A stretch of DNA of 64,000 nucleotides from an uncultured Bdellovibrio sp. (GTDB lineage Bacteria > Bdellovibrionota > Bdellovibrionia > Bdellovibrionales > Bdellovibrionaceae). The stretch spans positions 1 to 64,000 of the forward strand of contig CAWVRN010000010.1 in NCBI GenBank assembly GCA_963932905.1, written 5' to 3'. The translations under genes were made by a program, and so were the position numbers. The notes below the pieces were generated by a model. The model ran no database searches and was not told the origin of the DNA. It was given only the letters and a program-made list of their open reading frames with translations. Positions 1-64,000 of this stretch are shown in pieces (positions within the stretch are counted from its first letter, which is position 1; each line of letters opens with the position of its first letter).

Positions 1-56
1 TTTAAAGAAATTAAATCTCCCCTTAGCTGCACACTAAGGGGCCAGTTCTTAAAAAC

Positions 57-1391
57 TTATAGGAACATTTCTAGCAGTTTAGGATATATGCTCTTAAACG
101 GTTCGCGCGAAAAGTAGTCTTTCTGACCCATAAAATATTTTTTAAGATCCTCTGGGGCATCGATCATGGCTTTATAAATTACATCTTCACACATGATAAA
201 GGCCGCGCTCAATGGGGATATTTTAAACGACGCCAATCCCAACGGAAATCCTCGCCCATCAGGGCGTTCATGATGTTGACGAATGATAACATCCACATCA
301 CTAGGGCACATAGGCCAATTCAACGTTAACTGTGCAGCATCGATGGGATGCGACAGCACTTTGCTTTCCGGCGCTGTTTCTTTTAAATTAACAATTTCAT
401 CGTGCATCAGTAGCGTCTGTTTGTCGGCGAACAAATCATCATTCAGCTCAATATCATGCAAAATCGCTGCAAATGTGAGCTTTTCGATTGTTCCTTGAGA
501 TGCCCAATTCATACGGGTGGCAAGCTCAGTCAGCATAAATGTGAGCAATATCGTATGCGATGCTAGCTTTTTATTTTTATCGTTCTTAAGCATCTCGCCC
601 CAACGCGCAAAAGCTGGTTCTGTTTTTACTACATTTATAACGTTGGAAATATTTTCCTGAGCCAATGCTACTACGGCTGGCGACCATCCGAAAATACGCG
701 ACGCTTTTCCAATCAGCGCTATATCATCGACTAAAATTTCAAATTTTTCTTCCGTTTTAACTTTTTCCCATGCTAGCCGGGAAAATACATTTTTTCTGTA
801 ATCCTTAATGAAGTTCTCGAAATCAATTTTTTCAATATAAAGTTCATCAATAGCTTTATCTGAAAAACGGTGAACTTCACTTTGATTAAATTCTGAACCA
901 GGATGCAGAACCTTAACAAATTTTTCGCTAGAAATTTTCAAATATAAAGACGTATTTATTTTAAAAAGTCGTTGAAGGGCCATCACGTCAACGGGCACAT
1001 AGTCTTTCGATTTTCCCGGTGATGTTTTAATACCCGACTGAATTTGAACAATACGATTACTGATGTCTTTATCAGAAAAAGGTTTATCAATATGGTAGAA
1101 ATTCGTCGCGCCTAAAAATTGTTTATGCTTTTTGGGGTCCTCAGAGGTAATCAAGATAAAGGGTGTTTCCGGATAGAGCTGGCGGACTTCCAAGTACAGG
1201 TCGCCACCATTTTTAATTGGCATATTGAAATCCGAAAAGATAAAATCGACCCCCTTTAAAACATTCAATTTTTCCAAAGCATCCTTGCCATCGCTTGCGA
1301 TAGTAATTTCTGCTTCGGGAAATTCCAGGGAAATAAAGATCTGAATCAAATCAGCTACATCTATTTCATCTTCTACGATCAGAACTTTCAT
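57..1391 (-). CDS. Response regulator with C-terminal HD-GYP-like domain
   Basis: N-terminal receiver (KVLIVEDE, SDFNMP, KPF). C-terminal LHD and HHERPDGRGFP motifs. Start moved to ATG at 1391 (MKVLIV). Confidence 0.8.
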   Translation of the reverse strand: MKVLIVEDEIDVADLIQIFISLEFPEAEITIASDGKDALEKLNVLKGVDFIFSDFNMPIKNGGDLYLEVRQLYPETPFILITSEDPKKHKQFLGATNFYHIDKPFSDKDISNRIVQIQSGIKTSPGKSKDYVPVDVMALQRLFKINTSLYLKISSEKFVKVLHPGSEFNQSEVHRFSDKAIDELYIEKIDFENFIKDYRKNVFSRLAWEKVKTEEKFEILVDDIALIGKASRIFGWSPAVVALAQENISNVINVVKTEPAFARWGEMLKNDKNKKLASHTILLTFMLTELATRMNWASQGTIEKLTFAAILHDIELNDDLFADKQTLLMHDEIVNLKETAPESKVLSHPIDAAQLTLNWPMCPSDVDVIIRQHHERPDGRGFPLGLASFKISPLSAAFIMCEDVIYKAMIDAPEDLKKYFMGQKDYFSREPFKSIYPKLLEMFL

Positions 1392-1494
1392 TCGACATGC
1401 CCCATAACACATAGGGTAGGAATTTTTTGGATGCCCGTCTATTGGTTTAGACTATACTAGACTTTTTGCGCAGGAAGTTAGCTATAGTAATTCA

Positions 1495-3084
1495 CTACAA
1501 TCGATCTATTTTACTCTTAAATGTTTCAGGAAGGTTTTCAATCACTTCCAGCATTTCATAATAGAACATATCGAACGATTGCATTCCGATTTTTTTCTTA
1601 ATTAGCGACAAAACAAAATCTAGAGTTAAAAATTTACTTTTATAGCCTTTGTATATCTTCTCGCCTAGCAGCGACCCCAACAAGTTTGCACAACGAATGT
1701 AACTTGAATTACGCTTCACTTCCATCTTGTTTTTCAAAACTGGTCGTCCTGATAAAATCATCACTTCTTTTGTTTTTTGAAACAAAGCCAACTTTAACGG
1801 CTCTTTTTTAATCTCTTTTGTGTCTGAATCCAAAATTCGTTTCTTGATGTCAGTGATAGTTTCAGTTTTACGCTTGGGATTTATCAATTTAGTGCCAAAG
1901 TAGCTGACAGCCTCAAGCCAAATCAAACTCAGAAAATGATCTGGTAGCGAGTATTTGATATCTTTAATTTTATTGAGTTCAAAATACACATATTGCATCG
2001 CCAGCGAAGAAGCCTGATTGATCGTGGATCGCCCTAGATAACCAAACCCTAATCTCGGAATATAAAATGTTCGCTCTTCTTCAATCAAAAGCTTGTAGAA
2101 ACTATACTCTTCTCGGGTCGTATTTTGTTGCAATCGTTTCAAAAACGAAAAATCAAACGACGAATACACGCTTAGATTTTTAGAATTGATATTAATTTTT
2201 AATTCTTGCGAGATAAGCTTGATGTACTGATCAATATAATCTGTAAAATCAAGTGATTCGTTTTCGATTTCATGATCGTATTTTTTCTCAAGGTACATCA
2301 AATGTGACTGCCACTTCACCCACGGCGGAACATTCATAATACAGTACTCATTCTTATTGAACCGAACTACATCAATATCGTCTTCTTTATTAAGATCCAT
2401 CAATTCAAAATATATCTCATCGATATTTTGAAAAATCTTTAAGTACTTTATTTTCTGCTTATCAAAACCCTTCATCAGCGCCATGGAAGCCAAATGAGAT
2501 TCCCCATATATAACAAAGATTGGGGTTTGCGACTTTTCAAGTTCCGCATTTAAAATTTGATTAGCAATCACGTCCCGTTTCTTTAGAGAATCTTTCAAAT
2601 TGCGATGTTTGACGTGATTAAGAGCAATAATCTGGATTCTATTCTGCTTAGCCCAATGGAAGATCTCTTGATAGTTCTCCCAAGGAAAACCCCATGTCTT
2701 CTTCCATTCTACCCTTTTCAAAAAATCGGCTTCAGAAATTTGGTCCGCCAAATACTGATCAACGTATTTTTGATGCTGAAAAGCTATGCATTCGAGGGCA
2801 ATACGAAACGATTTTAGCTGAATATTTTTTAAGATACGCAAATGAGACCGCTGAGACTGATGCAGAGAATGAAAATCCCCCATAAAGATCAGCTTATTTT
2901 TACGAATCGCTTGAAACAGTTCGTCTCGGTGAGAAATCTTCCAAGTACGGTGATTTAAATGGTCATATTTCTTCTTATATTTGTTTATTTCTGAACGCGG
3001 GCTACCCGAACGCAAATTCACCTGATTCAAAACATATAGATAAAGATCCCTTTTGATTTGGACCCTATCGCCGCCCCCCGTCAC
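1495..3084 (-). CDS. ChaN-like (haem/iron uptake fold) domain protein
   Basis: Motifs GDFH, IALE, WGFPWENY, ALN, RD and YGESHL resemble the ChaN/EreA-like family. 529 aa ORF. Confidence 0.6.
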   Translation of the reverse strand: MTGGGDRVQIKRDLYLYVLNQVNLRSGSPRSEINKYKKKYDHLNHRTWKISHRDELFQAIRKNKLIFMGDFHSLHQSQRSHLRILKNIQLKSFRIALECIAFQHQKYVDQYLADQISEADFLKRVEWKKTWGFPWENYQEIFHWAKQNRIQIIALNHVKHRNLKDSLKKRDVIANQILNAELEKSQTPIFVIYGESHLASMALMKGFDKQKIKYLKIFQNIDEIYFELMDLNKEDDIDVVRFNKNEYCIMNVPPWVKWQSHLMYLEKKYDHEIENESLDFTDYIDQYIKLISQELKININSKNLSVYSSFDFSFLKRLQQNTTREEYSFYKLLIEEERTFYIPRLGFGYLGRSTINQASSLAMQYVYFELNKIKDIKYSLPDHFLSLIWLEAVSYFGTKLINPKRKTETITDIKKRILDSDTKEIKKEPLKLALFQKTKEVMILSGRPVLKNKMEVKRNSSYIRCANLLGSLLGEKIYKGYKSKFLTLDFVLSLIKKKIGMQSFDMFYYEMLEVIENLPETFKSKIDRL

Positions 3085-3154
3085 TAAACTTCTCCAAGAA
3101 AATGAGTACTAGAAATAAATTCACCTCGGCACTGTTTTATGGTCTCATTAAGAA

Positions 3155-4339
3155 ATGGAAACAAAAAGCAAAAAATTAATTTACGTCGCGTTTTTATCAA
3201 CTTTAGCTTCTATCGGATTGCACGTCTATCTGTCGTTCAAATACTACGGCTTAAAATTCGGACTCGGTTCTTCCAGCGCTTGTAACATAAATGAAAAATT
3301 CAACTGCGACGTAGCTTCCTCTAGCCAGTTTGCTGATATATTTGGCGTTCCAATCGCAACGTTAGGAGCCCTCACCAATGCTGGACTTTTGATCCTATTA
3401 CTAAACTTCTTCCTAACTTCAACAGCAAGTCGCCGGGCGTTCTATTTTGGCTACTTACTTTCTGGCTTCACCCTTCTAGTTTCCGTGGTGATGGGAACGA
3501 TCTCGATAGCTTTTTTAAGCTCATACTGCCCTTTCTGTATAGCTGCATATGTTTTATCGATCATCACATTCCTTTGCCTTCATTTCACAAAAGAAAAAGG
3601 TCAAACCTTGGCAGGCAACCTGCCGTATCTATTCACGGAAAATAAAGGATCACTTTACATTTTAGTCGCTATTCCGTTACTTGGCCTGTTTATAAACTGG
3701 AATATAAACAAACAATTCACAAATGACCGCTTAGAAATGTACATTGCGGAAAGCATTCAATCTTGGAAATCTAAAGAGCCAGTTAGTTTTGATTTATCTC
3801 GTGGCATTTCAAAAGGGGCCGAAGATTCTAAATTTGTAATCGTAGAATTCGCCGACTATCTGTGCCCACACTGCAAACATGCCAACAGTCCACTTAAAAC
3901 TTTTATTAGCACTTATTCAAATGCTAAACTCGTGTTCAAGCCTTATCCCTTGGATGGAACCTGCAACACTAGTCCGGGTTTACAAGGCGCCGGTGACGGC
4001 ATTCGTTGCCGACTTTCATTCGCTACCTATTGCGCAGAAAAACTATATAAAGAAGGTTTTAAGTATCACGATTACATTTTTGAAAACCAAGAGTTCTTCC
4101 ATGGCGTTTCTAAGAATGAGGAAGTCGATCAAAAGATTTGTAGTATTGACGAATCTCGTTGCACTCAAATGAAAGAATGCATGAGTTCTGAAGAAACTGT
4201 CAATTGGGTTAAAACAGCAGCCAAAGAAGGCGAAGACGCTAAAATTACTGGGACCCCTACAATATTTGTTAACGGCAAAAAACTGGACGGCGGTCAAAAC
4301 TTTATGGTTTTAAAATCGCTCTACTCGAACATTAAGTAG
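3155..4339 (+). CDS. VKOR-DsbA fusion (disulfide bond formation protein)
   Basis: Membrane VKOR domain with C-x7-C loop (CNINEKFNC) and CPFC, followed by a thioredoxin-fold domain with EFADYLCPHC and cis-Pro GTPT. Confidence 0.88.
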   Translation: METKSKKLIYVAFLSTLASIGLHVYLSFKYYGLKFGLGSSSACNINEKFNCDVASSSQFADIFGVPIATLGALTNAGLLILLLNFFLTSTASRRAFYFGYLLSGFTLLVSVVMGTISIAFLSSYCPFCIAAYVLSIITFLCLHFTKEKGQTLAGNLPYLFTENKGSLYILVAIPLLGLFINWNINKQFTNDRLEMYIAESIQSWKSKEPVSFDLSRGISKGAEDSKFVIVEFADYLCPHCKHANSPLKTFISTYSNAKLVFKPYPLDGTCNTSPGLQGAGDGIRCRLSFATYCAEKLYKEGFKYHDYIFENQEFFHGVSKNEEVDQKICSIDESRCTQMKECMSSEETVNWVKTAAKEGEDAKITGTPTIFVNGKKLDGGQNFMVLKSLYSNIK

Positions 4340-4344
4340 TCGAA

Positions 4345-4914
4345 TTACAACTTAAGAAAATCTAGAGCAGCATCCACCCATTTAGTGAATGTCTCCTCTA
4401 GAACGACAAAACTAGTTACTGCAAGTCCACGATAAATTTCAACTGCAAACCAAGTTACCAATATGGCTAAAGCGGCTACCCACAGGGCTCTGACAACATA
4501 GATCGTACTACGCGCATCTTCTAATTCTAGATCACGCTCCACTTTTTCAATTTTCCTAAGCATAAAAATAAGCTCATTGAAATGATCTTTGAAACGATCA
4601 CGCAATTCTTGCTGTTTAGCGCGGGTCAGCTGACTGATTCCCGGGAAGTTACGCTTAGCTTTAATGGCATAGATTAAATCAATACAGTGATTAATATAAC
4701 GTTCTACACGCTGATTAAATGTGGGAAACACACTTTCAGTTTTATAAAAAGTCCTTAACTCTTCAATCGCTGGTTCATAATTCTCTTCCATGACTTGCAC
4801 CAAAATACGATAACGCAGTTGATCCGGTTTACCGAAATCGTTCGGATCTATACCCATTTCAAAAATTCGCTTGGTTTCGTTTTCAGCAGAGAATGCGAGC
4901 TTGAATTGACTCAT
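4345..4914 (-). CDS. Hypothetical protein with C-terminal TM helix
   Basis: 189 aa ORF filling the space between genes, with hydrophobic segment ALWVAALAILVTWFAV. Confidence 0.7.
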   Translation of the reverse strand: MSQFKLAFSAENETKRIFEMGIDPNDFGKPDQLRYRILVQVMEENYEPAIEELRTFYKTESVFPTFNQRVERYINHCIDLIYAIKAKRNFPGISQLTRAKQQELRDRFKDHFNELIFMLRKIEKVERDLELEDARSTIYVVRALWVAALAILVTWFAVEIYRGLAVTSFVVLEETFTKWVDAALDFLKL

Positions 4915-5071
4915 ACTTATTCTTCGGTCCAGGTCCCGTTACTCTTTAGTCTAGTTCTTTTGACACCCGAGGTGCCGACGATGCGCATTCAGAGTTACAC
5001 TCACATAAATGACCAAGGTCTAGTTTTAGGACCTTGGATTGTGAAAGCATCCCGTTTTGATACAATAAGTT

Positions 5072-6172
5072 ATGGACACAACTAATCTATTTCATACGCA
5101 AGCGATTCACACAGACAAAAAAAACAATGATGTCGTAACCATGCCGAACACGTTGTCTTCAACTCTGACAAACTTAAATCCTAATCGCGTACAAAAAAAT
5201 GGCAATTCGTTGTCACTAGAAACGCTGCTTTCGATCCAAGATCAGAACAATGAAAAATTAAAAGTAACTCTTCGCCGTCTTTCCATTTATGAAAATGAAA
5301 TCCAAGATTTAAAGAAAAAAATTGAAGAGCATGCGCATGAAAAATCAGTACTTGGTGATCAAATCTATGTCTTACGTGAGAAAGACAAAGCCTCTCGATT
5401 ATCAATTTCAGAGCTAACGGAAATTAACGAAGTTCTTGATGTTAAAAACGCGATGCTGACAGAAAAAACCCAAGCTCAGTTTGTTGAAATCAGTCGCCTT
5501 CAACGTTACCAGGAAAAAATCAAAACTCAGGTAAAACCGTATTTTTCACAGCTCAAAGATTACTCCAAGTCCCTAGAGGCACAACACAAACGCGTTGTTG
5601 AACAATTAGCCCAAAAAGAATTGGCTTTGCGTGAACTACGTACGCAAATGAATGAATTAATCAAAAACTATCAAGCCCAAATCGATTCCGATAATTTGAA
5701 AATTTCGAAAATCACCGAATCATTTGAAAGCGAAGTTCAGCAGCTAAAAAATGAAATTTCAGAAATACAGGCTAAACTTGAATTCAGCGAAAAAGTGGCA
5801 GCTGAAAACAAAGACTACTACAATAAATTTTTAGATTCCGAAAATCAAAGAATAGAACTCGAACGTTTAGTGGAAAATAAACAAGCTGAAATTGCCCAAA
5901 TGCTAGAATCTTTCAAGTCGGCTGAATTGGAACTAAAAAAATCCAACTACAAGCATGAATCCGAAAACAAAGATCTAAAAATAACGTTAAACATGCTGAA
6001 CAAAGAAAACCAAGATCTGGCGCAAAAAAATTTAGATTTAGAACAACAACTAGAATCTATGAAGTTTTTGTGGAATCAAAAAAACAAAGAGACCGACAAA
6101 TTAAAATCGGCTCTGGACAGCTTGGAAAACATCAATCTTGAACTAAGCAAGCAATTAAACTCAAAAGGCTAA
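5072..6172 (+). CDS. Long coiled-coil protein
   Basis: 366 aa, E/K/L/Q-rich with a heptad pattern. Confidence 0.75.
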   Translation: MDTTNLFHTQAIHTDKKNNDVVTMPNTLSSTLTNLNPNRVQKNGNSLSLETLLSIQDQNNEKLKVTLRRLSIYENEIQDLKKKIEEHAHEKSVLGDQIYVLREKDKASRLSISELTEINEVLDVKNAMLTEKTQAQFVEISRLQRYQEKIKTQVKPYFSQLKDYSKSLEAQHKRVVEQLAQKELALRELRTQMNELIKNYQAQIDSDNLKISKITESFESEVQQLKNEISEIQAKLEFSEKVAAENKDYYNKFLDSENQRIELERLVENKQAEIAQMLESFKSAELELKKSNYKHESENKDLKITLNMLNKENQDLAQKNLDLEQQLESMKFLWNQKNKETDKLKSALDSLENINLELSKQLNSKG

Positions 6173-6509
6173 CGTTCGTAGCTTTAGCGACGAGATAGCC
6201 GTTTTTTCTATGCGCATCTGATAGCATTAGCATTTGTGTGGATTCCCATTCTATATGCTCAAGAGTTTCTACTTCTCGATTGCTAATTCTATATTTGACT
6301 CCGGGGGCATCTTTCTTTTCAACAACGAATTGCAAGATACCATCCGAATTATGGCGCAGTTTAACCGAGTTCCCCAACAACTTTTCTATAACTAAAAAAA
6401 GAGTATTTTTCGATACTCTTTTTTTGCTTAATATAGCGGACCGGAATATTTCAAGCAGCGTTTGATGTTTCTGTTTTTTGAATGCCTGGGTTGGTTTCCA
6501 ACCATTCAT
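6132..6509 (-). CDS. Possible small hypothetical protein (start uncertain)
   Basis: Open frame covering the 278-nt gap between convergent genes. Overlaps both neighbours and has no clear RBS. Confidence 0.25.
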   Translation of the reverse strand: MNGWKPTQAFKKQKHQTLLEIFRSAILSKKRVSKNTLFLVIEKLLGNSVKLRHNSDGILQFVVEKKDAPGVKYRISNREVETLEHIEWESTQMLMLSDAHRKNGYLVAKATNVSLLSLIACLVQD

Positions 6510-6861
6510 CTTCAATGAGTTCCGTAGTTTCTGTTTTTTCAATCGTCGTCGGCAAAACACTCACAAAATCAAAAGCCAAATGAGAATAATTATAGGACTT
6601 AACGATTTTCTTAAAATCTTCATTCAGACCGTTAATTTGAAATTGAATCGAGCCTAACGCAGCGACTTCGTTTACTGTAGTAAAAAAATGTAAAATTCCG
6701 TTTGATCCCACAAAACTTAAATTTTTAAGATCAAAGCTTACGCGCTGGTTTTTAAATTCTTGCAAAAGAACATTACGCAAATAGTTAGTTTTCATTAAAT
6801 CCAGCTTACCGGTAAAGGTAATATGGTACCCATCGCTTAGTTTTACAGCTTCTGTCTTCAT
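6451..6861 (-). CDS. STAS-domain (anti-sigma factor antagonist-like) protein
   Basis: FTGKLD and FDLKNLSFVGSNGI STAS signature. AGGAG RBS upstream. Confidence 0.8.
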   Translation of the reverse strand: MKTEAVKLSDGYHITFTGKLDLMKTNYLRNVLLQEFKNQRVSFDLKNLSFVGSNGILHFFTTVNEVAALGSIQFQINGLNEDFKKIVKSYNYSHLAFDFVSVLPTTIEKTETTELIEDEWLETNPGIQKTETSNAA

Positions 6862-6996
6862 AGCACTCCTTGCTTTTGTAATCTATCGTCTCAAAATGGA
6901 ATTTCCAGTAGCCGAGTTTTGTTGATTTTCCTAATTTTTAGACAAAAGAATTATCTAGACAAAGGCATACGGAAATGTTGTCATTTGTTACGTAAC

Positions 6997-9392
6997 ATGC
7001 GGCAACTACTGGTTTTTTTTTATTATTAGCAACCTCCCCCCTGTTCGCAGAAATCATTAATGCGAAGATTCAGGGTCTGGTTATTCAGGCGGATAGTCTA
7101 GACCGCGATGAAAATGAAATCGTCGAGCTTAAAGGCGGCGTTCAGATCGTATATAAAGACTATCACATCAAGTGCGATCGCGCGAAAGTTTACCTAAAAA
7201 CAAAACGGGTTTACCTCAGCGGTCGAGTCCTTATGACTCAGACAAAGTCTACCATTGGCGGCGATCAAATCTGGTTAGATTACGAATCTAATACCGGCGT
7301 AATTTCAAAGGGGTTCGTTCAATCGGGCAACGTCATTTTCGAAGGTGAGTTGATCAACAAAACAGGCGAGAATGACTACTACGTGGTCAAAGCTGACTAC
7401 ACCACCTGTACGAATTGCCCCGCTTCGTGGAGCTTTCAAGGCGCTCAGATTCGGGCCGAATTAGGCGGTTACGCCTACATCAAAAACTCGTTCCTAAAAT
7501 TTGGATCGGTTCCCGTTTTCTGGATTCCTTATTTGATTGTCCCACTGAAAAGCGATCGCCAAACAGGGCTACTAACACCTGAATTTGAATCATCGCAAGC
7601 CGGCGGTTTGACGGTGTCTCAACCCTTCTTCTGGGTGATTTCACGTAACGAAGATCTAACGTACACATTTAAAAACTATGAATTGCGTGGCGCTAAAAAT
7701 TTGGTGAACTACCGGTACATGTTGAATGCAGAAAGTTATGGTGAACTTAGCACCGGTTGGCTACGTGATAAGGTCTTTCAAAATGAGGATCGTGTAAATA
7801 GATTTCGCAACGATGAACACAAAGGTGATGGTTTTAACCGTTGGTTCATCAAGTACGATCATTATACTCAGCTACCGAATGATTATATCCATCGCATGCA
7901 AATCAACAATGCCAGCGATTTACAATACCCAAAAGATTTCTCACGCGAAACACGCAATCACAATGAACCTTCTTTCGAAAATCGCATGAGTCTGACGAAA
8001 AATTTTGAAAACATTCACGCTAACGCCGACACCGCTTATCATCTAAATATGCTAAAAAGTGACCCCCTATCTGGTAATGATGAAAGTGTTCACCGCGTTC
8101 CCGAAATTCGTGTATCACAAATGACCGAACCGTTATTTAAAAATTCATCTCTGCTTTACAGTTGGGACCTGAATTATTTAAATCTAGCTCGTGCTGGTAA
8201 AAGCTATGACGATATGACTTACGATAGTGTAAACAAAATACGCTACCCAACCAACTCATGCAACTCACCCGATTACGATCGCGATCCCGCGTGCTCGCTG
8301 ATCAGCGACGGCGAGTACAATCCATACACAGATTTAATACGAACAGGCCAACGCTTAGATTTCAAACCTACACTAAGCTACCCGATTAACTTAAATGATA
8401 CGGTCGATATTTTACCAAAAATCTCGTACCGCGAAACGCAATACCAGTTTCAATTAACCGACGACTATTCTCGCCTCTACCGCCGTTACTTGAAAACAGA
8501 AGTCAGCGCCCGTACTCAACTGACTCAGATATATTCGTCTTCAAATGATCTAAAAGGAACCAAACTTCGCCATGAAGTGATTCCTCAGGTGACTTACACA
8601 AAAACTCCCTGGGTTGATCGTAAAGAACATCCATTCTGGGGCTTTGACAAAGACAATCAAACAGAAATTCCCTTTACCAGCCAAGACGGCATTTCAGATG
8701 GGGATTTAGCCAGTCCATATGGTTTACAATTCGATTATCTTGATCGCAGTTTAGATCGCGAAATCGTCACGTTCTCGGTCTTACAACGTCTAACCGAAAA
8801 ATCTTGGGAAGGAAGCACTCCTATCTACAAGCAATTAGCGTCGTTAAGTTTGTCTCAATCCTATGACGTGTACCAATCCAATTTGAATTCGGCGACGAAA
8901 CAACCATGGTCGAACATCGCCGCCTACTTGAACGTAAATCTAGATTCATTTACAACATCATCGCTGTTCAACTACTATCCGTATCAAAAAGTAACCAACG
9001 TTTCTTCATCCGCTCGCTTTACTAACAAATTTGGCAATTTCTACGAATTGGGTTTGAATAAAACTTATTCTATCACCCCAGGAAAAGACGTTGATGCAAG
9101 TACGCGTACAGAAGATTACATATTCAGAACAGGTTTAATTACGAAGTATTTCAATTTAATCGGACAGTTTGTTTACGATGGTAATTGGCTGAACAACTCT
9201 AAAAACAAACGGATCAAATCGTGGGCCTACGTTAGTCAATTCAAACCACCCGGCGATTGCTGGTTAATCACATTAGCCCAATATCAGGTTACTTCAGGTA
9301 CACAAGAACTAAAGCTTTCATTTGAGTTTACATTCGATGGAAATTCCAAACCGCCTTTGACGATCGAGGCGCTGGATCAGATTATTAACTAA
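6997..9392 (+). CDS. lptD: LPS-assembly protein LptD, apparently frameshifted at poly-T 7013-7021
   Basis: YTTC..CPASW, DRQTGLL.P, LTVSQPFFW and GDCW motifs. The frame stays open upstream of 7233 through an OstA-like N-domain (IQADSL, LKGGVQI). The signal-peptide ATG at 6997 is out of frame by one base. Confidence 0.85.
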
Positions 9393-9730
9393 AATCTAAA
9401 AACGTAAATGGTTTCAATTTTGCCGTCGGCCGTTGGGAAGACGAATAATTTATTCGCCGGTAGTTCAACAATATCGTTGCTTGGTTTTTCGTTGGATTCA
9501 TTCATAGCGAATAATCCATAGGCCATACCTCCGTACAATCCAAGTGAGGCTCCCCGTGCAATATTGGCATAGCTTTCGTTTGGTTTCTTTTCAAATACCA
9601 AACTAGCCAAACCTAGACCCGCACCAGCTAATGTTCCATAACCGCACGATTTTAGAAATTGCTTTAAGTCTTGCGAGAATGCAGACTGGGCGAAAAACAT
9701 CAATAGTACAATACCGACTTTTATTTTCAT
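9389..9730 (-). CDS. Exported hypothetical protein with glycine-zipper motifs
   Basis: Signal peptide MKIKVG...AFS. GTLAGAGLGLA and GASLGLYGG motifs. Confidence 0.7.
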   Translation of the reverse strand: MKIKVGIVLLMFFAQSAFSQDLKQFLKSCGYGTLAGAGLGLASLVFEKKPNESYANIARGASLGLYGGMAYGLFAMNESNEKPSNDIVELPANKLFVFPTADGKIETIYVFRF

Positions 9731-9743
9731 TACGTTTAGTCTC

Positions 9744-10079
9744 TCAACAATCATTTTCAATTTCAATAAATAAAATATCGCCACTAGCAGGAACTAGCGC
9801 CAATTCCAAAGTGATATCTAAGGCATAACGCCGCTGAAAATAGTGATAAACGCGAATCAGTCGTTGTTTTTGACTGCGGGAAACTCGATAAGCCACAAAA
9901 TCCCAGTTCGCTATGGATTTAACTTCTATCATTCGCAATTCATTATTTTTTTGAAATATCAGATCGATTTCGGCCAATTTTGTTTTGAATCGATGATGAA
10001 GCAGTTTCCAGCCCTGACGCTGCAATTGATGTATAACTTTATGTTCGGAATTTAAACCTTTAAGGTGCTCATAGTACAT
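9744..10079 (-). CDS. yraN: YraN family (UPF0102) endonuclease-like protein
   Basis: G..SE, EIDLI and IEVK motifs. Canonical position after rnhB. Confidence 0.85.
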   Translation of the reverse strand: MYYEHLKGLNSEHKVIHQLQRQGWKLLHHRFKTKLAEIDLIFQKNNELRMIEVKSIANWDFVAYRVSRSQKQRLIRVYHYFQRRYALDITLELALVPASGDILFIEIENDC

Positions 10080-10707
10080 GCTCCTTAACTCCCTTAAACG
10101 ACTTTCGATGAATCGAAGTCACGCCTAAGGCAGCAATAGCATCTTTGTGTCCCTGCGTAGGATAACCTTTATGATCAGAGAATCCGAAACCAGGAAACTG
10201 ATTTTCAAAATCTTTCATCAGCGTATCACGATGAACTTTAGCCACGATCGAAGCCGCGGAAATTAATTGAATCCACAGATCTCCTTTGATCACAGCCATT
10301 TGATCATAACCCGGCAAATCACCAATAAATTGATTTCCATCCACCAACACCAATTTTGAAGCTGAGGCTGGCAAATTCAGTTTTTCAATTGACCGCCTCA
10401 TGGCCAACAAGGACGCTTTTAAAATATTGATCTCATCAATTTCAGATTGATCGCACCATCCTAGGGCATGGACATATTCATTTTGAATTTTTAAGCTAAG
10501 TTCGTTTCGTTTGATTTCCGAGAGAGTTTTAGAATCTTTAAAAGTCGACCAGCTAGATGTTTTCTCTTTAGTAAACACCACACTGCCAGCGACGACAGGT
10601 CCAGCCAGACAGCCGCGACCTACTTCATCTACCCCGATTATGTAATCGTAGGGCAATTCCATCCAAGCTAGTTTACTAGCTTGGAGTGCATCTAATTTTT
10701 TTAACAT
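10069..10707 (-). CDS. rnhB: Ribonuclease HII
   Basis: GVDEVGRGCLAGPV, DSK, DGN, KGD, AASIVAKV and HKGYPT motifs. Confidence 0.97.
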   Translation of the reverse strand: MLKKLDALQASKLAWMELPYDYIIGVDEVGRGCLAGPVVAGSVVFTKEKTSSWSTFKDSKTLSEIKRNELSLKIQNEYVHALGWCDQSEIDEINILKASLLAMRRSIEKLNLPASASKLVLVDGNQFIGDLPGYDQMAVIKGDLWIQLISAASIVAKVHRDTLMKDFENQFPGFGFSDHKGYPTQGHKDAIAALGVTSIHRKSFKGVKEHVL

Positions 10708-10717
10708 TATTTAATAA

Positions 10718-11164
10718 CTAGGCTTCTGTTTTAGCAGCCGCCGCAGTTGTAGCTGCTGAACCGGCAGTCACCAACTCAGATTCGATACGTGCTGATTTAC
10801 CATCTAGATCTCTTAGGTAGTAAAGTTTTGCGCGACGTACTTTACCTGTTGATAGTTTTTCTACGCGTTCAACAAGTGGGCTTCTGAATGGAAATGTTCT
10901 TTCAACGCCAACACCAGAAGAAATTTTTCTTACGGTGAAAGCTTTAGCAGCGCCAGATCCTTGGATCTTGATAACTACGCCTTTATAAACCTGAGTTCTT
11001 TCTTTTTCGCCTTCTTTTACTTTAACGTATACGTTAACTGTGTCGCCAGAAGAGAAAGTGTCCATTTGTTTAGTGATAGCTTTAGCTGTTAAACGACGGA
11101 TAAGTTGCTTACCAGTTTTTTCACCAAGTGTGTTTTTTGCTTTTTTAGATGCTGCTTTTGCCAT
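10718..11164 (-). CDS. rplS: 50S ribosomal protein L19
   Basis: [21 protein letters not shown] and [12 protein letters not shown] motifs. Start placed at MAKAAS (11164). Confidence 0.97.
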
Positions 11165-11198
11165 GATGCTATTTCCTTTTTTTTCAGAACTATGACAG

Positions 11199-11801
11199 CT
11201 ACCACGGTCCAAGTAAACGGTCAAGACAGATACTCACTGCCGATCGAACAGAAAGATGTCGGTAGTCGCGGGGTGGGGCGCCTCGGATGCTCTCTAACAC
11301 ATAATGACAATTTTTCATAAATTCATCCGTTAATCCAAAGCCCGTCCCGAACACCACAAATACTGGTTTTTTCTGGTCAAACATGATTTCTCGAGCCCCC
11401 GCAAAAGTCAGCGGTTTAGCTCCGTTCACCGGCCGAGCATGGGTCGCAATCACGATAGGATCTTCACCGTCCCATGATGTATTTTTTTTCCAGTCCGCAA
11501 TCGCTTTCTGCAAATCTTCGGCGGTTCGAACAGGATCCAAAGCTGTCTTACGAAATGGGTTGAATTTAGCCCCTTGGCCGACCCGCCAGTGATCCAAAAT
11601 TCTCTCCACAAACATCAGCTGTTCCTTCATTGGGTGAACGATGTAGTAGCGTTCAACCCCGTATACCGTGGCAGCACGAGCAATATCGTGAATATCAAAA
11701 TTAGTTACGTTGGTGGCCACGATGTCTTTCTCGCGATCAATGATTGGATAGTGAACTAAACCGATCGCTACTTTAGGAACATAGGGGGTTTCAGATTTCA
11801 T
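11199..11801 (-). CDS. SPOUT-family RNA methyltransferase (TrmD-associated)
   Basis: [22 protein letters not shown] and [15 protein letters not shown] motifs. Confidence 0.9.
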
Positions 11802-12588
11802 TAAGTAAATTCTCCAAATTATCTAAAGCACACGACTTTTTTTCTTCGATCGATAGCTGATTATAAAATTCTTTAAGCTTAGACTTATCCTGCCACTTTA
11901 GACCTAGCGAACTTTTGGGATCTAATTCCGCCAACAAATCGGGACGTTTTTTCAAAGTCACCAACAACGACATCCATTCATTAAAGTTTCTAATCTTGGC
12001 GTGATCCCCGCCCACAATGATTTCAGGCACTTTCAGACCATTCCACACTTGGGGGCGTGTGAACGCCGGCGACTCTAAAATTCCGCTAGAAAACGAATCA
12101 GCTTCTAACGACACCTGATTCCCCAGAACACCCGGCACGTGCCGCGCAATTGCGTCCATAATGATCAACGAGGGCCACTCGCCACCGCTGACCACATAGT
12201 CCCCGATAGAAATTTCTTCGATTTGAAAATGAACTAAAACGCGCTGATCGACGCCGGCATAACGACCACATAGGAATGTGATTTCAGCATGGGAAGATAA
12301 CTCTTTAGCCTTAGCCTGAGTCAACAGCTTTCCCTGCGGTGAAGGAAATAGAATTTTTGTATGACGTTTATCTTCAAGAGCTTTACCCAAAACTTCTGGC
12401 TTCATAAGCATCCCATCGTTGCCACCAAATGGTTTATCATCGACAGAACGATGCTTGTCCGATGCGAATTCACGCAATTGAATGACGGAACACGAGATGT
12501 TTTTATTTTTAATGGCTTGGCCAATGACACCGAAATTTAAACTCTCGGTGATCAATTCAGGAAAAATAGTCAAAAAGTTAAACAACAC
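11791..12588 (-). CDS. trmD: tRNA (guanine-N1)-methyltransferase
   Basis: LTIFPE, VDDKPFGG, SPQG, CGRY.GVDQR and SIGDYVVSGGE motifs. Confidence 0.97.
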   Translation of the reverse strand: MLFNFLTIFPELITESLNFGVIGQAIKNKNISCSVIQLREFASDKHRSVDDKPFGGNDGMLMKPEVLGKALEDKRHTKILFPSPQGKLLTQAKAKELSSHAEITFLCGRYAGVDQRVLVHFQIEEISIGDYVVSGGEWPSLIIMDAIARHVPGVLGNQVSLEADSFSSGILESPAFTRPQVWNGLKVPEIIVGGDHAKIRNFNEWMSLLVTLKKRPDLLAELDPKSSLGLKWQDKSKLKEFYNQLSIEEKKSCALDNLENLLNEI

Positions 12589-13111
12589 GGTTGATGTCCA
12601 TCAAATCCAATGGAAAATTCATTACGATCGTTGATTTTTCGAACTGAATTTCAACGATGAAATCATCAACAAAGGGAACTTCATATGAAAACGTTCCGGT
12701 ATTGATAATCAGTAAGTCTTGAATACTGTTTGAATTGAAATCTTTGATTTTACCTAAGGATTTTCCATCTTCACTGACGACTTCGAAGTTTAAAACTTCG
12801 CGCAAGTATATAGTTTCGCCTTCTTCAGACACAAAGTTTTCATCGGCAACGTAAACGATAGCACCTTTTAGCTCTTCGGATTGATTTCTGTTATCAACAC
12901 CTTCAAACTTTATCAAAGCGCCATCTTTAAACGGACGAAATGTCGTAATTGTAAAGTTTTTTTGACCGCCAACTTTGTACGACTCTAATGTTAACTCAGC
13001 ACCTTTTTCTAACCAGGAAATATCTTTGGCGAACGAAAGGAAATAAACTTCACCTTTTAACGAGTGAGCATCAATGATTTTTCCAACTTTAACAGATTCT
13101 GTAGTCGACAT
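12578..13111 (-). CDS. rimM: Ribosome maturation factor RimM
   Basis: VGKI..AHSLKGEV and VPFVDDFI motifs. Synteny. Confidence 0.93.
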   Translation of the reverse strand: MSTTESVKVGKIIDAHSLKGEVYFLSFAKDISWLEKGAELTLESYKVGGQKNFTITTFRPFKDGALIKFEGVDNRNQSEELKGAIVYVADENFVSEEGETIYLREVLNFEVVSEDGKSLGKIKDFNSNSIQDLLIINTGTFSYEVPFVDDFIVEIQFEKSTIVMNFPLDLMDINRVV

Positions 13112-13138
13112 GAGGATTTAACTACATGAGTTTTAGAC

Positions 13139-13165
13139 AAAAAAAAAGGCCTTGCTCAGGCCTTT
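13139..13165 (-). terminator. Rho-independent terminator/attenuator after khpA
   Basis: AAAGGCCT-GAGCA-AGGCCTTT followed by a T run on the minus strand. Confidence 0.7.
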
Positions 13166-13191
13166 AGAAATAAATATCTGATGTTTTAGTA

Positions 13192-13431
13192 TTATTCGAT
13201 AATATCTAAGTGATAACGCTTGTTCAGCTTAGTACCGGCAGCACGTATGATAGTTCTCATGGCAGCAGCAGTTTTTCCCTGTTTACCAATCACCTTACCT
13301 AAATCTTCTTTATCAACTTTTAAAGCTAACAATGTAGTTTGCGGACCAGGAATTTCATCGACTTCAACATTATCAGGTTTATCAACTAAAGACTTTGCCA
13401 TGTGTTCTACTAATGACTTTAAGCTGTCCAT
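13192..13431 (-). CDS. khpA: KH-domain RNA-binding protein KhpA
   Basis: LVDKPD.V and DLGKVIGKQGKTA motifs. GAGGAG RBS before ATG 13431. Confidence 0.93.
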   Translation of the reverse strand: MDSLKSLVEHMAKSLVDKPDNVEVDEIPGPQTTLLALKVDKEDLGKVIGKQGKTAAAMRTIIRAAGTKLNKRYHLDIIE

Positions 13432-13593
13432 CGTAACTCTCCTCTGTATCTGATTTCTATCAGACCTTCTCTCTATGAACTTCTTTCCGAATTTCCACTC
13501 AATTTCAAAAAACAATCGAGTAGCTGCAGTTTTTGCAATTTATTACTACCCGATAAATAAATTATTCACTGAGTCTACAGAAGTTTACAAGTC

Positions 13594-13842
13594 CTATTTT
13601 TGAGTCTGGGCTAATTTCACAACATGCTTAACACGTGGTGAAGGTTGTGCACCTTTTTTTACCCATTCATTGTACTTATCAAGATCTAATTTTACTTTGA
13701 TATCTTTTCCACGAGGAGTAGGAATGTAACTTCCTAATACTTCGATAAATTTACCTTTTACAAATCGTCTTTGGTCAGCAACCGTGATTCTGTATTTAGG
13801 ATCATGTTTTGCACCCAAGCGCGCTAGTCTAATAACAACCAT
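13594..13842 (-). CDS. rpsP: 30S ribosomal protein S16
   Basis: MVVIRLAR.G.K..P.YRI and GAQPS motifs. Confidence 0.97.
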   Translation of the reverse strand: MVVIRLARLGAKHDPKYRITVADQRRFVKGKFIEVLGSYIPTPRGKDIKVKLDLDKYNEWVKKGAQPSPRVKHVVKLAQTQK

Positions 13843-13916
13843 TTTAGCTCCATCCTTTTTGAGACCTATTCTATGTATTTAAAAAAATAGACTTTATCAA
13901 GTCTAATCTAATGGGG

Positions 13917-15251
13917 TTAGAATAATTTTTTCCCCATCATGCCTTTACCCATCCCCATTTTCATAAATTGGCTCATCATTTTCTGTGCTTCCTCGAACTG
14001 CTTAACCAATTTATTCACATCTGACACCTGGGTGCCGCTTCCTTTTGCAATTCTTTGCCGGCGAGAACCGTTCAAAATTTTGTGGTTACGACGTTCCTGA
14101 AGGGTCATTGAATGGATAATAGACTCGATTTTCTTCACTTCATCATCGGGTGGTGCCATATTTTTGATCTGTTTTGATAGCTCGCCCATTCCAGGTAAAA
14201 ATTTCATGATGGCTTCAAGACCACCCATTTTCTTCATTTGTTGAATCTGCGCTAGAAAATCTTCCAGCGAAAATTCATTTCTTAACATTTTCTCAGTCGA
14301 TTTCTGGGCCAGCTTTTCGTCCATCACTTCTTGAGCTTTTTCCACAAGGGAAAGTACATCACCCATATCTAGAATTCGGCCCGCTAAACGATCGGGATGG
14401 AATACTTCCAGCGCCGAAACTTTCTCGCCGATACCCATAAACTTAATGGGAATTCCAGTGACCTCACGAATGCTGAGAGCCGCACCACCACGAGCATCCC
14501 CGTCCATCTTAGTTAAGATAAGACCCGTCAAAGATAAACGTTGGTGAAAGCCTTCAGCGACTTGTACCGACTGCTGACCTAACATCGCATCTGCCACCAA
14601 CAAAATCTCTTGGGGTTTCCAAATGTTTTTCAAGTCAGTTAATTCATTCATTAACGCTTCATCAATTGTTAATCGTCCAGCTGTATCGACAATGACAACA
14701 TCGAGTTTTTGCTCTTCAGCCCATTTGCGTGCTGCTGTTAAAATTTCTTGTGGAGTTTGATTCACCGTTGAGGCGAACGTCGGGAAATTGTTTTGTTTCC
14801 CAAGCGTTTGCAATTGATCGATCGCCGCTGGACGATAAACATCGGCTGGGACCAAGCCCACCTTCTTTTCTTTTTTGGAACGAAGATACAATGCTAATTT
14901 AGCAGCAGACGTTGTTTTACCCGCCCCTTGCAAACCAACTAAGAATAAAACAGTCGGTTTTTCAGAAAGGCTTAACTCAATCGCCTCGGAACCAAGTGTT
15001 CGAACCAATTCTTCGTGAACAATTTTAACGAACATTTGTCCAGGATTTACATTTTCGATAACTTTTTGACCAAGCGATTTAGCTTTCACTTCATCGATAA
15101 ATTTCTTAACGACTTTGAAGTTAACATCCGCATCGAGTAAACTCATGCGGATTTCTTTGATCACTTCTTCAATATTGGCTTCCGAAATTTTTTGTCCACC
15201 ACGAACTTTTTTAAGCGAGGCTAAAATTTTATCTGAAAGATTTTGAAACAT
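13917..15251 (-). CDS. ffh: Signal recognition particle protein Ffh
   Basis: GLQGAGKTT, DTAGR and TKMDGDARGG motifs, plus a Met-rich M domain. Confidence 0.98.
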   Translation of the reverse strand: MFQNLSDKILASLKKVRGGQKISEANIEEVIKEIRMSLLDADVNFKVVKKFIDEVKAKSLGQKVIENVNPGQMFVKIVHEELVRTLGSEAIELSLSEKPTVLFLVGLQGAGKTTSAAKLALYLRSKKEKKVGLVPADVYRPAAIDQLQTLGKQNNFPTFASTVNQTPQEILTAARKWAEEQKLDVVIVDTAGRLTIDEALMNELTDLKNIWKPQEILLVADAMLGQQSVQVAEGFHQRLSLTGLILTKMDGDARGGAALSIREVTGIPIKFMGIGEKVSALEVFHPDRLAGRILDMGDVLSLVEKAQEVMDEKLAQKSTEKMLRNEFSLEDFLAQIQQMKKMGGLEAIMKFLPGMGELSKQIKNMAPPDDEVKKIESIIHSMTLQERRNHKILNGSRRQRIAKGSGTQVSDVNKLVKQFEEAQKMMSQFMKMGMGKGMMGKKLF

Positions 15252-15264
15252 TTAAGACCCTTTA

Positions 15265-16038
15265 CTACCAACGTGAAAAATTAGCTTTCTTTAGAGCTAA
15301 AAACGCAAGGCCGTAAAGTAGCACAAGGCCCGCACCCGAGACAACTATCGATTGTGTTAAATCCACATCAGAAATGCCTAAAACGCCATAGCGCATGCCA
15401 TTGATCAAATAAAGTACCGGATTATAGCTAGAAACTGTCTTAGCCCAGGTCGGTAAAGTCTCGATCGATACAAAAACACCGCCTAAATACAGCAGAGGAA
15501 GCAAAATAAAGTTCGTGAAGGCCGCCATATTTTCGACGCTTTTTGCCCAGAACCCAACACAGATGCCTAGCAAACCGAATACGAAGCCACCTACTAATAC
15601 GAAATAAGTCAATACGATGGGATGCGAGATTCCTAAAAACCCATTGAATTGGAAGTAATAAAAAATTACGCCCACTATATAAGTCACCAGCGCCACTGTT
15701 AAGCCTCGAATGACCGAACCCAAACCCATCGCAATCAAAATATGATGATGCGACAATGGCGTTACACGAATGTCTTCTAGATCACCACTGAATTTCATAA
15801 CCGCAATCGAAGACGACTAGTTTTGAAAGGCATTGTTCATCAAACCCATCATCATTAACCCCGGAATTAAGAACGCCAGGTAAGACACGGCGTAGCCGTC
15901 ATTCATTTTCGAACCCAAGCTGACACCAAATACGATAAGGTACAAGAAACTACTCATGAACGGAGTCACAATCGTTTGCATGATAACTTTAAGAAAACGC
16001 TTTACTTCTTTTTTAAATAGAGTCCACAATGCGACCAT
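15265..16038 (-). pseudogene. ABC-2 type permease (YadH-like) interrupted by in-frame TAG at 15817-15819
   Basis: The two ORFs share one frame: ...FLIPGLMMM...AFQN*SSSIAVMKFSG...NPVLYLINGMRYG. Confidence 0.75.
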
Positions 16039-16044
16039 AAATAC

Positions 16045-16941
16045 CTACTTAGAAACGATCTGTTTAAAGGCTTCTTCTAAGGAGCCTTGTTCGGTTTTGA
16101 TATCTTCTACATCTTCTAAAGTCAGTGCTAAATCACGGAACAAGTTTCCCATCGACTCCTGAGACGGAATTTGAAATTCAAAAAAACCATCTTTTTTCTT
16201 AAGAAAATTTTTATGCGCAATAGTTTCGCGATCTTTACGTAGTTTAATCATGATTTTTTTCGCAGAAAATTGTTCGATGATTTGATTCGTCGGTCCTATA
16301 AACTTTAATTGTCCGCGATCGATGATACCCACGTGATGACATAACTCTTCTGCTTCCATCAAATAGTGCGTCGTCAGCAGAATTGACATACCTTCTTGCT
16401 GTAATTCTCGAACATAGCTCCATAAGTCTTCGCGAAGGGTGATATCGACACCCGCAGTTGGCTCATCCAGCAGCAGCAAAGCGGGTTTATGGACCAAGGC
16501 TTTAGCCACCATCAAACGACGTTTCATACCGCCCGATAGCTGTTTTACTTTTTTATTACGATGCTCATACAAACCAAGTTTATGCATGATATAGTCTATA
16601 CGTTCTTTGTTTTTCAAAATGCCGTAGTAGCCGGACATGAATTCTAAGATTTCAAAAACATCGAAGAAACCAGAATTGACGACTTCCTGGCCGACAACAC
16701 CGATACGACGTTTGGTTTCCATCGCGTCTTTTTCTACGTCGTAACCAAATACCTTAACTTGACCCGATGTTGGTTTTTCTAGTGTTGTGATAATGGAAAT
16801 AATTGATGTTTTTCCGGCACCGTTGGGTCCTAATAAACCAAATATTTCTCCTGGTTTGATTGATAGGGTAACGCCCTTGACTGCTTCCAATGTTCCGTAT
16901 GTTTTCTTTAAGTTAATCAGCTCTAATGCAAGTTGTGACAT
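16045..16941 (-). CDS. ABC transporter ATP-binding protein (YadG-like)
   Basis: GPNGAGKT, LSGGMKRR and LLLDEPTAGVD motifs. Confidence 0.95.
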   Translation of the reverse strand: MSQLALELINLKKTYGTLEAVKGVTLSIKPGEIFGLLGPNGAGKTSIISIITTLEKPTSGQVKVFGYDVEKDAMETKRRIGVVGQEVVNSGFFDVFEILEFMSGYYGILKNKERIDYIMHKLGLYEHRNKKVKQLSGGMKRRLMVAKALVHKPALLLLDEPTAGVDITLREDLWSYVRELQQEGMSILLTTHYLMEAEELCHHVGIIDRGQLKFIGPTNQIIEQFSAKKIMIKLRKDRETIAHKNFLKKKDGFFEFQIPSQESMGNLFRDLALTLEDVEDIKTEQGSLEEAFKQIVSK

Positions 16942-17046
16942 AGGCCGTAGCTTAATTCAGCGCTTTTGCATGTAAAGTTTTATTTATAAAGACTGTTGTT
17001 TGACTCAGCACAGGGATCATCCGTAGCTACCCTATGCTTGTTCTTG

Positions 17047-18651
17047 TTACCGAGATCGACTGATTGAACTTTGGAATTCCACATCCGGGTTTTCACGTTC
17101 GGCCCATTTTAGATCCCATTCTTGATTGAGTAGAATTACCGGCTGTTCATTCATATCACGATATATTTGAATGCCGCCTTTTAATTCCGATACGGGCTGC
17201 CCCGACACTTTGTCTTTAGGCCAACGAGCTACCGAAAATGGTAGACGGTTTTGTTTTACTTCTAAATTGTATTCATCCGCCAAACGATGCGCCAGAACCT
17301 CGAACTGAAGTTCCCCGACCGCGCCAATAATAGGATCTTGCATGCCTACATACGGATCGATGAATAATTGAATAGCACCTTCTTCAGCTAAGTGTTTCAG
17401 TGCCTCTTGCATTTTAGTACGCTTTAAAGCATCTCGCACAGAAAGTTTAGTGAATAACTCTGGTGCAAATTTTGGAATGTCTTCAAATACAATTTTTCCT
17501 CTTGAAGCGATACAATCACCGATCGAGAAATTGCCCGTGTCGTTGACACCGACGATGTCTCCCGCATAGGCAACGTCGACCGTTTCACGATCAGCGGCTA
17601 CGAATTGATTAGAGTACGCTAAACGAAGTTCTTTTTGCAGGCGCATATGCTGCACTTTCATACCGCGTTCAAATTTTCCAGAACAAATGCGAACAAACGC
17701 CACGCGATCGCGATGTCGGCGGTCCATATTGGCCTGGATTTTAAACACAAAACCAGAGAAGTTATCTTCGATCGGGTTCATTTCCGAACCTTCTCGTAAT
17801 TTGCGGGGCTGCACACCTGGTGCGTATTTGCAGAAGAAATCGAGGAATGTGTCTACACCGAAGTTTTGTTTAGCCGAACCAAACGTCACTGGCGAAATTT
17901 CGCCATTTAGAAAGGCTTGCACATCAAACGGAGGCAAGGCCGATTCGATCAGTTCCAGCTCATCACGCACTTGCTGAGCCGTTTCGCGATCTAAAAACTC
18001 ATCTAGTTTGGGGTCATCGATACCTTCGAACGGATATTTAGTGACTTCGTCACCTTCGCGGCGCTGATCATAGAACATCAATTCTTTGCTCACGCGATTG
18101 TAAATACCCTTAAAACGCTGACCAATACCTAATGGCCAAGTCACTGGGTAGCATTGCATCCCCAAAGTTTTTTCGATTTCATCGATCAATGTTAGCGGGT
18201 CTTTACCTTCACGATCGAGTTTGTTGACGAATGTGAAAATTGGGATTTGGCGATAACGGCAAACTTCGTATAGTTTCTTCGTTCGTTCCTCAACACCCTT
18301 GGCAACGTCGATCAACATCGCTGCAGAATCCACCGCCATCAATACGCGATAAGTATCTTCCGAGAAGTCTTTATGGCCGGGAGTATCTAGTAAGTTAATA
18401 CGTAACGAGTTATAATCAAAGGTCATCACAGACGAAGTGATCGAAATCCCTTTTTGGCGTTCCAGTTCCATCCAGTCCGATGTCACAGCCTTGGTGCCTG
18501 ATTTACCCTTAACTTCTCCAGTTTCGTGAATCACGCCCCCATGATAAAGCAATTTTTCCGTCAACGTCGTTTTACCGGCATCGGGATGGGAAATAATCGC
18601 AAACGTGCGGCGTCTTAGTATTTCTTTCTGGGTAGTAGCATCTGTAAGCAT
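17047..18651 (-). CDS. prfC: Peptide chain release factor 3
   Basis: RRTFAIISHPDAGKTTLTEK, DTPGHKDFSEDTYR and GAVGELQFEV motifs. Confidence 0.98.
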   Translation of the reverse strand: MLTDATTQKEILRRRTFAIISHPDAGKTTLTEKLLYHGGVIHETGEVKGKSGTKAVTSDWMELERQKGISITSSVMTFDYNSLRINLLDTPGHKDFSEDTYRVLMAVDSAAMLIDVAKGVEERTKKLYEVCRYRQIPIFTFVNKLDREGKDPLTLIDEIEKTLGMQCYPVTWPLGIGQRFKGIYNRVSKELMFYDQRREGDEVTKYPFEGIDDPKLDEFLDRETAQQVRDELELIESALPPFDVQAFLNGEISPVTFGSAKQNFGVDTFLDFFCKYAPGVQPRKLREGSEMNPIEDNFSGFVFKIQANMDRRHRDRVAFVRICSGKFERGMKVQHMRLQKELRLAYSNQFVAADRETVDVAYAGDIVGVNDTGNFSIGDCIASRGKIVFEDIPKFAPELFTKLSVRDALKRTKMQEALKHLAEEGAIQLFIDPYVGMQDPIIGAVGELQFEVLAHRLADEYNLEVKQNRLPFSVARWPKDKVSGQPVSELKGGIQIYRDMNEQPVILLNQEWDLKWAERENPDVEFQSSISRSR

Positions 18652-18761
18652 GAAAGAACCCTACCTGAAATATTTCCTATTGTCATTTATTCCGAGTTAT
18701 TTTATTTAAGGTGAATCATCTTTAAATATGGGTTTGGAGCCCAATTTTGTTAAGGAGTCAT

Positions 18762-19727
18762 ATGAATCAGCACGCCAATGCGGCCATCCCTTCGTACTTT
18801 ATCACCACTTTCTATCATTTTTTTCCCTTAAAAGACCTTGAGACAGTTAAAAGTGAGCTGAAAGTTATTGCAAAAACACACAAAACACTTGGTTTGATAG
18901 TTATTGGGCCGGAAGGTTTCAATTCTACTGTGGCTGCTGAATCAGCTGACGACTTGGCTACTTTTAAATCAGCCTTACAAAAACACTACGGGATTACGAT
19001 TAGCAACTTTAAAGACTCGTTCTCGGATGTCGCTCCTTTCCGCCGTTTTAGCGTGAAAGTGCGTGACGAAATCGTAACCGCTGGAATTCCAGGACGTTCT
19101 CCTGATCCTGGCATCAATCATCACTTGTCCCCAGAAGAGTGGGATCATGTTTTGAAAAATGAGACAGACTTTGCGTTGATTGATACACGTAACTGGTACG
19201 AATATAAAATAGGTACATTCAAAGGTGCGATTAATCCTAATATCGAAAAATTCACGGAATTTCCTGCGTTTTTTGAATCGCAGCAAATACCTAAGGACAA
19301 AAAAATTCTTATTTTCTGCACGGGCGGCATTCGCTGTGAAAAAGGAATTTTAGAATTACAAGACAAGGGCTACAAAAATGTATTCCAGCTGAATGGTGGC
19401 ATTTTAAAGTATATGGAAGAAAAACCACGTGAAGAGTTCGAAGGCGAATGTTTCGTGTTTGACAATCGCGTCGCTGTCGACGCGGATTTAAAACCAAGCA
19501 CGACCTACAAATTGTGTCCGCATTGTGGTCAGCCGGGAAACATCAAGATTGAATGTAAACGTTGTGATGTTCCCGCTTTGCTATGCGAATCCTGCTTAGA
19601 AATTGAGTGGAAAAAAGATACGTGTTCTAAAAACTGTGCTTACCAATACGAACTTCATCCAGATCGGAAGGGCAAACATCAAGTATTACACTATGAAGCC
19701 GCTCGAATGAAGACCCCTACACCCTAG
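18762..19727 (+). CDS. trhO: tRNA uridine(34) hydroxylase (rhodanese-related, UPF0176)
   Basis: DTRNWYE, FCTGGIRCEK, GGILKY and CFVFDNR motifs, plus a Cys-rich tail. AAGGAG RBS before ATG 18762. Confidence 0.92.
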   Translation: MNQHANAAIPSYFITTFYHFFPLKDLETVKSELKVIAKTHKTLGLIVIGPEGFNSTVAAESADDLATFKSALQKHYGITISNFKDSFSDVAPFRRFSVKVRDEIVTAGIPGRSPDPGINHHLSPEEWDHVLKNETDFALIDTRNWYEYKIGTFKGAINPNIEKFTEFPAFFESQQIPKDKKILIFCTGGIRCEKGILELQDKGYKNVFQLNGGILKYMEEKPREEFEGECFVFDNRVAVDADLKPSTTYKLCPHCGQPGNIKIECKRCDVPALLCESCLEIEWKKDTCSKNCAYQYELHPDRKGKHQVLHYEAARMKTPTP

Positions 19728-19808
19728 AGGCGTCTGCGTAAAAGTAAAAAGATCACCCAGACACATTTTGAACAAAAAACCTCAAGATAGTTTCTTACTA
19801 TCAAAAAC

Positions 19809-19842
19809 AAAAAAAAGGCTCGCCTTTAAGGACGAGCCCTTT
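19809..19842. terminator. Probable bidirectional terminator
   Basis: A-run, GGCTCG...CGAGCC stem and T-run between convergent genes. Confidence 0.7.
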
Positions 19843-19866
19843 TAGCATTTTCATTTTAAATCTTAA

Positions 19867-20559
19867 TTAAAGAATGATTTCCATCATCAAGTAAATGACC
19901 GCCGTTAAAGCAAACCCACAGCCGATAACGCCATTTACTGTCGTCATTGGCCCCAGTTTACCTTTCATACCGTTGAATTGTAATGCTCCCCATACGATGA
20001 ACATCGCGATCCAATATGTAGCGACATTATTTAAATCCATAGCAATCGGCAAGTGAGACGCACCAACCATGAAGAACAACATTGGGATCGAGAACATTGT
20101 ATTTGTTCTTGAACCTAATAGGGCACGCGCTCCGGCTGCTGCTGCGTCTGGATTAGCGGGTTTACCCTCCGCTACGTTTTTTGCATTTTCGATTACGATT
20201 TTTTGCGCTGGCCAAATGATGAACCATACGTTGAACCACATTGTGATACCAAGCAATGAACCTGTTAGGATTTTAACACCCCAATCACCTTGCAAGCTAA
20301 AACCAGTGTAGCTGGCTGTATGAAGCATCGCTAAACCAGTGACGAACGTCCACATCGCGCCCCAACGGAACCACCACAAAGCAATTGGCAAAAGTTTTTG
20401 CTGAACTTGTGACTTGGCAGGAGCGTCGGTCTGAGCCATGAACGCGCCTTGAGTGAAGTTAAAATAGTACAAATGACCAATCCAAAGAATACCAAAAAAT
20501 ATGTGTAACCACTTTAGAAAGAAATGAATACCTACAACGTTAAACAAAGCTAAATCCAT
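19867..20559 (-). CDS. PuuD/Urate_ox_N family membrane protein
   Basis: WLH...GILWIGHLYYFN, LWWFRWGA, FNVWFIIWPAQK and SRTNTMFSIPMLFFM motifs. Confidence 0.8.
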   Translation of the reverse strand: MDLALFNVVGIHFFLKWLHIFFGILWIGHLYYFNFTQGAFMAQTDAPAKSQVQQKLLPIALWWFRWGAMWTFVTGLAMLHTASYTGFSLQGDWGVKILTGSLLGITMWFNVWFIIWPAQKIVIENAKNVAEGKPANPDAAAAGARALLGSRTNTMFSIPMLFFMVGASHLPIAMDLNNVATYWIAMFIVWGALQFNGMKGKLGPMTTVNGVIGCGFALTAVIYLMMEIIL

Positions 20560-20701
20560 GTTAGTTTCTCCTTTATATTTAATCTGTACATTTAAGTAGT
20601 AACTCGAGTTTTTGAAAGATTCAAATTGAATATTGTGGGGTTTTCCACCCCACTTTGATGACTAAATAGAGAACACTATTTATTTTTGATTCTGGAAATT
20701 T

Positions 20702-23700
20702 CTATTTTTCTACAACTTCAAGTCGGAAAGATGATGAAAAGGCGGTCATTTCTGGTGCGTACATGGACTGAATCGTTGCCGAATTGAACTTATAAATTCC
20801 AGCCGTTGTAGCCTTAAATCTATGCTTCATCATGTATTCACCTTTAGGAATATTGTCGAAGAAGAAATTCATCAATGAATCCCTAGGCTCTTCATAACGG
20901 CCGATCATACTCCATTGATAACCACTCAGTAATGAATTGCTTTCAAAACCAGCACCGCGTGGATCTTTCAAATGAACATACTCCAACTGTGATTTGGATT
21001 TAATCGTCAATAACACTTCGATCTCATCCCCGACTGTCAATTTATCGCCCACTTTCAAAGGCGTCAGTTTATCACCCGGTTTGACCAGGTAAAATTCACG
21101 TTTTAGATCCATAACCGATGAACCCGACGCATCGGTTATTTCATCAGAACTATAAATCCAAGTTAACCCAGCGAAAACGGGTAAGGCGCCCGTTTTGGTA
21201 ATTTTAACTTCGCCATCATTTGGTTTGATGTTTTCCGTTTTCAAAATCCGCAGTGGTTCTTTTTGATCAATGTCCAATGGATCTAGCTTAAGAGTTTCTT
21301 TTTTTGATCCCCATTCGATCGCCAGCTGAGTTTTATATTTGAAATTCGTTCTGGCTTTTAAGTAATGCATTAACGAGAAAATGGCTTTCGACGTTGCCTT
21401 CGTTGATTTCCACTCGTTTCCTTTTCGATTGAACAACAACCATTGCGCAATCGCATCGATCCGGTCATCGCTTGGTTTGAGTTGAATTAACGTCTGCAAG
21501 AAGAATGCGTGTTTTTCAACCGTATCATTGTACCATAACCAAGAACGTTCTTCCGGAGCCCAAGAATAACCAGTGAGTTCATCGTTTTTGCCACCATCCA
21601 AAGCACGTTTTAAACTTGAATCTGATTTCTTAATATTACCGATGCGCTTATAAATATGGGCCATGTAGGCATGCCCAAGTGGCGTGATCAGGGTAGCGTG
21701 TTTTTCAATGAACGGAACCCAAACATCTGCGATCTGTTTGTTGTCTGATAGCTTATTCAATTTAGAATCAAACGAAGTGAATACATACATACCGTAGATC
21801 AAGAACTGCATTTCGCCAATTTGCGCCTTCAAATACTTCGGCAGTTCACCATATACGTAGTTTAACGCTTTTTCGAACAGATCTTTTGGGAATGGGACTC
21901 CATACATCGCCGCTTCACTTAAACCTTCAAGAACGATCAATGTTATATATAAATCTTCCCGCCCACCTGAAAACCACGAAAAACCACCTGATGGTAGTTG
22001 ACGCGATTTCAAATCTTTAAAGATCTCTTCCTTCAATTTTTCGATAGTTTTGGCATCCAAATAGGAAATCAATTCGTAAGGTGATGTCATCCCCTTAGAA
22101 TTGGCGATCCAAGGTGTTTCGGTCAATTCCATCAAACGTCGAGGATCCTTTTCTTCCCACGGCAGAGTGACGGTTTTTCTAGTTCCTGTCTTCGCCAATG
22201 CTTTCTTTACAGCATCCTGCAACTGGGGATTTTTTTGGTACATTGAATTGATGATCGCTAAAGGAACGTACTTATTAATTAACTGTTCCGAACAACTGTA
22301 GGGATAGTTAATTAAACTTGGGACCGAATTCAAAAGCATAATCGGAAGCTGCGGATCTATCTGCAAGCTGACCAACTCATTAACTCGAGTCGCGTCCTTC
22401 CTGTCCCAGTTTCTCAATTTTAAAATATTTTGTTTTTCTTTCAAAGACACCAATGTGTTTTCAATCAAACGCTGGCGCGACGGTAAAATAGAAATAGTTT
22501 TCTCTTCAGCATCTGTGTCTTTACCAACGGTCACGATGCCTTTGATTTTAACAGCGCCTAACACCGAAGGAACTTTTATCTTCCATGCTTGAGTGTAACT
22601 ATCGCCTGCCGCGATTTCGACTGTTTTCTTTAGATTTTGGCCTTTAAACAACTCAGACGCATCAATTCCGTCACCATTAACTTCCAACGACAAACCAGCC
22701 GACATCTTGCCACTGGTCATATTGTCGACTTTAAGTTTGATTTCTGTATTGTCACCTTCACGTAAATAGCGAGTCACTAAAACGCGAACGAAGAAATCTT
22801 TTTGAGACAAGATGACTTGTTCGTCTTCACCAATACGTCCATCGTTAGAAATAGCCAATAATTTAGCTTTCCATGCTGTTAATTGATCTGGCGCTTTGAA
22901 ATCTAGTTTATTCATCTCTTTAGAGATATTGAAGAAAGGCTCAAACACCGCTGTTTCTGCAAAGTTCTTTCTGACTTCTATCGGCTTTGTATCCGTCGAC
23001 CCCAGTCCCTTTGGTTTTGCAATCTCTGATTCTCCGGATTTTCTACGTTTCTCAACTCCAGATTCTGCTGGGGATGCCGAATCGGTTAATGCAGACCCTG
23101 ACATCATAGGAGCCGCAGCCGCAATTCCACCAGCACCGTGCATTCTATTTCGCCCAGGTACCATTTCTTTGTCCGAACCTCCCTCTAACTCAGACAACAT
23201 TCCTAGAGCATAATCATTTTCTTGTTGCAGGCGATCAGCATCGATCAATAACAACGGTCGATACTTAATACTTTTATTCTTTTTAAATTTTTCTAGCATT
23301 GATTTCAAATCGGGATGTACCCATGCCAACGCCAATGCACTTAAATATTCATGCTGAAATTCTATATTTTGAGATCCATCTCTATTTTGATAGATTTCAC
23401 TCAAATAGTTATGATTACGTGATGCATAGAATTCTAGCGATTGATCGTACATTAAAACCATAGCTTCTAAACCTGCAGCTTTTGATTTGTTCATGATTTT
23501 CAATTGTGAATTCTGACCCGGTTTAATAGATGATGTCTTGTGAAATTTTACATCGAGTTTTTTATGTTCATTATTCACGTTGATCATCACACGACCTTGA
23601 ATAATTTCGTTATCAAAAACCGAAAACCAAGTGAACGAAGATCCGTTAAACATCGATTCTGTCACTTTTACGTCGTATACCTTGACCCCTTGATTGGTCT

Positions 23701-26638
23701 TAAAAACAGGATTTTCTATTTGAAGTTGATTTTTCATCAAGAACCCAACCACGTGTCCTGAATATTCTGATGAGCCAAATAGAATTGATACAGTTTCACC
23801 CAGTTTAAATTCAGATTTAGACAGAAGCGTGACCTCTGGGATGTAGTACTTACTAAGTTTCACTCCATTTTCTGCTACCATCAAATAAACTTCAGTGTCG
23901 ACTTTTTGCCCATGAGAATCTTTTGAGTGCATCTTTATTTTATATACGCCTTCAGCGAGCTCACGGATGCCAAATTCTGATTTATCTTTTGTAATGGACC
24001 AAGTGCCTTTGGCCATAGACTTAGTTGCCAATTTTTCGAATCCACGTTTTAAATCCACATTGCCATAGCCACCACGATAACGATAACCATAGGAGTAGAC
24101 AGGTTCAGCGAGCTCCGCTTTCAGTTTCTTTTTTTCGTCAGGCGTTGGTGGAGCCAGCTCAAACACTTCATAGTCCACTTTGCCGTCAAAAAGAGCTCCA
24201 TTTAGATCTTCTAGTTTTACCGTGAACGTTGGTTTTTCTTTACTTCTGAAGAAATCTTTAGTGGCGATGGAGTTGATGAAAAATTCTTTAGTCGAAGCCG
24301 TGTACGAGGCCGTTCCATCAATTGAGCGACCGCTTTCATCAAATACGGACGCCGTTACGACAAATCGACGTGAATCACTGCCTTTCGATTTCGGAGTGTA
24401 CTTTATTGTATACTCACCCTTGTCGTCTAAGACGGCTTCACCGGTAGCAAAATCATCGCCACCTTCGCTTCCACCACTATAGCCAGAGTCAAAGTACCAA
24501 GGGTAATACACCTGTGACGATATTTTATAAACAAGACGACCTTTTTTTACGGGGGCGCCGTAATAATATTTTCCAGCCACTTTAATACTGACTTCTTTAT
24601 CGAAAACCCAAGGATCTTTGGATTTTTCAACCTGCACAAAATAATCCGGACGTTTGTACTCTTCCACGCGGAATGAGTCCGAAAAGTTTCGGGAATAATC
24701 CTCGCTATTGACTTCAGGTGAAGTGGCCGACAATTGCACCTGATAGTAACCAAGCATACCCGTCATCGGCAAATCGTATGCCCAACTGATGGCGCCTTGA
24801 GGATTTGTATCTATCGTTTTTTCAGCCACAGTTTCATACTGCGGGTTTAACACTTTAATCACCACTTTAGCGGCAGGTAAAACTCGAAAGCCAAATGGCA
24901 CTCGTTTTAACAATGTGGCCTTGATGTTAATTTTTTGCCCCGGACGGTAAATGGGACGATCAAATTCAACGACATATTTTAGGAATTGTATCACTGGCCG
25001 ATAGACATAGTCATTTCGATAACTTGAAACAGAATCTTGGATCTGCGCCAAACCGATAACAGACGAATATTGGCTATTATTTTTCTTATTTTGAAAATCC
25101 CAAATGTCATTCAGAACAATAGATCCATCTTTATCCGTTTTTCGAGTGAATTCTTCTTTTTGAATCGATCCCTTCATAGGAATTTCGGAAAGCAGCTTTC
25201 CAGACTCGTTATCAAATACATAAAAATGGTGCGATGGAATCCTTTTTTCTTCTGTTTCACCTAGTGACTTTTCTGGATCGTAAACACCTGCCAATTGATA
25301 TAAAAGCTGAATATCGCTGATGCGAATCTCCGCACCTTGAACAAAAGATTTGCCTGGTTCGATTTTCTCAGCGTCCGATATGACCACGCGATACAATCCA
25401 GGCACCTGTTTACCCAAGTTAAATTCACTTTTTTGATTTAAATAGATACTCTTTGGTTCAATACTGAACTTCTTAACAAAAAGGGGCTTCTGGGAAACCA
25501 TTTTTTTCAATTCAGATTCTGTAAAATCATTTCTATTTTGCGAAATCTTTAATTGTGCGAAATTCTTTTCGATGTCGGCCGTTTCAGTTTTAAATACGCG
25601 AATCCAAACTTCTCTCAGGTTTCGGGTCGTCGTTGGCAACATTAAATCAGATTTTGAATTAAATCTATTTTTTGTAATTTGAACTTCTTTGTTTTCTATC
25701 TGACGAATAATGTTTAAACATTCCGTCGTCGAAACACCTTTATACACTTCAACGGCTTCACGGCATTTTGACAAAGTCGTTTTTGGATCAAAACGACCAT
25801 AGTATTTCGCTTCATACACTAACCATTCGCCACGACCGCGAGGCGTTTCAAGTTTATTGGCGACTTTGGCTAGTTCAGCAATTGTCGTTTTAAAATCGGG
25901 TGGATTCGGAGCCACGCCATTCGCATTAGGGTCAAAATAAAACGATCCACCACCGGAAGTGGGCACACTTGATTTTGAATACATCATCCGCCAATAGTCG
26001 CGAATGTAGCTACGATATTTATCCGTACCAACAATACCTTTTTCAATCGCAGCCAATTTGTCTTTTTGGTTTTCGACACCCCAGTAATAATTAGATATAA
26101 CTTCGTTGACCAACCAATCGTAAACCGTTGGCATCGCATCGATATCGATATCCTTATAATAGAAAAATGATTTCACAGTTTCTAGCTTAAGACCTAAGAG
26201 AAACGTATCTTCTTTTAATAAGTTCAAAACTGATCTTTTAAGTTCTCGGCGCCAGTATTCTGCCGTTCGCTTGATTGGCTCAGTTTCGCCCTTAATTTCA
26301 GTGCGGGCCATTTGATAGGAATAAGCATTAACAAATTTTTCGATCGATTTCAGATAAATGATTTGGTGTAAAATATTCCATTGCTTGCTTGAAAACTTTG
26401 GCGCCTTCATCGCTTTCTTCAAAGTATTTTCGAATTCTTTCAGCATTAGGCGCGATTGTAACCCTTTTACAAAGCTCTCTTCCGATTTAGTGGCCTCAAA
26501 GTCCTTTTCAAACCATTCCGCAGCTTCTTGATACAGTCCTTCATCGTACTTTTTTTGTCCGTCATTAGATTTGGCCATACATAAAACTGTACTGAACAGC
26601 ACAGCAACCAGCAAACTTAAAGATGTTTTTATTTTCAT
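20702..26638 (-). CDS. Bacterial alpha-2-macroglobulin
   Basis: DRPIYRPGQ, FRVEEYKRP, RKNFAETA, thioester YPYSCSEQ, GGFSWF and MYAPE motifs. 1978 aa. Confidence 0.93.
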   Translation of the reverse strand: MKIKTSLSLLVAVLFSTVLCMAKSNDGQKKYDEGLYQEAAEWFEKDFEATKSEESFVKGLQSRLMLKEFENTLKKAMKAPKFSSKQWNILHQIIYLKSIEKFVNAYSYQMARTEIKGETEPIKRTAEYWRRELKRSVLNLLKEDTFLLGLKLETVKSFFYYKDIDIDAMPTVYDWLVNEVISNYYWGVENQKDKLAAIEKGIVGTDKYRSYIRDYWRMMYSKSSVPTSGGGSFYFDPNANGVAPNPPDFKTTIAELAKVANKLETPRGRGEWLVYEAKYYGRFDPKTTLSKCREAVEVYKGVSTTECLNIIRQIENKEVQITKNRFNSKSDLMLPTTTRNLREVWIRVFKTETADIEKNFAQLKISQNRNDFTESELKKMVSQKPLFVKKFSIEPKSIYLNQKSEFNLGKQVPGLYRVVISDAEKIEPGKSFVQGAEIRISDIQLLYQLAGVYDPEKSLGETEEKRIPSHHFYVFDNESGKLLSEIPMKGSIQKEEFTRKTDKDGSIVLNDIWDFQNKKNNSQYSSVIGLAQIQDSVSSYRNDYVYRPVIQFLKYVVEFDRPIYRPGQKINIKATLLKRVPFGFRVLPAAKVVIKVLNPQYETVAEKTIDTNPQGAISWAYDLPMTGMLGYYQVQLSATSPEVNSEDYSRNFSDSFRVEEYKRPDYFVQVEKSKDPWVFDKEVSIKVAGKYYYGAPVKKGRLVYKISSQVYYPWYFDSGYSGGSEGGDDFATGEAVLDDKGEYTIKYTPKSKGSDSRRFVVTASVFDESGRSIDGTASYTASTKEFFINSIATKDFFRSKEKPTFTVKLEDLNGALFDGKVDYEVFELAPPTPDEKKKLKAELAEPVYSYGYRYRGGYGNVDLKRGFEKLATKSMAKGTWSITKDKSEFGIRELAEGVYKIKMHSKDSHGQKVDTEVYLMVAENGVKLSKYYIPEVTLLSKSEFKLGETVSILFGSSEYSGHVVGFLMKNQLQIENPVFKTNQGVKVYDVKVTESMFNGSSFTWFSVFDNEIIQGRVMINVNNEHKKLDVKFHKTSSIKPGQNSQLKIMNKSKAAGLEAMVLMYDQSLEFYASRNHNYLSEIYQNRDGSQNIEFQHEYLSALALAWVHPDLKSMLEKFKKNKSIKYRPLLLIDADRLQQENDYALGMLSELEGGSDKEMVPGRNRMHGAGGIAAAAPMMSGSALTDSASPAESGVEKRRKSGESEIAKPKGLGSTDTKPIEVRKNFAETAVFEPFFNISKEMNKLDFKAPDQLTAWKAKLLAISNDGRIGEDEQVILSQKDFFVRVLVTRYLREGDNTEIKLKVDNMTSGKMSAGLSLEVNGDGIDASELFKGQNLKKTVEIAAGDSYTQAWKIKVPSVLGAVKIKGIVTVGKDTDAEEKTISILPSRQRLIENTLVSLKEKQNILKLRNWDRKDATRVNELVSLQIDPQLPIMLLNSVPSLINYPYSCSEQLINKYVPLAIINSMYQKNPQLQDAVKKALAKTGTRKTVTLPWEEKDPRRLMELTETPWIANSKGMTSPYELISYLDAKTIEKLKEEIFKDLKSRQLPSGGFSWFSGGREDLYITLIVLEGLSEAAMYGVPFPKDLFEKALNYVYGELPKYLKAQIGEMQFLIYGMYVFTSFDSKLNKLSDNKQIADVWVPFIEKHATLITPLGHAYMAHIYKRIGNIKKSDSSLKRALDGGKNDELTGYSWAPEERSWLWYNDTVEKHAFFLQTLIQLKPSDDRIDAIAQWLLFNRKGNEWKSTKATSKAIFSLMHYLKARTNFKYKTQLAIEWGSKKETLKLDPLDIDQKEPLRILKTENIKPNDGEVKITKTGALPVFAGLTWIYSSDEITDASGSSVMDLKREFYLVKPGDKLTPLKVGDKLTVGDEIEVLLTIKSKSQLEYVHLKDPRGAGFESNSLLSGYQWSMIGRYEEPRDSLMNFFFDNIPKGEYMMKHRFKATTAGIYKFNSATIQSMYAPEMTAFSSSFRLEVVEK

Positions 26639-26640
26639 AG

Positions 26641-27372
26641 TTACAATAAAGACTTCATCTGTTTCACGGATTTTTCAATCCCTTTTTCAACAGAATCGCA
26701 TATTATTGAATGGCCAATATTTAACTCGGCAAGATACGGAAGTTGTTTAATTTTCTTTACATGTTCAACATCAAGTCCATGACCAGCATGAACACGCATA
26801 CCTAGTTCATGGCACAGACGAGCAGCGTCTACTAGACGCTTCCACTCTTTACTTTTTTCTTTTTTATTCTTTAGCAAAACCCATTTGCCAGTATGAAATT
26901 CACAGGCATCAGCCCCTAACGCAGCGGCCTGTTCCACTTGACGCAGGCTTGGTTCGATAAACAGAGACACTTCCATTCCCCGCGGTTGAACCTGACTGAT
27001 GACCTTACGAACACGACTTTCTGATTTGAAAAGATCCAGACCACCTTCCGTAGTCAATTCAGCTCTTTTTTCAGGAACCAAACACACCCAATCTGGAAGA
27101 TACTTGATCGCGATTTTAGTCATGAATTCGGTGGCACCCATTTCTAGGTTCACATCGACAGAACTTTCGCGCGTAATATTACGAACATCAAATTCTTGAA
27201 TATGACGACGATCTTCACGCAAATGAATTGTAATTTGATCTGCGCCACCTTTGATGGCTAACTTCATCAGCTTCACTATATCGGGATACACGGTCGTGTT
27301 ACCGCGAACTTGCCTTAGCGTCGCTATGTGATCAATGTTTACGCCTAATCGAACTTTCGGTTTCACAGCCAT
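26641..27372 (-). CDS. pdxJ: Pyridoxine 5'-phosphate synthase
   Basis: LGVNIDHIATLRQ, HLREDRRHI, TTEGGLD, AGHGL and ELNIGH motifs. Confidence 0.98.
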   Translation of the reverse strand: MAVKPKVRLGVNIDHIATLRQVRGNTTVYPDIVKLMKLAIKGGADQITIHLREDRRHIQEFDVRNITRESSVDVNLEMGATEFMTKIAIKYLPDWVCLVPEKRAELTTEGGLDLFKSESRVRKVISQVQPRGMEVSLFIEPSLRQVEQAAALGADACEFHTGKWVLLKNKKEKSKEWKRLVDAARLCHELGMRVHAGHGLDVEHVKKIKQLPYLAELNIGHSIICDSVEKGIEKSVKQMKSLL

Positions 27373-27378
27373 GTCGTA

Positions 27379-28773
27379 CTAAGCCAATTCTTTCTCTAAG
27401 AAGTGGGCCAACTTTTCAGCCATTTCTGTAATTTTCATTTTATCGAAGCCTTCTACTAAAATACGAATTAACGGCTCGGTTCCTGAATAACGAACGAAAA
27501 TACGCCCTTCGCCATTTAATTCATCTTCGACTTCCTTAACAAGAGCCGCATAGCCTTTGATTTCATTCAAATTCGTACGATTCTTAACTCGGCAATTTAT
27601 TAATACTTGTGGCACATCTTTGATGAAGTCATTAAGTTCGGATACTTTTTTCTTCATCTGCTTCATCACAGCTAAAACACTGAGCGCCGCAATACAACCG
27701 TCACCTGTTGTCGTGTGATCTAGGAAAATAATGTGCCCCGATTGTTCGCCACCCAAATTGTACTGATTCTTTTTCATTTCTTCGACAACATATTTATCGC
27801 CGACTTGCGTTTTCACTAGCTTAATTCCATTTTCAACCATGGCTTTTTCTAAGCCAAAGTTACTCATCTGAGTGACAACCAAAGTATTATTTTTCAATAA
27901 ATTATTTTTCTTCATGAACAAGGCACAGATTCCAAGAATATGATCGCCATTCATGACCCGACCCAGTTCATCGACGATGATCACGCGATCCGCGTCACCG
28001 TCTAAAGAAATACCGATGTCCGCGCGGTAATTCATAACCTCTTCAGCTAACTTAGCGGGATACAATGCGCCCACCTCGTCATTGATGTTCGTGCCGTTAG
28101 GATCATTACCAATTTGAATGACTTCAGCACCTAGTTCTTCAAAAATGGCAGGAGCCACACGATAACTGGCACCGTGAGCGGTATCTAGAACGATACGCAG
28201 TCCATCCAGTGTGTATTCCAAAGGAAATGTAGATTTCGCAAATACGATGTAGCGACCTTGAGCATCGTCGATACGTTTCGTACGACCGATGTTAGCCGAC
28301 TTAGGTAGATATTTATTCAAGTCATCTTCAAATACTAAACGTTCAATTTCACGTTCTAGCGATTCCGCGAATTTGAAGCCATCAGGACCAAAAATTTTGA
28401 TACCATTATCTTGATAGTGATTATGGGATGCACTGATAACAATACCTGCATGCGCACGCATAGATCGAGTTAAATAGCCAATACCCGGGGTCGGCAGCGG
28501 ACCAACTAATTGGACATGAATCCCCATCGAATTTAAACCCGATGATAGCGCCTGCTCAATCATATAGCCCGATAAACGTGTATCTTTTCCGATAACAACT
28601 TTGGTTAACGGCGACAGCCCTTCTTTATTTTGTTTATTTAAGATCACACCGATCGCTTGACCGATTTTAACAACCACATCTGCGGTCATAGGAAACTGGT
28701 TGGCTGTTCCGCGAATACCATCCGTACCAAATAGTTTTTGGACCGCTGTTTTAGTTACTTCCTTTTTGGTCAT
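27379..28773 (-). CDS. glmM: Phosphoglucosamine mutase
   Basis: FGTDGIRG, ISASHN, DGDADR and RYSGTEP motifs. Confidence 0.97.
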   Translation of the reverse strand: MTKKEVTKTAVQKLFGTDGIRGTANQFPMTADVVVKIGQAIGVILNKQNKEGLSPLTKVVIGKDTRLSGYMIEQALSSGLNSMGIHVQLVGPLPTPGIGYLTRSMRAHAGIVISASHNHYQDNGIKIFGPDGFKFAESLEREIERLVFEDDLNKYLPKSANIGRTKRIDDAQGRYIVFAKSTFPLEYTLDGLRIVLDTAHGASYRVAPAIFEELGAEVIQIGNDPNGTNINDEVGALYPAKLAEEVMNYRADIGISLDGDADRVIIVDELGRVMNGDHILGICALFMKKNNLLKNNTLVVTQMSNFGLEKAMVENGIKLVKTQVGDKYVVEEMKKNQYNLGGEQSGHIIFLDHTTTGDGCIAALSVLAVMKQMKKKVSELNDFIKDVPQVLINCRVKNRTNLNEIKGYAALVKEVEDELNGEGRIFVRYSGTEPLIRILVEGFDKMKITEMAEKLAHFLEKELA

Positions 28774-28872
28774 AATGTCTCTCTCATCGTAGGTTATAAG
28801 ACATCTAACTAGAGGCGAAGGAAATCGTCAATAATTTCCGCTAACTATATGAAATTTAATGTATAAAAAGAT

Positions 28873-29322
28873 CTACTCGTCAGCGGGAGGCGAGTCAGAC
28901 TGTGGCTTATCCACACCATGAAATACCTTACGTTGAACAACGGTAGCTTCGACTTTCTGAGGCTTCAGACTCACGACCCGCACACCCAGCGGCAAATCAA
29001 GTTTCTTTTCAGAAATGGGGATTTCAATTTTACCTTCACCCATTGATGAAATATCCAGCAACATAGCTTGATTAGAGTTAGACTCCATAAATTTTTTCAA
29101 CGACGCCCGAGGTCCCGTTACGCGAACGCGAACAAAAGGATGGGATTGTTCGATGACTGATAAATTAGATGACGTCTGAATTTCAAGATCGATATTTTTA
29201 GAGAATACGAAATCACGACGACCTAAAATCGTTAACCACAAAATGAGCGAAATAAACAAAGCGACGATTTTATAAGATCCATTTTCAAATAGCGATTCAA
29301 AGAATGTTTGACGCTGCTTCAT
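28873..29322 (-). CDS. cdaR: CdaR/YbbR-like regulator (single domain)
   Basis: KIVALFISLILW TM segment and VRVRVTGP. Lies between cdaA and glmM. Confidence 0.8.
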   Translation of the reverse strand: MKQRQTFFESLFENGSYKIVALFISLILWLTILGRRDFVFSKNIDLEIQTSSNLSVIEQSHPFVRVRVTGPRASLKKFMESNSNQAMLLDISSMGEGKIEIPISEKKLDLPLGVRVVSLKPQKVEATVVQRKVFHGVDKPQSDSPPADE

Positions 29323-30131
29323 GGCGCCACCTCGTATTGATAGCCTTTGTATTTCAGACCAAACGCTTCATACAATGCCATTCTGATTTCATTCTGATCC
29401 GCATTTGGTTTCAAGATTCCCGTTTGCACAATACCGATTGATTTACTTTCTTCACTCACGACGAAAACCAACGCATCAGTTTCTTCTGTTAAACCAATCG
29501 CTGCTCGATGACGAGTCCCTAGATTTTTATCAAGCGCCGGGTTTTTACTTAGCGGTAAAAAACAGCCAGCTGAATAGATTTTACCAGCGCGGATAATAAC
29601 GGCACCATCATGCATGGGCGCATTGGGATGAAAAATACTGGCGATTAACTCTGCCGATACACGCGAATCGATTTCAGTTCCAATTTCGATATGATAATCC
29701 ACGATAATTTCGCGTTCTATCACTACCAGTGCACCAAAACCTTTTTCCGCAGATAAGAATAAACCTTTAGAAATCTCTTCAATCATTTGCGTATCTTGCG
29801 CATTCGATGATCCAGTAAAGAATGGATTAGCACCAATGTGCGCTAGGGCACGGCGAATCTCGGCCTGGAACAAGACAACGACAATAACGAATAAATTGCT
29901 GAAGAATTTCTCTAAGATCCAATTAAAGGTATAGAGTTCAAGCCAGATACTCATAATGTAACCAATCGCCAGAATCCCCAGCCCCGATAACATCTGAATA
30001 GTGCCTGTTTTACGAATTAATATAAGGATGCGATAGACGATAAGCCAGACAAGAAACATGTCGAGAATATCTTGAAACCGCAATTGAGAAAATATCAGAA
30101 CTGTACTTTCCCACCAATATTTCCAATTCAA
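29319..30131 (-). CDS. cdaA: Diadenylate cyclase CdaA
   Basis: Three N-terminal TMs. FQAEIRRAL, HDGA, LGTRHRAA and VSEE motifs. Confidence 0.95.
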   Translation of the reverse strand: MNWKYWWESTVLIFSQLRFQDILDMFLVWLIVYRILILIRKTGTIQMLSGLGILAIGYIMSIWLELYTFNWILEKFFSNLFVIVVVLFQAEIRRALAHIGANPFFTGSSNAQDTQMIEEISKGLFLSAEKGFGALVVIEREIIVDYHIEIGTEIDSRVSAELIASIFHPNAPMHDGAVIIRAGKIYSAGCFLPLSKNPALDKNLGTRHRAAIGLTEETDALVFVVSEESKSIGIVQTGILKPNADQNEIRMALYEAFGLKYKGYQYEVAP

Positions 30132-30165
30132 GACAGATTCCCTTTCTCGTGCAGCTCAGAGATCA

Positions 30166-30194
30166 AGATATCCGATACCTAATATCGGATATCT
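30166..30194. terminator. Perfect 12-bp hairpin after ftsH
   Basis: AGATATCCGATA-CCTAA-TATCGGATATCT. Only a weak U tail. Confidence 0.5.
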
Positions 30195-30200
30195 GAATGA

Positions 30201-32156
30201 TTAAACCGAAACAGGACCTGGATTACCCACTGGGTCTTTTCCACCACCTGATGTTTTTTTAGCTTCAACACCAGAGATACCTAGTCCACCATCGCGCTTG
30301 TTGTTTCTCATCTTTTCGATTTCTTTAACTTCAGCGCCATTCACTAGCATATCTACCTCAGCACCATCAATTGTTTCGTATTCAAGCAACGCTTGAGCTA
30401 ATCGATCTAATGCGCCTTTATTATCTCGTAAGATTCTAACGGCAGTTTCATATCCTTCTCGGATGATTGTTGAAATTTCTAAATCGATTTCTTGAGCTTT
30501 TGAATCAGAATAATCTTTTTGGGATTGCTGACCCTGCATTCCTAGGAACACCGGACCTTCACTTTTTTCATACGCCTGAGGACCTAATTTATCACTCATA
30601 CCCCATTCGCATACCATCTTGCGTGCGATGTCTGTTGCGCGCTCGATATCGTTACCTGCACCCGTTGTGATGTCTTGAAATTCAACCACTTCAGCGGCAC
30701 GACCACCAAACAAGAACGCAATCATGCTTATCGCTTTGGATTTAGTAAAGCTGACCGATTCCTTTTCAGGCAAAGTCTGAGTTAAGCCTAAAGCCATACC
30801 GCGAGGGATAATCGTAACCTTATGAATCGGATCAAGACCTGGCAGTTTTTTACCCACCAACGTATGACCAGCTTCATGGAACGCGGTTACGCGTTTGTCC
30901 TCTTCTGAAATAACCATCGACTTACGTTCGCTACCCATAATGACTTTATCTTTAGCTTTTTCGAAGTCTTCCATTTCAAGATAGTTTTTACCTGAACGAG
31001 CCGCTTGAAGAGCCGCTTCGTTCACTAAATTTTCCAGATCAGCACCACTAAAGCCTGGGGTGCCACGAGCAATTTTAGATGGCTCAACATCTGGACCCAG
31101 TGGCGTTTTTCTCATATGGACACCAAGGATTTGTTCGCGGCCTTTAAGATCTGGTTTATTAACAACCACGCGTCTGTCGAAACGACCCGGACGTAGCAAC
31201 GCAGGATCTAGAACATCAGGACGATTTGTCGCCGCGATCAAGATAACGCCTTCCGTGGATTCGAAACCATCCATTTCAACTAGCAATTGATTTAGTGTTT
31301 GTTCACGTTCATCATGACCACCGCCCATACCGGCACCACGATGTCTACCGACCGCATCGATCTCATCAATAAAAATCAAGCATGGCGCATTCTTTTTACC
31401 CTGTTCGAACAAGTCACGAACACGAGATGCTCCGACGCCGACGAACATTTCCACGAAGTCAGAACCCGAAATCGAGAAAAACGGAACACCCGCTTCACCC
31501 GCAACGGCTCTGGCTAATAATGTTTTACCAGTACCAGGAGATCCCACAAGTAAAACCCCTTTAGGAATACGGCCACCTAAACGCGAGAATTTTTTTGGCT
31601 CTTTTAAGAAGTAAACGATTTCTTGCAAATCGTCTTTTGCTTCATCCACACCGGCTACATCTTTGAATAAAACCTTGTGTTTGTTTTCAGTAAGTAATTT
31701 CGCTCGACTTTTACCAAAGCTCATCGCCTTGCCACCGCCGACTTGAATTTGGCGCATAATGAAGAAGAACAAACCCCCTATTAAAATTAATGGAAGCCAG
31801 TTCGTAAGGAAGCTAACGAAAAGATTGTTTGTATCTGAACGTTCGTATTTTGGAGTGATTCCTTTTTCACGAAGTTCTTGGTAAACTTTGTCACCCGGAT
31901 TTCCGATAAATTGAAACTGAAGACCATCGAATTCTTTTTCAAACTCAGGCTTCACTTCACCAAAGAATTCACCCGTATCAATGTGAATCGTTAGTTTATC
32001 AGGATTGATTTTATTTTCAGAGACCGCAGTCATGAATTTATTGAAATTAAAATTCGCGATCGTTTTTTGATGCTTCTGTTGATAAAACTGAAGAAACATG
32101 ACGGACAAAATTACGATAAAAAACCAAAATGCGAGTACTTTTTGTGGAGGCTTCAT
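30201..32156 (-). CDS. ftsH: ATP-dependent zinc metalloprotease FtsH
   Basis: Two TMs, [15 protein letters not shown] and HEAGH motifs. Start at ATG 32156 (AAAGGA RBS). Confidence 0.98.
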
Positions 32157-32317
32157 CAGGATCCTTTCTGTGAAAGCTTGAAGTTCTTTTTCAAGCCCCA
32201 TGCTTAAGAATAACATTTTTAAAAAACCGTGAGCAACAAAAGATGAAAAAAACTTCAACTTTTATGTTACTTCACGACTTTGAAGCCGGTCTTGCTTTTG
32301 AACTGTATTAACGATTT

Positions 32318-33277
32318 TTACCCACGTAAGCTAATAACCAATTGCCCTGCGTTAACCAGACATTCAAACGTCTTAAACTTAATGTGATAACGATCGCTGT
32401 CTTTGTCCAGCTGCCGAATGATTTCTTTTAACTGACTCGCTTTAATACTAGAAATGCCTTTTGAACTTACAAAATAAGCTAGGCAGCGCAGCTTTTCACT
32501 TTCAGCTAATGATAGAAAATAGATGAAATCAATTGAGTTAGTTTTAAAGTCCCACGGGAACTCGGTGGCCTGCGGTTTAAGCTCAGATAGAGAGCTGATT
32601 AATGACTTTGCAAGCCGCTTAACCGCGCCAGGTCTAGTTTTCTCGAGCCTAGGCAACCAATCGTTGCGTAGCCAATTTCTGAAGTATTTTGTGTCACGGT
32701 TACTGGGGTCGTCCACAAACGGAATTCCTCGGCCCTGTCGATATACATCAATTGCCTCCCTTTTTTGATTAGAAAATGGGCGCCACAAGGTCAACTTTCT
32801 GGTTTCTAAACGGGACCACTGAAAACTTTTACGTAAAGACGCAAAAGAACTGCCTCGAATCAATTTTATCAACTGGGTTTCTAACCAATCATCTAAATGA
32901 TGAGCTAAACAAACAATATCTGTACCGTGTTGCTCTGCAGAGTTTTGCAAACAGGTTAACCGAAACGATCGATAGTCAGCCTCTGATTTCAAATCTGCTT
33001 CCGATTTGTAAATATCGCACTCTACCCCATTCTTTGCACAGTAGTCAGCCACCAAATTTTCGGCTTCATCGCGATGTACTTTATTATCATTGTCTCCATG
33101 ATGGCAATGAATCACAACTAACCTATCCGACGGAAAACACGCCTGCAGAGCCGATAGTAAGGCCATGCTATCACGGCCACCAGAAACACTGACTAAAATT
33201 TTGCCTTGGAACGAATTTGGATTCTTCTTTGTCCACGAATTAAAAACAACATGTTCTAAGTTATGTTTTGCTTTCAC
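32318..33277 (-). CDS. tilS: tRNA(Ile)-lysidine synthase (short form)
   Basis: SGGRDS PP-loop, HHLDD..ET, RP and DPSN...RNWLR motifs. Upstream of ftsH. Confidence 0.88.
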   Translation of the reverse strand: MKAKHNLEHVVFNSWTKKNPNSFQGKILVSVSGGRDSMALLSALQACFPSDRLVVIHCHHGDNDNKVHRDEAENLVADYCAKNGVECDIYKSEADLKSEADYRSFRLTCLQNSAEQHGTDIVCLAHHLDDWLETQLIKLIRGSSFASLRKSFQWSRLETRKLTLWRPFSNQKREAIDVYRQGRGIPFVDDPSNRDTKYFRNWLRNDWLPRLEKTRPGAVKRLAKSLISSLSELKPQATEFPWDFKTNSIDFIYFLSLAESEKLRCLAYFVSSKGISSIKASQLKEIIRQLDKDSDRYHIKFKTFECLVNAGQLVISLRG

Positions 33278-34665
33278 TTAATTCCTAATGATTGCGTATT
33301 ACAAAATTCACGAATACCAAATTCACCGGATTCGCGACCATAACCAGAATCTTTTGCACCACCAAATGGCACGCGAGCATCTGATTTTAGAATTTCGTTT
33401 ACGGATATCATACCTACATCAAATTTTAAATGTAGTTTTTCTTTTTTAAATTTCTCGGCATCCCCCACCCAAACCGCACCTAAACCATACGGACTATCGT
33501 TCACTAGCGACCATAGTTCTTCATCAGCACCATAGGTCGTCACCATTCCTACCGGGGAGAAAATTTCTTGAGTTTGAAAAAAACGATAAACTTCAGACCC
33601 TTTATCGTTCATTCCTTTTTCTAACAAGAAAAACAATGGCGATACGAAATAGCCTTTATCGGCAGATAGCGATAAAGATTCCGTCTGCAGACTGGCTATC
33701 GATTTTAAAAATTGAACATGATTTTTATAGTCATCAAAAAAACGCCGATGGGCCAGTGGCCCTAGATTTGTTTTTTTATCTAACGGACTGCCGACAACGT
33801 ATTCATTGATTTCCATCTGAACCGCATTCATAAAATCAGTTTCTTTGCCTCGAGGAACAAAAAAGCGCTTGGACGCAATACAACTTTGTCCATTGTTCAG
33901 CAGCCGACCACTGACGGCTAGTTTTGCAGCTTTGCGAATATCTGCCGTCGTATCCACAACGAACGAATCGTTACCCCCCAGTTCCAACACCGATTTTTTT
34001 AAATACTTACCACAGAGTTCCCCAATACGACGTCCGACTTTAGAACTACCGGTGAACGTCACGGCACGAACAGACTTATGGGCAAAGATGAATTCAGATT
34101 GGTCAGAGTTTAGAATGATGGTTTGAAGCAAGGTAGGCCCTTGAGTTTGCTCTGCTAATTTCTCTAAAAATAGACCCACTTCTGTGGTGATTTCGGAGTG
34201 TTTAAACAAAATGACGTTACCTGCCAGCCAAGCACCGACGGCAAAACGGAAAAACTGCCACGCGGGATAGTTCCACGGCATCACCGAAAATACAACACCC
34301 ATCGGCGCAAAATTCACGCGAGTGTCTGGGTAGTGAGCGTCCACTGATTTTTCTTTAACCAACTCCGGGCCGTTCTTAATATAGTATTCAAACTGCGTAA
34401 TGCATTTTTCAATTTCTAGTTTGGATTCTACCAACGGTTTACCCATCGTTTCAGTGACGATGGCTGACAATTCAGGAATACTGCTCTTTAAATTATTTTT
34501 ATAGGATTCCAACCATATTATTCTTTGGTCAATTGACATTCTTTTCCAAATATCAAAAGACGAACTCAATTTTTCAATTTTACGAACGATGTCCCGTTCC
34601 GACATGTAGGTGTAGGTATTTATTTTCTCTTCAGTTGCTGGGTTCCAAGTATCAAAATGATTCAT
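33274..34665 (-). CDS. NAD(P)-dependent aldehyde dehydrogenase (succinate-semialdehyde dehydrogenase-like)
   Basis: MPWNYP, FTGS, LELGG, NGQSC, EIFSP and PFGG.K.SGYGRE motifs. Confidence 0.92.
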   Translation of the reverse strand: MNHFDTWNPATEEKINTYTYMSERDIVRKIEKLSSSFDIWKRMSIDQRIIWLESYKNNLKSSIPELSAIVTETMGKPLVESKLEIEKCITQFEYYIKNGPELVKEKSVDAHYPDTRVNFAPMGVVFSVMPWNYPAWQFFRFAVGAWLAGNVILFKHSEITTEVGLFLEKLAEQTQGPTLLQTIILNSDQSEFIFAHKSVRAVTFTGSSKVGRRIGELCGKYLKKSVLELGGNDSFVVDTTADIRKAAKLAVSGRLLNNGQSCIASKRFFVPRGKETDFMNAVQMEINEYVVGSPLDKKTNLGPLAHRRFFDDYKNHVQFLKSIASLQTESLSLSADKGYFVSPLFFLLEKGMNDKGSEVYRFFQTQEIFSPVGMVTTYGADEELWSLVNDSPYGLGAVWVGDAEKFKKEKLHLKFDVGMISVNEILKSDARVPFGGAKDSGYGRESGEFGIREFCNTQSLGIK

Positions 34666-34693
34666 GGAAAAATTGTATACCTAAATCCTAAAC

Positions 34694-34721
34694 CTTGACA
34701 GGAAAAATATCAAACTCATGT
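34694..34721 (+). promoter_or_regulatory. Putative sigma32-type heat-shock promoter
   Basis: CTTGACA-N13-ACTCATGT, compared with the RpoH consensus CTTGAAA-N13/14-CCCCATNT. Upstream of hsp20. Confidence 0.45.
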
Positions 34722-34781
34722 TTGCTATGAAACAAAGGAGAATTAGAGATAATTCTCTATGACAAACGAAAGGAGATCGTT

Positions 34782-35288
34782 ATGAGTCTAATTAGACGCA
34801 GCTATTTAAGCCCAACTGTCAATTCAAACTGGAATATCTGGCGCGAATTTGACGATATGATGAGAAACTTTGGCCGGGATTACGATGTGGAAACCACAAC
34901 ACCGGGGAAGACGTTTTCTCCTCAAGCCGAATTAAAAGAAAATGAAAAAGGATATCTGCTAAGTTTCGACGTTCCAGGTATCACAGAACAAGATATTAAA
35001 ATCGACTTTCATGATTCTGTGCTACGCATTTATGGCGAACGCAAATCTGAACACAAAGATGAAAAAGATGGAACTTTTCATACAGAAAAATATTATGGAC
35101 ATTTCGAAAGATCATTTAGATTACCGGAAACTATTGATGACGCCAACATAGAGGCAAATTATAACAACGGTGTATTGCAAGTGTTTCTACCTAAAACACC
35201 AGCAAAAGAATCTAAAAAGATTGAAATTAGAAAAGGTGAAAATACAAACTTTAGCTCGGTGACTGCAAAGACACCGGATTCTCACTAA
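34782..35288 (+). CDS. Hsp20/alpha-crystallin small heat-shock protein
   Basis: DVPG, GERK, YGHFERSFRLP and ANYNNGVL.V.LPK motifs. Confidence 0.95.
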   Translation: MSLIRRSYLSPTVNSNWNIWREFDDMMRNFGRDYDVETTTPGKTFSPQAELKENEKGYLLSFDVPGITEQDIKIDFHDSVLRIYGERKSEHKDEKDGTFHTEKYYGHFERSFRLPETIDDANIEANYNNGVLQVFLPKTPAKESKKIEIRKGENTNFSSVTAKTPDSH

Positions 35289-35339
35289 CCCCTTCACAGA
35301 CCCGGGCGTAGCTGTTGTGGCTACGCCTCCCCCCTCTTG

Positions 35340-35387
35340 GAGCGACTCGGCCAATTCTGGCCTACTAAAAAAGAGTCGCTCTTTTTT
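35340..35387 (+). terminator. Branched terminator-like structure after hsp20
   Basis: GAGCGACTC...GAGTCGCTC stem with a T tail, enclosing GGCCA-ATTC-TGGCC. Confidence 0.55.
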
Positions 35388-37338
35388 ATTCGATAACAGA
35401 ATATATTTTATTAACATCAGGTGTGATCATTCGAATTTTTGACTGATCTAAAACAAATATAATTTTTTGATTTGGATCATAAAAGGCGTCTTTTAATCTC
35501 AGCGAACAGGCTGAATTTGTAACTCCATTCGCACAGTAACCAGATCCCCAGCTATTATTTCCAGCCAGCGTTTCCCACGTTGCTGAAGTGAAGTTATACT
35601 TTTTAAATTCACTAGAAAACCCGCTCTTGGCAAACACGTCTTTGCCATTTGGGCTTTCTAAAATAAAATTGCCACCAACTGCGAAATTTGAAATTTGCAG
35701 ACCAGATTGAGCCGACCCTGTTCTATCAAAACCCAATATTTGCGGATTTGCGCACGTCTGAACCGAAGCCACCGGCAAGGTGATTTCGCAGACTCGTAAA
35801 TAGATATTAAGAATGTCTTGGTAGCTCTCGTCAAAGGTGATGGCCGCAGAACCCGCACTGATTAAATCTTTTCCAGAATGGCTAGCAATGTCGTATACAT
35901 TTTTAGTACTTAGATACAACGTCTGGATTTTTTTTGATTCAGTGGATTTATAAATCCGCAACTTATAGCGGGTTGCGCTGACAGTATTTAAAGCCGCTTC
36001 AGGGTCGCTCGATTGAAAAATAAGCCAGCCATTAGGCAAACTTTGAAAAGTTCCATAAAAAACCAAATTATCAGAGTAATCAATTTTAAGATCCACAGCC
36101 GATTCTATAGAATCTTCGGTGCTGGCCCCACCACCAATCACTGTTGATAATACCGGAGACGCATCATTAAAATCTACTTTTCTGATCACTAGTTCAGAAC
36201 TTGCCGTCGCTTTTCTATCTAGAATCCACAAAACGCCAGAACTTGACCAAGTCATCCGAAGGGGTTCAACAACCTTGGCTATGCTACCCACTGCACCGTC
36301 AACACCGCTTGCTGCGATACCTATCCAAATGGAATTGCACGGTTCACCCGAACACATATTCACCATATCAATTTTTCGAATTCCTTTTATCCGGTCACGA
36401 ATCAAAATACTTGAGTTTGGCAAATAAACAATGGCTCCTGGATCAATCGATTGCGAGTTACCTTGAAATCCCGTGTAGCCATAACCTGTAGACGAGTTTT
36501 GAATTGTCAGACCCAACCATTTAGAAGTGTCTCCTGACGATGACGCTTTATAAAACGCATCCGATGACGTTGGGATCGTTACCGCCGTCTGCGTGATCGA
36601 TATTTTATCTGTCGCTGCCGTATCGGTATTAACCCGCTGATTACCAGCACGATCTTTCAATTGCAAATATACATCTTGAGTCGAATTCAACATCCCTGCG
36701 AAAAAAGTCAGAGTCGAACTCGTCACATGAGATTTTTTTCTCCAGCAGTCGTCGTCCTCATCAATCGCCGCGCTACTTGAATTTAGACAATAACCACCAA
36801 TACCAGACAAATCATCGGTATCGCCAGATACGGATAAATTCTTGAAAAACGTGAAAGGCGTGACTGGCAAACTGCTATTGAGGGTTAATCCACCGGTCGT
36901 TAGTGTTGGCAAAACACCATCAATCGTAAACGGTGACGTCGATTCGATTTGTTTCGTAGCTGGAATTTTTCCATAAGTCGTAATTCTAATTTTAAAATCA
37001 CTTCCTGAAATCCCTACCGGGATATTCCAATTTACAGATGTCAACTGATCCGAACTTGACAGCACCTTAGCTTGAATCAAATTCCAAGTCGCTTCAGAGT
37101 CGCGTTTGTATTCGATGACATTCTCGTTAACACCCATAACATCATCAAATACCTTGAAATTGATTTTATACGTCGAATCAGCTCGATACGCATCACCGCC
37201 CTTGAAGTTATAAAGGGTTATATCGGGACGATACGATAAACCGGTTCCATTGGGCTTGTCGACCTTTGGATCAGTAACGTTGCTAGAACAACCAACCAGA
37301 ACCAATGTAAGAAGGAAGGATAAAACTACAAACTTCAT
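35386..37338 (-). CDS. Lipoprotein with Ig-like N-terminal region and NHL-like propeller repeats (paralog of 37335-41171)
   Basis: Lipobox LVGC. Shares CSS.VTDP, NFKGG, SPFT.D, D.CW.K, KD.AGN and DAF.D with its neighbour. Confidence 0.7.
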   Translation of the reverse strand: MKFVVLSFLLTLVLVGCSSNVTDPKVDKPNGTGLSYRPDITLYNFKGGDAYRADSTYKINFKVFDDVMGVNENVIEYKRDSEATWNLIQAKVLSSSDQLTSVNWNIPVGISGSDFKIRITTYGKIPATKQIESTSPFTIDGVLPTLTTGGLTLNSSLPVTPFTFFKNLSVSGDTDDLSGIGGYCLNSSSAAIDEDDDCWRKKSHVTSSTLTFFAGMLNSTQDVYLQLKDRAGNQRVNTDTAATDKISITQTAVTIPTSSDAFYKASSSGDTSKWLGLTIQNSSTGYGYTGFQGNSQSIDPGAIVYLPNSSILIRDRIKGIRKIDMVNMCSGEPCNSIWIGIAASGVDGAVGSIAKVVEPLRMTWSSSGVLWILDRKATASSELVIRKVDFNDASPVLSTVIGGGASTEDSIESAVDLKIDYSDNLVFYGTFQSLPNGWLIFQSSDPEAALNTVSATRYKLRIYKSTESKKIQTLYLSTKNVYDIASHSGKDLISAGSAAITFDESYQDILNIYLRVCEITLPVASVQTCANPQILGFDRTGSAQSGLQISNFAVGGNFILESPNGKDVFAKSGFSSEFKKYNFTSATWETLAGNNSWGSGYCANGVTNSACSLRLKDAFYDPNQKIIFVLDQSKIRMITPDVNKIYSVIE

Positions 37339-40300
37339 AATTTTATCTCACCAACACCCATTAAACCATCATAGTTAACCGGGAAATACAGTTTCTTTTC
37401 AGAATCCGAGTATTCCATCGAAACGCCCGCGCACTGATAACCAATTGGCAATTTAATTTTTACGCTACTTACATTGGTGGCTTTCGATCCATCACCTGTG
37501 TGACTTGTCATTGTGTTATCAAATGTATATTTATATAACTCACCATTTGCGAAGCAAATATAGCCTGTGAAACTTGGCGATTGCGCGGACTTATAGATAA
37601 AATGGTGACTTCGTACCAATGTTGGTAAACCACTGATCAGTGTTCCTACTTTGCCTCCACCTGTTACCTGATTGGATCCATTTCTGACTAACGAGATATA
37701 TCGAATCCGTGTTTCATTTAGCCAGGATTCACTGGCGTAAGAAATGATATAGCCGGTTCCATTGAAATCCAGGTACTGCGCCTTAGCCGAACTTCGCGGA
37801 AATGCACTTGTTCCCGCGACAGCGGTTCCATCAGCTGGCCATGTGAATTTCAGCCCTGTCCACCAATCCGTCATAGTGATATTTCGCACCAGAGGGCCAC
37901 CATCAACACTCGTTCGCGTTAACTTCATGCCGCCTTGGCGATCATATTGGTACCAGGTCCATGTTGAAAATAAAACAAACGGATTCGAAGCACCTTCAAT
38001 AGGCAAAATGCCTTGAATTTCATAGGACCTATCAATTGTTTCACACATCGCCGGCGACGTCGCAGTCGCCTCACATGCATTTGAGTTCAATTCATAAATA
38101 CGCTTCGTTGGGTTCGTTGCCGGACTTCCCAGGATGACTTCCCAATAATCCTTGTTCGCTCCTGTGGTTCGATTCAAACGTGCAAAAACTCTTGAACCAG
38201 CGCGTGCATAGATATTACCTACTGAATCCGCATACACACCAGAGTTAAAATTAAGATTTGTCTCGGTCGCTGTGGCATTGGAAATTAAGCTTCCATTATA
38301 AGTCGGAGCAACCGTTTTATAGACATTCCCGGCAATTCTATTGATTTTGAATTTTAATGGATCATCCGGATCCATTGAAAATTCACGAACCAGGCTTTCC
38401 CCCTGATCATGCACTATAAGTTTCGTATCAGAACTATGCAAGCTGACCGAACGAATATTGTTAAACCGAGCCGACAAACTATCACCCAGTAACGGCTCGG
38501 AAGCATCATAATCACCTTGTGACTTTGAAATCCCAAACAAGGTCACTACGATCGAATCTCTGTAACTTGACGTTTTCCTCACCAACACACGCAATCGATC
38601 ACGGTCGAAAAAATATATATTATCATTCTCGTCAATAAATGCGTCTTGGATATCCACGGCACATTCTAAGGCTCTAGTCCCATCTTCACATTGTCCGGTT
38701 CCGCCAGTTCCTAATATACGCTCAAACTTATTTGTTGAACCCATATATTTAAACAGACCCGCCATGTTCCGGTTCATGCTATAGAGCTCTCCGCGACGGG
38801 ATGTAATTAATCGAATCGCATCGCCATTCCAATTTTCCGGAATGTATTGAGTTCCCTCGCCCACACTACTGCCGGACTTTGGAGAATAGTTAGCCGATAT
38901 ATAGAAATCACGACAAAGCGAAGAGTAGAACGGACATCCACGAGTGTGAATATTCAGTAGTTTATTTGTTTGATAGTTAAATGAAATTTGCGGATTAACC
39001 AAAGGAGCTAACGATTCGAAAGTTTGGTTTATGTATAATGTACCAAATCCTTTTGACGTATCCCCAGAAAATTTGTAATTTAACGAGCCTGCACCTTTAA
39101 ATGGAATCAAACGAATTTCTGCCGCTTTAGACGAAGTCGCGGCCGAGTAATAAGCATACCACGACGGACCAGCACCTCGATTAGCCTGTTTAATATAATT
39201 TCCACGACCAAAACCTAATTCACGACTATGAAATCCTTCCAGGAAAAAATCGCCATTAGGAAGCGGTGTAATCGTGGGTTTTTTCCCAAACTGACAACCC
39301 GGAGCTGCCGTGAAATCCATTTTTAAATTCTTAAATTCATCTTCGTAGAAAATATTTTCTTTTTTAATTTTATAGTTAGTATCCGATTGACGATCATAGT
39401 TTTGCTTGTCGATATTGTTTAAAAGCAAATTGCCCGCAGAATTCACTTTGTAAAAAGCATTTTCTAACACAAAATCAGATTCAATGAATTTAGTAGGGTC
39501 TTGAGAGTAACCGACGTATGGTCCATAAGCCGGGCTCGCTCGCAAATCGTTATTATGCGCACGCATGCAACCACGTATCGGAAAAAAGTTTATTCCCGTA
39601 CTCTCTGGACCACCGCCAAGCAGTGTGTATATTTTTCCGTCGGTATCAATTCGACGAATTCGATCTTTCTCGATAATTAAAAGACGATCTTGATAGTCAA
39701 TCGTCATAGTATAAATACCCTGAGTGGTCGCGCCCGCAACCATGCCGCCATCGCCACTTGAGGCCGTGTTGGCGTCTTTCTTTAAATAGACTGAAACTGA
39801 TCCATCATCTGGATTTAATAATAGGATGCCTTTGCGAGCGTCATTGATATACGCACGACTTTTAGTATCGATAACAAAACTAGCTTCACTAGAGGGTTTG
39901 AAGCCCGCCGAGTTGGCAGAACCGCCCAATCCCAAATCCAAGTTGCCGGCGATCAGACGGAACTTTCCACCATTCAAAGGAGGTGATACCGAAGTTGAAA
40001 CCATACCCAATGCCGATGTCGCTTTGATCCTTACTTGGAAATCGGCCGTCGATGTATAGGAGAACTGTTTACAGAAATCATATCCAGATTTTGGTGAACA
40101 CGTCATCGATGAAATCGGCGATCCATATGTATTACCACCATCTAAAGAAATAGTTAATTCAACTGCTGTTGGAACGTCGTCTGTTTTATATTGAACGTAG
40201 ACAACAGAACCACCACCCGTAAAATCTTGCTCCGTACTGGAAGGCGGAACTTCGGGATTACTTGTATTTGCAAAAAGAACTTTTTGGAACTGAATCGCCT

Positions 40301-41171
40301 TAGCTGGACTGTATGTATATTCTTTCTTATCAACACCGGCTTCACCTAAACCTGATCTTAATACCGAAATGTTACCCGCTTGATCCTTTGCCCAAATACG
40401 GAATACATAATCGCCGGGCAAAAACCCAAGCACGTAAGGAATATTTTCTAAGTTGATGACTTTGGATGCCGCCACACTAAATTCGGATACTTTTTTCCAA
40501 CACGCATCTGTTTCCGTAGGGATAACAGATTCCTGCGATGTTTTATTTAAATTTTTCGCACAAATGAATGCGATAGGTGATGTTGCGTCCGTAAAACCAA
40601 CATTGTAATAAAAATAGCTTTTTCTAATTGGCTGATTGTTATTCAACACCAATGAAGTATCCTTAACTATCGGAACGTCGTTATCTAAGGTGAATGGTGA
40701 ATCCGATTGCGTCGATTTTTCTTCACCCGATGAATTATTAATCGTTACGCGCAGAAGGAACTTATCGCCGCCGCTAATTTCTGGCACACGCCAAATATAG
40801 CTAACAGCATAGCCACTGAGAGCCGGAATTCTATAAGCGCCAGGGACTTGTTTCCACGAAGCACCTAAGTCGTCGGAATACTCTACACGACTAGAAAATA
40901 AACCATAATCGTTTTGATTTTCTGGTTTTAAAATCCAACGAATTTCTTGATCACTACCAGACCTAACGAATTCACCGCCTTTAAAATTAAGCAGGCTTAA
41001 CCCTGGCGGAGCCAAGTCTTCTTCGCTTGGAAGTATAGTCTCACCAAAATAGTCATCACCTAGGAGTCCTGTTGATAGCTGTGGGTCTGTAACTGACGAT
41101 GAGCATCCGGCTAAGAACAATACTAAAGAAATTAAGTTCGCGATGATAAAATGATTAGATAGGAATTTCAC
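37335..41171 (-). CDS. Large lipoprotein with NHL-like beta-propeller repeats
   Basis: GTG start and lipobox LAGC. IRRIDTDGKIYTLLGGG, GQCEDGTRA, RIAG and SARFN are NHL-type repeats. Confidence 0.7.
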   Translation of the reverse strand: MKFLSNHFIIANLISLVLFLAGCSSSVTDPQLSTGLLGDDYFGETILPSEEDLAPPGLSLLNFKGGEFVRSGSDQEIRWILKPENQNDYGLFSSRVEYSDDLGASWKQVPGAYRIPALSGYAVSYIWRVPEISGGDKFLLRVTINNSSGEEKSTQSDSPFTLDNDVPIVKDTSLVLNNNQPIRKSYFYYNVGFTDATSPIAFICAKNLNKTSQESVIPTETDACWKKVSEFSVAASKVINLENIPYVLGFLPGDYVFRIWAKDQAGNISVLRSGLGEAGVDKKEYTYSPAKAIQFQKVLFANTSNPEVPPSSTEQDFTGGGSVVYVQYKTDDVPTAVELTISLDGGNTYGSPISSMTCSPKSGYDFCKQFSYTSTADFQVRIKATSALGMVSTSVSPPLNGGKFRLIAGNLDLGLGGSANSAGFKPSSEASFVIDTKSRAYINDARKGILLLNPDDGSVSVYLKKDANTASSGDGGMVAGATTQGIYTMTIDYQDRLLIIEKDRIRRIDTDGKIYTLLGGGPESTGINFFPIRGCMRAHNNDLRASPAYGPYVGYSQDPTKFIESDFVLENAFYKVNSAGNLLLNNIDKQNYDRQSDTNYKIKKENIFYEDEFKNLKMDFTAAPGCQFGKKPTITPLPNGDFFLEGFHSRELGFGRGNYIKQANRGAGPSWYAYYSAATSSKAAEIRLIPFKGAGSLNYKFSGDTSKGFGTLYINQTFESLAPLVNPQISFNYQTNKLLNIHTRGCPFYSSLCRDFYISANYSPKSGSSVGEGTQYIPENWNGDAIRLITSRRGELYSMNRNMAGLFKYMGSTNKFERILGTGGTGQCEDGTRALECAVDIQDAFIDENDNIYFFDRDRLRVLVRKTSSYRDSIVVTLFGISKSQGDYDASEPLLGDSLSARFNNIRSVSLHSSDTKLIVHDQGESLVREFSMDPDDPLKFKINRIAGNVYKTVAPTYNGSLISNATATETNLNFNSGVYADSVGNIYARAGSRVFARLNRTTGANKDYWEVILGSPATNPTKRIYELNSNACEATATSPAMCETIDRSYEIQGILPIEGASNPFVLFSTWTWYQYDRQGGMKLTRTSVDGGPLVRNITMTDWWTGLKFTWPADGTAVAGTSAFPRSSAKAQYLDFNGTGYIISYASESWLNETRIRYISLVRNGSNQVTGGGKVGTLISGLPTLVRSHHFIYKSAQSPSFTGYICFANGELYKYTFDNTMTSHTGDGSKATNVSSVKIKLPIGYQCAGVSMEYSDSEKKLYFPVNYDGLMGVGEIKL

Positions 41172-43141
41172 TAGAACCCCCTACCGATACAACGTGCGGC
41201 TAGTTTTAAACTTCGTGTTTTAAATGATTTCTGCCCACTGGCAGATTGAAACGTCCAAGCTTTTGAACGATCTGAAGAATATACCGAAGCCGTCCATTCT
41301 TCGTTGGCATTTGAATCGGCCATATCTGGCAGGACAAACTTCATCCCGTTATAATGAGCGATTCGATAATCATAAAGCGTTGGCAAGCGCCAATAAATTT
41401 TCTGGGTCGAAGACGAATGAATTCCAGCTTTGCCCGCCGCTTTGCCTGATGGCACGACTCCGTGAACAAACTGAGGCACATCAGAATAGTTGTCACTGAA
41501 ACCAGTATCTTCAAAGCAAGCACTGATAATATTTTGAGATACATTTTGCTCTTGGTTAGCCTGCAAATTACAAATGTTGGACGGATCATTTTCCGCCAAA
41601 TCTGGCAACTTCTGATTATTGCTACTGCCAGAAGCACGGCACCAATTTATGTTCGCAGATACTCGAGAACTCCAAAACATTTTAGTATTTTCGTCTCGCC
41701 ACACCTCTACATAGCCCACACCGGTTGCATTCACGCGTGTGATTAATTTCCAAGTGCCAAAACCTGAATTACCCACACTGCCATCGCCATTCCATGTTGA
41801 TGTATTACGATTTGTTTGTGCAACCGAGGCACCTGAAAGAGCCGAATTTATAACAGAGACGCAATCACTAATACGAGTATCCACTGTGCCTGTAAGTCCA
41901 CATTGCGAAGTACCCCAAGACGTTCTATCAACAAAAAATGCACTCGATTCGCCATCATGATCAGTACCTACTACTGGTACCAGCCTGTGAGCCGTATTGG
42001 CAACACAACCAGAGGCCTTAGTCCACTTCATATCTAAACCGCAATAAGATTCATCCTTGTAGGTACCCTTAATGGTTCCATTATTTTTCGGAGCTCCTGT
42101 ACCCCATTCTGTAGGGTTACCATCATAGGTACCAACGACTCCAAATATGTCGACGCCGGTCTTAATATTCGAAGCGATTAAATTAACACCAATACCAGAG
42201 CTTTTGTTAGCCGAAGCAAACCAACAATTAGATACATTCGATACAGCATCGCATGCGACACCACGACCGCCATATAATTCTGAGTAGGGATAATTTCCCG
42301 CAGTTACATCACAGGCCACAGTGTTTGCCGAATTAATTGTGCAAGCATTGGTTACTTTGTAGTATGTTTTATCATTCGGAACATAGCATGACGTTGTATT
42401 GGCAGAACCGGCAGGGCTCGAATTGCAATTACCACTTTTGCCGTTGTAAGCAGTTGTATAGTAATATGAATCCGTCACACCCGGATCATCTTTTGGAGCT
42501 AAACAATCTTGTGAAATTAAACCCGTTGGATCCACTTTTGTACTGCACATTGGTAAATTTGAAGGACCGGCTAAATAGACGCCGGTACCTGTTTGCAACC
42601 AACATTTGGCCGGATTCATTGTTGTCGTCGCTGTCGGAATTGCGCAGTCAAGAGTCCGAGCACCATATGTATTTGGACTTCTATAAATAAAGTGGCTAGA
42701 AGTTACTTTACATTTATCAGTGATCGCCACAGGTGATCCCAAAGTTCCATAACTACATTCATTTAAAGATCCACTTCCTAATGGGAAACCAGAAACGCCA
42801 AATAATGTAAGGGAACTATCAAAGTTACCCGGTGAAAACAGACGACTGTCCAAGCTGGCAGTCTTTCCCTCATACCAGCCAGCGGGTAAAGTTTGTTCTA
42901 AAACGTTGGCTGTGAAAATAACATCGGATCCCACGGTACCACGTCCACCGTAAGGCAAATCATATACGTACTGGTTTGTTTTTGAGGTCACACACACTTC
43001 GGTGGTTGGCCCAGCATCAGGGCAGACCGGATACGCTTCCGCACCCACGATAAATCTGGTCAACCGATCGGTGAAGGATTGAGCTTGAGTGTAGTTAGAG
43101 AATGAAATCAGAAAAAAGATAGTAATAATAAATGATCTCAT
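41171..43141 (-). CDS. Secreted Cys-rich repeat protein with C-terminal DUF1566/Lcl-like domain
   Basis: Signal peptide (..YTQA), about 22 Cys and YxYxxxYGGR repeats. NIKTGVDIFGVVG, WRD..T...W, WRLPT, AW.F and RCIG motifs. Confidence 0.72.
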   Translation of the reverse strand: MRSFIITIFFLISFSNYTQAQSFTDRLTRFIVGAEAYPVCPDAGPTTEVCVTSKTNQYVYDLPYGGRGTVGSDVIFTANVLEQTLPAGWYEGKTASLDSRLFSPGNFDSSLTLFGVSGFPLGSGSLNECSYGTLGSPVAITDKCKVTSSHFIYRSPNTYGARTLDCAIPTATTTMNPAKCWLQTGTGVYLAGPSNLPMCSTKVDPTGLISQDCLAPKDDPGVTDSYYYTTAYNGKSGNCNSSPAGSANTTSCYVPNDKTYYKVTNACTINSANTVACDVTAGNYPYSELYGGRGVACDAVSNVSNCWFASANKSSGIGVNLIASNIKTGVDIFGVVGTYDGNPTEWGTGAPKNNGTIKGTYKDESYCGLDMKWTKASGCVANTAHRLVPVVGTDHDGESSAFFVDRTSWGTSQCGLTGTVDTRISDCVSVINSALSGASVAQTNRNTSTWNGDGSVGNSGFGTWKLITRVNATGVGYVEVWRDENTKMFWSSRVSANINWCRASGSSNNQKLPDLAENDPSNICNLQANQEQNVSQNIISACFEDTGFSDNYSDVPQFVHGVVPSGKAAGKAGIHSSSTQKIYWRLPTLYDYRIAHYNGMKFVLPDMADSNANEEWTASVYSSDRSKAWTFQSASGQKSFKTRSLKLAARCIGRGF

Positions 43142-45033
43142 TATTGATATCCTTTTTCACCGACACAGCGAACAACAATAGTTGAATCTGTCCGAGTTCT
43201 TACATCTGTGGCACCATTTCTAGAATCGAACACCCAAGCCTTGGTTAAATCCGTAGCGCGTGTCGTGCCTGTCCATTCCATATTTCCATTGCCTGACATA
43301 TCTGGCATGACATAGCGAATACCATTGTAGTCAGCCACTTCGTAGTCGTAGATTGTAGGAATACGCCATTTAACGTTAATAGGATTTGTACTTGTCTTAC
43401 CTTTAGCTAAAACATCGATTCGTGAATCCGTCGACGTTTCGTTTGTTCCTTCATAACAAGCCGATATGGCTTTTGTTATCCCGACTGGCTGAGTTTGATA
43501 AGTAGCGCTGTTGCAAAAGCCAGAACTATCGGCTGAATGCACGCCCGCCGCCTGGCACCAATTTAAAGTTTTAGAAACAACAGAGCTCCACAGTAACCCT
43601 GTACGTTCATCTCGCCATACCTCGCGATAGATGCCATCACCAGAAACATTTCCTGCCCGAGTCACTAATCTCCATGTTCCCTGACCGGCATTACCTTTAG
43701 TCGAACCCGTCCAGGTTGCATTGAAGTCATACTTATTCGCACAATCTATAATCCTATCAGAAATAGCTCCTGTAATACCGCAAGTAGAATTCCAGTTTAG
43801 TCGTAAAACTCCCGCGTCCAGTACGGACTGACTACCTTCATCGTCCAAAGCAATCGACGGAACCGACCGATAGCCCGCTGGCAGATTCACTTTATCTCGA
43901 TAACTGACAGATTCCGTGCTGAATGAAACCTGAGTGACATCCGATTCACGATGAGCCGCACTGGCCCACACGCCGTCGCCTTCGAACGAACCCATTACAT
44001 CGAAAATCTTTACACCATATTTAATATTTTGTGGTGACAAATCCGCATCAATCTCATCATAACCAACTTTGAAAAAACAGGATCCGTTATTGTCAGCGAT
44101 ACAATTATTACCTCGTCCGCCGTATGCAGCTGAATATACATACCAAGTTGGTGCCGTAGTTAAATTAGTGCGGCAAGAAACTGAAGTTGTGAAGCCAATA
44201 GAACGCGCATCCACGCAGCTATCTAAGGCTCCCATGCTAGATGCTGAGTCAGAAATTGTAACCGATCCACTTGGAATATTTAGCCAGCAACCTTTCAAAG
44301 ATGTCGATGTTCCACTACAATCTGTACGACCACCATCAACGGCCGAATACCAATAGTTAGTTGCACGCGCCGTACAGTTGTTAGCAACAGCCCCAGTACT
44401 TGAACAATCCAAGTCGTTGATCGGAGTTGTCGTGTTCATGCGCGTATTAACAGAATCAATCCAACAATCTGTAGTTAATTTCCCAGACGCATTCAAAGCA
44501 CAAATCGTTCCGCGACCACCATACTGAGATGTGTAGGCATAAAAAATACTCGACGATGTTCCCGAGACCATGCAACCGCTATCTTGTTCGTTGACACATT
44601 CGTCAGGCAAGCTCGTTACCATACTGCCATCAATGCCTAGAATATTTTTTCCTAAGCGGATTTTGCTTTGATTTGAAGAATTCAGATTTGCTTCTGTGAA
44701 TGTGACTTTAGTTTGTCCATCGTACCAACCCAGCGGAATGGCTAAAACAGAAAGGCCATTAGCACCCAAAAAAGATTTTCCAACTTGCGAACGGCCCCCG
44801 TAGGCAGAATCGTAAATGTAAGATCCAACTTTATCGACAATACATTCATTGGAATTGATTTCATTTGCTTTACACGACTTAGAGGCCACTAAACCAGAGC
44901 CATCGGTCTTTGTTCCAAAGGTGCTAACGCCCGGTCCACAGCCAAAATTTAAAAAGCTAGCAAACAACACTGTTGTAGCTAGTTTCAAGATCTGGTTTCT
45001 AGGTCTAAAATTTGAAACGATGGTCATTAGCAT
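43141..45033 (-). CDS. Cys-rich repeat lipoprotein with C-terminal DUF1566/Lcl-like domain (paralog of 41171-43141)
   Basis: Lipobox-like NFGC, about 21 Cys and four YGGR-type repeats. NIKYGVKIF, WRDERTGLLW, WRIPT, AWVF and VRCVG motifs. Confidence 0.72.
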   Translation of the reverse strand: MLMTIVSNFRPRNQILKLATTVLFASFLNFGCGPGVSTFGTKTDGSGLVASKSCKANEINSNECIVDKVGSYIYDSAYGGRSQVGKSFLGANGLSVLAIPLGWYDGQTKVTFTEANLNSSNQSKIRLGKNILGIDGSMVTSLPDECVNEQDSGCMVSGTSSSIFYAYTSQYGGRGTICALNASGKLTTDCWIDSVNTRMNTTTPINDLDCSSTGAVANNCTARATNYWYSAVDGGRTDCSGTSTSLKGCWLNIPSGSVTISDSASSMGALDSCVDARSIGFTTSVSCRTNLTTAPTWYVYSAAYGGRGNNCIADNNGSCFFKVGYDEIDADLSPQNIKYGVKIFDVMGSFEGDGVWASAAHRESDVTQVSFSTESVSYRDKVNLPAGYRSVPSIALDDEGSQSVLDAGVLRLNWNSTCGITGAISDRIIDCANKYDFNATWTGSTKGNAGQGTWRLVTRAGNVSGDGIYREVWRDERTGLLWSSVVSKTLNWCQAAGVHSADSSGFCNSATYQTQPVGITKAISACYEGTNETSTDSRIDVLAKGKTSTNPINVKWRIPTIYDYEVADYNGIRYVMPDMSGNGNMEWTGTTRATDLTKAWVFDSRNGATDVRTRTDSTIVVRCVGEKGYQ

Positions 45034-45182
45034 GTCATTGATCTATCGTCATTTTCTCAAGATTTATTGAGCCTGTCGCCACGTCCAGAAAATTAAAAAT
45101 GCCGCCTCATTATGAGACAGTTTTTATGACGTAAATATTCCATTTGCCTAAGTCTGTGATTTAATTCAAAGTCATCATTTCC

Positions 45183-46649
45183 ATGAGTCAAACAATACCA
45201 ATATTAGATTTAGGTGAAGAGTTCTTTGTTCCCGTTGTGGGCGGCCCTTTCACAGATCCCATATTGAGATATCGAAACCAAAAACAAGCCGTTTTTCTAG
45301 GTCTGGGCAAACTGACTGATGACGAATGGGTCAATCATTTCGGAAAATTTCGACCTCTTGAAAACAATTTACTGAATCCTTTAGCGATGAAATATCATGG
45401 TCATCAGTTTCAACATTACAATGCCGATTTAGGTGACGGTCGAGGATTTGTTTTCGCGCAATTTTTAAAAGGTAAACATCTATTTGAACTGGGCACAAAA
45501 GGTAGCGGACAAACACCCTATTCACGACGAGGCGATGGCAGATTAACTTTAAAGGGTGCGGTTCGCGAGCTCTTAGCGACTGATTATTTAGCCAAACAAA
45601 GGGTGTTAACCAGTCACACATTTTCTATCGTCGAAACCGCCGAAAAATTGGTTCGTCATGATGAACCATCTCCGACACGTTCGGCGGTTTTGTTTCGCTT
45701 AAGTCGCGGTCATATTCGTATCGGAAATTTTCAGCGTGCCTTGTTTTATCAAAACCGCGAAAACATTTTTAAACTTTTAGATTATTCACTAAAATATTTT
45801 TATCCCGAATTACCTATCACTGCCGATCCGAAAGAAAAAGTGGAATTACTTTTCAACAGCGTGACTTTGAGACTGGCGGATTTGTGCGCTTCCTATATGG
45901 TAGCCGGTTTTGTCCATGGTGTACTTAACACCGACAACATGAACGTTTCTGGTGAAAGCTTTGACTACGGCCCCTATCGCTTCCTGCCACACTATGATCC
46001 CTATTTTACGGCTGCTTATTTTGATCACGAAGGCCTTTACAGTTTTGGGCGCCAACCCCCTAGCTTTCTATGGAACCTAAATCAACTACGCGAGGTTCTT
46101 GCCTTTGCTGAACCAGCAGCCGACATGTCGCAACTGAACGACATTTTCGCGTTGCAGTTCAACGTTTTCTTTACATCTCGCTTTTTTAAAAAATTAAATT
46201 TAAAACCAAATGTAGCAGTCTCTGAAAATGATTTACTGACTGCCTTCATGTCGCTCTCGCCCGATTACTATTCAACGTCTGATTTTCCAGTTTTAAATAT
46301 AAACTCATTAAACGTGGCACCTATAAAGGAAATTAGCCAATCTGCATTTTTCGCTAATATTCAAAAAATTATCGAAAGTTTTTTCCAAGACCTATTTCAA
46401 AACAAAACTCGAGATTTTGAAACAGCGTTTTTGCAAATATTGAATTGGACACAAAAAGGACAACTAACAAGTTATTTTACAGATGACACTTTGGATTTAA
46501 TTAATCAGTATGCGACACCAATTAGTCAATTGACCGATGCACAGATTAAAATTCGAGATCAAAACTTGGTGATGGACGAGATAGAGAAAATTTGGGAACA
46601 GATTGATCAAAACGATGATTGGACTTTGCTCAACCATCGTTTGTCTTAA
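45183..46649 (+). CDS. selO: Protein adenylyltransferase SelO/YdiU
   Basis: YHGHQF, LGDGRG, KGSGQTPYSR.GDGR, GFVHGVLNTDN and DYGP motifs. Confidence 0.93.
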   Translation: MSQTIPILDLGEEFFVPVVGGPFTDPILRYRNQKQAVFLGLGKLTDDEWVNHFGKFRPLENNLLNPLAMKYHGHQFQHYNADLGDGRGFVFAQFLKGKHLFELGTKGSGQTPYSRRGDGRLTLKGAVRELLATDYLAKQRVLTSHTFSIVETAEKLVRHDEPSPTRSAVLFRLSRGHIRIGNFQRALFYQNRENIFKLLDYSLKYFYPELPITADPKEKVELLFNSVTLRLADLCASYMVAGFVHGVLNTDNMNVSGESFDYGPYRFLPHYDPYFTAAYFDHEGLYSFGRQPPSFLWNLNQLREVLAFAEPAADMSQLNDIFALQFNVFFTSRFFKKLNLKPNVAVSENDLLTAFMSLSPDYYSTSDFPVLNINSLNVAPIKEISQSAFFANIQKIIESFFQDLFQNKTRDFETAFLQILNWTQKGQLTSYFTDDTLDLINQYATPISQLTDAQIKIRDQNLVMDEIEKIWEQIDQNDDWTLLNHRLS

Positions 46650-46659
46650 CTAACTGATT

Positions 46660-46851
46660 TTACTTTTTGTCTTCAACTTTTTTATCTTCAACTTTTTTAT
46701 CTTCAGCTTTTTTATCACAACCGCAATCTTTGTGATCTTTGTGTTCCATTTTACAAGAACCGTCTTTGCAACCACCGCAGCTACCTTTGTGTGCACACGC
46801 ACCGAACACTAAAGACATACCTAGTAAACAGATCATAAATAAATTTTTCAT
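46660..46851 (-). CDS. Small Cys/His-rich lipoprotein
   Basis: Lipobox FGAC, then CGGC..SC..H..H..CGC and an (EDKK)x3 tail. AGGA RBS. Confidence 0.75.
   Translation of the reverse strand: MKNLFMICLLGMSLVFGACAHKGSCGGCKDGSCKMEHKDHKDCGCDKKAEDKKVEDKKVEDKK
46670..46714. repeat. 15-bp tandem repeat, three copies, coding
   Basis: TCTTCAACTTTTTTA x2 plus TCTTCAGCTTTTTTA. Confidence 0.9.
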
Positions 46852-46860
46852 AATATTCCT

Positions 46861-47490
46861 TTATACGTTTAAAACGTCCGAAGTTATCACACGAACGCCT
46901 TTTTGTTTTAAGTCTTCCCAGCGGAACTCCACTTTTTCTTCTGCTAATTTATAGGTCGGACATAGATCTCTAATCAAGGTCATTTTGTAACCCAGCTCCA
47001 TGCCATCCAGTGCTGTTTGAGTAATGCCCAAATCAATAGCGTTACCCAATACATAGACTTCTGTGATTTTTTTAAATTTTAGATATTCATCAAACAGAGT
47101 CTTTTCACCTTTACCTTTATCAAAAAACGCACTCCCTGTATCGTACATCGGGTTCATGCCTTTTTTGATAACATAGCTAAAATAGTAAACATCAAGAGCC
47201 GGATGAAATCCAGCCCCCGGGGTATTTTGTACGCAATGATCCGCCCATAAAATTTGGCGATCATGATGCAGTTCAATTTTATCTTCTATTTTTTTGCCGG
47301 GATTGTTTGAAGCAAATGCATGATGCTGAGCTTTGTGATAATCTTGAGAGGCCACAACCGCATCAAATTTCTTTCCAGATAGACGAAGCAACTGATTGAC
47401 TTTATCTACAAAGTCTAACGACTTAATAGACGGAATCGGACCATGAGAGAAAAAATCATTTTGTATATCGTGTACTAATAAACATTTCAC
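46861..47490 (-). CDS. pncA: Nicotinamidase/isochorismatase-family protein (catalytic Cys absent)
   Basis: DIQNDF, SQDYH, W.DHCVQNT.GA.FHP and KG motifs. Has GNAIDLGI where PncA has GLATDYCV. Downstream of nadE. Confidence 0.8.
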   Translation of the reverse strand: MKCLLVHDIQNDFFSHGPIPSIKSLDFVDKVNQLLRLSGKKFDAVVASQDYHKAQHHAFASNNPGKKIEDKIELHHDRQILWADHCVQNTPGAGFHPALDVYYFSYVIKKGMNPMYDTGSAFFDKGKGEKTLFDEYLKFKKITEVYVLGNAIDLGITQTALDGMELGYKMTLIRDLCPTYKLAEEKVEFRWEDLKQKGVRVITSDVLNV

Positions 47491-47512
47491 TCATTTAGTT
47501 TATTTAAATCTT

Positions 47513-49522
47513 TTAGGTTTTTAAATACTTTTCCTGAATCTCGAGGATTTCGCTCTCAAATGAGGACATTAGTACAGGATACCGGCACCACGTCTTTGGA
47601 TCTAGCGATTCATCATCTAAATGAAACGCCGGCGCGTATCGCTCCCTTTTCCATTGGTTACGCGACCAAAGGGTAAGGAACTTGATAGTGTATTTAGCCA
47701 AGTCCGTAACAGAATAAGATGGGAAATCAACTTTTAGCACTTCAACAATGTCCGATGGCCGTTGGCGATCACGAATGAACTCTTTTTCGATCGCGTTCAA
47801 AATATCATACGGCATTAAATCTGTTTCATCGGTTTGCTGCATTTTAGTTGGACGCAGTTCCGCTGTCGGTGGTTTCATGAACACGAATTTTAAGCTCATC
47901 AATGAACCCACACCTTGTGGACCGATTTCATTCATCCATTTTAGCCATCTATTTAAGAATGATTTATCGACACCAGCGATCGGACTAAAACCGCCGGATG
48001 TATCACCGTCCATTGTTGCATACCCCACCGCGGCTTCTGAACGATTGCTGGTGGCCAATAACAACGCATTTTTAATATTCGCCATCATCCACACACCAGG
48101 CGACCGAACGCGCGCTTGAATGTTTTGAAGTGCAATATCGTCAGCTTCCCAAGACAGCTTTCTTTGGATCACTGTTTCAACGAGTTGCTTATAATTTTCT
48201 TGAACCGCAGCGATACTCCAGTCATAGAAACTAGTACCTAGTTCTTTCGATAATTCTTGAGCCGCCCGTTTTGTTTCCACCGAAGAATTTTCTGAGCTTT
48301 GATATACAGTAGTCACTAGTGATTTAATAACATGCTGAATATCCCAGTCGGTTTTAAAAACCGATGGACCTAAATACTTTAATTTTTGAATGAACTTATC
48401 TTTACCTAAATATTTAAACGCTTCCGCTAAACACTTAACGGCCATGATTGTTACGACAGATGAATCCACGCCACCACTTAATGAAACCATAAATCCATGA
48501 GAACGACTTTTTCTTAAATAATCAAACAACCCCAAACAAACCGCACGGTAGAACTCTTCATTTTTTAATGGCTCCACACTCTCCCAAGCTGGATTTTCCA
48601 TTTTAGCGCGAACCGGAGCTAAAAACTTCCAGTTAAAGTCAGACGCAATTTGAGATTCTTCAGGAACACCCAATTCAGGTTTAAAGCTAGCTGTTTGCAA
48701 ACGACGAATACGATTAGCTTCGACATCGATAACCGCATCGTAAACTTCAAACTCGTTGAACGAGAATCGAGGACTTTCCATCACCAGCACACCGTTACTT
48801 GCGATCAAGGCACCGCCGTCAAAAATAATTCTACCCGATTCATTGCCTAATAAATTCGAATAAACATAAGCTACGCCAAAAGCGCGTGAACCTTCGATTA
48901 CGAAACGCTTACGAACTTCTTGTTTCCCAAATGCAAAATGCGAAGCACTTGGATTTAAAATAATATCAACACCTTTGCGCGACAGACTGGCCCCTACACG
49001 TTGAGCCACCCAAGCTTCTTCACATATTTCTAAACCGATTTTCAAACCACCGATTTCAAAAAAGTAATCGCCGATTTGAACGTCTTCGGTTACCTGTCCT
49101 ACTTTTAAGGTTAAAGTCTCTAGAGCTTGATTTTCCCAAGGACGGAACCAACGGTTTTCATAATGAACGCCATCGCCAGCTAAGAATTTTTTAGGAACCA
49201 ATCCTTTTAAATGACCATCAACGATGACTGCGTTCACATTAAACACGCTGCCTTTAAAAAACAGAGGTAAACCCAATGTGACTACTTTACCTCGGGTGAA
49301 CGGCAGCAATGAATAAAGAACTTCCAATGATTTTTCGCCTACAAATGGAGAGAAAAATGCATCTTCACAGCCATAACCTGAAATGCAGAGTTCAGGAAAA
49401 CAAACGATTTGGATACCCCGTTTGTCACACTCTAAAAGTGATAGCTTTATGTTTTCAAAGTTGCTTTCCCACGCCAGAGGTGTTTGATTTAAACTCACCG
49501 CTGCGACTCGTACATTCTTCAT
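47513..49522 (-). CDS. nadE: Glutamine-dependent NAD+ synthetase
   Basis: Nitrilase-fold N-domain (FPELC, EICEE) plus SGGVDS, QNIQARVR, GYATMDGD and PTAELRP motifs. Confidence 0.96.
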   Translation of the reverse strand: MKNVRVAAVSLNQTPLAWESNFENIKLSLLECDKRGIQIVCFPELCISGYGCEDAFFSPFVGEKSLEVLYSLLPFTRGKVVTLGLPLFFKGSVFNVNAVIVDGHLKGLVPKKFLAGDGVHYENRWFRPWENQALETLTLKVGQVTEDVQIGDYFFEIGGLKIGLEICEEAWVAQRVGASLSRKGVDIILNPSASHFAFGKQEVRKRFVIEGSRAFGVAYVYSNLLGNESGRIIFDGGALIASNGVLVMESPRFSFNEFEVYDAVIDVEANRIRRLQTASFKPELGVPEESQIASDFNWKFLAPVRAKMENPAWESVEPLKNEEFYRAVCLGLFDYLRKSRSHGFMVSLSGGVDSSVVTIMAVKCLAEAFKYLGKDKFIQKLKYLGPSVFKTDWDIQHVIKSLVTTVYQSSENSSVETKRAAQELSKELGTSFYDWSIAAVQENYKQLVETVIQRKLSWEADDIALQNIQARVRSPGVWMMANIKNALLLATSNRSEAAVGYATMDGDTSGGFSPIAGVDKSFLNRWLKWMNEIGPQGVGSLMSLKFVFMKPPTAELRPTKMQQTDETDLMPYDILNAIEKEFIRDRQRPSDIVEVLKVDFPSYSVTDLAKYTIKFLTLWSRNQWKRERYAPAFHLDDESLDPKTWCRYPVLMSSFESEILEIQEKYLKT

Positions 49523-49531
49523 TTAAGACTC

Positions 49532-50107
49532 CTAAAACAACACACTTAAACGTATAGAGGGACTCAATACCGAGACATTTTTCTTTTGATCGGCAGATTC
49601 ATTAATACCATCGAAGTATTTTTTATACTCGATATCGATAAAAGTGAATTGAAATCCAATCAACAACCAGCTCGATACGCGATCTAAGAGACAAATCGAA
49701 GCATAGTAGCCTTTACCTTCGCGCCATTCCTTGGCCTCATTCAAATCGGCTTTTTCTGTCGATTTGGAAATGGGCCCCCCTTCTAGCAAGAAAGGTCCTA
49801 GTAAAAAACCAATATTGGGAGCAAACGATTCTCGATGCCCACGCACATCGCCCGATGAAGACGTCTGGGTCATTTGAGTCGCTCCCACAAGAAAGCTTGA
49901 GCCCATAATGAACTGCAAACTAAAATCATACGAAGTTATACGTGTTTCTGTATTTGTGCCGACATTGATTTTTTCGTCTTTTGAGTATTGAAAGTAATTA
50001 ACACTGGTTAGAATTTCAGCGCGCCCAAATTGACTGAAACCTACAATTGTTAGTACAACCATACATGTTTTTAACCGGCTGAAAATCATCATAGAAACCC
50101 CAAACAC
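49532..50107 (-). CDS. Putative small outer-membrane beta-barrel protein
   Basis: Signal peptide, alternating beta-strand pattern and C-terminal Phe. Start may lie downstream. Confidence 0.55.
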   Translation of the reverse strand: MFGVSMMIFSRLKTCMVVLTIVGFSQFGRAEILTSVNYFQYSKDEKINVGTNTETRITSYDFSLQFIMGSSFLVGATQMTQTSSSGDVRGHRESFAPNIGFLLGPFLLEGGPISKSTEKADLNEAKEWREGKGYYASICLLDRVSSWLLIGFQFTFIDIEYKKYFDGINESADQKKNVSVLSPSIRLSVLF

Positions 50108-50160
50108 ATACGCGTCGCCGCAAAGTGTTATAAATATTTTTTGACTCTATCTTCTCTACT

Positions 50161-50718
50161 GTGATTCAAGAGGTCATGCAATTGGTTCTTTTAGTAATAA
50201 CTTTATTTTTAACTTCGATTTCAAGTTTCGCTGTACAGACATTTTCGGGCTACATCGTGCAAAATGGCAATCAGAGATCCCTAAAATCTGGTAATCAGCA
50301 CTATGTTCTAGTAGCCGACAATAGCGATGTTAAAACTCAGTTACACAAACTAAGAAACAAAGACTTCATTTCTGGCATTGGTAACATGCTTGGCAGTAAA
50401 ATCGTTCGCTTGGAAACAATCGATTTTGTTGGTTTAAGTAACTTCTTAGGTTTATGGATGTCACCAATGGGCATATTCCAAGTCACTGATTTTAGTAGTC
50501 TAAGCTTATACAAATCGTCATCAGGTTCTGGCAAATCAGCACTTAATTATTCAATTACTCCGGCTGATGGCGCTTCTTGGGGCATGTTCTTGACAGACGC
50601 TAATCAAATTTACTTTTCAAATCTAACGATAACTGAATCCAAAGCGTCGATTCGATTCTTTGACACTCAGACTGGCGCTTTCCAGAGAGAAGTTGCACTA
50701 AGTAAAATTTCACGATGA
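50161..50718 (+). CDS. Exported hypothetical protein
   Basis: Signal peptide (..ISSFA). ATGA overlap with hutG. Confidence 0.65.
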   Translation: MIQEVMQLVLLVITLFLTSISSFAVQTFSGYIVQNGNQRSLKSGNQHYVLVADNSDVKTQLHKLRNKDFISGIGNMLGSKIVRLETIDFVGLSNFLGLWMSPMGIFQVTDFSSLSLYKSSSGSGKSALNYSITPADGASWGMFLTDANQIYFSNLTITESKASIRFFDTQTGAFQREVALSKISR

Positions 50719-51665
50719 GCCTATTTGCTCTTCCCGATAAAAAATTATTTTTCTCTAAAAATGATCCTGGTGATTTGCGCTTAGGTGATGTTGTTGTTGC
50801 CGAAGCGAACCTCGAATCTGTCAATAACAAACTCGTTGTCGTTGGCTATCCTGACGATCGTGGTATTCAAGCCAATGGTGGCCGCCTTGGAGCGAAAGAT
50901 GGTCCGACAGGCATTCGCCAAATTCTGTATAAACTGGTAGCTCCGGCGGTCTTTCAAAACCAGATAACCGATATTGGTGATTTTTCTAAACCCAAAGATT
51001 TAGCTAATGATCAAACTTCAGTCCTTAGTGCCCTTGATGCGTTGAATGCTGGTAGTAACCGCATCCTATCACTTGGCGGCGGTCACGACTGGGCCTACTG
51101 CGATGTTAGTTCGTTTATCACTCGCGAACTGAAAAACAAACTGCGACCTTTGGTTATTAATATCGACGCTCATTTAGATGTTCGCTCGGATAAGAACGGC
51201 ATCAATTCAGGCACTCCATTTTTTAAAACCCTTGAGAAATTTCAGGATCAGTTTGACTTAATTCAAATCGGTATACAGCCTCACTGCAATTCTAAGAAAC
51301 ACCTTGAGTACGCAAAAAATAAATCCGTTGAAATCATCATGAAAGATGACGTGGAAAACAAAGGCATCAAAGCCGTGATGGATGCGATAGTAAGCAAACA
51401 CAAATCACAGCCGGTGTTTTTAAGCTTAGATATTGATGCGATCACGGCTAGCGAGGCTCCTGGTTGTTCACAATCTTGGCCCGGCGGTTTAACATTCAAT
51501 ACCGTAAAGTATATTTTGACTCAGCTAAATCGCTTTTCGGCTTGGAACCATTTAGGTATTTACGAAGTGGCGCCGCCGTTAGATGTTCAAAATATCACTC
51601 AAAAATCAGCGGCTCTCGCTGCTTATGAATTTATGATTCAAAGCGTGGGGTCACAAGGAGTTTAA
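50715..51665 (+). CDS. hutG: Formimidoylglutamase (ureohydrolase family)
   Basis: NGGR.GA..GP, GGGHD, NIDAHLDVR, NSGTPF and DIDA motifs. Confidence 0.85.
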   Translation: MSLFALPDKKLFFSKNDPGDLRLGDVVVAEANLESVNNKLVVVGYPDDRGIQANGGRLGAKDGPTGIRQILYKLVAPAVFQNQITDIGDFSKPKDLANDQTSVLSALDALNAGSNRILSLGGGHDWAYCDVSSFITRELKNKLRPLVINIDAHLDVRSDKNGINSGTPFFKTLEKFQDQFDLIQIGIQPHCNSKKHLEYAKNKSVEIIMKDDVENKGIKAVMDAIVSKHKSQPVFLSLDIDAITASEAPGCSQSWPGGLTFNTVKYILTQLNRFSAWNHLGIYEVAPPLDVQNITQKSAALAAYEFMIQSVGSQGV

Positions 51666-51667
51666 TT

Positions 51668-52723
51668 TTGGAATCAAAGCCGGTACAATTTGAACCGAAA
51701 GGCTTCGGCAGTGATAATCACGCCAGCGTTCATCCCGCTGTTATCCAAAGTTTAATCAACGCCAATATTGACCATGCCCACAGTTACGGTCTAGATCCCC
51801 TGACAGAACGTGTAGAAAAAAAAATCTCTGAATTATTTGAAATTAACGCCAAATCATTTTTTGTATTCAACGGAACAGCTGCAAATATCTTGGCATTAAA
51901 GGCCTGCACCCGCAGTTACCAAACGGTTTTATGTTCCGATGTAGCTCATATTCATGTCGATGAATGCGCCGGACCTGAAATTCACGGTGGCTACAAACTT
52001 ATTCCAGTCAAATCAACCAACGGCAAAGTCACAGTTGAAGCCTTGAAGAACCAATTGATTCGCCGAGGTGATCAGCACTTCTCGCAAGTTAAAACTATAT
52101 CATTAACTCAACCAACCGAACTTGGAACCGTGTATTCCGTCGACGAACTGAAAGCAATTTGCGACTGGGCCAAGTCAGAAAATTTGTACGTGCACGTAGA
52201 TGGTTCTCGCTTTGCCAATGCCTGTGTCAGTCTGAATAAAACATTCGCTCAAATGACTACCACCGTTGGGGCCGATGTCGTATCACTGGGCGGGACTAAG
52301 AATGGTTTAATGGGGGCCGAAATCGTCGTGTTCTTGAACGCCGATCTAGCAACTGATTTCAAATACATCCGCAAACAACTCGGTCAACTGCCTTCAAAAT
52401 CACGCTATTTAGCTGCTCAATTTGATGCTTATTTGCAAAATGATCTATGGAAAGAAATCGCTACAAAAAGCCTAAAATCGGCGACGGTCTTCGAACGGGG
52501 CCTACGTCAATTGACAAAACTAAAACCAGAATACCCGATTCAAAGTAACGCGGCCTTTGTTAAGTTTCCAAAAGCTTGGATTAAAGAGCTTAAAAAAGAA
52601 AGATTCTTTTATGTGTGGGACGAAGCTACTTTTGTCTGCCGAATTATGTTTTCATGGGATACGACGGAAAATGAAATTCAATCATTTCTAAACAAAATCG
52701 TACAGCTAGAGAAAGGGAGTTAG
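51668..52723 (+). CDS. ltaE: Low-specificity L-threonine aldolase
   Basis: SDNHA, FNGTAAN, TQPTELGTVY, HVDGSR and GGTKNG motifs. Confidence 0.9.
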   Translation: MESKPVQFEPKGFGSDNHASVHPAVIQSLINANIDHAHSYGLDPLTERVEKKISELFEINAKSFFVFNGTAANILALKACTRSYQTVLCSDVAHIHVDECAGPEIHGGYKLIPVKSTNGKVTVEALKNQLIRRGDQHFSQVKTISLTQPTELGTVYSVDELKAICDWAKSENLYVHVDGSRFANACVSLNKTFAQMTTTVGADVVSLGGTKNGLMGAEIVVFLNADLATDFKYIRKQLGQLPSKSRYLAAQFDAYLQNDLWKEIATKSLKSATVFERGLRQLTKLKPEYPIQSNAAFVKFPKAWIKELKKERFFYVWDEATFVCRIMFSWDTTENEIQSFLNKIVQLEKGS

Positions 52724-52726
52724 TCT

Positions 52727-53776
52727 ATGAAATATGAACCAGTTCACTATCACGATTACTTGGGACTTGATAAATTATTAAACAGTCAAAAACGACGTTC
52801 AGAAGAATTTGGAAAACCAGCACACGAAGAGTGGCTATTCATTTCCGTTCACCAAGTATATGAAGTTTGGTTTTTTCAAATATTAAAAGAAATTCAGTCT
52901 TTAGTTCCTTTGTTCAATCAACCTGTGATTCCAGAACGCGATATGGGAACTATCGATCATCGCATCAATCGTATTCTTACCATCTGCAAAAACTTAACAA
53001 GCCCATTAGATATATTAGAAACGATGACACCTCATGAGTTTCTAGATTTCCGCGATTACTTATATCCTGCCAGTGGTTTTCAAAGCGCACAGTTCCGCAT
53101 GATTGAAGTTTTATTGGGACTTAAAACAGAAAACAGACTCAAACTTACCGAAGCGCCATTTTATGATCACTTGAAAGAACCACTGCGCACGGAATTAATT
53201 GAGTTAATGAAAGGCAGCACACTGTTTGATGGCCTAGAGAATTGGTTAAGCCGGACACCATTCTTGAAAACAGCAAAGTTTGATTTTGGCGCTGAATACA
53301 AGACTGCACTGCAAAATGTTTACAAAGAAGATCTAGAGGTAATCAAAAGCAATCCTCGTTTAACGGAAGCGGACAAAGAACGCAGTTCAAAAAATATTCA
53401 AGCGTTCATGGATCAAATCGATATCGTATTCGACGAAGAAAAATACAACGCCCTGAAAGCTCAAGGTCAATTTCGTTTCAGCTTCAAAGCATTTCAGGCG
53501 GCATTGTTTATCTCGCTTTATCGAAATGAACCAATCCTGCAAGTTCCGTTTAGCATACTTAATTCATTGATGGATATCGATGAAGCTCTAACAACCTGGC
53601 GCTATCGCCATGCTTTGATGGCTCATCGAATGCTTGGACGAAAGATTGGGACCGGGGGATCTAGCGGTACTGATTATCTAAAAGATACCGCAGAAAAACA
53701 CAAGATCTACACAGATTTGTTTAATATGAGTTCGTTCCTAATTCCGCGTAGTAAGCTACCTCCCTGTATAATCTAA
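52727..53776 (+). CDS. kynA: Tryptophan 2,3-dioxygenase (long form)
   Basis: HEE.LFI.VHQ.YE.WF, PASGFQS.QFR and WRYRH...RMLG.KIGTGGSSG motifs. Confidence 0.95.
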   Translation: MKYEPVHYHDYLGLDKLLNSQKRRSEEFGKPAHEEWLFISVHQVYEVWFFQILKEIQSLVPLFNQPVIPERDMGTIDHRINRILTICKNLTSPLDILETMTPHEFLDFRDYLYPASGFQSAQFRMIEVLLGLKTENRLKLTEAPFYDHLKEPLRTELIELMKGSTLFDGLENWLSRTPFLKTAKFDFGAEYKTALQNVYKEDLEVIKSNPRLTEADKERSSKNIQAFMDQIDIVFDEEKYNALKAQGQFRFSFKAFQAALFISLYRNEPILQVPFSILNSLMDIDEALTTWRYRHALMAHRMLGRKIGTGGSSGTDYLKDTAEKHKIYTDLFNMSSFLIPRSKLPPCII

Positions 53777-53867
53777 ACAACTATTACTTTGGTCAAGTTA
53801 GTTAAAAAAACTAAGTCGTTGAGCTAACTTGACTCTATTTCTATCCGCATTTGGCCGATAGAATACC

Positions 53868-56840
53868 ATGCTTAAGCGCATTCTCATTCTGTTTTTTACA
53901 ATTGTAGTTGGTTTTGGTAGCGCCGTTTATTATCTAGGCCCTGCCTATTTAAAGCGAAAAATAAATTTATTCGCCTATGCGTCTATGCGCCTTGAAGCTA
54001 ATTACGATCAGATAAAAGTTGAATCGTTCAATCCGTTAAAAATAAATGTTTCAAATATCACTATTAAAAAAAATAAAGATTTCTATTTTTCTATCAAGAA
54101 ATTAAATTTTGATTTGAATTTAAAAGACATCTTAATGAACTGGGGTAACAAATCCATAAAATTCCAACTCTTTGCTGATGAATTCAATGCTTCTTATAAG
54201 GATGTTCCGATTCCAGGAACTGAAAAGCCAACGGAAATGCCTAAAAATGTAAGCGGTGAAGCTGCGGCTAACATGCGTGATTACCTAAAAACTAGTTACG
54301 GCATCAATGCCCTAGACCTGCTGATTAAGATTGGTAAATTTGACTACCAAATTAAAACTGGCTCTGGTGCCTATCGCTTGTATGGTAACAACACGACGCT
54401 CAAGGTTTCCAGCCTAGAAACACCAATCGAATTTACATTGAATTCGTATCTCTATAGTGATGCCAATTTAGGCCCCTTAAGTAAAACCTATGTGCCGATA
54501 AATATTCACTCTCAAGTTACGATCAAAGATGCCACTGCCAATATTTTGAAAAGTGAATTCCAAATCGCCGGTATTAGAAATACATTTGCAGGTTTGGTGA
54601 GTTTGAAAAATATGGACTTTGATACGACTTTAAAAACTCACATTCCAAAAATTGAGACACTTGATTTTTTAAAAACGTACAAAGATAAATTTCCGGTGAG
54701 TGACGCACGCGGAGCAGTGAATTTAGACATGGTCCTTCGCGGAAACATAAACAACATCTTGGCAACTCAAATAAAAGGAATATTAAATTTAACATCGGTC
54801 GAAGCATTTCTAAAATACAAAACCCCAGATGCCACCGCTCATGGCCCAGTCAACTTAACTATGTCGACGTCATTTGTACTGACTAATTTAGTTCCGTCAA
54901 TTTCAACCGCATCATGGAAATTAAAACTAGACGATTGCACGCTGGCGTATAAAGATATGTTTTTAAAAGAAGCTGGCATTACATTGTCTTCTGAAGGCAC
55001 TATATCCTATATTACGAACTTGAATATCGATCGTTTCAAACTTCAGTTCCACAGCTTGGATATTTCCGCTAAGGGTTTCGCTAGCTATGATCGTTCGTCC
55101 GACATCTCGTTTAATATTAAGCCATTTAAACTGCAAGATTTTAAAAAATTCCTGCCTAACAATAGAGATCACGATATTTCTGGTGATGTGGAAGTTGACG
55201 CCCAGATAAAAGGATTTTTAACTCAACCAAAAAATTTGTCTGCTAATATTAAAAAACTTCAAGCCAGCAATATAAAATACTTTCTTAAGTATAAAAACGA
55301 TCAAGTTTCGCTAGAAGGGCCGGTTTCGCTAAATTTATTTGGCGTTCTATCATTAGAAAGCGCGCAAGTTTTAAAAGGTTCAATTACGGGCAATAGTGAT
55401 TTAACCGGATTGGTTGTAACGCAAGATAAACAGATACGGAAAACCAATACAGATATGTTTAAAATTAACTGGTCCATTCAAGCGCAAAATGGACGCTTAA
55501 ACATTGAAAAGTTAAGCGTGAACACGTTCTTATCATCATTTGTACTGAGTGGCCGACCGCCCATGGGACTAGATGACAACTTTGATTTGAAATTAAATTT
55601 AGAAAATTTAAATTGGAAGAAAGCCAAAACCTATCTACCACCAAATGAATGGTTAAATACCGTTGCGGATATGACGAACAAAGGGACTCTTCAAATTCAA
55701 GGCAAGTTAGATCCATTTGAAATTCAGCACTCTAAATGGTCGTTAAATACTGAACTAGAAACGAATATCACAGGCTTGGCTATGCCATTCAATTTCCACT
55801 TATCAAACACCCCGGCACCAGGTAATTCAGCACCCGAGGCTCCACTGACTACCGCGCCCGCATTTATTAAAAATAAAACTCTTTTAAAAACAGTTCGTTG
55901 GAATCACAAAGTAAATATCCAGAAAGTCACATTCAAAGATTCTACTGCCCAGTTTCAAAATATCTCTTTAAACGCCAACTTAAATGATAGCAAACTAACT
56001 ATGGCAGGAGAGATCGGTCACATCTTCAATGGTAAAATGGCATTCTCTGATGTGATAGTTCCGCTGGTTGAACCGGATCCAAAAATTAACTTTAAAATGA
56101 CGTCCTCGAACCTTTCCTTTTCGCCTTTAGTGGAATTCGTTCTACCCCAGTATAAAGAATTAATCACAGGCGTAAGCAGTTTTAACGTGGACGGGAAAAC
56201 TAAAATACCAGGAACGCTTAATTTTAAAAAAGACCTTGTGGCAAAAGGAAATTTCGTTATCCCCGTCTCTGAACTTCAGACTTTGAAAATCATCAACGAA
56301 GTTAAACAGCAATTCTCGGCCATCAAAGATTTTGGCGTACCATCGATGGTTCCAGTTAAAAATTTAGGTGCTGCGACTAAGTCCGAATTTGAAATCAAGA
56401 ATTTGGCATTACAATTAAACAAATTCAACGCCACTATCCCTGGCGGTGACGAACTAAATTTAGATGGCCTAGTTAAGTTTGATTTAGACAGTAAAATAAA
56501 TGCCGTTTTAAAACTAGTTAATCTGCCCGTTCATGGTGACTTCATGTTAGCCAATAAAAGCCAATCTGGTGGTCTTGAAATTCCAATAACGATCGAAGGC
56601 AACCTAATGAAGCCAAAGTGGAGCTTTGCAGGAAACACGATCCAGAAAATGACACAAAACTTTATCGAGTATCAAAAAAATAAAGTAAGACAACAGGTCG
56701 ACAGGAAAGTCGCCGAGGTCAAAGACCAAGCACAAGCCGAAGTGGAAAAGAAAAAGAAAGAAGCTGAACTGGAAATCGAAAAAAAGAAAAAAGAACTAGA
56801 AAATGAAGCCATGAAAAAGCTGAATGGTCTATTCAAATAA
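53868..56840 (+). CDS. AsmA-like (beta-groove lipid-bridge family) protein
   Basis: N-terminal TM anchor, long beta-rich body, IPITIEGNL.KP motif and charged C-terminal helix. Confidence 0.7.
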   Translation: MLKRILILFFTIVVGFGSAVYYLGPAYLKRKINLFAYASMRLEANYDQIKVESFNPLKINVSNITIKKNKDFYFSIKKLNFDLNLKDILMNWGNKSIKFQLFADEFNASYKDVPIPGTEKPTEMPKNVSGEAAANMRDYLKTSYGINALDLLIKIGKFDYQIKTGSGAYRLYGNNTTLKVSSLETPIEFTLNSYLYSDANLGPLSKTYVPINIHSQVTIKDATANILKSEFQIAGIRNTFAGLVSLKNMDFDTTLKTHIPKIETLDFLKTYKDKFPVSDARGAVNLDMVLRGNINNILATQIKGILNLTSVEAFLKYKTPDATAHGPVNLTMSTSFVLTNLVPSISTASWKLKLDDCTLAYKDMFLKEAGITLSSEGTISYITNLNIDRFKLQFHSLDISAKGFASYDRSSDISFNIKPFKLQDFKKFLPNNRDHDISGDVEVDAQIKGFLTQPKNLSANIKKLQASNIKYFLKYKNDQVSLEGPVSLNLFGVLSLESAQVLKGSITGNSDLTGLVVTQDKQIRKTNTDMFKINWSIQAQNGRLNIEKLSVNTFLSSFVLSGRPPMGLDDNFDLKLNLENLNWKKAKTYLPPNEWLNTVADMTNKGTLQIQGKLDPFEIQHSKWSLNTELETNITGLAMPFNFHLSNTPAPGNSAPEAPLTTAPAFIKNKTLLKTVRWNHKVNIQKVTFKDSTAQFQNISLNANLNDSKLTMAGEIGHIFNGKMAFSDVIVPLVEPDPKINFKMTSSNLSFSPLVEFVLPQYKELITGVSSFNVDGKTKIPGTLNFKKDLVAKGNFVIPVSELQTLKIINEVKQQFSAIKDFGVPSMVPVKNLGAATKSEFEIKNLALQLNKFNATIPGGDELNLDGLVKFDLDSKINAVLKLVNLPVHGDFMLANKSQSGGLEIPITIEGNLMKPKWSFAGNTIQKMTQNFIEYQKNKVRQQVDRKVAEVKDQAQAEVEKKKKEAELEIEKKKKELENEAMKKLNGLFK

Positions 56841-56852
56841 GGCTACTTCATT

Positions 56853-57224
56853 CTACTTTGTTAAAGAATTTTTCAATTTAGTATCTTGCATCCGCATGTA
56901 TTTTTCACCCCACTGAGCCATTTGTTCAAGAATATCTACCAAGGATTGCCCTTGCTTAGACAGTTGATATTCGACACGAGGTGGAATTTCTGGATAAGCT
57001 TTACGAGTAATCAATTGATCTTCTTCGAGTTCGCGCAATTGCATCGTCAATACTCGTTCTGTTACGCCTACAACAAGACGTTTCAGTTCTCCAAAACGTT
57101 TTTTCTCTTTTAACAAATGAAAAAGAATTGTTGGCTTCCACTTTCCACCAATCAATGCGACTGTCACATCAACAGAGCATTGGTATTTTCCTTGTTTTGC
57201 CTTTTTAGCCAAGCTTATCTCCAT
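56853..57224 (-). CDS. HxlR-family transcriptional regulator
   Basis: CSV, IGGKWK, RFGEL, LRELE and PPRVEY motifs. Confidence 0.93.
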   Translation of the reverse strand: MEISLAKKAKQGKYQCSVDVTVALIGGKWKPTILFHLLKEKKRFGELKRLVVGVTERVLTMQLRELEEDQLITRKAYPEIPPRVEYQLSKQGQSLVDILEQMAQWGEKYMRMQDTKLKNSLTK

Positions 57225-57387
57225 TTCGAAGCGGAATTAAATTAAACAATGCAACACGAATATTCTATCGCCAAAAGTTCCACCAAAGCAATTTATTCCA
57301 TTACTATCCTTTTTAATACCACCGGTTAAATTTGTGCGTACTTTTTTTATACCAACCTAGAGGTATTCTAATTTTCAAGGAGATATT

Positions 57388-57861
57388 ATGAATCAAAATC
57401 AAATGTACACAGCAACCCCAGCTATTTTGCGAAGCAGTTTTATGGCTCTAATGATTATGTTAGTTAACTGTTCTGCCTTGGCGAAGACGAATACAATGAA
57501 ACCAGAGGAAATCAATGCTCGCTTTGCTCAAGCCTTTAACTCCGGAAAAATGGAAAACATTTTGGCTCTTTACGAAAAAAATGCCGTAGTTCATTCTTCT
57601 GCTACTCAAGCGGATCAAGGACATCAAAAAATTGCGGCCGGACTAAAACCTCTTCTGGCTTTAGGAGGACAAATGCAAGCCACGAATGTTTTTGTATCGC
57701 AATCAGGCGGCATAGCTCTTTTACGAGCGGACTGGAAATTAACCGGTGCGAAAAAAGAAGATGGTTCACCGTTAGAGCTTGGTGGAACAAGTATTGAGGT
57801 CGTGCGCCAACAACCAAACGGCACGTGGCTGTATGTGATCGACCAACCTTTTGGAAAATAG
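57388..57861 (+). CDS. SnoaL/NTF2-like (YybH/DUF4440) protein with signal peptide
   Basis: F..AFNSG, LYE..A and EVVRQQPNGTWLYVID motifs. AAGGAG RBS. Confidence 0.8.
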   Translation: MNQNQMYTATPAILRSSFMALMIMLVNCSALAKTNTMKPEEINARFAQAFNSGKMENILALYEKNAVVHSSATQADQGHQKIAAGLKPLLALGGQMQATNVFVSQSGGIALLRADWKLTGAKKEDGSPLELGGTSIEVVRQQPNGTWLYVIDQPFGK

Positions 57862-57868
57862 TTTTCTT

Positions 57869-57894
57869 AGCGCCTCGATAATATTCGAGGCGCT
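57869..57894. terminator. Hairpin between convergent genes
   Basis: AGCGCCTCGA-TAATAT-TCGAGGCGCT. Confidence 0.6.
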
Positions 57895-57974
57895 TGTCTA
57901 GACAACCTAAATAAAATCTTTAGGTTGTTAAACTCATCTAGACAGAGCTGTGTCGACCAAAATCAAATCTAAGT

Positions 57975-58868
57975 CTATTCAAATAAGGCGATCAATTCAA
58001 AATCAAACTTAGGTTTAACGTTGTCGGGCCATAAACTGAGAACGTAACCGCCGCCCCCACTACCCGTTGGCTTAACAGCCAAAGCGCCATGCTCTTTTAG
58101 AAAATTAATATGCTTATCAACGGCACCTTCAGTTAAACCCCATTCTTTAAAGCACTCGTAGCCTTGATTTAAAATCGGAGCTAACTCAGAGGAATCTTTA
58201 ATCGTGTTAGGGTTTGAAAATAATTTGATCGCATCCAAGGTTACCTGAATCATTTTATCATCCACACGTTTTCCTTTTTCGGGATCTGCTTTGATGAGTT
58301 CATTCACTTTAGTAACACAATCTTTAGTAATACCTTTTTGTCCCGTATGACTTAGGTACAAATTAAATGTGTTCCTAACTGATAGAGTTTCGATAATATT
58401 CGGACGTTTAAAAATCAAAGGTTTAGCATGTAAAACAACAGCAATATCCACACCGCTACTTTCACCATGAAAGATATTTTCAAGCTGTCTTGCAAATTCA
58501 TAGATGTCGCTTTCCGCAACTAATCCCAAATAATGCAACCAGCGACTAAAAGCAACGCATAGGCTAGAACTTGTACCTATACCCGAACCCAACGGCAATT
58601 CGTTCCTAAATACAACTGTGCCGGTAAGTTTATTATTTTTTCGATTTAGTAGTTCAAGTGCTTTAGCAAGAACTCCAGGAAAAAGTTCTACAATGTCTGA
58701 TGCATTTTCACCGGATGCGGTGACCGACAAAGGCGCTGACGAGGCCGTATATTCTAATTCTAATTTTTTAGTAAACAAGGGGAATACCAAAGCCGGCCCC
58801 CCACGTAGAACTGTATGTTCACCTGAAAAAATGGATTTTCCAAATGTCGTCGTTTTAAAACTAGACAC
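57975..58868 (-). CDS. mvk: Mevalonate kinase
   Basis: GKSIFSGEH, PLGSGIGTSS, ENIFHG.SSGVD and TGSGGGG motifs. Confidence 0.85.
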   Translation of the reverse strand: MSSFKTTTFGKSIFSGEHTVLRGGPALVFPLFTKKLELEYTASSAPLSVTASGENASDIVELFPGVLAKALELLNRKNNKLTGTVVFRNELPLGSGIGTSSSLCVAFSRWLHYLGLVAESDIYEFARQLENIFHGESSGVDIAVVLHAKPLIFKRPNIIETLSVRNTFNLYLSHTGQKGITKDCVTKVNELIKADPEKGKRVDDKMIQVTLDAIKLFSNPNTIKDSSELAPILNQGYECFKEWGLTEGAVDKHINFLKEHGALAVKPTGSGGGGYVLSLWPDNVKPKFDFELIALFE

Positions 58869-59841
58869 GCACAGCTCCGGCGAAGTCCCACGAATTTATA
58901 AACTGACCCTTGGGAAATGCAGTCGCCAATCGTTCCAGATCGTTTCTATTTTCAGGCAAGGTCATCAAATGAATGTTATTACCCGCATCCATCGTAATTA
59001 ACATTTTGTTTTTCAACTCAGTATTAATCGCCAGTAGTCGTTTTAACGTCAACATTGTGTCTTCGTTACGATAGCTAAAACTAGGAATGCTGGTTTCAAA
59101 TAACTGATGCATTTCTTCGAATTCATCGATCGCAAGATCACAAAATGCGGTCCAATCCTGACGTGAATTGGCCAGTTGAATTTTCTCTAGGCGTTCCTTT
59201 ACACTCACCAAACGTTTAGGGAACAAAGGACTTGTCGTCACACGCACATGGGCATCAGAAGAAGACACATCTTTTTTCCCCGAATCAAGCAACATCACTG
59301 TGTGATTTAGATTTGAAAACTTACCAGCCCAAGCTTGGGCGCCATCTGTTTCCCAAATAGCCCACGGTGAAAAGAAACTACGGCATGAAGAGCCCGAGCC
59401 CAAACGTGATATCTTAGACAGGGTTTCAAGATGTGTGTTACCGCCCGGCTTAATTTTCTCTAGTTCCGTTGCCGCCGCCATCGTCAGCGCTGCAAAACTA
59501 GAACTCGAACTAGCGATCCCACAATCTGAAGGAAAGTTATTTGCAGATTTAACTAAAAAACTTTGTGATACACCCCATATGTCTTTGATACGCGCCAAAT
59601 GATTTAAAAATTTAGTTTTTCCTTTTTCACTTAGCTCAATTGATAGCAAGCCTTCACCGACTAACGGTTGCCATTGATCACGTACACCTGAAACAGGTTC
59701 TAACGTAACAAACGATCGTAGATGTTCTAACGTATAAGATATAGACGCGTTCGTTGGTAAGTTCTGCTGAGCGCTGATCTTACCCATGTATTTGATAATA
59801 GCAATATTCGAAGGCGCTGAATAAACGTGTGGTTTTAACAT
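58861..59841 (-). CDS. mvaD: Diphosphomevalonate decarboxylase
   Basis: SNIAIIKYMGK, NNFP..GIASSSS, RLGSGSSCRS and TMDAG.N motifs. Confidence 0.92.
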   Translation of the reverse strand: MLKPHVYSAPSNIAIIKYMGKISAQQNLPTNASISYTLEHLRSFVTLEPVSGVRDQWQPLVGEGLLSIELSEKGKTKFLNHLARIKDIWGVSQSFLVKSANNFPSDCGIASSSSSFAALTMAAATELEKIKPGGNTHLETLSKISRLGSGSSCRSFFSPWAIWETDGAQAWAGKFSNLNHTVMLLDSGKKDVSSSDAHVRVTTSPLFPKRLVSVKERLEKIQLANSRQDWTAFCDLAIDEFEEMHQLFETSIPSFSYRNEDTMLTLKRLLAINTELKNKMLITMDAGNNIHLMTLPENRNDLERLATAFPKGQFINSWDFAGAVRV

Positions 59842-60770
59842 AACTGCACTCTGACTTCCTGTTCCCAAAGATCTTGACGATCGTAGGCTTCATTTAGGCC
59901 AAGCTCATTCAAAATCGACTTAACTCGTTCCCCGTGTCCCTGCTTAAACGCCAAAAATAAAATATCGGCACCCAAAGCGCCGCAACCTTTAGCAAATACG
60001 ATCTCTGAAAACCGATTTAATTTACTGAGTAATTCTTGAGTGTGAGGATGAACCAAGTCCAATGATTTTAAGCTATCATTCCAACCGTTCAATCCCTCTA
60101 TAAATCCATCGCTGTCTTTAGCATGCAAAGACACCATCATTTTGTCTGATAACTGCGACAAGCCTTTTAAAGAATCAGTATTTAGCTTTCCCAAATGTAC
60201 ATGAGTCGCAACCTTGAACCCCGTCGGTACAATATAGAATTCAAGCTCCGAGAACGGCCAAACCATACGTTGGTGATTAAACTGAACATCACCGTTCGTT
60301 GTGATTCGTTTAACTGTGCAGACAGCACCAATCAGCTGTGCCCACAAATCATAACCACTTGGCAATTGTGCCGGCAGCAAATCAGGATTTAATTGTCTAT
60401 TCACGTCCTGATAGTCTTGCCAGATCGATTTATAAAATGAACTTTGAGAAAAAGTTGTATCAGCAGCCTCAGTTTGGCGTTTAAAAAAAGACAAACCAAT
60501 AAACTGAGCCGTGCTGGCACCGAATCCACCGCGCCCATCATAGTGATCTTTAAAGGTTACTTTCCAAGACGAATAGAAGTCTTTGTTGTTTTGATAATAC
60601 ATTCCCGCTGGCGATTCAGGATGGAACGGACAAATTTGTTTTTCTGTCGAAGCTTCAAATTCCATATCAAAACCGGGCTTAGTCGTGATCAAGAATGCAG
60701 AACCGCCAACAAGAGCGGCGTACTCTCCGAAACAAAATGTTTTTCCTGGAATTTGAAGGTGGTATTTCAA
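59835..60770 (-). CDS. GHMP kinase, probable phosphomevalonate kinase
   Basis: PGKTF.FGEY, GFGAS, SGYD and KGCGALGAD motifs. Operon context. Confidence 0.7.
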   Translation of the reverse strand: MKYHLQIPGKTFCFGEYAALVGGSAFLITTKPGFDMEFEASTEKQICPFHPESPAGMYYQNNKDFYSSWKVTFKDHYDGRGGFGASTAQFIGLSFFKRQTEAADTTFSQSSFYKSIWQDYQDVNRQLNPDLLPAQLPSGYDLWAQLIGAVCTVKRITTNGDVQFNHQRMVWPFSELEFYIVPTGFKVATHVHLGKLNTDSLKGLSQLSDKMMVSLHAKDSDGFIEGLNGWNDSLKSLDLVHPHTQELLSKLNRFSEIVFAKGCGALGADILFLAFKQGHGERVKSILNELGLNEAYDRQDLWEQEVRVQLC

Positions 60771-60786
60771 ATCATCCTACTAACAG

Positions 60787-62103
60787 CTACTGCGGCGATG
60801 ACGTGCGCATCTCTCGGAGCGCTTCGACAGCGTTGGACATAGTTATACGTTTTTTAGAGACCAAAATTTCTTCTAGTTTCTTTTGCAAAATAGGAATTTC
60901 TAAATCCGTAGCACCCGCGCCCAACGACAAATTTTTTATATGAAGTTTCATATGTCCTTCAATAATACCAACTGTAGTTAGAGCTCTTAGCGCACCAAGA
61001 TTTTGAGTTAGACCAACTGCACCGCAAATACGACTTAGATCATTTGAAGTTTCAACATCTAAAATCCTTAACGCTAGTTTAGAAGTCGGATGTAATCGAG
61101 TCACACCGCCAACAGTGCCCAATATAATAGGGGCCTTTAATTCCCCGCTTAGAACACCTTGGCTGTATCTCCATTTTGAAAGGGATGTGTAGTGACCAAA
61201 ACGTGCTGTATAGGCATGCATACCCGCTTCAACAGCGCGCCAATCATTGCCGGTCGCGATCACGATTGGGTCAACACCATTTAGGATACCTTTGTTATTG
61301 GTCGCTGCACGGTAAGGATCAAGCTCTGCAAACAAGCTGGCTTCTTCGATTTTTTCACCCAGTTCTTGATCGACTTTGATGTTAATATTTACCTGAGTTA
61401 ATTTAGAATCCACCAAATTTGAAAGAATACACATAGTGACTTTCTCACCCGTCGTTTCTTCAATTGGTTTCTTTAAGTATTCACAAACTTGATTAATTAA
61501 ATTTGCACCCATAGCTTCACAAGGGTCCATGTACACATGAATGATACCCATGAATAAACCATCCGGACGTGCTAATTTCCTAACTTGGATATCCCGTACA
61601 CCGCCACCACGAGATACCAGCGATGCCACCGCATCACGATTGGCAGAAGAAATAAATTTTTCTTTATTTTTCACAATAGTCGCTTCAAAACGCGCAAAAT
61701 CTTTTACTTTAGCTAACTGAATTTGTCCGATGATTTCAGAACCAGTCACTTTGGTTTTAATCTCGCCATTTTCTTTGACCCATTTAGCCGACTTGCTAGC
61801 CGCTGCGATGATAGAAGTTTCTTCAACAGCCATTGGAATCAAACGATCGACGCCATCAATACGGAAATGGGTAGCTACGCCCAGAGGCAATTGGAAATAA
61901 CCAATCGCATTTTCAATGAAGTTTTCACCTAGCGAAATATCTTTGATTCCGCCCGTAGAAAGAAATGTGATGTCTTCATCTTGAACGAAACCCATTTCGC
62001 GCAAACGAAACAGACGTTCTTGATAATCTAACTTAGAAAATCCACCGAACAGTTTATCTAAGTTAACCCCAGAGCTTTGATTTTTATCTAACTCATTTGA
62101 CAT
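60787..62103 (-). CDS. mvaA: HMG-CoA reductase, class II
   Basis: ENAIG, PMAVEE.SIIAA, AMGAN, ATNNKGI.NG, GNDWRA and GHMKLH motifs. Confidence 0.95.
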   Translation of the reverse strand: MSNELDKNQSSGVNLDKLFGGFSKLDYQERLFRLREMGFVQDEDITFLSTGGIKDISLGENFIENAIGYFQLPLGVATHFRIDGVDRLIPMAVEETSIIAAASKSAKWVKENGEIKTKVTGSEIIGQIQLAKVKDFARFEATIVKNKEKFISSANRDAVASLVSRGGGVRDIQVRKLARPDGLFMGIIHVYMDPCEAMGANLINQVCEYLKKPIEETTGEKVTMCILSNLVDSKLTQVNINIKVDQELGEKIEEASLFAELDPYRAATNNKGILNGVDPIVIATGNDWRAVEAGMHAYTARFGHYTSLSKWRYSQGVLSGELKAPIILGTVGGVTRLHPTSKLALRILDVETSNDLSRICGAVGLTQNLGALRALTTVGIIEGHMKLHIKNLSLGAGATDLEIPILQKKLEEILVSKKRITMSNAVEALREMRTSSPQ

Positions 62104-63211
62104 AAAATGCCTTACTTTTCCTAAACGATTCTACATCGGAGTACCCACAACAGAACATGGCAATCTTAAGTTCTCGGTATGTTTTATCAAAAAAACTAAA
62201 CAGATTATCTGGACTTAGTTTTTTCTTTTTCATATCGATGACTAAACTATTCAACCAAGGTTGAGCCATTCCGACTAGATGTGATCCCAATGCTAACATT
62301 TTAGCAGTATCAAGGCCGCTACGGACACCCCCGCTACCCCAAAACTGATAAGAAACACTGTCCTTATCGTGGAAATCCACCCACTCCGTTATATCATAAC
62401 CCCAGTCAGAAAACACAAATCCTGTATCTAATTCTAAAGATTTTTTTGGGTACCGAAGAGCTTCAATTCTAGCCCAATTGGTTCCACCCTGCCCTGAAAA
62501 ATCTACTGCATAGATTCCAGTCTGATTAAGACGTACCAAGTCCTTTTGGGAAAACCCAAAACCGACTTCTTTGACTATGACGGGAACAGCCAGCTCAGAG
62601 GTTAATTTCTCGATCGTTTTTAGGCCATTTTTAAACTGAGGGGTACCTTCTTTTTGAATACATTCCTGAAGAGCATTACAGTGAATGATTAAACCCGCCG
62701 CTTCGATATTATCGGTAATACGTTTCACCTGATCGATCGGAGTTGTGATCAATTGGCTAAGACCTAAATTCGAGAGCAAAATCGCTTTGGGATATTTCTT
62801 ACGAAGACGTTTCCATTCATTCAGCGCTTTATCATCGGTAAGTTCCTTACGCTGCGAACCCACGCCCATGATAATTTGTTTTTCCTGGCAAAGTAGAGCA
62901 AACGCTTCATTGATCGGTTCACCCAGAGCCGTTCCCGACGTCATAGAGCTAATAAAAAAAGGCGCTGATAATTTACGTCCGTTAAATTCAGACGAAAGGT
63001 CTACCTCATCGAAATTAATTTCTGGAAATGCCGTCGCTTTCAAAGAAACGCGATCCAGGAATCGATTGTAAGTAGTTTGAGTGACGTTATCTAAAGATAA
63101 AGAAAGATGATCGGCTTTACGAGAATCAAACGAAGGATCATGTGATGATTTTTTTAAAGACTTTTTTTTGAGAGACTTAGAGGCAGTTTTTTTCGGCGTG
63201 CTTTTTTTCAA
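62093..63211 (-). CDS. fni: Type 2 isopentenyl-diphosphate delta-isomerase
   Basis: RKADH, SSMT, GSQR, NALQE, KEVGFG, GGTNW and SGGVR motifs. TTG start. Confidence 0.93.
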   Translation of the reverse strand: MKKSTPKKTASKSLKKKSLKKSSHDPSFDSRKADHLSLSLDNVTQTTYNRFLDRVSLKATAFPEINFDEVDLSSEFNGRKLSAPFFISSMTSGTALGEPINEAFALLCQEKQIIMGVGSQRKELTDDKALNEWKRLRKKYPKAILLSNLGLSQLITTPIDQVKRITDNIEAAGLIIHCNALQECIQKEGTPQFKNGLKTIEKLTSELAVPVIVKEVGFGFSQKDLVRLNQTGIYAVDFSGQGGTNWARIEALRYPKKSLELDTGFVFSDWGYDITEWVDFHDKDSVSYQFWGSGGVRSGLDTAKMLALGSHLVGMAQPWLNSLVIDMKKKKLSPDNLFSFFDKTYRELKIAMFCCGYSDVESFRKSKAFYVK

Positions 63212-63227
63212 AATTTATCCCCAAAAT

Positions 63228-63256
63228 AAAAAAGGATCTTCGAAGAAGATCCTTTT
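63228..63256 (-). terminator. Rho-independent terminator after rplT
   Basis: AAAAGGATCTTC-TTC-GAAGATCCTTTTTT on the minus strand. Confidence 0.8.
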
Positions 63257-63300
63257 GAAATTTCCGTTCTTGTCTTCTTTAACCACCCAACCAAGGGCGA

Positions 63301-63407
63301 TTAAAAAGGTCAAGATCGAGGCCGCACAAGGAAGGGCAACCGGAGGGCTAGCAGCGCTAGCTCGTAGGGCGCCCGCCCGCGGAGAACGAAGAGCTTGGCC
63401 TTTTTAA
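63301..63407. repeat. GC-rich 107-bp element with terminal inverted repeats (MITE/REP-like)
   Basis: TTAAAAAGGTCAAG ... CTTGGCCTTTTTAA (13/14 match) with a central GGGCTAGC-AGC-GCTAGCTC hairpin. Confidence 0.6.
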
Positions 63408-63422
63408 GCGACCGCTCTGGGA

Positions 63423-63770
63423 CTACTTCATCGCAAATGCGCAAAGTTTTGCGAATCCAGCTGCATCATTCAATGCCATTTCCGCTAGATTTTTACGGTT
63501 CACTTCTACACCCGCTTTGATTAATCCACCAATTAAACGAGAGTATGTAGTTCCATTCAAACGCGCACCTGCATTGATACGTTGATTCCAAAGCGTACGG
63601 AAGTGACGCTTGTTCATCTTACGACCTTTGAACATGTACGCCATCGCACGGTCTACTTTTTCAGTAGCGTGGATGAATGCACGAGAGCCAGCTGAGTAAA
63701 AGCCTTTTGCTCTTTTTAATACCTTTTTGTGTCTTGCTTTATTTGTTTTACCTGATTTTACGCGTGGCAT
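63423..63770 (-). CDS. rplT: 50S ribosomal protein L20
   Basis: MPRVK, AKGF, FRTLW..RINA and YSRLI motifs. Confidence 0.98.
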   Translation of the reverse strand: MPRVKSGKTNKARHKKVLKRAKGFYSAGSRAFIHATEKVDRAMAYMFKGRKMNKRHFRTLWNQRINAGARLNGTTYSRLIGGLIKAGVEVNRKNLAEMALNDAAGFAKLCAFAMK

Positions 63771-63779
63771 GTCGGCTCC

Positions 63780-63971
63780 TTAAAATACCAATGTTCGGCT
63801 TGTTTGGTACATGTTAGCTGAATGAACATAAGTCACGTCGCCTAAATGTCGTTTTGTTTTTGATTTCATGTGAGAGTTCAAGTGGCGCATTCCAACTTGT
63901 TTACGCTTCACTTTACCGCTGGGAGTAAGACGCATGCGTTTCTTAGCTCCTGAGTGTGTTTTCTGTTTCAT
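63780..63971 (-). CDS. rpmI: 50S ribosomal protein L35
   Basis: [12 protein letters not shown] motif. Upstream of rplT. Confidence 0.96.
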
Positions 63972-64000
63972 TGTATACCTTTCTCAAACGAGGCGTCGTT

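Follow-up and report, generated by a model that had tools for sequence, protein, structure and literature searches.

The window, a 64,000-nucleotide stretch of DNA from an uncultured Bdellovibrio sp., carries four open reading frames on the minus strand, here designated A, B, C and D (Table 1). In the ORF list of the window they overlap at their stop and start codons by 1, 1 and 4 nt, the junctions being CAATAATGAGA (TAATG) between A and B, TTCTAGTGAAA (TAGTG) between B and C, and TTATGAAG (ATGA) between C and D. The genes are flanked by hsp20 (E 4.7e-24) and selO (E 1.4e-114) on the opposite strand, and in the 4.55-Mb genome both families (A/B and C/D) were found at this one locus only. When the divergent A/selO intergenic region was scanned for promoter consensus sequences, sites were no commoner than in shuffled sequence.

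A and B share 31% identity over their full length (E 4e-67), and C and D are 27% identical across their first ∼290 aa (E 7e-21), with a further match near the C-terminus (E 6e-06); by these sequence comparisons A/B and C/D are evidently old paralog pairs. The lipoboxes of C (LAGC, Cys23) and D (LVGC, Cys17) are canonical and that of A is non-canonical (LNFGC), although its orthologs have canonical boxes (IAGC, LTGC and ATGC). The export signal of B in the clade of our genome is of the signal-peptidase-I type (..YTQAQS). The lipoprotein status of A, C and D is constant across all gene architectures described below. The original prediction had described four overlapping minus-strand genes between hsp20 and selO, two diverged paralog pairs, and three lipoboxes with one signal peptide; our analysis agrees with this description, down to the exact coordinates and junctions.

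Table 1. Genes and features of the A–D locus (positions in the window)
Feature	Position	Strand	Details
Gene A	43141-45033	-	630 aa, 21 Cys; ORF listing
Gene B	41171-43141	-	656 aa, 22 Cys; ORF listing
Gene C	37335-41171	-	1278 aa, GTG start; ORF listing
Gene D	35386-37338	-	650 aa; ORF listing
Signal peptide and lipobox of A	44938..45033	-	..FLNFGC, Cys32; aligned Cys in most orthologs
Four Cys-framed YGGR units of A	44077..44874	-	residues 72-81, 165-174, 227-236, 298-307; regex scan
C-terminal domain of A, C-type-lectin-like	43144..43791	-	residues ∼415-630
N-terminal module of C common to D	40302..41024	-	residues ∼50-290; BLASTP E 7e-21
Ig-like N-terminal domains of D	36559..37230	-	residues ∼37-260
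NHL-type propeller region of D	35389..36471	-	residues ∼290-650; profile matches to NHL propellers
Divergent A/selO intergenic region	45034..45182	.	presumed operon promoter region, by position alone

Lectin-type proteins A and B and propeller lipoproteins C and D

A and B contain four YGGR units each, and in the alignment of the A family (42 relatives of A were found) these units have invariant Cys, Gly and Arg columns. A regex scan counted 186 motifs in 77 ORFs of the A/B family (3.84 per 1000 aa) against a background of 4 motifs in 744 ORFs from these loci that lie outside the family (0.02 per 1000 aa). The YGGR unit is family-specific to A/B. The B orthologs make up a separate clade, a mirror image of the A clade across 14 loci, indicating that the pair is older than the divergence of the architectures and that neither copy has been lost since.

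The C-terminal ∼200 residues of A and B match the profile of Lcl, the Legionella collagen-like adhesin (DUF1566/Lcl_C, PF07603), end to end (for A, profile positions 3-116 of 117), with scores of 26.3 bits for A and 16.3 bits for B that lie under Pfam's cut-off of 34.9; Lcl_C matched 15 of 21 A/B family members at E≤0.01. The predicted model of A is of low confidence (pLDDT 44), and a structure search with it returned C-type-lectin-like domains in rows 2-50 of the best 50, whereas the A-family profile searched against solved chains gave nothing at E≤1. These matches support the Lcl/C-type-lectin-like end that had been proposed for A and B. GldJ/GldK-type lipoproteins may have a distant fold class in common with these ends. 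The C-terminal domain of Lcl, which is C-type-lectin-like in fold, binds glycosaminoglycans (PMC11162425) and aligned with the low-confidence A model at Z 5.3 (8q4e, rmsd 4.6, 119 residues). It lacks disulfides, whereas A and B have 21-22 Cys; moreover, A and B have neither collagen-like repeats nor an N-terminal amphipathic helix, and carry instead a lipobox or signal peptide and the Cys-rich YGGR units.

A second comparison is with the MAT fibres of Bdellovibrio bacteriovorus, for which PMC10769870 describes a role in prey handling. One of them, Bd2740, is a surface fibre whose C-terminal tip is a calcium-independent C-type-lectin fold, comparable to the ends of A and B, and whose deletion slightly delays prey entry (PMC10769870). 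Bd2740 (8oks) aligned with the low-confidence A model at Z 5.2 (rmsd 3.8, 101 residues). However, MAT proteins are long trimeric fibres, whereas A and B have no fibre-like region by Pfam, are lipoproteins or secreted, and form a fixed pair that occurs with propeller lipoproteins and, in relatives, with a motor.

C consists of Asp-box Ig-like N-terminal domains followed by a long NHL-type propeller region. The teneurin NHL profile (TEN_NHL, PF25021) scored 12.3 bits on C here and 35.6 bits, over the 27.1 cut-off, on the ortholog in genome G075; our own C and D both score under the Pfam cut-offs, and the protein-atlas leads for C were all NHL. D, a short paralog of C that likewise has Asp-box Ig-like domains, has 80 relatives among cluster representatives, and TEN_NHL matched 11 of 26 D-family members. 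Among solved structures the D-family profile matched SOQ1 (7djm, E 3e-07), then the Pizza designs derived from the PknD sensor domain, teneurin and NHLRC2, so the NHL-type propeller proposed for C and D was borne out. The known NHL families differ in that they have no lipid anchor, no Asp-box Ig-like domains and no fixed pairing with lectin-type proteins. The D-type Ig-like unit also occurs in as many as 11 copies within giant surface proteins of 1400-3600 aa that contain BNR/Asp-box, Reelin_subrepeat-B, Kre9_KNH and Big_ domains. Directly behind their lipidated residue, 22 of 31 distinct C/D sequences have a conserved motif (C-x-x-x-[VIL]-x-[DE]-P). Of 55 further lipoproteins encoded at these loci one has it too, in an X-linked cluster, and of 27 A/B sequences none.

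Conservation of the module and its MotA/MotB/X neighbours

The set A-B-C-D recurs at 20 loci in 16 genomes or MAGs of Bdellovibrionota, which belong to few clades and are thus non-independent. A is always followed by B, with C and D alongside. The original prediction had named a lack of co-occurrence of the two families as one outcome that would refute it, and in all of these loci they were found together. A–D are a real, conserved gene module.

In 15 of the 20 loci, genes of the MotA lineage, MotB-like genes and a gene for an outer-membrane barrel protein, here called X, interleave with the set or abut it in the fetched DNA. We observed at least five gene orders: MotA-MotB-A-B-C-X-D (6 loci), A-B-MotA-MotB-C-X-D (2 loci), A'-B'-C'-D' facing X-MotB-MotA (4 loci), X|A-B-D-C|MotB-MotA (1 locus) and MotA-MotB-x-X-A-B-D-C (L059 and G179, the fetched stretch of the latter starting inside MotB). 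One more, truncated locus reads C-D-MotA-MotB..X. In addition, genes overlap across family borders in locus L001 (MotB/A by 8 nt, C/X by 10 nt). Given this variety of orders and these overlaps, chance adjacency is no explanation. The wider context of MotA/MotB-like genes and an outer-membrane barrel was overlooked by the earlier reading. In the other five loci, those of our genome and of four close relatives (for which only ∼2 kb past D were fetched), the module stands without motor or X neighbours.

The phyletic survey took in 201 genomes across the order. Searches with A, C, D and X each matched 4 of 14 genomes in genus g2, and these were the identical four (G075, G165, G177 and G185). In our own genus, A, D and X were found in G000, G179 and G199, with no C match in G199, which is fragmentary, and G150 was negative for D, C and X. 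Within genera g1 and g2, X and the module are either both present or both absent. In genus g4, X was found in none of 26 genomes, which indicates that the system is accessory and patchy.

Our genome has a MotA(318)-MotB(382)-X(435) cluster at G000:C1, on a contig other than the module's. A tree places this X together with the module-linked X proteins (SH-aLRT 98), apart from X of a sister cluster type, and by this phylogeny it is orthologous to module-linked X. Besides MotA-MotB and X, the sister cluster encodes an S8 subtilase lipoprotein and two further lipoproteins in place of A–D. The motor and X therefore recur with a different lipoprotein set.

MotA-like, MotB-like and X proteins compared with known systems

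The MotA-like proteins match flagellar MotA/PomA (E 4e-23) and gave no ExbB/TolQ match at E≤0.01, and the N-terminus of the MotB-like proteins matches B. subtilis MotB (E 8.9e-14). As in the MotAB/PomAB stators, these are true MotA and MotB homologs: the pair retains conserved prolines, and the MotB-like proteins retain the plug/TM helix and an invariant proton-binding Asp (D31). In contrast to the stators, all eight aligned MotA-like proteins of this type lack a ∼20-residue cytoplasmic segment that is present in the canonical MotA of the genome, and which we take to be the site of rotor-contacting charged residues. The MotB-like proteins have no peptidoglycan-binding OmpA domain; the TM helix is followed by ∼160 coiled-coil-like residues and a conserved new C-terminal domain of ∼110 residues.

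We compared this pair with the non-flagellar 5:2 motors (ExbBD-TonB, TolQR-TolA-TolB-Pal, AglRQS-Glt, GldLM, SiiAB and ZorAB). Like the motors that energise outer-membrane processes, listed in PMC12204202, it lies in operons with outer-membrane components; in the type 9 system, the motor GldLM has a long subunit that extends through the periplasm to lipoproteins of the outer membrane (PMC13104615). Unlike ExbBD and TolQR, the MotA-like proteins fall outside the ExbB/TolQ lineage, and PADLOC (Zorya) returned no match. X and the lectin/propeller or subtilase lipoprotein partners are unlike the partners of any listed motor.

X has a signal peptide and two periplasmic β-sandwich domains, which carry two Cys and an invariant GKGExW motif. 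Its predicted model (pLDDT 85.6), the only confident one that we obtained, also shows an outer-membrane barrel of 10 strands. The C-terminal 190 residues superpose on ten-strand barrels (OmpT/Pla omptins, OpcA and Dot/Icm porin I): pOmpT matched at Z 20.9, OpcA at Z 19.3 and Dot/Icm porin I at Z 18.2, over 183-186 residues with rmsd 2.3-2.8. Sequence identity to these barrels is 8-12%, and sequence searches gave no match to known barrels; the two N-terminal β-sandwich domains set X apart from them.

A proposed proton-motor-coupled envelope system and the alternatives

The links among A–D, the motor and X rest on gene neighbourhood and co-occurrence. That the module is built into a motor/barrel cluster in relatives points to an undescribed motor-linked surface machine; we found no description in the literature that matches the A–D module or the motor-linked system, and the original prediction likewise did not recognise the module as a described system. 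We put at about even chances that A–D serve as the working part, at the outer membrane, of an envelope system coupled to a proton motor, and not as a free-standing static lectin complex. Such a system would have seven genes, split in our genome between A–D and MotA-MotB-X. The MotA/MotB-type unit would convert proton flow into movement of the coiled coil of the B subunit, which at about 0.15 nm per residue would be ∼24 nm long, enough to span the periplasm. At the outer membrane, the C-terminal domain of the MotB-like protein would engage X through the periplasmic domains of the latter. A–D would assemble at X or around it, where C and D would be scaffolds of propeller and Ig type anchored by lipid, and A and B, the pair that has been retained, would supply the ligand-binding lectin-type heads. 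The motor might then move, load or expose this adhesive assembly in surface adhesion, gliding or prey contact.

In the original prediction A–D form a stoichiometric outer-surface complex that has lipid-anchored propeller bases, disulfide-stabilised stalks and lectin-like tips and could recognise prey or surfaces. Taken as a static adhesin that needs no further parts, with the adjoining MotAB and X genes unrelated to it, such a complex retains a small but real chance: the module stands alone in our genome and in four close relatives, the lectin-type and propeller folds are supported, A and B were both kept from before the architectures diverged, and B. bacteriovorus does display a lectin-tipped fibre, Bd2740 (PMC10769870). 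Nevertheless, the larger conserved set with motor and barrel genes in 15 of 20 loci, in at least five orders and with overlaps across families, argues against a self-contained static complex, as do the retention of the module-linked type of X elsewhere in our genome and the joint presence or absence of X and module within g1 and g2.

Rather unlikely is that the MotA/MotB-like pair and X form a proton-driven device that moves lipoproteins to the surface or releases them, with A–D, or the subtilase set elsewhere, as interchangeable cargo acting later on its own. The occurrence of one motor and X with two unrelated lipoprotein sets would fit this, as would the constant lipoprotein status of A, C and D and the motif after the Cys of C and D. 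However, this motif may be plain inheritance between paralogs, and it is absent from A/B; a 10-strand barrel of the OmpT/OpcA type would, by its fold class, be narrow for a translocon, and sequence searches gave no homology to known lipoprotein exporters.

We consider it improbable that the MotA/MotB-like proteins are extra stators of the sheathed flagellum, with X and the lipoproteins as a periplasmic or outer-membrane scaffold around the motor, comparable to the rings and disks that hold stators in Vibrio and Campylobacter. The pair is of flagellar MotA/PomA and MotB lineage, and the subtilase-type cluster of our genome lies between flgF/G/A/H/I-like and fliM/flhB/flhA-like genes (names read from translations), leaving some scope for a function connected with the flagellum. 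B. qaytius has homologs of our genome's fliR/flhB/flhA-like genes, with the module cluster ∼3.3 kb downstream of them. However, flagellar adjacency among module-type loci was seen at L023 only, and neither at the other five loci of its architecture nor at the MotA-MotB-X locus of our genome. At another place our genome encodes a canonical MotA/MotB pair that includes an OmpA-like end; the missing cytoplasmic segment also speaks against a stator.

Most doubtful is a Tol-Pal-like maintenance role, in which A–D, turned towards the periplasm, would join the motor and X in tethering or remodelling the outer membrane or cell wall: analogous parts are present (a 5:2-type motor, a B subunit that resembles a transducer and has a long periplasmic part, propellers of six-blade type and lipoproteins of the outer membrane, cf. 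the cooperating motor, force transducer, β-propeller protein and lipoprotein of Tol-Pal), PMC12204202 describes motor-driven outer-membrane functions and OMP-TolB-like proteins in Bdellovibrionales, and an LpoB-family lipoprotein is encoded ∼0.9 kb downstream of X in our genome, but the patchy distribution of X (4/14 in g2, 0/26 in g4) is a poor fit for a core function in the envelope, the richness in disulfides and the lectin-type ends would suggest an external ligand, and the Ig-like units of C and D are those of the giant surface proteins, one of which has a Por_Secre_tail sorting domain.

The four-gene operon and the encoded proteins

ORF listing and reads of the junctions confirmed exactly the four ORFs, the coordinates and the stop/start junctions of the original prediction: genes A, B, C and D are joined, in gene order, by TAATG, TAGTG and ATGA, and the starts of C and D are preceded, at 6-8 nt, by purine-rich stretches. 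As the flanking genes, Hsp20 and SelO, both lie on the opposite strand, the operon consists of A-D only. A and B are paralogs over their full length (31% identity, E 4e-67), and C and D share their first ∼290 residues (27%, E 7e-21) plus one C-terminal piece; D is in effect a shorter form of C. No second copy of the A/B or the C/D family was found in the 4.55-Mb genome to which the window belongs. A promoter and terminator scan of positions 35000-45400 was uninformative (26 and 9 sites versus 22.8 and 9.5 expected from shuffles). Just downstream of the D stop, a 9-bp inverted repeat, GAGCGACTC ... GAGTCGCTC, surrounds a smaller GGCC..GGCC hairpin; the terminator scan did not list this repeat, and one RNA-library contig crosses it, reaching 35307. 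In metatranscriptome run X14, 5% of the sampled window words were present and five contigs of 151-217 nt fell on D and on the 5' end of A, in an RNA library that may hold DNA. The DNA runs with large shares of the sampled words are groundwater and wastewater metagenomes.

Coordinates of the genes and other features (G, genomes; L, fetched loci; C1 and C19, contigs)
Feature	Sequence	Coordinates	Strand	Remark
Gene A	window	43141-45033	minus	630 aa ORF
Gene B	window	41171-43141	minus	656 aa ORF
Gene C	window	37335-41171	minus	1278 aa ORF, GTG start
Gene D	window	35386-37338	minus	650 aa ORF
Post-lipobox motif of C	window	41079-41105		
Post-lipobox motif of D	window	37288-37311		
Inverted repeat	window	35340-35381		downstream of D stop
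X14 contigs on D	window	35307-36572		
X14 contigs on 5' end of A	window	44805-45021		
Sister cluster, own genome	G000 contig C19	∼6500-19900		loci L055 6498-7781, L005 1-11821
Small gene between MotB-like and X	L002	14332-15003		
Small gene between MotB-like and X	L003	14628-15428		
ORF ending in Peptidase_S74	G075 L001	16070-16912		
HAMP histidine kinase	L006	6381-8321		own engine locus
LpoB-family lipoprotein	L006	12679-13272		own engine locus
C-like Ig + NHL part, example	G083:C1	2693430-2694818		genus g4

The claim that all four proteins are exported, three by lipoboxes and one by a signal peptide, also held. The lipoboxes of C (LAGC) and D (LVGC) are canonical. A has LNFGC, and we read it as a lipoprotein because its orthologs have IAGC, LTGC or ATGC at the aligned position; B of this clade has a signal of the signal-peptidase-I type, B of other clades a lipobox. 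In addition, the orthologs of C and D have in common a motif right behind the lipobox Cys, C-x-x-x-[VIL]-x-[DE]-P (CSSNVTDP and CSSSVTDP in the window). It is present in 22 of the 31 distinct C/D sequences and in none of 27 A/B sequences; among 55 other lipoproteins encoded at these loci only one has it, and this one belongs to a cluster linked to X (a family of ∼430-aa outer-membrane barrel proteins). The motif could serve as a tag for sorting or docking, or could simply be inherited.

A and B each contain four Cys-framed units around Y-x-Y-x(3)-YGGR and 21-22 Cys per protein, and the YGGR motif is ∼190 times denser in this family than in the other ORFs of the same loci. In Pfam, Lcl_C/DUF1566 (PF07603) reached 26.3 bits in A, 16.3 bits in B and 33.1 bits in the best ortholog, all below the gathering cut-off of 34.9, and a precomputed PF07603 call exists for 6 of 42 A relatives. 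The match runs end to end through the profile (positions 3-116 of 117) in the last ∼200 residues of A, 15 of the 21 members of the A-family alignment match at E ≤ 0.01 (best 1.7e-06), and a protein-atlas search for A, in which all leads were <0.9, gave Lcl_C (0.89). An AlphaFold model of A, built from an alignment of 21 sequences, had a mean pLDDT of 44.2 and a pTM of 0.32 and was unusable for the YGGR region; the C-terminal domain (pLDDT 50-62) was only weakly usable. In a VIA structure search with this low-confidence model, matches 2-50 of those listed were C-type-lectin-like (Z 4.1-5.6, none reaching 8), and the matches listed included Legionella Lcl-CTD (8q4e, Z 5.3) and the Bd2740 fibre tip of B. 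bacteriovorus (8oks). The A-family profile had no match to PDB sequences at E ≤ 1. Because the Z values are weak, we treat a C-type-lectin-like fold of the A/B ends as likely and not as proven, this fold class being weakly established. Pfam found no collagen or Gly-rich family in A/B, in whose translations no Gly-X-Y repeats are visible, and no fibre or S74 family in A-D; an NCBIfam search of A-D gave nothing meaningful.

C and D are of the propeller fold class. TEN_NHL (PF25021) scored 12.3 bits in the window's C versus a cut-off of 27.1, and D had no match to the Pfam NHL families (PF01436, PF25021); the C ortholog of G075, a genome of genus g2, exceeds this cut-off (35.6 bits), and 11 of 26 D-family members match at E ≤ 0.05. 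The profile of the D-family alignment matched solved NHL propellers (SOQ1 7djm, E 3e-07; Pizza designs, down to 2.6e-05) and, more weakly, teneurin and NHLRC2, and the protein-atlas search for C gave NHL (0.83). The N-terminal unit of C and D recurs, in up to 11 copies, in giant proteins of 1400-3600 aa together with BNR/Asp-box, Reelin_subrepeat-B, Kre9_KNH and bacterial Ig domains, one of these proteins ending in a type-9 sorting tail; by this domain company it is an Ig-like unit of a type usual in surface proteins. Residues ∼96-525 of C, its Ig-like plus NHL part, are found again in 1570-2280-aa proteins of 22 of the 26 genomes of genus g4, in which an A-type match occurs in only 1 genome and X in 0.

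Conservation of the set and linkage to MotA/MotB-like and X genes

In a phyletic survey of 201 genomes of the order, A-type proteins matched 16, D-type 17 and C-type 44 genomes, and full-length A and D occurred together only in G000 (the window's own genome), G179, G075, G165, G177 and G185, with pieces in the fragmentary G199. A locus survey, in which the A-family alignment was run against one-genome-per-species contigs (40 loci), ORF/HMM maps were made and one metagenome locus was added, gave 20 loci in 16 genomes or MAGs with A, B, C and D all together, and A precedes B in every one of them. Two diverged copies of the whole set are present in the g2 genomes G075, G165 and G177 and in one further MAG (isolate LC001). 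At some 20 other loci an Lcl_C-type protein, mostly a shorter one, stands by itself, and the fetched DNA shows neither C nor D; several of these contigs are short or break off close to the gene. A quick maximum-likelihood tree, made from 28 A/B sequences of 14 loci and four solitary relatives, placed the position-1 and the position-2 proteins in one clade each (SH-aLRT 93 and 88), and the inner topologies of the two clades mirror each other; thus the duplication is older than the spread of the set, and both copies were retained throughout. At one locus, from a MAG labelled Pseudomonadota (L038), A, B and X group with their counterparts in G179, which belongs to the window's genus; by these sequences the phylum label looks wrong, or the contig mis-binned.

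At 15 of the 20 full-set loci the fetched DNA also carries genes for a MotA_ExbB-domain protein, a MotB_plug protein and X, together called the engine here. The order is MotA-MotB-A-B-C-X-D at 6 loci, including those of Pseudobdellovibrio sp. HCB154 and Bdellovibrio sp. qaytius, and A-B-MotA-MotB-C-X-D at 2; at 4 loci A'-B'-C'-D' converge on X-(223 aa)-MotB-MotA. One locus has X, then A-B-D-C, then MotB-MotA on the other strand, and L059 reads MotA-MotB-(gene)-X-A-B-D-C, as does G179 as far as fetched, its stretch starting inside MotB; an additional locus on a truncated contig reads C-D-MotA-MotB..X. In G075 (locus L001) genes overlap across the family borders, by 8 nt between MotB and A and by 10 nt between C and X. 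A-D stand alone at the remaining 5 loci, namely in the window and in four close relatives, the latter fetched to only ∼2 kb beyond D. The window's own genome encodes MotA-MotB-X (318, 382 and 435 aa) on another contig. A tree built from 23 X sequences groups the X of this genome and its close orthologs with the module-linked X proteins (SH-aLRT 98) and separates them from the X proteins of a second cluster type; one of these orthologs belongs to a MAG, named by the source as Bdellovibrio sp. 28-41-41, that also has a stand-alone A-D locus (L012).

The phyletic distribution was compared as well. In g2, A, C, D and X each match 4 of 14 genomes, and these are the identical four. In the window's own genus, A, D and X occur in three genomes, among which the fragmentary G199 has no C match; searches for D, C and X in G150 (own genus, 99% complete) gave no match. 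Searches of the 26 g4 genomes found X in none of them, and by this result the system cannot be what drives gliding throughout the group.

The linkage bears on what A-D do. The domains, the conservation and the novelty of the set proposed in the original prediction stand, and its further proposal, that A-D form a self-contained stoichiometric surface complex of propeller bases and lectin-tipped stalks, is argued against by the linkage to the motor; we consider such a static complex unlikely. That A-D depend functionally on the motor and X has, in our view, about even chances.

The engine proteins and a sister cluster with subtilase lipoproteins

X has a signal peptide. In its model (pLDDT 85.6), two β-sandwich domains span residues 23-223 and are followed by a short helix of low confidence and a 10-strand barrel. 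The barrel aligns structurally with pOmpT (Z 20.9), OpcA (Z 19.3) and Dot/Icm porin I (Z 18.2). Two Cys and a GKGExW motif are invariant in the family, and most members end in a C-terminal aromatic residue. X had no Pfam match, and the X-family profile found only chance-level matches among PDB sequences (E 0.45-0.93). Known barrels with an even strand count have both ends in the periplasm, and by analogy the β-sandwich domains of X would be periplasmic.

The MotA-like protein matched flagellar MotA/PomA of the PDB over its full length (E 4e-23); at E ≤ 0.01 the PDB matches were MotA/PomA chains only, with no ExbB/TolQ chain, and the B subunit matches MotB_plug (51.7-60 bits) and not ExbD. All 8 of the 8 aligned engine MotAs have a ∼20-residue cytoplasmic gap where the canonical MotA of the genome reads ..FRKEGPQGIEKHIEDP.., a segment that would form the rotor interface. 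The MotB-like protein keeps the plug/TM helix, its proton-binding Asp (D31) is invariant in 14 sequences, and it matches B. subtilis MotB (6ysl, E 8.9e-14), the PDB matches ending at about position 166 of the 358 of the profile. The plug/TM part is followed by ∼160 charged residues, which match only coiled-coil chains, and by a conserved ∼110-residue domain for which Pfam and the PDB gave no relative, only weak Y_Y_Y/Ig-like hints. Pfam found no OmpA-like peptidoglycan-binding domain in the MotB-like proteins. Of the three MotB_plug genes in the window's genome, two are of the engine kind, and one belongs to a canonical pair with an OmpA-like end. A complex prediction for X (22-435) and the C-terminal domain of the MotB-like protein (250-382) speaks neither for nor against their contact (score 0.00, mark 0.32).

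Engine MotA/MotB and X are also found with an S8 subtilase lipoprotein (1127-1256 aa) and two further conserved lipoproteins. This sister cluster occurs in the window's own genome, in four other genomes searched (other families included) and at four metagenome loci. As the engine and X recur here with a different lipoprotein set, they look, from gene content, like a common engine with exchangeable lipoprotein modules. The cluster on contig C19 contains two X paralogs, the subtilase lipoprotein (1166 aa), lipoproteins of 804 and 905 aa and a MotB-like/MotA-like pair.

Relation to known systems and a possible mechanism

Taken part by part, and among known proteins, the A/B ends are closest to Lcl/DUF1566 and the Bd2740 fibre tip, C/D to NHL propellers, X to omptin/OpcA-type barrels and the motor to flagellar MotAB, from which the engine differs in a MotB without the OmpA anchor and a MotA without the cytoplasmic segment. 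Nearest by design are the systems that connect a motor to the outer membrane, GldLM with GldK/N/J, Tol-Pal, Ton, Agl-Glt and SiiAB. The system found here belongs to none of them: an OmpA anchor, a PADLOC match and a collagen stalk are absent, the MotA segment is deleted and the lineage is not that of ExbB/ExbD. Unlike the ExbBD/TolQR-type motors of Ton, Tol-Pal and Agl, the engine has A and B subunits outside the ExbB/TolQ and ExbD/TolR lineages, and the collagen stalk of the Lcl-type adhesins is absent from A/B. With the Bdellovibrio MAT fibres, the likeness is that of the A end to the Bd2740 tip, at the level of the fold only and from a low-confidence model. With respect to Zorya and other anti-phage systems, 0 PADLOC-DB families matched the MotA-like protein, the MotB-like protein, X, A, B, C or D at E ≤ 0.01.

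Proton-driven 5:2 motors power flagella, Ton/Tol transport, myxobacterial and Bacteroidota gliding and Zorya defence. A motor of the MotAB lineage minus the cell-wall anchor would add a new branch to them, with an engine connected to an outer-membrane barrel of its own and to exchangeable sets of large lipoproteins. In such a mechanism, proton flow through the MotA/MotB-type unit would move the coiled coil of the B subunit, which would be long enough to span the periplasm, and the end domain of the MotB-like protein would meet X at the outer membrane. A-D would assemble at this meeting point, C and D as lipid-anchored scaffolds and A plus B as lectin-type heads, and the motor would move, load or expose this assembly. 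In its full form the proposal is tentative: some Bdellovibrionota, including the epibiotic predator B. qaytius, may possess a new class of non-flagellar, MotAB-derived trans-envelope motor, in which the wall anchor of the B subunit is swapped for a periplasm-spanning coiled coil docked on a dedicated 10-strand barrel and which powers interchangeable surface lipoprotein 'tool heads' (lectin/propeller or subtilase), possibly an apparatus that uses proton flow for adhesion, gliding or prey handling and differs from Agl-Glt, GldLM/T9SS, Ton, Tol and Zorya. A role of A-D in cargo export is rather improbable. A flagellar accessory role draws on the position of the subtilase variant in the window's genome, which lies inside flagellar genes (flgF/G/A/H/I-like on one side, fliM/fliN/flhB/flhA-like on the other, named from translations), and is very improbable; envelope tethering has a marginally smaller chance still. 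The trans-envelope motor proposal is directly testable, since the system is present in the culturable Pseudobdellovibrio sp. HCB154 and B. qaytius. It is relevant to predatory bacteria, where a part in prey handling is already ascribed to lectin-tipped surface proteins (PMC10769870).

The portions available of the Bdellovibrio literature on DUF1566, NHL lipoproteins and gliding/MotAB/outer membrane give no account of the system, and supplements could list the genes. The DUF1566 papers listed deal mainly with diversity-generating retroelements, Lcl and Leptospira. In the available part of one comparative-genomics paper (10.1101/2025.02.19.638989) the only related mention is the loss of motAB1/motAB2 in epibiotic strains, and in that of a second one, PMC11656739, whose supplements could list such genes, MotA, MotB, NHL, Lcl, DUF1566 and lectin do not occur.

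Several neighbouring genes were observed at the engine loci. A small gene without a Pfam match (223 or 266 aa) lies between the MotB-like gene and X at L002 and L003, and L059 has space for a gene there too; this gene is a candidate eighth component. In G075, just upstream of the MotA-like gene, an ORF ends in Peptidase_S74 (endosialidase chaperone, E 2.7e-21), a type of end described for some Bdellovibrio MAT fibres (PMC10769870). At the engine locus of the window's own genome (L006), the HAMP histidine kinase is encoded directly upstream of the MotA-like gene and the LpoB-family lipoprotein (E 5.7e-42) ∼0.9 kb downstream of X.
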